Shown here in pieces: positions 1-49,266 of a DNA stretch of 49,266 nucleotides (the stretch's first letter is position 1; each line of letters begins with the position of its first letter). A model generated the notes under the pieces. It made no database searches. It was not told the DNA's origin and saw only the letters and a program-made list of their open reading frames with translations. This DNA is from Catajapyx aquilonaris (lineage: Eukaryota). The stretch spans positions 1 through 49,266 of the forward strand of contig KZ538764.1 in assembly GCA_000934665.2 (NCBI GenBank), given 5' to 3'. Position numbers and translations under genes: made by a program.

Positions 1-2224
1 CCCCCTCTTTCCAAAAAAAGGCCGCCGAGTGCTTCCCGAAATTGCAGAACTGCACCCTTTTCCTATTTTTTCCTTCTTTTTTTTCGGAAAAAAAAAGATA
101 GAAGGGGGTAGAGAGCGCGCCCGAGTGAGGAAAGAGACGAGATAGGCTTAGCACACACCGTCCGTCCGAGCCTATCACGTGATCCTTTTGCTGGCGGCTA
201 ATTTGTGATCCGTAATGGAAAAGACCACGGGGGATTGAATCCTCCACTCTAATTGGCTCTGTCACTCAAACCAATGGGCTTCTTTGTTTGTTCCCGCCCC
301 GGACTAATCGAATAATCCGTCTCTTTCTCTCTAGGGAGAAAAGGGAGAGAAGCCATTCCCCTACCCTCTAAACTTCCCTTCTTGCTCCTCCGCCTCCCTT
401 TGGACTAGTTCGCATCACCTAACCCTCCGCTCCGTGAAGATCACTCTTGTCGTCTCTAGTCCCAGCGGCCGGAGCCATTTGTTTAGCCCGAGTCGCTAAG
501 TCCAATTGGTTCACGGTCACTCGGACAAAAGGGGGGGAAACGCTGACCCGACTTGAAAGGGAGAAGCTGAGTGGTTCAGTTTGACAAAGATAACCTGACC
601 TAACCCAACTTGGGACAGTTTGGTGGGATACCACCCAGTTTCGAATATGATCCCCCGTCTCCAAGACGTATGAGAACATCAGGCCAAGTCCGGACCGAAC
701 TGATGTTATACCATACGGTAGTTGATGTCCGACCACGGCCTGACCGCACTCTTGACCGCCAACAGTTTCGGAACACTGACCTACCCCCATCCAATTTCTT
801 GGAAGCCCCCAACAAGTTCAGTAGGTCGGATTCCCACATGAGTCAACAAAGCTGCGTGTGTGAATATGCTCCATGTTTTTTCCCACATTGTCTGCTACGA
901 ACAATCCAACTCGCTTCCCAAATCAAGATCAGTTATTGAATTAATCGCTCCAGTTCTAACTTCCGCAATGTTTATCATCCCCCCCNGTACGGACATATAA
1001 AATTAGCAACCGAGCATATATGGCAACCCCGCTCTCTGGAACCAGTACAGGGGCCTTGGCCGGACGCGGAAACCTTCACAGAAAAACCCCTTGTACAATA
1101 GTCTTCCCCCTCCCATTTACCTGCTTCCAAACGTAAAACACCTCCGAGGGGGTCCAATAAGAGCCGGATCTTCAAACCAGTATAATTCTGCGCGCCCACT
1201 GCAGCTAAAACCATTCGATGTCAATATGAAGCGTTGGCAATTCCCACTCTTATCTCCCATTTTTTGCACTCCGCATTTAGTTATCGGGGCCTCCTAAAAT
1301 AACACCCGTGATTTATATATAACTCAGAAGAGGCCGCCATTTTTTTCCCCCGGCTTAACCTCGACTCAGCATGCGGATCAAGACATTACTGAAATGCACG
1401 TGATTTCTAGTTATCGCAACTCTATGTCGTAAAATATACCGGACACCTCCAAGGCTGCCAACTGCGTCTGGGAGCCTCCAGGCCCCTATTTTTTTGTACC
1501 AAGTCTGACAATCATCATGGGGTCATCCGAGACCTTAAAGCGGGCCCAGATGCGGAACACGTCATGTTTTGGATTAAATATCTTTGAATGGCGTCTCACA
1601 CGACATGGTGTGTAAAAAGTGGCTAACGTCGAACTTGCTGCGGCATTTTTTTTTTTCTTGGCTAGACTTGGAGGACAGAACGGTCCATTCGGCATCTACG
1701 GGGTACAGCACTCAAAAACCGGCGCCAACTTTGGCTATTCTTATTGGCAGCCTGGAGACCTATCATCGAAGTCGCCAAAAAAAACAAAAAAAAACGGTAC
1801 TAGCGCATGCGCTATCCGGAACCGCAGCACACAAAGAGTGACCAAGAAGAAAGATGCCCCCTCCATCACTTTTGAGTGGACTTGACCCCTCTCCCTCTTC
1901 TCCGCCTTATTGACAACCCACCAAAAGCGGGGAGACACAATACCGAAGACATTTGCTCCATTAGGGCTACATACACTGCGCAATGGACACCAGTGAGAAG
2001 AACGTCCGCAAATGCGCTATGGGAGAGTTTACATAGTTCGCATTTGCTATGCCCGTCAATAATAAAATTCGCATAATGCCCGGTGCGAATGTTGCACACA
2101 TAGCACAAGTACAATACCAGAGGCGGAAAAATGCTGTTTCGATTTCCATCAAATGCTGCTTGCTACCGCACTGGTTACGTGTATGATTCCAGTTTGTCAC
2201 CGAATATTTGGGGGGGGGGGGGGG

Positions 2225-2309
2225 NNNNNNNNNNNNNNNNNNNNNNNNNNNNNNNNNNNNNNNNNNNNNNNNNNNNNNNNNNNNNNNNNNNNNNNNNNNN
2301 NNNNNNNNN
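2225..2309. other. Assembly gap (N run) flanked by poly-G and poly-C
   Basis: direct reading. Confidence 0.99.
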
Positions 2310-2722
2310 CCCCCCCCCCCCCAATCTACCGGACAATTGATGCCTTACGACACCGCAGAATTTTCCAGAAACGCGGAACCGGCGCAGCAACACAAGTTTC
2401 ACGCGCAATGCTGGCAAGTATCGCATTCCTCCTCCTTTGTTGTCGCCTACAGGTATTGTCCCTTCGCCTACAGTCACGCGCAATCTCGAGTGTGCTCCAA
2501 ACAATGCTTCCCTATGAAAAACAATTACGCGTAATCGCAATCATGCATACATGCCACAAACCCCCTCGCATTTTGAAGGATTTCGATGGATCTGATCCAT
2601 AAGCGGACCCAGTAGGAAAAATCTGCCTCTTACCGCCAATTTTCCAGTCAAACGCGCTTTCATCTGCTTGAAAGTACCCGGCAATGCAAATCCTGAGGTA
2701 CGGTTCGATTGTTGGGGAAGGG

Positions 2723-3154
2723 GACGTCTTTCGCCAGTGTCCCTTCGTTCGCCAGTGTCCCTTCGTTCGCCAGTGTCCCTTCGTTCGACAGCGTCCCTTC
2801 GTTCGCCAGCGTCCCTTCGTTCGCCAGTGTCCCTTCGTTCGCCAGTGTCCCTTCGTTCGCCAGCGCTCCTTCCTTCGACAGGGTCAAATCTTGCGTTATC
2901 GTCCCATCTTCCGTTAGCGTCCCATCTTCCGATACCGCCCCATCGTTCAACACCGAGCCATCTTTGGACACCGACCCATGTTCCATATCCGTCCCATCTT
3001 CCGAATGCGTCCCATCTGCCCATACCTCCCCATCTTTCGGCACCGCCCCATGATCCATGTCCGTCCCATCCACCGACAGAGTCCCATCTTGGGGCACCGT
3101 TCCATCTTGGGACAACATCCCATCCTCCGATACCGTCCCATCCTCTGGCACCGT
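2723..3154. repeat. 18-bp period tandem array, 24 units (about 8 near-perfect CCCTTCGTTCGCCAGTGT units grading into diverged CCCATC-core units)
   Basis: 432 bp = 24x18 with no indels; long ORFs run through it on both strands. Confidence 0.9.
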
Positions 3155-6100
3155 CCGCGTCCATTCGTCCGTCAGTGTACCACGGAAAGTCCCCTCCAGC
3201 CATCCTTGCTCACTGGACTGTCTCAACTGACCCAACGCCGGTAGGTCTGACCAGAAGCCTTGAACGCAACGACTGACCTTTGGACTCGCTGAACTCTATA
3301 GCACAAATCAGGTGTCTCGCAGACTTCCAAATGACTTAACCCATCCGCATACGAAGATAACACAAGGGAGTCGGATTTCTCCTCGACTGATTCATTAATG
3401 CGAGTACTTTCAAGGTCCCTCAGAATTCTTGTTCTAACGCAAACTGCAATTGGGCAACATTGGTGGTCAATCCTGATAGGAAATAATTTTGTCTTATTTA
3501 TTGTACAATAACACTTCCATACTAATCATCAAGCCAGCAGCAAACCATTTCTGTCACATTGTTCTTGATATGAATGCGGACTCCAGGTGGTTTCCAAATG
3601 CACCCAACCTACACTTGTTACACCCTTCTATCGCTCCTGGATATAAGGTATTTGTGTACTCAACACGAACGTTGATTGACGTCACTTTTCCTAATAAAAC
3701 GGCTAAATCTCGGAAGCGCCCCGCAGCATTTTGGCTCGGCAATCAAAAAGGGGGTCGGATGAACACAATAATATTTCCACCGTCGGAAAACAATGGTAAA
3801 AGCGCAGCTGCTCGTTGAGGCTGCCGTAGTCGAACATCAATGACAGAATCGTATAATGACGGCAGTCAAGACCGAAAAAGGACGCCATCGCTAATTATAT
3901 GGAGCCAAAAAGACAAAAAGTATCATTTCGAAATGGAGTTAACTTACGCACTGTCTGAATAATATTTGAAAATGTGGTATCGACTTTTCGCTACAGCTCC
4001 CAAGGATCCTATTGCCATACCGGAAGACAGGCTACTCAATGTTTATTTTTCGCAGAAGGCCACTAAGGAACGGCAAAATGAGTACACCCATCCTTAATTC
4101 CAAAAGCTTACACGTCCAAGAATGCTGGCAAGCACATTTGTCCACGTCTACCAAAATAACTTCATTTTGAAGTAACCTCCCCGAAACCTATAGACTCTCC
4201 TCATTGACATACAGCAAATCAAAGTGACTATGCTAGCACGCAATATCCTATTCAATGGGCACAGGTAATGTGCACGTTGGGTAAATCCCGCCACGTTGCC
4301 AGATAACGCCTTTCTTTGATCTAGCGTTTGGGAGTACGACAATATATACCGAGGGGGCACTTGATATTATCTTTTTCAGCGGCTGATCACACAGCTTTTC
4401 TTCTGAATAAACCGGTTGCCTACCAACGCGTCTGAATGCACACATGGATTTTTTTTTTCTTTCTTTCTATCTCCAAAAAAACAGGTTGTTGCCATGGAAT
4501 AACCTAGCATATGCCGTGGACCAGGGCTTATCAGGTGCCCGCTCAGGGGTTTTAAAAATACAAAAACGGGATATGTTTCCACCTTTTCTACACTATAAAA
4601 GAGGGCTGGCGGCAGTGTTGAGGAATAACGGACCAATAATGGCCGCCCACTCACGCGTGAGCAAACCCTTGACGTGCGCCGTTGGAAATTAAGTACATGG
4701 ATTATCTTACAGGATGAACCTCGGCGGCATACATCCTTGAAGTTAGTTAACACCAGTTGGGAGACCTTTTCTGTGTCTCGGAGGATTGGAGTATGTGACA
4801 AATTTTTGGGCGATGAAGAAACTAATACTTACTACAGTAGATTAAATCGCTGAGAAAATATGGCAACATGGGGTGTAGATCTCGGATTATTTCCACATGG
4901 CCAAATCCTCATGGGCCTATACAGTGTGAGGAGGGGGTCCAAATTAGGATTCATGAACATGGGTTTTGCCTGGATTTCTCAACTGGCAATATTTGAGGAT
5001 TGAAGGCCATGGAGTATGACTCAACTTCTGCCTCCTTAGTAGCCCGAAGGATTACATGGCGCATTAATCACACCTATAAATGATCTACAAAGCCTAGTTA
5101 AAACGGTTCATATTCCCACCCAGAGTGTGGCTCACAATATTTAAGGCAACAATCACTTCAGACTGACACACAGCATTGCTCTGCATTATTCTCACAATTA
5201 TTTAGAAATGATGGAAAATTATTTCCATAACATGCCAATGGGATGCATAAAATGTTGCAGATTTTGCCTGAAGCACATTTATCATGAGTCATTCACCACC
5301 TCTACACTACTCATAATGCAGATAAGTTATGGAAAATCCACGGTGTAAATCAACACTTCAATTCCATTTCAGATCTCCATTAACTACAGTTTTGTGAAAC
5401 GACCCTCTCCCGTCATTCTGATTCAAAAATATACTGTATTAATTCTGTTTACTAGATACTCCAGATTTATTATCAAAGAAACATGAGGGCAGCTCATACA
5501 AGTATCGCACAGTGGCTGCGTTAAGTTATGAAAATTATGCAGTGACGTCAGTATCAGCAGGTCAGAAACTGTAAACAATTCATCGATTTATTAGGGGCAG
5601 AGTTTAATTTTTTACAATTAGCTGAATGTCAGGAGGTCAGTCTTTATCTCCCTCAGTAATTGAAGACCTCAGATATGAACCAACAGCACTTACTACTCCG
5701 CATATAGCGACCATTTTATGCGATCTTTACATCCCAAAGCAACAGATGTGAAACGGCATGCTTCGGAATTTTAACAATTGGTCCATATCACTACATTTTT
5801 GAACAGTCCAGCAAAAATTAACGATTGCCACATGGTTTATCACACTTATTGAACTTGGATGAGACAATGGACAATTCACAATAATTATTTTTCCTTTTAT
5901 TATTTGTAAATTTGTTATTATATTGTATATTTAGGAATGACTCAGGACCCATTCTTCATGCCGTAACTCTCCAAATAATGACACAAAAGGTTCCCGGACA
6001 TCACTTCATGTGGTACAGTACTTTTGTAACCCCAAGTTGACTGAAGCACGTTAAAAATCAGTAACATTGCACAAAATGACGTCGAAATTTTAGTTTGAAA

Positions 6101-6224
6101 ACATTCACCGTTTGACACTTTTTAATTGGCATATTTTGAAAATCTTACCACACCAGTTGTAAAACCCGAAAATTACGTATATAAAATACCGTACTGCATT
6201 TATTCCCATATTCCCCAAAACCCC

Positions 6225-6376
6225 GGTGTCCCAGTAGTGGTTAGCACCTCTGAAGTCCCGAGTTCAGTCTCCGGGTTTGACGGAAAATTTTCTCACGTGG
6301 AAAGAGTTTCAATAAATTCTCTCCGTGTTCGCCTGAGTCTTTTCGGGGTTCTCCGTTGTCCTCCCACAATAAAAAT
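6225..6376 (+). mobile_element. Degenerate tRNA-derived SINE fragment with V-SINE-like core
   Basis: A/B-box-like cagtagtggttagc and gagttcagtctcc, followed by tctccgtgttcgcctgagtcttttcggggttctccgttgtcctcccaca, which resembles the recalled V-domain consensus. Confidence 0.5.
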
Positions 6377-9300
6377 CTCACAGCAGCTATTGAATAAAAG
6401 GATCAACCAGTAAGCAATTCCCATACTGCCCGAAATGTGCGCGCACCTCGCGGCTAAAAATTCAACGATTCAACTTCATCAACACATAATCTGATATCAT
6501 AAATGCTATCACATTACTCTCTCACAATTTCTGTCAATCTGAACACTCGCGCGTACGTTCCAACATATTCTATGGGCAGATAGCTTTTTTATATGTATAA
6601 CTTTGAACAGTACGTACACACGATCCGTTCATACCATACACAAGTGTTAAACATAATTACGACACAACCGCATCCCCAAAAAATGGTAATAAACAATTCA
6701 ACAAGCCCACTGATCAATAGGCATCTTTCGCCCCGTAAAAACTCGGAGATTTTTACACCTGTTATGTTTCTATCGAGCTTATTAGCCATTCTATACAGTA
6801 TCGCACAACTGCGTATCACACAAGGTCAAGGCATGTTCCTGCCACGCAGATTTCAACTTTTTTTATATATTACACGCGTTATGCCTGCTGGTCACTAACT
6901 CTTGGTGCACCCGGTAGTCAACCTTCAGTTACGCCATCCAGAAGCGCTTTTCCCAAAAACCCGCCTACGCCAACCACTTGATGTGCATTATTCAATGCTG
7001 TTAGTGTGAAATAAATCCGGAAAATTGCAACTTCAAAACCCGGAAATTGATATTTTGACATAATTTTTTTTTTACTAAAGTACCTTACACCCGGATTACA
7101 CCTAACTGTCGACGCCGGGTTCCTTCTTGCTTGACGCCAATTTTTACTCATCCTCCTCTTTTGCCGTCAGACATTTCAATAACAAAGCCGGCAATACACA
7201 AAGTATAAATACCTACTCCTTATGGAAATGTGCCAGGTGCGGGAGTTCTCTTATAAACCAAATTTACATACCCAATGCGAGTCAAACGAGAGGGAAGCGA
7301 GTGGGGGAGGGGTGCAGCAAGGGTGGGCGGGGAAGGGTGGGGGCCAGAAAAATTCGCTAGGACCAGTTTTATCGGCCGGACTTTTCGCTAATCTTGGTTG
7401 CCGTGTTTGACGGATTTTGCTCCGTTTAAGTCAGGTAATCCCTCGACAAGTAAATAAAGGTTTAAGTATCGATCGACTTGGCAATTCATTTGGCATAGTA
7501 ACTCGAGCAGGCTGGTTACTTACTGCATATTTTCACCTCCAGTCCAAATACGAACGATCTCTAAAGGACTATTAAAAACTTCGAGTACCGGAAGTGTACA
7601 AAATTGTAGAAATATGATCGCCAATTAGAGGATCGGTGGAAATTGTGACGATTGATTTTTTTGTTATCTTGGAATAACAAATTTAATACTAATATAACGT
7701 CACATGTTCAATATTATTGACATTTTTTCAGTGCTCAATATGAATCATCGAGAATCAAGATACCGTAGCCGTTAAGTTTTTATTGTAAACGTATGTTATC
7801 GATACGTAGGATTCAACAATGCAAAATATGCATTTACAATAATTGTTGGCCGGATTGAGAAAAATTCAGTGTCCAAGTTGCCTGTAATTATGGTGAGCCC
7901 AAAGGGATTAGCAACCTCGGAACATTCAGAAAAAATAAGCGCTGTTGCCAAAACAGGCCCAGGAAAACCCCATCTAGGGATGACATGTTCCTGCTTACAG
8001 AATAGACAAGATTCCATACCGAAGAGTCTGCTACAGGTCGGTTTCACTGTAATATTACTTGAGCAGATGACTGATGCTTTGATTTGCGCACCAAGATTTT
8101 TGCATTGTGCCGTACCCGTGAGTGCGTGTAATGCAACTATTCAAATCAAAAGAGTCGTAAAATGGATATGATAGGTGCCAAGTTATAATCGAGATTATAA
8201 TCGCATACGACCCGATATCTCGGAAACGAAGCACTCAGACTCTCGCCCATTACGACATCGAAGGGGAAAATGCTAAGTTTATCTAGTCAGGCAAGGTGTG
8301 ATTTCAGCAATCATTAAAATTCAACGCTTGTGGATTTAGCCCACATATCACGAGTAATTTAAGCTCGTTTACTACTTTTGATCGAAACAATCTATTTTAG
8401 AAATTGGTAATATTTAAAGTGGGGATAAGTAAGTCTACAAACAATGGCACAGTGTATTGTACCATGTCATGCCCACCCTTCCTAAAACGTGTTCTTATAA
8501 TGTTGGATCTTACACTATATCTGGGGCGATGTTATCAACCATGAGTCATCAAGCACATGCATTTTACCTGATAAAAAGCCGTTGGTAACTCCATTCCCTC
8601 CATACACTTAACTAGTTCTCAAAAAAAATACTTTCCATAAGCTGGGAATTATTCATCGAAATCGTCGATTTTAAGTCAAGAAATAAAATCCACACTTTTC
8701 CGCACATGTTAATCACTTCACAGCGTGGGAAAATTTCCCATTCTTCCTCTCTCCCCAACATATTTTTTTTCACCTATATACCACTGGATGTGATCCAGGT
8801 CCATCATTACACCAAGGCACAGAACAATAACCACAAAAATACCGCGTCTCTATTTTTAAAAAACCAGCCAAATGTGTCAAAATATTTCTTCAGTATGGCA
8901 CTTAGCACTCTGTCCAACTGCAATATTATCTATAGCTGGTGACAGCCTACTAGCGGGTTTAACTAGCAAAAAATCTGCAGGGAAAGTGATCCCCAAAAAA
9001 TGTCAACTCAACTTCCGATCCCCCTTCTCCACACCCCACCCTCCCAACGACGGGGTCCCCCATTCGCGGGGACGGGGCACTGACGCAGTGCACAAAACCC
9101 TCCCGAACTGTGGTTCAAATCCCAAAGCTCTTCTCATATGGTGTACTTATCGGTTTCTCGGTTACTCATCCGCCAAAAGCTATTTCACGTAGGTTAGGTC
9201 TGGTCGACGACCACCCCAAACGTCTTACAAACTCCGCATATTCTGTCGGTACCGCGATGCATGGAATATACGTCACAGTTTCTATTTAAATGTTACATGC

Positions 9301-10102
9301 GGTACATTTATACCACATCATTTCTGTCGAATGCAATAATTCGAATGACTGTAATAACCCAACAGTACAGTACAGTACCGTCATCCGCATACGTCATAAC
9401 ACCCGTCACCTGATGTCTCCTGATACATGTCAATACGTCCGCGAATACTATGTTGATTGTCTCATCATTTAGTTCTAATTATCGGTGTGTCGAGAGTCTA
9501 CCCCCGCCAACAAAACCTCTTCGGTCACAACGTAAGCCAACTTGTCATCAAAATAACGGCTCTTTATCGGCAACCAATAACAAAAATAATCCAGTGCTAA
9601 GTCATTACTTGCAGCTCGTTTGCAGGCGAACAGCTGGTGCTATGAGCTTGCCCTTGACCATAAAAATCTGCGTAGACTGCTAATCACTCTTACGTTAAGA
9701 CCGACTCATTACGCGCGCATTCCGACATTCAATACTCTATAAACACGCGGGAAAATGTCCACTACTGTACTCCTAGCCTCAATGGATTTCTAATCAGCGA
9801 CCTTTACCCCCAGAATCTCCTCTTCCCTTGCACCCCCATCACTTTAGATACAATGTTGTACTATCGCTATTTTCGACTTTTCTGACCCAGCTTTTCGACT
9901 CCTCCACAGGTATTACTATACTGTACTGTAATGAACCTTCAGGGCATGAGGCCGTCACACCCCGTCACGCTAACCTTAACTCCACCAATATGACGTACAT
10001 TATATCCAACCCACTTTTGACACCCTCCTTCTTAAAAAAAAACAGCTAAAAATAGCTAAGATGGCTCCCAGTCCTTACCACCGAAACGGACCCCCCCCCC
10101 CC

Positions 10103-10336
10103 NNNNNNNNNNNNNNNNNNNNNNNNNNNNNNNNNNNNNNNNNNNNNNNNNNNNNNNNNNNNNNNNNNNNNNNNNNNNNNNNNNNNNNNNNNNNNNNNNN
10201 NNNNNNNNNNNNNNNNNNNNNNNNNNNNNNNNNNNNNNNNNNNNNNNNNNNNNNNNNNNNNNNNNNNNNNNNNNNNNNNNNNNNNNNNNNNNNNNNNNNN
10301 NNNNNNNNNNNNNNNNNNNNNNNNNNNNNNNNNNNN
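10103..10336. other. Assembly gap (N run) after poly-C
   Basis: direct reading. Confidence 0.99.
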
Positions 10337-11709
10337 TGGATCCTAAATAAATTTTCCGCGCAATCCACTGTAGACGGATCCGCTGGCACAAGAGATATGC
10401 AAAATGCATGAAGGAAGAGAGAAGGGGGGGGGGGGTATGGTGGGAGGAAGAGGGGGGGGGGAGGTAGCGACGTCGTCTCATTATTTCATCATAAGCGCAC
10501 TTCGCTACGGGCCTGTTTTGCATGTTGCCAGATGGCCTGGATTGACAGTGGGGGAGTAGGGGGAAAGCGGAGGGGGGGGGGGTATCTCCTCTCTCTCACG
10601 GTGTCAAATGAGGTTCGCAAGAGTGGCAAGATTTGCCCGCCCTCCACCCCCTCCTCCGCCCCCGAAAAATTGAGGGTAATTAGATTTTTGGGCGAGAAAA
10701 TTGTCTAATTGGGAAAGAGCGCTTGAAGCAAGACTTCCGGAAACTGAGGGCTCATTAACCTCGGTATTTCATCACTCAAAAAATGATCCGGGGGTCCTAC
10801 TAACTAACGGATCTGATCCCCGCCTCGTCTGTTCACACGGCCATTCCGATCGAGGGAAGCGCATCAAAGTGGGCACAAGTAACCCAATGTACTGGACGGT
10901 TGAAACTTCCCACCCCCAAAAAAATCGACCACTGCCCTGCTGCCCTCTGAGGGCCACGTGACAACTAGTTGATCGCCAAAAAGTTCGCCCACAGATGGCA
11001 GGCCGGTAGTGTAGCCAATCAGAGAACCGAGATTACTAGAGATGATCAACATTAGATTGGTAGTCAGTGATCGAGTGTCGGGTGGCACCTAGGCCCACAG
11101 AGGGCAGGCGGGTAATGGAGCCAATCCAAAGCTGGTGTTTGCTGTATGTGATAAGGATCAGTGAACTGGGCGCTGCTGCGGGCATTCAAAAGACCGGCTG
11201 GAACAGGACATGCTGGAAGAATCGTCACTTTCGCAGATCGGACCAAGCTGACCACTACGAGCTCATTTTTTTTTGCAATAAAACCGGTTTTACGTATATC
11301 CACCATTTTTAACACGTTGAATATTGTCGCATGTTTCCTTCATCACACACATTTGAACCACCGCAAGCTGACATCTAACCTCAGGAATAATACCTTCTCT
11401 GTTTTGTTACGACAAGCACACTTACTGGTTACGACGGATTCCAGTCTGGGATTATGTGGGTCAAGTTGCACAGCCAATAGCGGACCACGCGGTGATTAAC
11501 ATGATGTCGCTTTTCAAATGAATCCCTGTCTCGATTTACGTGGACCGTCTCGAAGTTACGGCAGGTGCCTTTAGCCAACAGCCTGCCGTAAACCCTCGGC
11601 ACTAACCAATGTGACACGTATCGTTAATTTAAAAACATCCCAACATCAACAGTGTACGCACAATTTACCCTACACAGTGCAATACCGCCTCTCCGCTTTT
11701 CTGGACACC

Positions 11710-11710
<1 letters not shown>

Positions 11711-11767
<57 letters not shown>
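11711..11767. repeat. (ATT)19 microsatellite
   Basis: direct reading. Confidence 0.98.
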
Positions 11768-11768
<1 letters not shown>

Positions 11769-12930
11769 GCACTTAACTCTGCCTGTCCTTACCATCAGCT
11801 GCGCGTGGGACCTTCAAATTTTCGCCTTTGCAAAAACTAGCAGCTATCGTCCTTGGGCGCAAATTTTTCTTCAAATACAGCGTACTTTCTAATCAAACAC
11901 GTACCAATATATTAGCATCAGCCCAACCTTGTTTTCTGTCCATATATTGAATTCTTCCTCTGCACTATTATGCCCTTCCCTCCTTAATCTGATTCTAGAA
12001 GTGTGGATTATCTGACTATGCCCCCTTTCAATTTTGATCCCCTAGTAGCCCGCCTAGTAGACACCACCAGGGCCTCTTGTTTACGACTCTTGCCCTCTTT
12101 TCCTTTTTTTTACGATCTTCCTCGTTTGTTATTTTCCCCTCACGTTTATTTAGTTTTCTCGCCCATCCTTTCCCTCCCCATACTACCCGTGCACCCCTCT
12201 TTCAGTGGCACCGGAACGGTCACGACACAATTCGCTAACGGCATCAACTGTACTTCCTTTGTTCATCGCAAAAATATTCTCCCTCCCCCCTTCACTCCAG
12301 CCAATCAGTCGCATTTATCCACTGTCCAGATTATGTACCTGGTCCAGTCCCTCGAATTGGAAAAAAAAAAATTAGTCCGGCAAAACGCACGCGAAATAAT
12401 CTGGCAAAAATAATAATAATACGACCGTTGAGGCGGGAGCACCCCGCTTCCCACCATACCCATACCCCCCCCCCCTCCCCCACTCTTGGCGTTTTGCCAA
12501 ATATGCCATGGCGAATTCTGAAATTTTGTCCGGCCTGCCTGCAAACAAGCGCCGCATCAATTTCGCCAACCTTTTATTTTTGCAACATGCGGATGGACGG
12601 ATGGCCGCACGTGTTGTCCGCTATTCCGACTAAATTACCCTCGTTTCGCAAACTCCATTTGTCGTTTTTTGTTGTTTTTTTTGGATGGGGCCGAGGTGGG
12701 GAGTCGTACCTCCGGGTTCAGAAAACAAATCGGCAAGCCTGCTAATTACATGTGGGGGGTGGGGAGGGGGGGGGGGTAGCCAGTTCCGAAAAACTTGGGC
12801 AACACCCCTCCCACCCCCTCCAACAATTTTTTTTTTTTTGCGAATTCCCTTTTTTGCACCAATAGAATCTTCCCCAAAAAATGAAAAAAAAGGTCGTTAG
12901 TAAGAATATATATATATAAAAAAGACGCCG

Positions 12931-13535
12931 CACGTGTCCCTCGCCACCTGCGCCAAACGGCGGGAAAAATATATCACCTGACGAAGGAAAATTTCTGTCC
13001 CCAACTTTTTGGGAGGGAAACTTACCCCAACACCCCCACCCCGGGGGTACCCTGCTCACACATACACCCAACCCACCGAACATCCTGCTCGGTGATGGAT
13101 TATCAAGCAAGAAAATGAGGTGAACTTACCCAATGCTGCTGTGTTACTTCCGTCGCTTCGCCCACAGTTGCTTCCAGCCCCTATGAAAAATATTAGTTAT
13201 AAATATAACCAGAATATTTGTAAAATTTAGTGTTTTTTTTTTAAATTGGGGTGGGGGGGGGTTATTGCCAGTCCCCCCCCTTCCAAAAAAAAAGGGGGGG
13301 GGGGTCCAAAAAATCGTAGGTTCGGCGCGGGCACGTGTCGAGTCCAAGGTGAGTAGTTCGCTCACCTGGCCGCCAATTAGCCAATCAAAGGAGGCCAAGG
13401 GAAAGCCAGACACCTGCCCTCCCTCTCCCCCACCGCCTCCTCCGCCCCACACCCCTTCCTTCTCGCCATCCCCCCAACATCACCTCCCTCCCCCGTCTCT
13501 CTCCGCGCGCACCTGCCTGATTCCCAGCCAATCGG
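12931..13535. promoter_or_regulatory. Candidate intragenic regulatory region: E-box and CCAAT cluster
   Basis: CACCTG at 12945, 12975, 13363, 13411 and 13510; CACGTG at 12931 and 13332; CCAAT at ~13373, 13381 and ~13528. Confidence 0.4.
13130..13180 (-). CDS. da: daughterless coding exon 5 ([17 protein letters not shown])
   Basis: acceptor atttttcatag, donor TGG|GTAAGT; 51 nt, open in phase 0. Confidence 0.78.
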
Positions 13536-15873
13536 ACTCTTTCTCTCATTTACTCGGCGATTAGTTCATTCCTGGATCCTGCTTGCCCATCATTCTTTGT
13601 TGGATGTCGCAGTCAACTCTTGTGGCCACTGCAATGCATTCGGTGCAATGCTAACAATTCGTAGGTCTTGGAAGAGAAAAATAAAAATGGACATCCCTTT
13701 GTCTCTTTGTGCACATGCTTCCATACCTGGTGATCTTGACCTTTCAGTGCCATGCGGAATGTACTTTTAAGCTATATCAATTGCGTTACGCAAGGTGAAC
13801 CCAGGAAATAGGGAAATTGTGGTATGGCATGTTTATGGCTTTAAGAGTGTTGTCGCTGTGAAAGAATTTGCTGAATAGGTGCCTCAATTCCTAGTTTCCC
13901 CAAACTTTTGATTACTTGAGCCGATTTGAACCACACCCTTCTTACACTAGTTAAATCCCCAAAATTAATTAATTGATAGCACGGATTTGCTTGGAACATT
14001 TTTTGCAAATGTGAAACAGGAAATTCTACAATGCCCTTGGGAAGCACATGCTACACAACATGCAAATGGACCACCCAAAATGATAAGGCAACATACCTCT
14101 TTTTTCCTCTTAGCTGCTCCTGCAACGGGAGTGCAAATAAAAATGCATTACCATCAGGCATAACCAATAATGTGATGTGCTTGCAAAAAAAATATTTATG
14201 TAACATATTCACGACATACCTGTGTGTCTCCGGGGTCCACTACTAAAAGGAAAATATGGGGAATCAGGACTGAACGTTTCTTCACTTGCTGCTGCGCCGT
14301 AGGTGTTGGAGTAGGCCTGCGAGGAAGAAACACAATAGTTTAAGCACTGATTCATACGCTCCGTCCATACATATGCCATTAGGTCTTTTTTTAAATCATT
14401 CGAATCATTTCCAACCTCAAGCTGCTGCTCACTAACTACAGTACATTTTTCAAGGTCAATACACAAGTTTAATACGCTATGAAATCAGCCATTTGTATGG
14501 TCAGAGTTAACTCAGAATATTCTTTGTTACCAATACTGCTACTGCTCCTTCTGACCTCTTTTCTTAATAACCAAGGCCCAAGAAAAATCTCATTTTTGCA
14601 GTTGCATACCATTTATTTGCAAAGGCCTACAGACCACCAGTGGGCCACAAGGGTCCACTTGGTGGGCTGTCAAGCGACCCAAAAGAGCAAGTCCTTTCTT
14701 CACTTCTCACTGGCATTTTACATGCATTTATATCACTTCAAAAATGGGCAAATGGAGGTCTTGCACATTAAGTGGGCCACAGACAAATAGTTCATAGCTA
14801 CATCATTACAATGCCGTTGTTCTCCACATGTAAAATCTCATCACACAGCAAAAAGTTTGTGCAACTGTTGCCACAGGATGTTAATTTTAGCAGCACTTAA
14901 ATCTTCGAGTCATCAATATGCAAATGGCTGAATGCCCGACCAACAACTCTCAAATTCAGCTTATTTCCTAATTTAAATATGACAACTAAATAACTACTCA
15001 CCATGCCATTATCCATGTTACTAAAAGTTGACGGATAGCCAGGTTTCTCTGAAAAGGAGAGCATAACATCATGCCAAAGTCACCACTGACTCAGTTTCAT
15101 CAAATCAAACGATGAGGTACACTGGACACAAAACCTCACATCTTTTGGCATCATGATACCAAGATTCACCACCACAATCTACACAAACCAGTATCAATCC
15201 AGCCTCAAAAGTTCACTCAAGTTCACACAATCACTGACCATCTCCCAGCACAAAACTCACACATTCACAACCTGTCACATCAGTTTGGGGACATCCCACA
15301 TGTAGCCTAGCGCCCACTAGTTAAACCCCCCAAGAAGTGGGATGGGGGGGAGGGGGAAGGATATGGCATATATCCTCATAGCATAGTTGGCAGGGGAAGT
15401 CTACAAGTCCACTATCTGTCAGTCCGAAAGTGGCAGACAGGATGGCAGAGTTTGGTGGGAAGCCCGCGGGAGCATCGGGTAGGTAGGTAGGTGGCCCCGC
15501 GAGGGAAGGAGTCCCAAACAAAGGAAAAGACGGGGTGGGGAATGGCGGCTATAGGAACGGACACTTTCTGGTTATGCTTACACTTGGTTTAGGCAACTAC
15601 CAGATGGTTAAACCAGGTTTAAACACAGGACAGTACGCGGTGTATAGCTGGATTGCGGGTGGTATCAGAAACGGGGTAGAGAAAGAGCTGTTTGGTAGTT
15701 AGGGTTGAGGACCAACCGGCGTCTGGTTGAGGCCCAGTATGGCCCCTGATTCCAAAGCCAGCCACTTTCAGATCTTGATCCAAACACTCACCCGTCTGTT
15801 TGTTGGCAATCTTGTTGAAACAGTTCTGGAACACCTCGTATAGATGCATTGGCTCGTCGTCGCTTGCCGCCAT
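13130..15873 (-). CDS. da: Daughterless / class I bHLH E-protein (TCF3/TCF4/TCF12-like), 5' partial gene: join(15873-15792,15048-15002,14316-14220,14119-14097,13180-13130); bHLH-encoding exons not found in window
   Basis: Five GT-AG exons with compatible phases (1,0,1,0,0) total 300 nt and read [100 protein letters not shown]. The N-terminus is near-identical to recalled Drosophila Daughterless ([26 protein letters not shown]). Confidence 0.9.
14097..14119 (-). CDS. da: daughterless 23-nt micro-exon 4 ([11 protein letters not shown]-like)
   Basis: acceptor ctcccgttgcag, donor GAG|GTATGT; restores phase between exons 3 and 5. Confidence 0.75.
14220..14316 (-). CDS. da: daughterless coding exon 3 ([32 protein letters not shown])
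   Basis: acceptor gtttcttcctcgcag, donor CAG|GTATGT; SPYFPF motif recalled from arthropod E-proteins. Confidence 0.85.
15002..15048 (-). CDS. da: daughterless coding exon 2 ([16 protein letters not shown])
   Basis: acceptor ctccttttcag, donor ATG|GTGAGT; phase 1 to 0 bridges exons 1 and 3. Confidence 0.82.
15792..15873 (-). CDS. da: daughterless coding exon 1 ([27 protein letters not shown])
   Basis: ATG in CAAGATGGCGGC context; donor ACGG|GTGAGT; conserved Da N-terminal motif. Confidence 0.93.
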
Positions 15874-17768
15874 CTTGACGTGTCTCTTCCACCCTTCTCG
15901 CTACCGCTTTTGACAGCGCGCATGCTACTCCGCGCAACCACCACCCATACCCTGTCCCCACTACTCCTCTCACACGCCAAGCCCTCTCCTCCCCACAACA
16001 GTCCCCCCAAACTCTATATCCACTTCCCCTCGCCCTTCACCTACCCCTGCCTCCGACCCCCTCAAAACCCGACACACAACACCCGTCTAGCTGGTCCCCC
16101 AACCCTGTTCTGTTCTCTAACCCCCCCACCCTCCAGGAGACTTCCTCTTGCATTCCGTTCGGTGCCTGGTAGCCCACGCCTCTCTGCGGGGATACTCGTA
16201 ACCACTAAGACTGGTTTTACTCCCCCCACCATCCTATTCTTTCTCCCTCTCTTTGGATCCCTCTACAAAGTGGTACAAAGTCATATTCCAATCAGGCAAC
16301 ATTGTTACAAACTAACTACACATCTGGTTGTTCTTATACGTTGAATCGGCGGAAAACTGATATTATTCATAAACTTTGAAAGTGTGTGACCTTCGAGCCG
16401 AAACCAGGGCGTGACGAACCTCCCCTATCCTCACATCACCGTCCAGGCACGCTCCATCAAGCGCATGGCGTTTTATGGACAACCCCTTCAGAGAATGAAC
16501 ATGGGATTTTTCGAGTAGTAAACAGGTTTTTACTTTTTAGAAGGATAAGCGGGTGCCCCTGGAAGTGCCTTTCCCGATGCACAAGGGAGGCAGGCTGGGT
16601 GGCTCTGAATAGCTAGGATAACTTTTTAAACTTTGGACTGTCGCGGTATGGAGGGAGCAACACATATGTGTAGCAGTCGCGAACATAAAGATGTGGACGG
16701 TAGACCAGAGGAAGAGCTCTGATCTACCTTCCACATCTTCAGTGACGGATCCAGATAAAATTATCTGGGGGGGGCGCAGGGCCCGCCGCAGGCGAAAAAA
16801 ATTTCCGGTTCAAGGTCACAACCCTTCCTCTCGACCCCAATTTTGGGGTCGCAACCGCAAAACGGAAAAAAAAGAACCCATAGAACAGTGCAATTTTGCA
16901 CTGTTCTAGAGGGTTTTTGCGAGTTCCCCCCCCCCCCNTTTTTTCCTCTGTGGGAGCTCCAGTGCCCCCCCCCCCTCCCCAATCCGCCACTGCACATCTT
17001 TATGCTCGCGAGTCGCGACTAGTACGTATAATATCTCTTCTAACGTGAAGAATGTCTTGTTCATCTTGTTGAGAAAACCGTAATACAATCCGTTGATTGT
17101 CAGGTACTGATGCTTCCCAACAATGCTTCACCCAATGATAGCGGAACGGTGCTCCGTCCTGCATGAACACGAAGTTTCCGTCTGGACCAATGACATAGAG
17201 AAAATAGACCGCTCAACCGGCGACCATCTTGAATCGAATCAGCCCTATGACACTCCTCGAATGCGGTAGTGTAATATCTGTGACCCATGCGGTCCCATGG
17301 TTCGCTAAGAGGCCATCTTGTTCAAGGTGCAACACCTGTGGTAGGTAGCGGGTAGTCTGCGGCGATTGGCTCGATCTTTCTTTCCTTCCGCAGACTTACC
17401 ACTTGAGTGAACCTTGAAAAATATGGCGGATAGCGAACGCTGTAGCGCCGCCAGCACCAAATTCCGGGCCTGGTGGAGACACACGAATCAAATTACTGTA
17501 CCCATACAGCTAGGGGGGAAGTGACAAGGGGCTGAATCGAATTGAAAATCCGGCGGCCATGGCAATCCTGGGAAAGAATTGCGGGAAATTTCGCAAATAA
17601 GTTTAAAGCGAGGCTTTGCTGGGACAGCAAAGTTCATAGGGCGATTATATTAAACAAATATTTAACAAACTGTTTTAGGATTCGTATTCAGCTTGTCAAA
17701 ATAAGTGCCAAGGTCAACTTCCGGTACAGGCCATTTCCGGTTTCCCGGGTTCACTCTATCCTTGTATA

Positions 17769-17955
17769 CAGGGTGTCTAAACTTTTTTGTCTAGCTATGT
17801 AGCCAAAATAATGAGAATATACCCCAACATTCCTGGCACATCCCTCAACTGATAAAGCCAGGGAAGCATCACTGGTTGCAAGTCACTGCTAAAAAATAAT
17901 CCGTTTAGTGCAATATTTCCGATAATTGTTCGGACAAAAAAGTTTAGACACCCTG
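17769..17955. mobile_element. Tc1/mariner-type MITE
   Basis: TIRs CAGGGTGTCTAAACTTTTTTGTC / GACAAAAAAGTTTAGACACCCTG, flanked by TA. Confidence 0.85.
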
Positions 17956-18113
17956 TATACATACGGGTAACAGTATAATTTATATTCAGAAATTAGTTTC
18001 TTTAAATAACTATCAAAATAACTACCAAAAGCCCTAAATCCTGCCAAGTACAAGCAACCACCCAAGTAAACACTATTTGGAACGTGATTTGATTTACGCT
18101 GTTTTTCCCAGGA

Positions 18114-19911
18114 GGGCAATTCAACGTGAACGTGATCACCTTTTGCACGAAAAAAAAATAACATTAGGTTGTGTCGGGAACACAAGCCGCAGCTTTTGAC
18201 GTGAATACGTCTTTAAAATCGGATCAGTATTGGGGGGAGTGAATTGATTGCTTATTATCATTATTGAAGTCTGGACACATGCATGGTGATCCTAAAGTCT
18301 GGACACTCATGGTGACCCTCCTAAGAATTTCCCTGCATGCCCCCCTGCATGCCCCCGCCATGGGCCCCATGGCAGGGCCCCGTGACAGGGTCCTGACTAT
18401 AACACTCACACGCCACTTAGGATATAGCAGACTCGGATATACGCGTAATAGCCTGTAACGCTTTTCTGTAACGCTCTAGTTTGCCTCCATGCCCCCTATG
18501 CGGATCCGAATTTAGCCACTCCGGATATAGTAGACTCGGATATAATAGACTCGGATATAGTAGACTGGAACGCTTTTCTGGAACGCTCGAGTTTGCCTCC
18601 ATGCCCTCCCTCTATACGGACCCGATTTTAAAGACGTACGGTATTCACGTCAAAAATTTTCCCGTCGATGAGTGTGAGATATGTTTCGGTCCAGGTCACG
18701 TTCGGACCTTTCCCACAAGGATTTGGTCCGCTGATGCGTGGTTGCCTATCTACAGGCGCTAATTGCACTTGGATCACAGTTAGAGGCGCCCCCTATTACA
18801 TTTACATGACAACGTAAATGCATGATGTAATACATGTTTCATGTGTGAAATTGTCTCCTCTTTCCGACAAAAATAGTCACTTTCCGAAAGCTGTACAAAT
18901 TCATGTCACAAATCGACACAAATGACATTTTCAAAAAAGGGCCAAAATCAAATGTCATCACATTGATATAAAAATACACCTCACAGTGTCATCTATCAGT
19001 GATACAAACGGAATTTTGGAATACGAACTGGTTACGGAACTATAGGTACTGACGTGGAGCGCTGCGCTAGTGGCCACGTCCGCAGAATGAAAAGGAGCGG
19101 CCCACCTAGGTCCGTCTTCATGTCTCAGGTAGTGTACGCTTGTCCTAAGTGTTTAATTCACTTAAGAAATTGTTCCAAAATAATTTACCATAGAATAGTA
19201 AGAATAAATGAAAATTCCCTTGTCATGTTCAACAAAGTTTCAATTTTCACAAGTGTCAAGTGTGTGTTAAAATATGCTTGATTATTTAGAATAGAGAAAC
19301 ATGTAGCATACTTTTTATTTTTATGTTCATTCCTCTATTCGTTCCTAGTCACAGTCCAAATGAATGTTCACTGTAGAGACCTGTACGGAATTCCTTGCGG
19401 CTCCATACGGGCCCCTTGCTTTCACTATAATGGAATATATTGCACACCTGCACTCTTCCACGTCAGTGATTATAGCATGATTTTGGCATACGTAACCCTT
19501 GCGTATGCCAAAATTCCGTTTGTATGGCTGATAGAGGACACCATGAGGAATTTTTTGATATCAATGTGATGACTGATGGCATTTAACTTTGGCTCTCGTT
19601 TCGAAAATTTCATTTGTTTGGAAAATTCCCGCTTTTTGCCATGAATTTGCACATCTGTCAGGAAGTTAGCATTTTTGTCGAAAAGAGGAGACAATTTTAC
19701 ACGTGAAACTTGTATCACATCAAGCATTTACATTGTCGTGTAAATGTGATCAAAGTACAATTTGCGCCTGTAGAGAGGCAACCACGCATCAGCGGACCAA
19801 ATCCTTATGCGAAAGGTTCTAACCTGGATCTAAACATATCTCACACTTTGACACTTATCGACGGTCAAATTTTTTCGTGCAAAAGGTGATCACGTTCACG
19901 TGGAATTGCCC
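18114..19911. mobile_element. Non-autonomous long-TIR DNA transposon (Sola2-like) with nested insertions
   Basis: GGGCAATTC(A/C)ACGTGAACGTGATCACCTTTTGCACG termini inverted at both ends; 4-bp TSD AGGA; diverged inverted homology of ~18650-19040 with ~19490-19875. Confidence 0.75.
18195..18655. mobile_element. Nested inverted-repeat element containing pogo/Tigger-like 15-bp subterminal repeats
   Basis: ttttgacgtgaatac..tctttaaaatcgg inverted at ~18620-18655; tandem CTCGGATATAGTAGA units and a duplicated block at 18420-18610. Confidence 0.55.
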
Positions 19912-20049
19912 AGGAGTGTCATGGCGGCCTCGGCTTCAGGGATGAGGCTGGCTGCATTGGGCTAAGCGATTTATTTTTCCCGATGCCATTTGTCTGGACA
20001 CCATTCCTATAGTTGAGGTATAGAAATAGAAGCAGTGTTGTCAACAGTT

Positions 20050-20711
20050 TCATAGATATGACTCTCCATACCTCCATTACTTGGACTGGGTGCTTGACCT
20101 TCTCGATGACACATCCATCTTGGAATCCTTCCCCACGCTTTCTTCTGACGAATCGACTCCTATCATCAAGAATATCAACTGTCGATTCGTCAAAAACACA
20201 TCTCTGGAAGAAAAATACATAAATAGTAAAGAAAAAACCCCAATTGTACAAAACTTAGTAAGCTGCTCTAAACTCAAACCGCTAAAATCGCTAAACTCTA
20301 CGTTATTATGATGACTAAAATGTGTACGGTTCATTAAAGTTATCAATTCACCCTCTCCCAGTCTTCGGCTGCATGACCAAGTCTAGTGAACTGCTTCGCC
20401 CAATGCAGACTCTTAGATCTCATAGCCGGTGACAGCTTTTTCTTGTATCCAGCTTCCTCTAACAGTTCTTGTGCTTATTTGAATGCCAATTTCACTTTGG
20501 AGTCCTCTGGAGTTGAATTTGCTGTTGTTACGGCTTAAATTCAGAAGGGCACTATCACCCCTTTCGCTGCAATGGTTTCTTGACACAAGAGACCACTTTC
20601 TGGGGAAATGTTAACTTGGCTTGCTATCACATTTTTAGTCATCGAGCTATTTTCTGCAAGTACTTGCATTTGGCGTCGTTTTCGTGGCAATAAGTCGGCT
20701 TTTTTCTCCAT
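20050..20711 (-). pseudogene. Decayed Tc1-like transposase fragment, possibly intron-containing
   Basis: MEKKADLLPRKRRQMQVL (HTH start), ISTRTVR, LEEAGY, WAKQF..EDWER, then FDESTVDILDDRSRFVRRKRGE..CVIEKVKHPVQVMEVW resembling the Tc1 DDE first-Asp region; frameshifts. Confidence 0.72.
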
Positions 20712-21981
20712 CTTGCTCAGGATTAGGCTTAAGTCTTTGAGACTGAAATTAAACACAAAATATGTACCAGGTAAATAATATTTGTTCTGCGTCACTTACT
20801 AATATCGTGCAACTGCAAAAACAGCAAGTTTCGTACGGATTTAAATGATTTAAGGCAAATATAAACGTATTTTCTTCCAACACGTGTACACAGCTCACCA
20901 CCCTTTTAACAATGTCCAGTGTTGTCAACGTGGGCGCAAAATTGCAGACTAGAGCGCCCATTCTACATGTGGCAAAATGTCTGAAATGTATTTCTAGCTG
21001 CAATAAAAATGGCTAATCAGTAAAACGTTTTGTTTGTGAAATAACCATAAAACGACAAAAAATTAGCTTTACTCTAATAATAATTTACTGCAATGATTTT
21101 GCCACTACTGTAATTTGTTGTGGTGTGGCGGAGCGAAGCGAACAACTTGTAATTTTTGTCCTAAGCCTGCAAATAATGTTCAGGGAAATCTTCATAAAGT
21201 CCTTCACAGGCCAGCAGCTTGCACGAAAATATTATTGTCCTGCACTTACAAGGCGGATATATTCGGGGCAATGCAAGCTGCCATTGGTACGCTTATCTAT
21301 GTCAATAGGTGAGTTATCTCTTTTTTGCGCTTTTTTGCCAGTTAGCCCGATTTTTCACTGGGAAACGGGTTCATCCCAAAGTTCATAGTTTTTTTTTCTG
21401 ATATCCCCTGTACAGCATTGTTTGGGGGATGACTGTCGTGAATGTAAATGTGTAGCCTACATGTTCAAGCTCGGAGATTTCATCCCAATTTAATGGGTAC
21501 TAGCTAGTGTCAGGTAGTTATTCCTGTTTGCATTCCAGCAAGCTTCAATGAGTTATGGTTGCTTTCACAATATTAGTTCACAATATTCCACTATTATATT
21601 CGTGGCAGCACTCACAATAATTGAGAGCATACCATCGTTTATGTCATCAATATTGCAGGGATAGACTGGATAAACAAAGTTTGATCGAATTATTAGCATA
21701 ATGTGTATATGCAGCAACAGCCTAACCAGGTCTCCAAATTTAACTGCAAGTGCATCTGTACATAACTTTCTATTGGGAGAAATCCCTACGCCCCTAGACA
21801 TACAGCACCATTATGGTTTAAAGAGAGGTATGAGACTTCCCAGCTCCAGGTTACAGTTTTGCATGTTTGGAGTGGATTGAGGGTTCAGACATTCCAAGAG
21901 TAGTGACCACTCTGGAGATAATCCTTTTCTTTATAACTTACGTGGTATTATCCACTCAGGGTGTCCATAGATACCCTAGAA

Positions 21982-22219
21982 CAGGGGTTCCCAACCTGGG
22001 AGTCGTGGCCCCCCAAGGGGGCCGTGGAGCAGGTCCAGGGGGGCCGTGAGAGGCATTGTACCACATTTGGTAAATATATTTCTTGTATTGTTTGGCTGCT
22101 TTATTAAAGATGTTTGGCTGCTTCATTAAAGATTTATGTATGTTACTTTTGCAATGGGGCCGTGGAGAAATTTTAGGTGATTTGGGGGGTCGCGGGTGCA
22201 AAAAGGTTGGGAACCCCTG
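21982..22219. mobile_element. hAT (Charlie-like) MITE
   Basis: 16-bp TIR CAGGGGTTCCCAACCT; perfect 8-bp TSD CCCTAGAA. Confidence 0.93.
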
Positions 22220-23140
22220 CCCTAGAAGGCCTAGAATCCTAGATCATATATGGCCTAGCTGATTTGAGTGTAACTTTTATGAAAATGGAATGGAATGCAT
22301 AGCAGGTATTCCTATTTTGTAACTGTATATACTGTTCACCATTGTGACACACTGCCATTAAAAGTTGGCCTGCATGCAATTATTCATATCACTCACCAGG
22401 CGGCTGGTAGCCATTGGGACCAAAGTGCAAAGCGCACACATACATGACCTTGGTTGCAGGCATCCTCATTCTGAGCTTCACTTGCCATTTTTTCTTGTAG
22501 TGTTCGTCTTTTGGAAAGGTATGGATCCAGATCCTTGCCTCAGCGTCATGTTTGGTCTTTCACCCCCAGACGCAACAATATGTTATTGGGAGGCTTCTTT
22601 TTCGTCATCTTGCGGTCCGAGTCAGTCGCTAAACTCACGTCAGCCATGTGCAGTGGACCTTGGACCGAGCCCCGTCGAGTCGACTGTCAGGGAAACACAA
22701 AAGCTCGAACTCTCCGCTTATCTGCTCCGTTTTGCCCCCGCACTATTCACATCTAGAAGACAGCCCAAAAAAATGACGTTGATCGTCCCTCGAACAGTCC
22801 ACTACCAGCAGCATTCCCTTCCTGACTTACCGTACGTATTGTTGAGAACCATATACTCATGGTAGCAGTGCTTTTAAAATAATGCCCACTACCTTCAGAG
22901 TAACGCACAAGGTCCGTCGAACTACCAGGCCCGCTTGAGTCTGTCGGCCATCTTCACCATTTTAAGACGCAACGTCATCTCGCTTAACTCAGCCGCTAGG
23001 TGTCACCCCGTTCTGCCGGGATGACAGGGGGTGACGCCAGTACTGCGCCTGCGCGCTGCACCTGTTGGGGAAAGGGGTGGCGCACGGAGGAGGGAGTAGA
23101 CGGGGAGACAGGCAGTGGGGATGAAATGGCCGACTCTCGT

Positions 23141-23400
23141 GGAGGTGCGGTGGTGGCCGAGATGGTAACGTCTCGGCTTGCTGAGTGAAAGCCCCCAGGT
23201 TCGATCCCCGCCTGGGGAACTTTCCTTTCACCTGCGTCAGGAGGGTCTCTGACCTGCACCAAGGAGGTGTCTGGCAACCTAACCTCCTGGGGAACAGCAC
23301 ATGACCCATAGCTACGACATTGCAGCTTGCACCCATGTTCTTTCCCCAAAAATCCCTATCCTTTCCCATTGTCCATGTTTCCTTGCACCGGAGAATGAAG
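23141..23400 (+). mobile_element. tRNA-derived SINE
   Basis: A box TGGCCGAGATGG, B box GGTTCGATCCCC (23198-23209), followed by body and (TA)n; 3' end approximate. Confidence 0.65.
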
Positions 23401-23402
23401 TG

Positions 23403-23405
<3 letters not shown>

Positions 23406-23476
<71 letters not shown>
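23406..23476. repeat. (TA)n microsatellite
   Basis: direct reading. Confidence 0.98.
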
Positions 23477-23481
<5 letters not shown>

Positions 23482-23800
23482 AACTGATGGTGGTATAGCT
23501 CCCTATAGCTCCCGTAAGGGACATCACGAGGTAATTAAAAAAAAAAAAAAAACCCGACTCTCCACGGCGCTTGATAGAGGAAAGGGGACACCTTTACAGC
23601 AAATCGAGTGTAGCAATGTGGCCGGTGTTCAACCTGGTTGAACCAATGCAAGATGTTGAAAAAATTGGTGCAGGCGAACATGGCAACAGCGAAATAAATG
23701 TGCCAATGGCCATATTTAGTGGGTTTTACCACGGAGAGAATAACTACTTCGGAAGGAACATGGTTGTGTAGTACCTGTACCTCTCGTGTTATGTTATGAC

Positions 23801-24392
23801 TAGAGTCCAGATTTTTAAGCAAATGCCTATTTATAGTTCCTTAACAGTTGGGATGGTATTTTGTGAAGAGATCGATCCGTTTCATCAGTGCAGGATGTGG
23901 AAAATGTTTTTGAACTTTTGAAACAATTTCGGGACTTTTTGGGCCTATTACGGACCTGTTTCTTGAAAGGCATGTTCGATTTTTTTTCGGAGTATCTTTT
24001 GTGCTCCTGAAAGGAGCAAAACCGTTCAGAAGTAATACAAATCATGTTTCCGAGACGCGCATATTTGGCAACATAATTATTGTGCAAGTGGAAACTGGAT
24101 ATAAGCGGTAGCGTCCAGAGCAAGTGATACTTGATTGCACTTTGTGTCTTTTGCCCAAGTTTCGTGATTTTCTGTCAGTTTATCGTTGTCATTCGGTTTT
24201 TGCTATGGTTTGTGACCTTATATAGTTATATTGATACTTTGGGCCAATAAAATTATTATAGCTTTTTAATTTTCTGTAACGTTATCCTCCATACTCCCGA
24301 AAAAGTACAAATTTTGCAGAAATTTGGTGCCTATTTGAGGATTTTTTCCTGCCTATTTCGGGTTTTTTTCGTGCCTAAAAATCCGGACTCTA
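23801..24392. mobile_element. Non-autonomous hAT element
   Basis: TIR TAGAGTCC(A/G)GATTTTTA(A/G)GCA; perfect 8-bp TSD GTTATGAC. Confidence 0.9.
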
Positions 24393-24443
24393 GTTATGAC
24401 AATTTACCTGCTTGCACTTGCAATGTAAATTCACTGTGATCAG

Positions 24444-24771
24444 GTCTTGACTAAGGTCTGGGGACGGAAGTCTGTGGTTTTACTGTAGCTGTGGGGACCA
24501 GTTCCAATTGTGGGGACATTTGTCGGTCCCCACTGTCTCACACACGCGAAGTGTACCATTACAGTGGGGACATGTGTAAATTAGTGGGGACATGTCCCCA
24601 CTATTTTCATTTGTAGGGTTTCACAAAAGTCCATTTTTCTCAGCCTAGGTTACTTAGGGTAGGGTAGGTTAGGTAGGGTAGGTTAGGTTAGGTTAGGTTA
24701 GGTTAGGTTAGATCAGTTTACACTCGCAGTGAAAAGTGATCAATGTCCGTCCCCACGCCTTAGTCAAGACA

Positions 24772-24816
<45 letters not shown>
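24444..24816. mobile_element. EnSpm/CACTA-like non-autonomous element with internal TTAGG-like repeats, abutting a (GT)n tract (24775-24816)
   Basis: inverted GTCTTGACTAAGG..GGGGACGGA ends, multiple GTGGGGAC/GTCCCCAC subterminal motifs, (TTAGG)n at ~24655-24711. Confidence 0.55.
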
Positions 24817-24818
<2 letters not shown>

Positions 24819-25902
24819 AATTGGGGCTTTCTGTGGTGATATTATTTGGCGGACATATGCACCGGCGCGTCGCGTCGTGACATACGTAGGCCTACTGTAC
24901 GTCAGTTAGACTACCACAATGTTTCCCAGTCAACGTCTCCTCCAGTCCTCCTTATGATGAATGTGGGTGCTACCTTGCTTTCAGAGAACATGATGCGAAA
25001 CTGGACGCACCACACTTCCTATGTCTTTCTGTTTATGTTCGCTGACAGTGAGCTCAAGAGCACAGACCACGGAACAAAATTTCAACAGTCATTATTATGT
25101 AGGTGGATTCACATGCAAATCAGACATTGGGGATTTTCGAAGTCGCTGAGTCCTAATCCGATGTCAAATGTACTTATTTCAATATGGGGTATCCAGGATG
25201 GCGGCGATTTTCATAAAATGTGTATGGTTTACTCGATAACAGGTAATGGGGATGATGATGATGAGAGTTGGTGAATAAGAATCTGTTATCAATAATACAT
25301 TTACAAATGGAAGGTTCAAGATGGAGACACTCTTCTGACTTACACTGATCCAAGAGAAAATCTTGGATGACTGGAGTTTCTCCTAATGCCACAACGATTC
25401 AAAAGGATAAATATTTAGATAATGATCATATGCTGTACCTTAAACAGTTGTAAAAAGATTGTCGAGTCCTAAAACACTAAAGAAAGCTGTGTCACTCATG
25501 GTAAGATAATTTATAGCTCAACATCTAAGGTAGGCCTAAGTCTTTCCCGTTTAGGCAGAATTTCCATGTCTTTTTTTACTATGCTTTCTGTGGGACTGCT
25601 CAATACTTACCATCATGTTACAGGCTATTATTCTGGCGTGTAATGTGTATACGAACGGCTTAACATGTTGGGTGCTTTCGTTAGTTTTAGGCTCATTCCT
25701 AGTCTCTCCCTTCGTCATCCACAATTTACATAGCGGAGCTCCAGGCCATTACCAATGCCCTGGTGGAACATATCCGTGCTGATGTCTGGCATATCCGCTG
25801 CGTCATCTATTCGGGTTCCCTGAGTTCCTCGATGGGCTCAACTGGCACCCATTCAGTGCTGTGTGTTCTCCAGCAACTCCAGCAGTTACGGGGGAGGTGT
25901 TA

Positions 25903-26923
25903 TCTCTATATCTATAAATAAGGATGTTTGTGAGTTTGTTTGTTTGGCCCTTATAGAAATCCAGGGGAAGGCCCCTACACCGCCTTAAATTAGCATATCG
26001 GGGGTTACATTTTTCAAGGAATTTAATGCCGCATGTTTCAGCTTCCGAAAATGATCCTAACTCCCACAACACGCATATTCTCGAATCTTATTCTCACTAC
26101 TCGCCCCTCCCAACAATTAACAAAATTATATCAACATCAATAACTCTTTTCGAAGTTCGCAATCCCATGGAAATGCCCTTATGCAACAATACCTGGCAAA
26201 TTAATCCATCACTTGCATTGCATCTATATATCTTGCGCCTCTCTTTTTACACGTCCCATCGCCGTAAATTCAACGCATCCACCAATATTACACTAACGTA
26301 TTGGCCACCTCACGTGAGTTCATATTGTGTCATTCCTGGATTTTGTGGAATTTGAAAGTAGACTACCAGACACAAATAAATACGAAAAACACAGTATTTA
26401 CAAAAATTACTCATTGTTGAAAACAAAATTACCCACCTGAGTCTGTACGTACTATATCGCTCAAAAAGATAGAGACGATTGGCATTTGATTCAAGTGCAA
26501 GTTGCACTTGAGTCAAATGCAAAATTGTCTCTATCTTTTTGGGCGATATAGTACATTAACCTTCTTCAGGACAAACATAATTCTGGAACGGGGTGGGGGG
26601 TGTGAGGTGGGGTTGGGGGGTGAAGGGGTCAAAAATTCTGGGGGGGAAACACATGCCTCTGCAGTCTTTTCCTGGGCCAACTATATCCGCATTTCTCTTT
26701 TTACACGTCATCCAATCAGCATATAACTGAAGCAGGGAATCTATCACAGATAGTGACTAACTTTGGCTTATTGTAACATACTTATAAGGCCTGTTTTAAA
26801 GTATATCGAGTTTCGAGTGTATGGAACGCAAAGTTTACAAACAAACTTCCTAAAATATACTGTATGTACCCCTACCTTTACCGGCACCCCAACATACCCG
26901 GGCAACGCCAGGTAACCTGCTAG
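25903..26923 (+). mobile_element. Non-autonomous Helitron
   Basis: A|TC 5' end (TCTCTATATCTATAAATAAGGATGTTTGTGAGTTTGTTTG), 3' hairpin CCCGGGCAACGCCAGG followed by CTAG|T; no TSD. Confidence 0.8.
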
Positions 26924-27959
26924 TTATCTATAGAGGAGGACGAATCAGTTGATTGATTTATTGTTAAGTTAGGTGAATGATACAAATCCCATGTAAGTCC
27001 GGCTGTGAAGGATGTGTAGGATATGTAGTATAGGAATATTCAGTATCATTCCATTTATCATGTCGTCTACGGCGGTTTTATTCATTTCCTGGTACTTTCT
27101 GGGATGCTCTTGTCTCTATTCATACCGGTATGCCTATGCACTTTCGCATATCACCCCACTGAGATGGCCTACTGTTAGCAAGAAAATACTTTTTAAAAAT
27201 GAACTTGTGCCCCTAGTGTTGTAATCCTGTATGTTTGTTAATTTTTTGCGATTCGACACATCGCCCCGTGCCTATGGCCTCGTGAAAGGTTGAAGGTTGG
27301 TACAATATGCTACGCTGATGCAGACTATAGGGTATGAGAAGGTGGACAGTTCTTCCTTGCCTTGGGCGGCCTATAGCTATGGTAGCTAGAACTGACTAGA
27401 GGAGGATGATTCATGCCCTATACATATATGTGGTCTGGAAAATACCCCCATCCCAAAAGGTACTCACATCTCGAAGCATAGAAGCGCCCCAATAGCCTAC
27501 AGTTAAATGCTATATTCGAAAAGCTGTCTTAATTGTGTAATAGCACTTTTGTTTTTACACATAAGGAATAATTATTCCACGTCAACTGGACCCCCATTTT
27601 GATTCGGCCACCTCAGATTTTGTTTATTCGGATGCACTGTAGTATACTGTAGCCATGCATTAGTGTACAGTACGTAACCGGCCGAGTTTGTTTGTCTTTG
27701 TGACGCGTGGTTGCCGACTAAAGGATACAAACGGTAGTAATTTTCATGCATTTTTGCCCGTTGGCCTGTGGTTAGAGAGCCATAACTCCCAAAAGATAAC
27801 AGAAAATCCCAATGTTGATATATGTTCTGGAAAGGTCACTTAATGAGATTCAAGATTATCAAAATCAAATGTCTGAAAATCCAAAATTTTAAATTCCAAA
27901 TGGCGTCCAAAATATTTGCGTAGATTGTTTACTGTCGATACCGGGATGTATTTTTAAAT

Positions 27960-28680
27960 GTTTCAATTTCGCTCAAGTTGAGGTTTGAAATTAAATTAAA
28001 ATTTAATTGACAAAAAATATTATTATTAGACTATTATTGGATCCTACCCAGGTGGATCTCCTTCTCTTCCATTCCAATATTGTGTTTTGAGATGTTCTTC
28101 AAAGGTCGATTTTAAAATATTACAAATACTCGAATAAATTGAAATGTGATACCGGTCGGTATGTCTACTTTCCTGCTGGAAGTGACACTTTTATGGGACC
28201 TGCCTTTGAGCAGGGTCCCTCAAAATTTCTGCGGCGCCTTTTCTTTGGAAAACAATCTGCATCCCACCGTCTGCGTTTGTAGCATGCTACACCTTAGCCC
28301 TCAGGCATCGGCGATGTTTAATGGGTGGAACCTGGCGGCGTGGCGGAACATCAGGCAACAAAAGAAACGAGAAAAAAAAGGTGGGACATGTAGTAGGCTA
28401 CTGTACTATACATATGCTCTCTAGAGTAGGAGGAAATCTCAATATTAGACATCTTTTTTTCAGATTACAATATATTTGGGTGCAATTTGTATTTTAAAAA
28501 AGAGAATCAAACTTAGGAAGAAAATTATGGAATGGAAGAGAAAGACCTCCACCTGTGCAGTAGCCTATCCAATATGATAATAATAATTTCATGTCAAATT
28601 TTAGTTTTCAGTTTTTAACTTTCGAGGAACTCTCAACTGGACATTTCAAGCGCTTCAATTTGAGCAAAACTCAAATTTCA
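27960..28680. mobile_element. Old fold-back / long-TIR DNA element remnant
   Basis: caggtggatctccttctcttccattcca (~28050) inverted at ~28530-28557, with weaker inverted homology extending outward; ends approximate. Confidence 0.45.
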
Positions 28681-28929
28681 GTAGGAATATCGTAATAAAA
28701 GGGAAAAACATTACACTTTCATGCGGGCTCCTTTTCCGCATTACTCAGTGAAAATTAGGCAGTGAGAGCCGGCAACGTCATGGATCTTTTGCATAGTTCC
28801 ACATGTGCCAAATGATGAAATGAGTGATGTTTCACTTGTCAGTGTCTGGGATTCAACAAGTAGGCCACGAAGGCTCTTTTTGCCGGTGGGTTCAATTTTC
28901 TATCCACCAAAGACAGTATGTTATGTTAC

Positions 28930-29141
28930 TAAAGGTGTGTTCCCAAGCTGGCGAGAAAGCGTGAGCAGGGAGCATATACTATGTAGTATATGCTCCCTGG
29001 CGTGAGCGAGAACGAGAGGTCTGAACCCTCGCTCAAACACAATTCGTTCGTAGAGTCGTCCATGGATTCAGCGGACGAATGGGGTTTGTTCACGTTTTCG
29101 CTAACACCTATAATTCTCGTTAGCTTGGAGACACACCTTTA
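28930..29141. mobile_element. MITE (possibly PIF/Harbinger-like)
   Basis: ~28-bp imperfect TIR TAAAGGTGTGTTCCCAAGCTGGCGAGAA / TTCTCGTTAGCTTGGAGACACACCTTTA. Confidence 0.7.
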
Positions 29142-32100
29142 TATGTGATTTTATTATTTTGTTACCTTAACATTACTAATTTGTCCCTTAAGGGCCAGTT
29201 GCGTAAACGATGATAAATCCAGAACCATGTTTGACCCTTGGTATGCATATCAATTATGTTAGCCACTTGTTCTAGCGATCGTGTAACCGGCCCTATGTGA
29301 AGATCAATATTGGTTTTTTAAAGCCATTCAGTTAGCTTCAACCTAGACAGTTAATTTTATTTAAGAGTCTGTCTGTTTTTTTTTTGTTTGCACTAATGAC
29401 TTTGAGAATTTTATTTAAAGAAAACTTTGACGTTTGTTGCAATGGTACTGACATGGCATTATCTGGCCTGCTTATCATTGGTGGTCCTTCCAGGCAAAGG
29501 GATTCTCCAGCTAGCTTTCTCCAGAAGTAGGCCTAATCCCCTTTTTTCAAGGCCACGTGTGAATGCCCTTAAACCTTCGCAAATACAAGGTGTTTCACTA
29601 GTAGTCCCCCCAAATAGCCGGCTGTATTTTTCTCCCATTCTACGTATATACCAGTACCTATAGAAACATGATCTTTGGTTTACAATTTACCTTCGTTCAT
29701 GGGAATGTAGCACCATTCGCAATAAATGCTGTAATTGACCTTCACCGACCTCCATACGCGCTGGAACATGGCACGACGCTAATATCCTTATTATTATCAT
29801 CGAAGGTAGGCCTATCAGTAGGCCTTCAGTAGGCCTATCGACATTAATAGTCACGATTGCTGCACCGAGTGTTTTAGACCAATACAGTGACAGCTGACCT
29901 CCTTTACAGGAAGACAAAAATCTAAGAAGTGAAGCAGAGTCTGCTGATGTGACCAACAAAGTCATTGCGACTTTGTCACATGGTAATTCCATGGGAACAG
30001 AGACATGATCCAAAAATGAAGTCGCGTATTGTGGGGTGGTAGACAATGCCCAATTCCAGCATTTTTATTGTGAATGGCTATACATTATTCCCATGAGCCA
30101 AGGTGAGTTTTAACTCAAACATCCTAATTATGAGTTGGGAAGAAAAATACAGCCGGTTCTTAAGTTAACTACAATCAAAATTCATTACAACGTAGTTAAT
30201 GAATGAAGTCAGAAATTAAAAAGAGGAACCGCTGAGAATCCGCAGTCCAAACATGTCTCACAAGTCTTTCAACCCGCCCAGCAGACGTCACAATGATGTT
30301 AACTTTCTTGTCATATACTTATACTAGTAATACTACTGTATATGTTTCACTGTTTCGACTAATGCAGTATGACTATTATTAGAAAACCCTTCATATCTTT
30401 ACGAACGACCCTTTTTGCATCGGTATTCGTCTCTCTAGCGACGATGTGCGATCCGTTTTCTAAACATGCCGAATGTATAGGCTGGACAATATTATTGCGT
30501 GTTGGGAATCTGGGACTCGCCAGTCCGGTGATACCGGGGAGATAGGTATGTATAGGCCTGTAAACTGCTGCAAAAGCGTGTGTGACGAGGCTTGTTCATC
30601 GTACTCCAATATCCCCTACAGTAGGCTACTGTAATAATATTCAAAATATGGAGGAGAAACTGCGTAAAGCTACATTTTCCGACCTACTGATAAGCAACAT
30701 CTATACCAATGCAGATTTGTTAGTGCGCCACTTCTCAAAAGTTTCTGTGAATGGCATGAGAAAGTACAGAAAAACATTCTAGGAAATTCTTGCACATACG
30801 GGTCAGAAACCCATTTACAATATTATTTCAAGTGAAAGTATACTTGTAATGTAAGAAATATATTGTAAACAGTGATGAGCACAGAATGATCAATAATTAA
30901 GACTTGAATTAGTTCGAAATTAATTGCAATGTGATGAATGGTATGGGTTGAATAATTTATTGTAGTTGACAACATTCCTCTACCTGAACAGGATTGAATG
31001 CATCCAATATATTTTCTTGATCGATATAAAATTTAACTATCGCAATTCTGAATTAAAATTGATATACCGTAGCTATTATGAGTTGAACTGGTTCCGGTAT
31101 ACGGTATGGAATGAGCTGGATGTGCAAACCATTCCATCAATAATTAGTTAATTTTAAGTTTCATGATTATTTCTGCAGAGAAATTGAAGGAGTCGAGGGT
31201 TTACAATGCAATTGACTGACTGAAGCCCTCCTCCATTCAATAACTAATAATAATTAATAATCCACCTGTCACCTGGCAGCCCGAGTGGCGCGCGGCTTTG
31301 AAATGATGTGCACCAGGGGCACGCCATATTTGTCTGAATACAATAATTAACAATAATACAATTAATACAATAATTGTAGCAATTCACGGAGTACCTCTAT
31401 GTGAATTGTTAAACACCCTGTCGGTGTTCCTGTGGTTGGCACGACCATAACAGCTTTACCATAAACTTTGTGAATAATTATAGGTGTCTGCCGGAATAAT
31501 GCTCTGTCAACTTTCATTTCTCTTAATACACGTATGAAGAGCCATTTTTAAAAATAACACCCAGCTACTTTCCTGTTTCCTGAATCACTGTACTGTTAGA
31601 GTGTAATTTTTTCCAAAAATGTATCATTTGCGAAATGCAGTGATGTTTTGGAGCGATTAATATGATCTGATCAGCGTCATTCAGATAACTTCTAAGAAAT
31701 TAATGTTACAGCGTGATGCGTGTGTCCGAAGCTCCTAGGCAAAAACCCATCTCCTTATCGAAGAAGGCCTGCAATACAAGCGAAGGACAGTAGGCTAATT
31801 TATTATAATTATACACTTTTGTGTTAACTTCCTGCATATTTGTTTGACTCTTAATGACCACATAACCTATACACTCCATATTCGTGGATAATCACTTCAT
31901 AATGGAAATGCTCTGAAATTTGAATGCATGAAACATTAATACATAAGTTAGAGTGAAAACTTGTCAAGTAGAAAATAAATTCTGTTTTGGCTTGATCCTG
32001 GCCATGTGATTTTAAGGTATTTCTAGTGTAATCAAACGACTGCAACCTTCCCCATGCGTAATTTTTTTGAAACAGACTTATAATTTTAATAACTACGTAG

Positions 32101-35100
32101 CCTACGTGCTACGTCAATTTCATGCACCATTCTGAGGGACAATGTGTGCAGGGTTGGTAAAAATAGGTCAAAATTTTAAATCCCCTCTCCCTTGTCTTTT
32201 CCTAGCACCACAACCTCGAATCCTACCCTCCGGGTAAGTTGCTTATTGGTCCCAGCCAGAAAATGCTACCCATTGTGACATTACTAGGGCATGACCCCAA
32301 ATGGGGTTTCCCTATGGTAGACCTCCTACCACCTACTCTACTGACCTTGTTGCATCCTACAGCAGCTAATCCCTTTGCGCCACTGTTGACCTTTAGGGCC
32401 CTTCGGACGAGCGTCTTTATAATTAAAGGAAACCCCCTCTGCTTTTCGACTTGTTAATTCCATCAGCTACTTCAAATGCTACTTTTCTGTATGTATATTT
32501 GACAGTCAGTGTTAATGTTATGAATATCGACATCTGCATAAGAGGAACCTGCACAAGAATTCTCGAATGTCAGATGGAGGCAACAAAGGTTTGCCCCAGA
32601 GGCAAAGAAACAACGGTCTGAGTGGCACCGAGAGGATGATTTTTTTTGTAAAGCCTTCCTTTCACCTCCTACCACCCAGCTCTCCTCTCGAGACGGGTAG
32701 GCTTCTCTATTATCTCTAATAAAATTACTGTATGCTATAATAATATACTGTATGTACTGAATGTAATATAAGAAGGTTTTTTTTCATAGATACTTTTCCA
32801 TGCATAAACAACTCAAATTTTATTCTAAGCAAGATGATTCTCCTCCACATTTATATTTTATATTTTATAACTGCATTTTAATGGTAGGTTGAACGGCTGA
32901 GGTCTTATTCCTGTTATTAGCTGTTGCCATTCTTGAATGTCGAATGGAATGGATCGCGAGTTCTCCGTGGCGGTGGCGAATTGAATTAATAAATTTCAAA
33001 ATGAATTCTATACACAACCCTGGGTGGCGGGTGCAACGTCCCAAATAGGCGTGAAAAGGTTTCAAACTATGACCACCTGAAGGTCATTAAGGGTGGCCGA
33101 GCGGTGTGACCCCGTGGGTCCAATGTGAAGGGGGTAAGACACGCGGCGCCAGACCCCCATCAGACAGCTCGGTAGCGAAGGGTGGTGACAAAGTCGGCCT
33201 CTCTGACCTTCCAGGAAGAAGGCCCTTGGCGGTTAAAACATTAGGTCTACAGACAGTGTGTAAAGAGGTTTCAAACTCTACCTATAAATCAAATGTGTCA
33301 AGCTTTGCTTTTCTGTCTGTCTATATACAAGCCAGAAATCCGGAGCAACAGATCAACAGACCGAGTTCATGTCTTGTGCAATAATTTAATAATCACAGAC
33401 TACAGCATCAATGATCATGCTTGTCATATATACGAGAACGTCTTAATAATTATAGGAAAAGTTATTTTTTTCCACTTTCATTGTTGCATATACTGTGTTA
33501 GAAAATTGACATGGACATTAAATTTTTGGAGGTTTCCCACCTACGTAACAGTTCGCAGACTGTGTGCATTTCTCAGCATCTGCACAAGTCAAGCAAATAT
33601 AGGCACCTGAGTGTCAACTGTGACAACCATAAAGGTGCATATATTGGTCAGTGGCTACACCTGGGCAAGGGGTCGAAACCAGATAAGCTTCATCAGGAGG
33701 TAGACCTGAACTTACACCAAGTGGTTTTCACTTATCACCTTTTGAACCAATAACGAGAGCACCATGGAAAAGAAAATTTCACACAGACAAGGAAGTCGAA
33801 TTTTAGCATTGGTGGTACCATCGTCAGCACACTGACTTTTACGAATGCGGTATTATAAAACTGTTGCCATGTTGGTAATAATGCATTTAAATCATAATGT
33901 CACATGTGAAGAAGTATAGTGATGGGCAATAAGTTTCAGGCGCATATTTTAATTTTTAGAATGTTTGTCACTTCTACAACCTGTCACATTTATGAAATGA
34001 GCCCCAGGTGGTCAAATTAATTTTCTAACAGAACAGTATTAAAGCGCCCTTGAGTCATTTTTGGTATAAAAAATATATATCCCACAAGAAAGCACACATG
34101 ATGCAGTCTTTAATGCTTCAAACCCTCATTACCCCGAAATCAGGCAAATGCGACACTGATCGTTTTGCATTTCAAATCTTCGATGAATTTATCATATTGC
34201 ACGTATAATAACGGCGGTTTAAAAAAAAGTTAATCATTTTATGGCCACCCTGTGCATAAGCAGTGAATTTAAATAGTGAAAAGAACAGTAAACCTGCAAG
34301 TGTATGTACAGTATTAGGCATACTGTATCATACACGTCATATCACATCAAGCTTTATAACAATGCAAGTTTTGGAAGTGATGGTCTGAATTACAGACACA
34401 ATAATTATTACAAATCCATTCTAATGTATAAGTATGGATTGCTCATCCTGCGAAATAATAATCTACTTCACTCACCATGCTGATTTCTTGTCTCGAACTG
34501 TACCATAGCACATGTGCAGTAGTTATGAATGAACTCTACTGAAAATCTGAAATTCCGATAGTTTCACTACTCATCTCATGAAAGAGAGAACTAATGTCAG
34601 AGTGAACCGACCTTTTTTGGACTCTCCCTTGAAATAGTTCATATGTATTGTATAATGATCATATCATTAACTCCCTTTAACGCTAGCATTCAATTGTTCA
34701 TTATACTAATAATTGCATATCACATCAGGCAGCATTTGTTTAATCTTTTTACTGTCCCCAGCTACATTGTGATACAATGAGTCATTTTTGCAATCATTCA
34801 TTGTTCTTCTTGGGTGTCCTTTCCTTGTTTATCGCGGAAATAAACGTGGTGGTCACCTTCACGAACTGGTTCTTGCAGCACCCAGACCTCCAATCCAGTG
34901 TCACTTGACATATAAAATAATGAAGACTCGATGAAAGTGATATGTAGAGTAGAATGTGCAGTTGACATATGATATGGTCAGTTCTTCACCAAACATCTCA
35001 CTACTATTAATGCTATTAGTAGCTTCACAATAATGTATCACAATTTGATGACTCATAATTTTTAAACTTAGAACTTACTATCAGATCCCAAGAGATACTC

Positions 35101-36888
35101 ACACTTGGTTGTGGATTACCTGGTTTTTATCCTATACATCCAGACTGTATGAAGCTCCTTTGGCTGAAACCTGAGTCAAGAGGTTCCAGTTGGAACTTGG
35201 TCCCTTCTGAACTCATCCAATCCATAAATTGCTGAATTTTGAGCAAAGACTAGCAGGATCTGGCATTGCCGAGAAAATTATAAAGACCAGCCAGCGACCA
35301 GTCGGTGGTGACTTTAGATGACTTTGGAGGCCTAATCTGATTCATCCATACCCCCATTCTCAGGGTCAACAAACATTTCTGAGAACCTCTCTGAGGCTGC
35401 ATTGCACCTTTTTTTACCTTAGTGTTTGATGGATCCTGATATTGTTGTCAACAACATTGGCCTAATTTTGGCCTCATGCAACCTCAGATGGCACAGGTCA
35501 AATCTAATGTGCACTAGGCCTTCATCATAAAAAACTGCCCCTAAGGAACCTCCCTGGGAAATTCTATAATGATTCTATATTGATTTGCATTGGGAATAAA
35601 CATTCACACATATGCAATTAGATATGTTCAATATTCCTCACGAAAGCTATTTTCAATTTTAAAAAATTAAAAATATAATGAAATGGAACTTTCTTTACCT
35701 CTTCTTGGTGTGGTGGAAAAACATGACAACCGACATTTTTGTCATTTTTTACCTAAACACATAGCAACTATGTATAAGATATGACAAACAGTTTGGTATA
35801 CTCCAAGTTCATGTATCATGCACGAGACGGCCACACGGACTAGATCCAAACCAGCATTTCCTGTGATTTGTTACGAAAATGCAAACTTCAATTTGCTCTC
35901 CTGAAAAATTACACCTTCGTCAGTTATCATGTTTTTCCACCACACCCCTCAATTCATTCTTAACTAAAAAATACCAACCAATCTTAATCCAAGCCGTGAA
36001 CGAAGCTCACAAGTTCGGCCTTGCGACTCCAAGAATCATGGCATTTCGAGTGCAACATTAAACTGATGCTCTTTGTACTAATATCCTTCAAGGGTCTTTG
36101 TGGATTTCATGTTATTCACACAAGAGAGTTATTATGTAACACTATTACATTCCTGAAAGTCCAGATGTGCATAAAAAATCACACAAGGTGGGAAGGTGCA
36201 TTTGTCCTCAAGCCACCATTAAAATGCTTGAGAAACACTCGTAGCTCATACCTCACAATTTCCAGGCTGAATAAACTTTTTTATTATACATCGGGAAGTC
36301 ACATGTGACAAAAAGGTACATGGAACAACATAAAAATGAATGAAGGCCTCTCCCTCCCACCAGAAGGCAATATTGGGCATGGGGTTCCCTCCCTGTGTGT
36401 GGAGACAGGGAGGTGAAATAAATGATGATGATATTGGGCATGGGGTAGGAGGCTGACAAGAGATTGACTGCCTTTCCTATCCTCTTTCTTTGGTTATACC
36501 ATCTCCATTTACCCAGCTGTTAGGGGAGAGTTAGGAATGGGTTGTACTGTAATGTATAAGGAATGGGATAGTAAACACCCCTGCTCCTACACACTTTGAT
36601 GAGCGTCTGTCACAACTGTAGGCTATATGTGCAAAAAGGAAATCTGAATAACCACACATAACTTACAATCTCTTCGAGCAGCAATTCCAACTGTAACTTT
36701 TGTCCCAATTAGGCCTAATTAAGAGATTTTTAAAATGATGCCTTGCCATCTTTGCCTTGCATTTGACAATCTTGCTGAGATTTACTGTGGTTTATTTTTA
36801 AAATTTTTTTTAAATGGATGAGGCAAGGTAGCTCAGATCCTTTCAAGTGTGGCATCACCATTGAGTGGATTTATTTGACTTTCAACTA

Positions 36889-37124
36889 CAGTGTGTTCCA
36901 AGTATTGTGGTCCTTTTAGTTACTGCAAATTTCGCCCAAAGTTCTTAGTTTTGCATGGCTTTTTGTGTCCTGATTGACATGCCCAATTATATAGCTGCAG
37001 TAACATTCAACCGCACCTAAGAATAATTGAGCACCTCAATCAGGACACAAAACACTGCACAGGCATGGCAACTTTGGGTGAAATTTTCAATGGCTAAAAG
37101 GACCCAAATACTTGGAACACATTG
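36889..37124. mobile_element. Palindromic Tc1/mariner-type MITE
   Basis: TA-flanked CAGTGTGTTCCAAGTATT ... AATACTTGGAACACATTG; inverted arms of roughly 90 bp. Confidence 0.82.
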
Positions 37125-37406
37125 TATATATTATAAATTTCCTTGATTTGTGAGAACTGATTAAGGTGGAACAGAATCACTAAAACACACTGCAGCACAC
37201 ACTAACAAAAATACAACCTTGATGTTCCCACTATTATATGGATAACACCATGTATTATAGTTGCCATATCACACAGCCACATTTGCATAAACAATGTTCT
37301 GCCAGTGACAACACTCTTGAACTTGTGTAATACCCTGGACTAGATATATAAAAAGTCACATGATCAACTCAAAATAAACACACAGTTTTGTAAATGCTGT
37401 GCAGTT

Positions 37407-37549
37407 CTATGAATGAAAATCCAAGCGGCAGACCACATCTCGAATGCATGCGGCCAGAACTTCATTTTCTCGTGGGTGTTCTACAATAAGGGAATGCAGA
37501 TGATTTAAATAGCTCTCAATGTTTTGTGGGGTTGGCATTTCATCACTGC
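37407..37549 (-). CDS. HMG20A: HMG20 terminal exon 6
   Basis: atttttcag acceptor; [47 protein letters not shown] then TAG; matches HMG20A C-terminus. Confidence 0.9.
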
Positions 37550-40500
37550 CTGAAAAATTAATAAAAGAGTGTCAGTCAAGTTTAAAATATTCTATTTTCA
37601 AAAGCTAGGTTTACATATCCTTAACCATCTAGAATCTAGATGCTAACTTTAGGATCTCACACAAGACCAAAAAAGGGCAAAAATCTTTTGTGCGAGGATA
37701 AAATATAAGTTTAATCCTAGCTTTTTAGCCCTAGGTTGCAGGGCAGGTGCTGTGGGATGTACCCATTGCTTGACCTTCAGCCTGACCCGAATATTCTTAT
37801 TGTACTTAGGCCAAATTTGTTACAGCAAAGGTCAGTGCTTTAAGTCAGAGGTAGTGACATGGTAAAGGTCACCAATGACACAAAGTAAGGACCATTTGAC
37901 CATAGTTGTTACAGGAATGCCCCCTTAAATTATACTGTATATGTCAGCACAATGGAATGTATCTTACTGTGGCACCATGTGAGGTTATTTCAGACAGGAT
38001 TTTAAAAATATTCCCACAGTCTTCCATAAATTCCCCAACACATGACTAGATTGCATAAATGGATGGTTCTATGCATTCTTTGGAGGGAAAGAGTAAAAGG
38101 TGTTTCAAATATGCACCTTGCATAGTTTTTGTGTGGCAGATTGAAAAATGATATTGATAAATCACTACAAAAGTGAGATGTAAGCTTTTCACTGTATTTA
38201 ACCATGCAGACTGTCTGAAGAGTTAAATTATTATGGTACCATATTATAGCGCATATTGCAGCATGCCAGTAAATATGCAGCTGACCAGATTTCAGAAAAT
38301 GCATATCTGTCGGCTATACTGGCACACTGGTATAAGGCAGTGTACGCCAATACAAAGTGGGTTTTGTGTGCATTTTATCTGTGAAAAATAAGTCAAGTGA
38401 AATAAATTCTTCTGATAATACAAAAACTCGGGAGAAATAGAGCCCTGCACACTCTCCCCCATCAGTCAGCAGCCATTCATAAAATGCCAACCTAGGGCAT
38501 TTGGCCATGAAATTAATGTAGCCACATAATTGCGAAGACCTTAGCTACTAATAGACACGAACATCATGTTAATTGAAGCATTTTTTGAATAGTGGTATCA
38601 GATACCCCAATCATATTCTTCATCTCTTGGTCACTTCTTTTTAGGCTCTTGCATGCCAAAAATGAAGCAGACTAACTCATTTTTCCACCTTCAAATTTTT
38701 TTTGGTGCATACAAAGTTATTCAATGAACAAAATGCAAAAAAAATTGGATTGTTCCTGCTCCTCCCACTACTCCTGAGAGAAGTTCCCCAATTGCATTAC
38801 AGCAGGATGCCACTTAGGCACATGCCTATTCAAGCAGGCAGAAAGCCATTTCCTCATGGGAACCACAAGAAACATTGAGTGGGTGATGCATGATGTCACA
38901 GGTCGGGGATGAAACATACGCTACACAAGTATGAATGTAACTCCTCCCCCAAAGCCATTTCATTGGCATCCGCTGATCTCACTACAAAACCCAGGTACTC
39001 AGAAATTACAGTTTGGGCATCTGTATTATTCATTAACTGAGTGGTTTCCAACCTTTTACCAACTGCGACCCCCTAAACATGTTTCCATAAATGTGCGACC
39101 CCCCNNNNNNNNNCCCCCAGGCCCCTTCTACAACTGACCCATTTCCAGAAAACATACACTCCGTACGGCCGCAAAAATGGTTCAATTTACACATAAATGG
39201 CAAAAAAAAAAGTTCAACAAAGGCTCGTGACTCCCCGCGACCCCCAGGTTGGAAACCACTGTACGCTGTGATAGAACCACTTCATAAAATCATATCACCC
39301 TGTTCAAACGCTGTTAAGTTAAAATGCAGTTTTAAATATCAGATGACACAACTTAATATGGCACTTGCGAAAATTCTAGCTGACCAACCTTACTGTAAGG
39401 AACCCTGAGAAGAGAGATTTGCCATATTGCAAAGTCACATGTGTCAGAACAATTCAAAAATGCTTGTATTGGCACTGGATTTGTGCCGTCATGTAGCCGT
39501 GTTGAATGTGGGAGGAAATTCCTTACACATTTTTAATGGCCAAATATTTTCTCAATGATAAAATCTAATATTTGAAAAGAGTTATTAAAAAGTGAAATGA
39601 ACTGGTAATGTGCATTTTTATTTGTTGTCATTAAGTCAAAAAATAATAAATATTACCCACTAACCCTGACAGGAAAATCTACTGGGTGTATACGAATCAA
39701 TCTGCCAATATGATATGGGTGGTAAGGGATGCATATAGAAGTGGCATGGAGATGTTGACCTTTGACATGGACGATGTCTCTCCTTACAAGTGTGGATACC
39801 CATGTGCATGCCTGCATTGCTGATTGCTGGGGCCAGGTGTTCATACTCCCAGGGGGTTGCTCAACCAGCCTGGCCCAGCAACCAGCAATGCAGGCATGTA
39901 CGAGGGTATCCATACCTGCCAGGATAGATGTCACCGACATGAACAGCCAGGTATCTTGTGACACCATTCTGAGTGATGGGGGGGGGGGGGGGNGGGGGGG
40001 GGGGAGATTAAGCCCAAAGTAGGTTCATTTGCACATAATTTCACAGCATGCAAATTGAGGTAACATCCGAGGTCCAAGCCAACTATTCTCACATTAATGC
40101 ACTGCAAACAAGTATGATGTGAAACTGTTGCACAGCTAACCTGGAATGGGAAGAGATGAAAATCCAGCAGCCAAGTTTGTCCTCAAGTCATTTAGATGCC
40201 TCTGGAGGGCCAGGTTATTGTTTCTTTTCTGTGTTGTCTCCACCTCGAGCTTCTCCACCGCAACTTTCATGTTATCCACATGTTTTTGCAGAACAGCGTT
40301 TTGCTCTTCATATTCAACATTTGATTTTCGCAGTTGACACAGCTCTGTTTCTCGCACTGTCAGTCAAGATGCATCAAATTAGTGGTGTTCAATAAGATTT
40401 TAAAAATGAATTCTGAAAACTAACTCTTGCTGTGGTCTAGAAGCTCCTCTGTAAATATAGGGACTTCAGCACCTGGTACATCTAAATCCCTTTCAGTATC

Positions 40501-43500
40501 CTGTGAAGAAATAACGGAGTTAACACTAAGGACAGTGATGTGCACCATGACCACAGTGCCATTCACTCACATCATCCAGTCCACCTCTGTCATCTCTGCG
40601 CTTTCTATCTCGTAGCTGTAGCTGCTGTTTCTGAGTGAACTGCTTGTATGCTTCTGTCTGTCTGTACTCATTCAATTCTCTCTGGTAGCGTTCTCTGTCT
40701 TGCTCTGCAGCATCTAGATATTTCTGTTGAAGAAAATTAACATAGTTTTCTGTTTTTGTGATACCCCTTGCCACCCCTTATGGGGTATTCGGGGGGGGGT
40801 AATTGTCCCAAGCGATATTGATGTAATTCAATATTAACTGGTGCCTTGTACGAAGCGCCCGGGCCCATGGGCAGGGTAACTAGGAGGGGATGTGCAAAGT
40901 GCAGTGCGAATGACTCATATGGGTACATTTTGTGAGCTCCCCCGGGTGGTTATGTCAAGGATCACCACCCTAGACGCAGCCAGAGACGACCCAACTCTGC
41001 ACGAGATAAAGGGGGGAAAGCCCGGGCTGGGGATCGAACCCGGGACCCTTACATCCGTGGGCGCATACAGTAACACTTCTAAAGTTGAATCTCCATGGGA
41101 CCGGGAAAAAACTTCGAGTTATAGAAGATTCGAGTTAGAGAAGTTTGGATTTTTTTAAAGCACAGAAGTCTATAAGGAAGCCTACCTTTATATCCAGCGA
41201 CAAAAGGTGTTCAATACTTAGAAATTACTGTCACTATCACACTTACAATGTTCCTCGTTGTTTTGTTGTAAAAAAAATCTCTGTTGTGGACATTTGCCTA
41301 CTCTTAGATTCAATGATTCAATTGTCACAATCGAGTCAAACACTTCTTTCGGTACGTCTGGTAGATGGAGATCAGGAAATTGAGCCTTTCTGTACATGTG
41401 GCCTACTCTCGACCCTTCGGCTGGGAAAGGAGAAAATTTTCCGTACTCGCCAACATGAACTTCGACTTAGGGAGACTGAAAATGCATTGATATCCTATCG
41501 TAAGGCCCTGCCTGCACTTCGAGTTATGGAGAACTTCGAGTTATAGAAATTCGGAGTTAGGGAAGTTTATTTCCTATTATTTTACATTGCGACCAACCAA
41601 GCTCATGATTTTCTTCGACCTATAGAGAACTTCGACTTAGGTAAGTGCGACTTATAGAAGTTTTACTGTACGTTACTGCAGCGCCACTACGTCTCCCTAT
41701 TTTTAAAAATTTACATCATTAACTTCTTAATACACCAATTTTCTGAAGAAGTACAATCAAGTGGAATAAAGACATGTTTCAAGTCAAAGGGCTGCAGAAT
41801 GAAAAGGTCTAGAATCAGATGACCCTTTAATTGACATTGTTTTGGCATGGAATAAAAGTCAGGTAGTAAAACATTGGCAGCAGCATGATAGTTACACCGA
41901 TATTATAATTTTGTCATTTGCATGTGGGTACAACCGGCTTATAGCTAGACAAATAAGCAGATAATTAAAAACAAAGTTTTGGCAAAAAAAAACCTCGGCT
42001 ACTGCCTACTAACTGCATTTTATCTAGCGAAGGACCTCTTCCAGGGTAGGTTTTGGAGTGTATTGTGTGACCGGTTTTTTTTCAGTGGAGGATGCTCCTA
42101 ATAATGCCAAATGAAAAAGTTAAAACCTTTTTTTATTGTCACGAAGTTTCAGAATATATTGAGAATGATTGCTTTGAAATGCACAAATTAACAATTTTTT
42201 AAACATTTAAAATGTCCACATGCAATCCTCTAAAAATCTTCAATATTTTTATTTAACTTTTTATAGTAATGGTAGGTGACACTTATTTTTACACCTACAT
42301 ACATTCACTGAAACTGGCATTTAAAGAAACTGATGTGTGTGCACTACTAGTTGCCTACTGCAACACTCCACTTGCAAGGAAACTGAAAGGTTATCACAAT
42401 GTAAAACCAGTACTGCACAGACATTTATTTTCTTGAACATGCAACTCTAAAAATTTGATGTCACCTACCATTATGACAAAAATTTAAAATGTAGGTTATT
42501 GAGGTTACTAGTGCTTTTTTTCCAGACCCATTTCAGAAATTCCAAATATATCACTTTAATTTTTGGTTATTTGCATCTCTGACAAGCAGGTAAATACCAG
42601 GTGCCAGCTTTTCGTCCAATATTAGGAACAACCACCAATATAAAAATTATTGAGATACAAATGAAACCAATCTTTGAAGATGTCCTTATTGTGCTTGTGA
42701 GATTGCACTGTGGTTTCTTGTAACGATTGCAACAATGAAATAACAGCAAACTCTTCAGAATATTAGGGTAATTCTGACTGAAGGATTATTCACAGGGCTG
42801 GTTGTATGAATACAAATTAAGGTGAAAATCTCTGGTTATGACTAGTGATTACCTATACATATTGAAAAAAAATCCTTAATTTGTGTTGATATAGCAAGCC
42901 TTAAAACTCTGGTCCCTTTGACACTCTCATCCCTTCGTTAAAATCCCCATACCTGTTTTTCAGGCGACTGTAGCTTGCTCCATTCAGCTGCTAATATCTT
43001 CATTATTTCTGGAAATGGCAAGTTTGGATATTCGGCCCGCACTTTTTCCCTCCGATCATTCATGAATCTGACATAACCTGGAAAAGAAGCAGATAAGATA
43101 TCAGAATTGCATATCCACCGAATCCCAGTATAGAAAGTGGGAAATGAACGTATTGTGTAATCACCGAGCTGTAGACCTACTTCTTAACTTGGAGACTCAT
43201 GAGTCATAATTACAGTTATAAAAGGTGCACCAATGTGCATTGTTGCATCATTATTTCTGCAGTTGCACAACTGTGGCTCATGAGAAACAGAGTTATATTG
43301 TGTGCACTCTGCAGTACGTATAGTAAATTATACCAAACTCCCAATATATTGTCAGTGTGTGGATTATCTGTGTTGCAGCTTATAACATATAACAGACTTT
43401 TTCCATAAGACAAACAAAAAATACGGTATATGATAAGGTTTATTATTTTCATTAAACCTGATTTAAAGCAGCATATGCTATGTACAGTAGGTTGTGAAAA

Positions 43501-44580
43501 ACATGTGAATATCTCATTTTTATAGTATCTAGGACCATTCGCGGAATATTTGTTTTCAGATTTTCCGGGTGTGTGCATTCATCAGCATGAATAATCAGCA
43601 ATGCAGTGTACTTCCAGCTTTCAGATAGCAGACCCTGACACACGAGATGCTTTATGCATCATAGGAACAATGAACCCTTATCAAATATATTATCATGTAT
43701 ACAAAGGCAAATCATATGAGATGACCAGCATGAGGAGATAGGCCTGTAAATGAATCGCCCAATAGAACAAGGGCCTATATCCCAGGTAGCCTTTTTTCTT
43801 TTGGACAATTCAAATGTATTAGTCCACTATGATCTCAAAATACTGTACATATGCCCAAAATAAATATTTTATTGGCCTTAGTCACAAATATACAGTACTT
43901 CCAGAAATTTGCCTGGATATTTTGCAATATATTAAAATACTTTCAAACTGAGAATGTGCAATATTCATCCTCACTACAATAGCACCGCTCTTTCTGAAAA
44001 TAATTTTTTTCCTTTCTCCCATAAACACAACTTGCTGTTTAAAAACCGGCTCTACACACCACTGACATTTAACGATCACAAATTATTACACTTGCAGGCA
44101 AAATTAATTTTTCTGTCGACGGCTCACACTCACATGGTATGACACTATCTGACATCTGCATTCCAAAATACTCATTCAGTGTATATCCAAGCTAGGACTG
44201 GTTTTAGGGTTTTAAAATGTTCTAATTTGCACAAAAATACCGAATCCATTTTTTTTTCTCTCCCAATCAATCAATCAATGCCAATTATTCAATGGTTCGG
44301 GAATGGTCCATATGAAATCATTCTGCAATGAAAAGCCCTCACCATTAAGAGGATGCCGCGGTCCATGTTGTTCGCGGTATGTCTTCTTCCTCTTCTTTCC
44401 TTTTCCGACTACGGCCTTACCATTATTGGTGTTCGCAGGTGCCTTATTGCTCCCCTGCATCATATCTCCCATCATGGAGCTATTGCCACTCGTTCCCATC
44501 ATGTGAGACCCCTCAGTGACAGAACCAGAGGATTCTTGCACGCCAGCGGCGTATGTATTGGCGTGTTGCTCTTGGGACAT
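37407..44580 (-). CDS. HMG20A: HMG-box protein HMG20A/HMG20B-like (iBRAF/BRAF35, CoREST/BHC-associated), 316 aa: join(44580-44343,43077-42953,40723-40571,40500-40425,40356-40141,37549-37407)
   Basis: Six GT-AG exons, 951 nt in frame. HMG box [42 protein letters not shown]...[20 protein letters not shown], then [13 protein letters not shown], coiled coil [34 protein letters not shown] and C-terminus [20 protein letters not shown], all matching recalled HMG20A/B. The start codon is the first in-frame ATG and is less certain. Probably a single pro-ortholog of both vertebrate paralogs. Confidence 0.93.
39039..39261. mobile_element. hAT (Charlie-like) MITE, degraded TSD
   Basis: TIR AGTGGTTTCCAACCT / AGGTTGGAAACCACT; GCGACCCC subterminal motifs. 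Confidence 0.75.
40141..40356 (-). CDS. HMG20A: HMG20 exon 5 (coiled coil)
   Basis: ctgacag acceptor, CCAG|GTTAGC donor; [25 protein letters not shown]...FSSLPIP. Confidence 0.93.
40425..40500 (-). CDS. HMG20A: HMG20 exon 4
   Basis: ttcttcacag acceptor, A|GTTAGT donor; [25 protein letters not shown]; flanked by 70- and 68-nt introns. Confidence 0.9.
40571..40723 (-). CDS. HMG20A: HMG20 exon 3
   Basis: ttcttcaacag acceptor, GAT|GTGAGT donor; [27 protein letters not shown]. Confidence 0.93.
40790..41697 (-). mobile_element. tRNA-derived SINE interrupted between its A and B boxes by a MITE
   Basis: Removing the MITE gives GGGAGACGTAGTGGCGCTGCAGTAACGTATGCGCCC...GGGTTCGATCCCC; 3' end approximate. 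Confidence 0.65.
41068..41668. mobile_element. pogo/Tigger-like MITE
   Basis: TA-flanked TIR CAGTAA(C/A)ACTTCTA; repeated TTCGAGTTATAG/TTCGACTTAG subterminal motifs. Confidence 0.82.
42953..43077 (-). CDS. HMG20A: HMG20 exon 2 (HMG box core)
   Basis: cttttccag acceptor, CAG|GTATGG donor; [42 protein letters not shown]. Confidence 0.93.
44343..44580 (-). CDS. HMG20A: HMG20 coding exon 1 (MSQEQHANT...[20 protein letters not shown])
   Basis: basic NLS-like stretch preceding the HMG box; donor AATG|GTGAGG; 5' boundary uncertain. Confidence 0.85.
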
Positions 44581-44914
44581 TTCCCCGCAGACCGGCACCA
44601 CTTGATCAGCGCTGCGAAATTTGGTGCTCCCTCCCTTGGCAAGAATACACGGCCAACTGAGTTGCCAATTTTCCTCCTGTTCTGATTCTGGCTGTGGAAG
44701 TGATGACAAGCTTGCCCGCTAGATGATGGTCGGGCGCTAACAGCAAGGGTTGGCTTCAGAATGGGGGAAATAGATGGCGCCTGGGAGAGAGGGAATTTGA
44801 ATGGGGCCAGGATTGGAATTAAATATCTCCATCAAGATCAAGTACATAATAAAAAAAGTAGCATTGGCTTACAAATAGATCAATTCGACAATTAGACATT
44901 CCGTGTTCCGAATG

Positions 44915-47900
44915 CTAAGGGAACGCACCGAAAAGAGTGACACGCTGGGTATTAGCCATTGAAAAATCCGAGCATAAGATCTTCACGTCAATCTCCTGGA
45001 CTCGCTCTTTGTAGAGGTTCAGTATGGCAAGGTGATTTAAGCGCTGTTGACTTGTTGTACTACTCATGTATATGTCTTCAGCCGCCGAAGAGTCGAAAAG
45101 CTCCTCTCGGCTGTGGAAGAAGACGCTGGCACAACTAAGAGAAGCTTCAGCACTTGCCGCAAAGTTGGCATTAGCTGTCTTGTTGATTCAGCTGCATTTT
45201 TTATTGCCACAACAACGTCGTTGATGCTCGTGGGTACGGTCGGTATACTGTTTAGAAGCCTCCGCGCAATTGTCATGTCGATACCAAAGGCATCATTGTC
45301 GATGCCGTACTTAGCCAGAACTCCACCTGCAACAACATTCTTGTTGGCTGATTCCAGGACAGCTGACTCTAAGATTTGAAGATCCCGGATGTCCTCTTGG
45401 GCAAACCTGTTCTTAATCTGTGTAAATAGAACGTCCAGAACTTCGTAGTAAGTTTTTCGCATCATCTCCTTTGGCGACTCAAATGCTGTAGGGTGTGATG
45501 TACCGTTTTCTGCTTCAAATCTCCGCGGAACACGTCGTACGGGGGGGGGNNNNNGGGGGGGGGCTTCACAGGTGTCAGATGGAATTTGTGGCAGGCTTCT
45601 TCCATGGATTCCCACAGGACTGAGAATTCCTCCTCCGCTCTGTAGAAGATCCGTTGTGGTCCTCGCAGCTTCCATGGCAGCTCCCACCGTCCGATCAGGA
45701 GCTTCCAACACCAGCAGCGCCAACCTATCAGCAATGCCAAAAACCATTTCTCCAATGATCAGCCCCAGCCCCCAGCCCCCCAGGTACACATCTGATTTTT
45801 TTCAGCTGGATTAGCAGCCCTCCAGCACTGCAAGAAACATCCAGTCCAGCCTTGCTCAGTTCCTCAAGGGCCTGTAGAACTGCTGGGTAAGTCTTTAGAA
45901 CACTGCTGATGGCTTTGGCTCGGACTGTCCATCGGGTTGGGCACAGTCCTTTCGGGAGTACAGCTGGAACGTCCGCCATAATTATCTGCCACTATATTCA
46001 GAAAATCACTTCTCCGCTTGCTGGTTTTCAGTATGCATGCTACGTCGTGAACCCATTGAAGGATGTCTCTCATCAGAGGTATACTCCTGCTAGCGTCTTG
46101 AAGCGCCAAGTTCAAGCAGTGGTTTGTGCAGTCAACATACGCTGCGAGAGGTTGCTTCTTCTTGATCCGGGCCTGCACCCCAGTGTGTACGCCTCTCATG
46201 TTTGACGCCCCATCATGGCATTGGCCTCTCAAATTGTGAAAGGAGAGAGAGAAGCGAGTGAAACAATCCACAATGAGATATGTTAGAGATTCACTAGATG
46301 TACTCGCCGCCTCATAAAATCCAAGGAAAAATTCCTTTATGTCCAGGTGGTCAGTCACAATCCTCACAGATATGCCAACTTGTTCCTTCCTCGACACGTC
46401 AGTTGTTTCGTCCACGATGATGCTGAACACTCCAGCAGACCTAATTTGATTCAATAATATCCGCTCCCCGCGGAAGAAGAGCCTCGGTTGCTTTTTCACC
46501 TTGCAGTGAGGCAGAAAGAGACTCTCCGTCTTCGCCTCGTTATACTCAAGTCCCAATGCAGACGACCATCCTAGCAGGACAGGCTCCAGCTTAAGCCAAG
46601 TGTCCAGGATGGTGTCGGCGGAGGTGTTGGAAATCAGTAGGACCTGATAGTCCGCATAAGCCTGCACGTGCACACTGTCCACTGCACACTGCACACTGTG
46701 AGAATACTCGGTTTACACATTGACGCCTTTCCTGGTTCCCCCACATAAAGAAGACGGCGGCCAAGATACGCGGCTTATCATCCCGGCTGTGGAGCGTGGC
46801 AGGGCAACGCTGGGGGTTGGCACCTAGAAGCAGACTCCGAATATTGGCATCAGCAGTGCTGCCAATGCTGTTATATGGGGCCGAAGTTTGGGGCCACCGA
46901 ACGCGGGTGAAAGCGGTGAGAAGACACCTGTTGGCCGCTCTCCGCCCATTCCTACTGTCTGCGACAAGAACATACAAGACGACGCCTGGCCCTCTCCTCT
47001 GCGTGTTGAGCGGGACCATACCACCGGCATGGCACTGCAAGCGAAGGCCATTTGGGAAGCGAGGCAGAGGCTTCACTCCGAAGCTGGGGCGGGTATGGCG
47101 AGGCTTCCCGTTCCAGTGACTGAGTGAGGGACTCTCCGCCACCTTGGGAATGGAACAGGGCCTGATAGTGGCTTTTGGACGGAGGCGCCGACTGGGGTGG
47201 ATCTCCTGATCTTTACGGACGGATCAGTCATGGGGCGGAAAGCTGGAGGGGCTGTGGTGGTGATGGACGGAGGACAGCGAGTGGTCACCTGCGAAAACAT
47301 CCCTTTCAATGCACCGCACCGGCTGGCATCTTTGACGTGGAGCTGGCTATGATCGTGAGGGCCTTGGAGATCGCCTCCTCTTCTGCGCTGGAACATTCCG
47401 TTTGGGTAATCTCTGACTCCAAGTCAGGTCTTCAAACGGTGGTAAACCCACGCTCCACTAACGGATCGGCTCAATACGCACGTAGTCTGATGAAAGGTGC
47501 TAACAAGGACATCAGCCTCCACTGGGTTAAGGCACATCAAGGTACGCTCGGGAACGAGCTGGCTGATGAGGAAGCAAAGAAGGCGGCGCAGCTCACCGTG
47601 GGTCGCCGCTTCTTGCCCATATAGGCAAACCACATGCGAAAACGAGCATTCGACTCGCAAAGTCGCAAATGGAGGCCTGGCAGCGAGGGAATGGGAGATG
47701 GGGGCTGACTCGTGGTACTTCGGATTCCTTCCATCGGTATCTACAAATCGCCACATCCATGGCCACTTGGCCCGAATTGTGTCCGGCCACGGCCCCTTTA
47801 GGGCATACCTACACCGCTTCCATTTGGGAAAAGGAAAGAACCGGGACGAAGAGGATGGGGTTGAGGCGTGTTGTCAATGCGGAGATGGAGAGCAGACCCC

Positions 47901-48546
47901 AGCGCACATAATTTGGACTTGTGCTCTCCCCGAGATAGCCGCTGCCAGGGGAGAGCTGCGTAGAGCGGCTGTATCTGGTAATTTTGGATGGCCCTGTTCC
48001 AAGGAAGCCCTGATGAAGGAACTCCAATCCAGCTTCAACACGTTCTGCTTAACAGTGGATCACATCCTGGCCCCATTGAATTCCGGGAGCATCGGGAGGG
48101 GAAACAAAGTTTAGGAATCACTGATGGCTGAAGTTGGTGGATGACTGATTGCTAATGAAGGTGGTTGACTGATGGCGGTGGATGACTGATGACTTATGCT
48201 CTTGTAAATTGTATTCTGTTGAATTTTGTTTGAGAAATAAATGGGGAGGAAGGGCTGCAGGGCCACATATTGGCTTGGTCGACCGTCCAGAATTTCCATA
48301 TTAGCAGACCTAATTTCTTCCAAGATGCCTCTGAGAGTTGCATTTGCCGCAATCTTCAGCATCTCATTCTGAATGTCGTGCGAAGCCAGAGGCTTAGGCT
48401 GCTTCAGCCACCAATGGAGCTCTAGTACATCCCTCGACCTCAGCTTCAATAACTCCATGAAATTTCCCGTGTGCTGCTTGTCACTCTCACGCATAGCAAC
48501 ACCCTGTACTGGCTGTACGCCGAAGTAGATTGCGGTTGTGAAAATT
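44915..48546 (-). pseudogene. Decayed hAT-superfamily transposase (ZMYM1/FAM200-like, DUF4371 plus C-terminal dimerisation domain), frameshifted and split by a LINE
   Basis: Motifs GNFMELLKL, SHDIQNEML, FSIIVDETTDVSRKEQ, GQCHDGASNM, CTNHCLNL, CPTRW, PASSSTAERSFSTLRRLKT and RLNHLAIL lie across several frames. Removing 46448-48316 rejoins EEIRSA|GVFSIIVDE. TIRs not found. Confidence 0.9.
46448..48302 (+). mobile_element. 5'-truncated, 5'-inverted non-LTR retrotransposon (R1/LOA-like, I group) with RT remnant, RNase H and C-terminal CCHC
   Basis: 14-bp TSD AGCAGACCTAATTT at 46434-46447 and 48303-48316. Plus strand: TVRILGLHID, LPMLLYGAEVWG, RNase H (IFTDGS...SDSKS...WVKAHQGTLGNELADEEAK), SGHGPFRAYLHRF, CQCGDGEQTPAHIIWTC. 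Minus strand 46448-~46680: RT segment QAYADY. Frameshifts present. Confidence 0.92.
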
Positions 48547-49266
48547 GTGTCATCAACTAAACGTGATTAACCCAAGTCAGTTGACGTTAAAGTTTTCCAA
48601 TCACCCAAGCCACCAGAAATGATACTGACAAGTGTTCACAGTATATAAAAAGGTTTATTTAGGAGGACACTCAGAATACAGACATAGGGTTGTCTGGTTT
48701 AAACACAATTAGAAGACTAACAAACGTTGGTTACTTACACTGATGGAGCTTCTTGTAGAGTCGTCCGACTGGAGAGAGAGAGCTCAAGAGAGGCGGAAGA
48801 CGCTTTATATAGGGACCGTTTGCCCTTCAGATCAAGTAAAATCCACGTGCGTTACCTATATTAGCCTTGACTATGAAACCAATATGGACGGTACACCCGT
48901 TGTACCTGTAGAATTTTATGATAAAAAGTTGACCTCGGTTCGTCCTTGAACAATACTAGAAGAGCACTGTTCCACTCGTGTGTAAATGTTACTTATAGAA
49001 AACAACATGGCACCCTCCGTGACAAATCACCTCTCTCTCCGGAAGAAATGATGGCCAGCGCCATAATTTCTTCATTGGCGTTCATAGATAATATATATAT
49101 AATAATAATAATAATAATAACAAGGCAGAGATTGACCAAAAGAGTACATAACAAAACCGTTAAAGGACCTATGTTCTTCACGGCCGCTTCTTCGGCTCAC
49201 GGACCTTCCACACCCTCCGTGATCCCGGCTGACGTCTAGTTCCATACGGATGTTCGCTATGGTCTC

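Follow-up and report, generated by a model that had tools for sequence, protein, structure and literature searches.

How does a LINE come to carry one part of its RT on one strand and everything downstream of that part on the other? The question is raised by a 1,855-bp dead LINE in the window (the whole 49,266-nt stretch of Catajapyx aquilonaris DNA that was analysed), which lies nested in a hAT transposase and is flanked by two 14-bp TSDs. The first-pass annotation had read this insert as the product of twin priming by a non-L1 LINE that encodes RNase H.

Structure of the insertion

The features of the insertion and its host element are as follows.

45064..46447, minus strand: downstream part of the host hAT transposase, which the LINE interrupts; carries DUF4371 and the hAT dimerisation domain
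46434..46447, plus strand: 14-bp left TSD copy, with the putative second (top-strand) primer at its 3' end
46448..46681, minus strand: inverted arm (234 bp), RT-domain sequence from the YADD-type motif to ...ILLN; may take in 46682
46682..46691, plus strand: inner-junction filler, about 10 nt; no relative matches it upstream of the arm's end
46692..48302, plus strand: sense arm, 1,611 bp (RT end, connection, RNase H, CCHC finger, 3' UTR)
47334..47588, plus strand: RNase H domain; the match to Pfam PF00075 has E 1.5e-8 and exceeds the curated cut-off
47869..47922, plus strand: CCHC-type zinc-finger motif close to the ORF2 C-terminus (spotted by eye; no Pfam hit)
48115..48302, plus strand: 3' UTR, poly(A)-less with a fixed end; it holds short GAT-rich repeats and a terminal stem-loop
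48236..48241, plus strand: AATAAA in the 3' UTR
48303..48316, plus strand: right TSD copy, 14 bp
48303..48566, minus strand: host hAT transposase, upstream part (...LRGILEEIRSA)

The exact 14-mer of the TSD has two occurrences in the window, 46434-46447 and 48303-48316. Empty sites in two hAT copies elsewhere in the genome (C10571 and C9277) hold it once, in an uninterrupted reading frame, so the 14-mer is a true duplication, as had been proposed. Coincidence is ruled out by the exact pair and the empty sites together with another, independent inverted copy (described below). The sense arm is frameshifted (for example, by a 4-nt deletion near 46716-46720), and the insert is dead debris within another transposon, with no evident host effect and no sign of function; no RNA data set was among those listed as containing it.

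Three of four runs yield a read contig across the inner junction, 594, 468 and 468 nt long and free of mismatches, at depths of 47, 50 and 32; runs X1 to X3 are one sample, which may be the source of the assembly, and run X5, which has no coverage of the window's inverted arm, is uninformative either way. The TSD junction of the window is covered with 30 flanking letters, below the threshold of 31 letters, and among the read contigs listed none spans the whole insert and none has a strand-changing joint. These data bear on misassembly or a library chimera, which could be suspected given a fragmented assembly (20,583 contigs), short-read contigs only and the possible use of the X1-X3 sample as its source. 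Such an artefact is nevertheless extremely improbable in view of the mismatch-free contigs across the inner junction in three runs, the coherence of TSD and empty sites, and the TSD/inverted-arm junction of the second inverted copy (C2343), which is present in the fourth run, from another study.

Orientation and adjacency of the two arms

The strand assignment of the first-pass annotation was borne out: positions 46448-46681 read as RT on the minus strand (VDSVHVQAYADY...RGERILLN), and the sense arm translates from 46692 as HTVRILGLHID. In comparison with a near-full relative (C399), residues 237-326 match the minus strand and residues 330-779 the plus strand. All seven relatives aligned across the inversion point are collinear there and carry both arms abutting; judged against them, the window arms adjoin within 0-2 nt. 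The inverted arm is 83% identical to the collinear copy C2156, and a genome search brought up no collinear copy that runs through the inversion point of the window and is nearly identical to it (the best reach 83-86%). The inverted 234 bp begin directly at the TSD with no extra bases, as does the inverted arm of C2343. On these alignments both window arms are assigned to one family, in which they are adjacent and not duplicated.

In both inverted copies the inverted arm is sequence absent from the rest of the insert, unlike the product of snap-back, in which the 3' end of the cDNA folds back and copies itself, as in R2 inserts, the sense arm of the palindrome being lost later. The R2 snap-back junctions described in PMC11371274 resemble ours in joining antisense element sequence to the upstream target, and a sister-family copy (C6253) has a 23-nt fold-back at its 5' end. 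However, snap-back, as reported there for R2, repeats sequence already kept in the insert, whereas our inverted arms add sequence from farther upstream; because the sense arm contains no inverted-arm sequence, snap-back would need, on two occasions, a deletion that stopped no more than 1-2 nt from the snap-back end, and we consider it very unlikely. An in-place flip of the 5' piece at a later time would give abutment too, but it would place one break exactly at the TSD edge and leave the TSD intact in two independent inserts (1,855 and 352 bp) with differing inversion points, and inheritance from an already rearranged parent copy sits poorly with the finding that, among the genome copies screened, no other has the inversion of the window or of C2343; later rearrangement and inheritance are together highly unlikely. 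Antisense L1 chimeras with other RNAs are ascribed to twin priming in PMC4476161 and PMC13174262, and by analogy a different RNA molecule of the same family might have served as template for the top-strand end (twin priming in trans), but two RNAs give no reason for arms that abut within 1-2 nt, twice, and we assign this course almost no probability.

The outer and inner junctions

The first-pass annotation had described a seamless LNQ/TVR reading once the inverted segment was flipped. The contiguity of the arms stood; the codons AAT CAA ACT did not, as they borrow two A's from the TSD, and the codon at the inversion point is CAC in three of seven relatives, including the two closest, and CAA in none. 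The sense arm itself shows CAC ahead of ACT. The match between primer and RNA in the window was accordingly probably 1 nt, and would be 3 nt only if the source had CAA. The complementarity of TTT and AAA at the join, which had also been put forward, takes TSD letters, is partly circular and is not usable as evidence. The microhomology at the TSD end (1 nt in the window, or 3 nt with a CAA source codon, and 2 nt in C2343) is too short to exceed chance, and a hairpin at the TSD junction is not significant (z -1.41).

The short repeats that had been noticed at the internal junction are real: TGCACACTG is confined, within the window, to the inner junction, where it stands three times (46669, 46683 and 46690). 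The filler (46682..46691) includes a copy of a 9-mer present at 46669-46677 of the inverted arm, and we infer that it is a templated insertion. At 3 nt from its end the inverted arm repeats the opening 8 nt of the sense arm, a microhomology that shrinks to 5 nt under the CAA reading of the window.

Both junctions bear on a course of events in which a longer cDNA or double-stranded intermediate broke once and host end-joining religated the 5' piece, reversed, between the target and the 3' piece. Abutting arms and a similar geometry would likewise result, the inner join, with its templated filler, has the look of end-joining (SD-MMEJ, as described in PMC2943611), and the TSD microhomology amounts to only 1-2 nt. 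Yet this course requires a break and two joins with near-zero base loss, twice (an overlap of 0-2 nt in the window and a gap of 1 nt in C2343), and the clean TSD junction of both copies, with filler at the inner join, is what is expected if the TSD end is a primer; we regard it as unlikely.

Identity of the element

All 16 copies with an intact 3' pattern stop at the same base, which is followed by AG; of 24 3' ends, none is followed by poly(A) and all are followed by AG (AGT in 20, AGC in 3 and AGG in 1), in agreement with the earlier observation that the window copy has no poly(A) tail. The terminal stem-loop reaches a z of -4.26 in copy C2562 and only -0.98 in the window copy. TSDs measure 9-16 bp in 12/12 copies (the set being defined by a TSD of at least 9 nt). 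At these 12 target sites, which mostly read ACT!GT (GCT!GG in the window), the bottom-strand nick agrees with the R1Bm consensus A(G/C)(A/T)!(A/G)T at 5/5 positions in seven (background 0.98%), at 4/5 in three and at 3/5 in two, including the window. Part of the AG signal at nick sites could stem from the terminus of the RNA; the position immediately beyond the TSD is independent of it and gives a purine in 12/12 (P 2e-4). The top-strand nick as a general consensus site of the endonuclease was ruled out (1/12). Because the nick sites are of the R1Bm type and no copy has poly(A), the inserts appear to have been made by the element's own protein and not by an L1 protein.

The relative C399 (68-70% DNA identity to the window copy) carries an Exo_endo_phos_2 endonuclease together with RNase H. 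Five of five PDB hits of the endonuclease are to TRAS1 or R1Bm (E 1e-14 to 4e-12), a comparison in which LOA and other clades may lack solved structures, and there was no PDB hit to L1 at E up to 1e-3. The two best informatively named matches are R1DM-like (these names come from automatic annotation), and the CPQGSSLGPLLWN motif is, we presume, R1-like rather than LOA-like. The 'R1/LOA-like' label of the first-pass annotation thereby keeps its R1 side, on the endonuclease hits and the nick-site consensus: the combination of a TRAS1/R1Bm-type endonuclease, RNase H, no poly(A), TSDs of 9-16 bp and the nick consensus resolves the probable lineage towards R1. A strict 28S rDNA-specific R1 family was rejected (all 16 copies with an intact 3' end have differing 3' flanks, and the window copy lies in a hAT element), as was the L1 clade, given 0/24 poly(A) ends, no L1-type endonuclease hit and the presence of RNase H, which animal L1 is not known to have.

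A second inverted copy and the frequency of inversion

C2343, the second 5'-inverted copy of the family, is a 352-bp insert with a 16-bp palindromic TSD and with microhomologies of 2 nt at the TSD and 2 nt at the inner join. Its arms are separated by a 1-nt gap in comparison with the 99%-identical collinear copy C2562, and its inversion point differs in position within the family from that of the window. The palindromic target has a perfect ACT!GT on both strands, 16 nt apart.

Counting 5'-inverted copies had been suggested as a check, and the fraction is 2/16 among copies with an intact 3' end (95% interval 2-38%) and 0/7 in the sister family. We screened 300 nt (or the remainder of the contig) upstream of 38 other family and sister-family matches, with both known inverted cases as positive controls; the screen is blind to inversions shorter than about 20 nt or outside the reference sequences, and C11186, in which the element starts at the contig end, lies outside it. 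Two of the 38 were flagged, neither of the twin type: the C6253 fold-back mentioned above and a hit in C320. The C320 hit is a weak 40-nt match to a 3' UTR.

Twin priming as the explanation

The best explanation of the 5'-inverted insertion, and in our estimate a likely one, is twin priming on one RNA of an R1-like LINE; the earlier proposal is thus upheld, backed by the second inverted copy and the empty sites. The 12 target sites suggest bottom-strand nicking by the endonuclease at an R1Bm-like site, where reverse transcription would begin at the fixed, hairpin-forming 3' end of the RNA. The top strand would then be nicked 14 nt away, ahead of completion of the first cDNA, and the freed 3' end would anneal through 1-3 nt to a point on the same RNA that lies about 1.6 kb from the RNA's 3' terminus. 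The first cDNA would halt there and the second primer copy 234 nt farther upstream; the arms are opposed and abut, on this model, because the first cDNA stops where the second primer starts, a geometry that is seen directly, its cause being the conjectural part. The two cDNA ends may have been joined at the 5-8-nt microhomology with slippage, leaving the 10-nt templated filler, a joining that resembles polymerase-theta/SD-MMEJ and that the RT itself could perform. Fill-in would complete the 14-bp TSD that is present. Counting against twin priming are the small numbers (2/16, and 0/7 in the sister family), a window nick site at 3/5, a match of probably 1 nt in the window and the weakness of C2343's 2 nt against chance.

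Comparison with known systems

The twin-priming model goes back to Ostertag and Kazazian 2001 and is used here in the form given in PMC2912911 and PMC4245944. Human and chimpanzee twin-primed L1 copies share with ours an inverted 5' arm that starts from a long TSD without added bases, arms that do not overlap, and microhomology at the inner junction; the microhomology that L1 copies have at the TSD has a counterpart here too short to exceed chance. The Catajapyx element differs from L1 in having no poly(A), an R1-type nick instead of TT/AAAA, an RNase H domain and a TSD-end microhomology of 1-2 nt, whereas about 70% of inverted human L1 copies are reported to show a 2-5 bp match (Kojima 2010). 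Inversion affects 2/16 copies here and a reported 639/2,068 (30.9%) of species-specific primate L1, and L1 5' inversion has been tied to TSDs of 10-20 bp (Yamaguchi 2014, PMC4245944).

The idea of novelty for the I group has to be qualified: the same paper describes one 5'-inverted insert of the I-group LINE Nimb-2_DR in chicken DT40 cells, an element that shares with ours its group, TSDs of about 10-15 bp and the 5' inversion. That case, as described, concerns a zebrafish element that inserted once with its 5' part inverted in cultured cells of another species, whereas we have two natural genomic inserts of an R1-like family. R1Bm and TRAS1 (PDB 2ei9 and 1wdu; Maita 2007, PMC1919474) resemble the present element in endonuclease and bottom-strand nick motif, and the TSD of about 14 bp given for ancestral R1 by Stage and Eickbush 2009 (PMC2718515) is like the 9-16 bp found here (n = 12); in the main text of that paper 'inversion' appears solely in a reference title. 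Unlike R1Bm and TRAS1, the family here is dispersed at a short motif and is not restricted to 28S rDNA or telomeric repeats.

Implications

Twin priming is a known L1 mechanism, and what is new here is the second inverted copy, C2343; a literature search (mostly of titles and abstract openings, with few subscription papers) found no report of natural twin-primed R1-clade copies. With the flip recurring in another family member, the mechanism probably extends beyond L1. In PMC4245944 and PMC2912911, 5' inversion is treated as nearly L1-specific in human cells, and a long (10-20 nt) exposed overhang is proposed as a requirement. The overhang rule accommodates a natural R1-like family that has TSDs of 9-16 bp and two inverted members, and such a family speaks against L1 or mammal specificity; on this reading neither the RNase H domain nor the missing poly(A) tail would prevent twin priming. 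The findings imply that in R1-type elements the second nick can come before first-strand synthesis ends, and the timing of nicking is testable with the purified R1Bm endonuclease that exists. On balance we lean, with some reserve, towards the view that an R1-like LINE with RNase H and without poly(A) regularly undergoes twin priming in the host to which it naturally belongs, in about one copy in ten. What matters would in that case be a wide stagger between the nicks and an early nick in the second strand, rather than any factor of L1 or of mammals, and the C2343 target would be a natural case of the element's endonuclease making both primers.

Target site and layout of the insertion

The LINE insert sits in a minus-strand hAT transposase (DUF4371 plus hAT dimerisation domain). 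There a 14-mer at 46434-46447 has only one other occurrence in the window, at 48303-48316. Two hAT copies on other contigs of the genome, C10571 and C9277, provide empty sites in which the 14-mer is single and the left and right window flanks are directly joined (the translation of C10571 across its empty site reads LRGILEEIRSAGVFSIIVDETTD); the 14-mer is therefore a true duplication of the target site (TSD) of 14 bp, as proposed in the first-pass annotation, around a 1,855-bp insert. C10571 could be either an allele or a paralogue of the window hAT. The insert has two arms:

46448-46681, minus strand: inverted arm, encodes RT
46692-48302, plus strand: sense arm, with RT continuation, RNase H domain, CCHC motif and 3' UTR

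The RNase H domain was found by domain search (E 1.5e-8), and the window LINE copy is dead, with several frameshifts. The hAT transposase (DUF4371 type; window 45064-46447 plus 48303-48566) has at least three degraded copies, including C10571 and C9277. A high-copy repeat starts approximately 250 bp to the right of the insert (window approximately 48550-48800; summed contig depth 240-750), and window 2541-3295 is repetitive, with open frames on both strands and minus-strand tandem peptide units such as EGTLAN.

Both arms belong to one element

Both arms match the same contigs (C2156, C6253 and C320), in tandem and on a single strand, and all seven relatives aligned at the inversion point are collinear across it (for example, ELNHSMRVLGLH in C2156). 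Residues 237-326 of C399, a near-full relative, match the window minus strand, and residues 330-779 the plus strand. On this evidence the inverted RT segment and its plus-strand continuation are one family, as first suggested. Of the LNQ/TVR join read at that stage, the contiguity of the arms stands, as seen in the relatives, whereas two A's of AAT CAA ACT belong to the TSD. The codon at the inversion point is CAC in three of the seven relatives, including the two closest, and CAA in none; the sense arm carries CAC before ACT, which the short filler between the arms could have supplied. The source sequence was likely N-H-T-V, giving a TSD-end match of 1 nt and an arm overlap of 2 nt. The TTT/AAA pairing at the TSD end, previously read as 3 nt, would be valid only if the source had CAA, and shrinks to 1 nt with the CAC of the relatives. 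A near-identical collinear copy across the window inversion point was sought among the genome contigs, and none was found.

Support from sequencing reads

Contigs from runs X1-X3 (594, 468 and 468 nt; depth 47, 50 and 32) span 46418 to 47011 or 46885 without mismatches or gaps; their overlap across the inner junction is ample, and across the TSD junction it is 30 letters, one below the bridging threshold. Flanking contigs stop at 46447 with higher depth (82, 89 and 53), the pattern to be expected at the branch point of an empty hAT site. Among the listed contigs none covers the whole insert, and X1-X3 are one sample that may be the source of the assembly itself. Within these limits (one sample, inner junction bridged), the arrangement is not an assembly artefact.

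An R1-like, dispersed element

C399 codes for an APE endonuclease together with RT and RNase H. The five PDB matches to this endonuclease are all TRAS1 or R1Bm, and the two best informatively named RT matches are R1DM-like, from spiders, under automatic names. Every one of 24 3' ends stops at a fixed base, followed by AG (AGT 20, AGC 3, AGG 1), and none of these 24 carries poly(A), in agreement with the tail-less end noted at the outset. The R1Bm cleavage consensus A(G/C)(A/T)!(A/G)T given in the accessible text of PMC1919474 is fully matched on the bottom strand by 7 of 12 target sites (background 0.98%), a count that may be inflated, since part of the AG could come from the end of the RNA itself; the window site matches at three of five positions. 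The base outside the TSD is independent of the AG issue and gives a purine at all 12 sites (P 2e-4). TSDs are 9-16 bp long; the ancestral R1 TSD is 14 bp (PMC2718515, accessible part). Because of the endonuclease matches, R1DM-like names, fixed poly(A)-less end, nick sites and TSDs, we regard the element as probably R1-like but dispersed; of the original R1/LOA-like label it is the R1 side that these data favor (TRAS1/R1Bm endonuclease, consensus nick sites and TSD size), by similarity.

A stem-loop is predicted at the 3' end of C2562, a collinear copy with the commoner variant (z -4.26), and more weakly in the window copy (48240-48302); the similar hairpin predicted for a sister family is not significant (z -1.12). 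Three related families share the fixed poly(A)-less end and a C|AGT target motif fitting the R1Bm consensus, yet are dispersed (3' ends, for example, at window 48302/48303, L021:3476 and L024:4021 in genome G000), and may possibly form an R1 lineage of relaxed specificity.

A second inverted copy

A pattern search of the genome returned 16 copies with an intact 3' end, 10 of them with a TSD of at least 9 nt. Two of the 16 are 5'-inverted (95% interval 2-38%; many of the 16 are shorter than 300 bp), as are none of seven in the sister family; the corresponding share among species-specific primate L1 inserts (n = 2,068) is 30.9% in the accessible part of PMC2912911. The second case, C2343 (L040:1349-1730), is a 352-bp insert with a 16-bp TSD and a 214-bp inverted arm 97% identical to the window copy. 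Compared with the 99%-identical collinear C2562, it has a TSD match of 2 nt, a gap of 1 nt between the arms and an inner-join match of 2 nt. In run X5, which belongs to a separate study, the TSD/inverted junction and 3' flank of C2343 show up as loose ends.

An upstream screen of 38 other matches flagged two, neither of twin type: C6253 (a fold-back) and C320 (a weak match). C6253 (L019:3723-3783), a sister-family copy, has a 23-nt snap-back-like inverted duplication at its 5' end, with no TSD found. Several copies carry internal deletions of approximately 350-550 bp (L018 on C2156, L023 on C3403 and L026 on C8393), and two skip joints were also seen in read contigs.

The inner junction

Approximately 10 nt (46682-46691) correspond to neither arm's source position. 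The short repeats reported earlier at this junction resolve into a 9-mer, TGCACACTG, whose three occurrences in the whole window all lie here (in the inverted arm, in the filler and overlapping the sense-arm start); the sense arm's initial 8 nt are found again 3 nt from the inverted-arm end. This pattern suggests annealing at microhomology with slippage, and such templated insertions are known from polymerase-theta-dependent joining in Drosophila (PMC2943611, accessible part). The non-inverted C399 copy (3.7 kb, 14-bp TSD) has a comparable short tandem filler at its 5' junction (L071:about 6860-6900), and two stop codons separate its endonuclease from its RT.

Mechanism

Twin priming, in which both cut target ends prime cDNA on one RNA, accounts for every feature by one event. 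The bottom strand would be nicked and primed at the RNA 3' end; after an early nick, the top-strand end would prime inside the same RNA, stopping the first cDNA at that point, and the two cDNAs would be joined via microhomology. The geometry, TSD, abutting arms and recurrence in C2343 are observed directly and bear out the initial proposal of a twin-priming-style flip in a non-L1 LINE. We infer in which order the nicks were made, that RNA was the template of the second arm, and which enzyme joined the cDNAs. Although the C2343 TSD is perfectly palindromic and offers ACT!GT on each strand, only 1 of 12 sites has a top-strand nick that agrees with the consensus, and a second nick made by the endonuclease is therefore not the rule.

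Twin priming is weakest on the TSD-end match, which is short: 1-2 nt here as against 2-5 bp in approximately 70% of inverted human L1 (PMC2912911, accessible part). The main rival, in which an integration intermediate breaks and flips, we consider improbable. Snap-back of cDNA duplicates sequence that remains in the insert, according to the accessible text of PMC11371274, but neither the window copy nor C2343 retains such a duplication. For a later inversion of a collinear insert, a break would have to land precisely at the edge of the TSD on two occasions.

A literature search of partial coverage found no natural 5'-inverted case in the R1 clade, and the accessible parts of PMC5389967, PMC4476161, PMC13174262, PMC6895275, PMC3812793 and PMC4686597 contain no non-L1 inversion case. 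Twin priming is a mechanism already known, probably met here in a clade for which we found no earlier report, and it is well supported that the 5' inversion is real and recurrent in its family.
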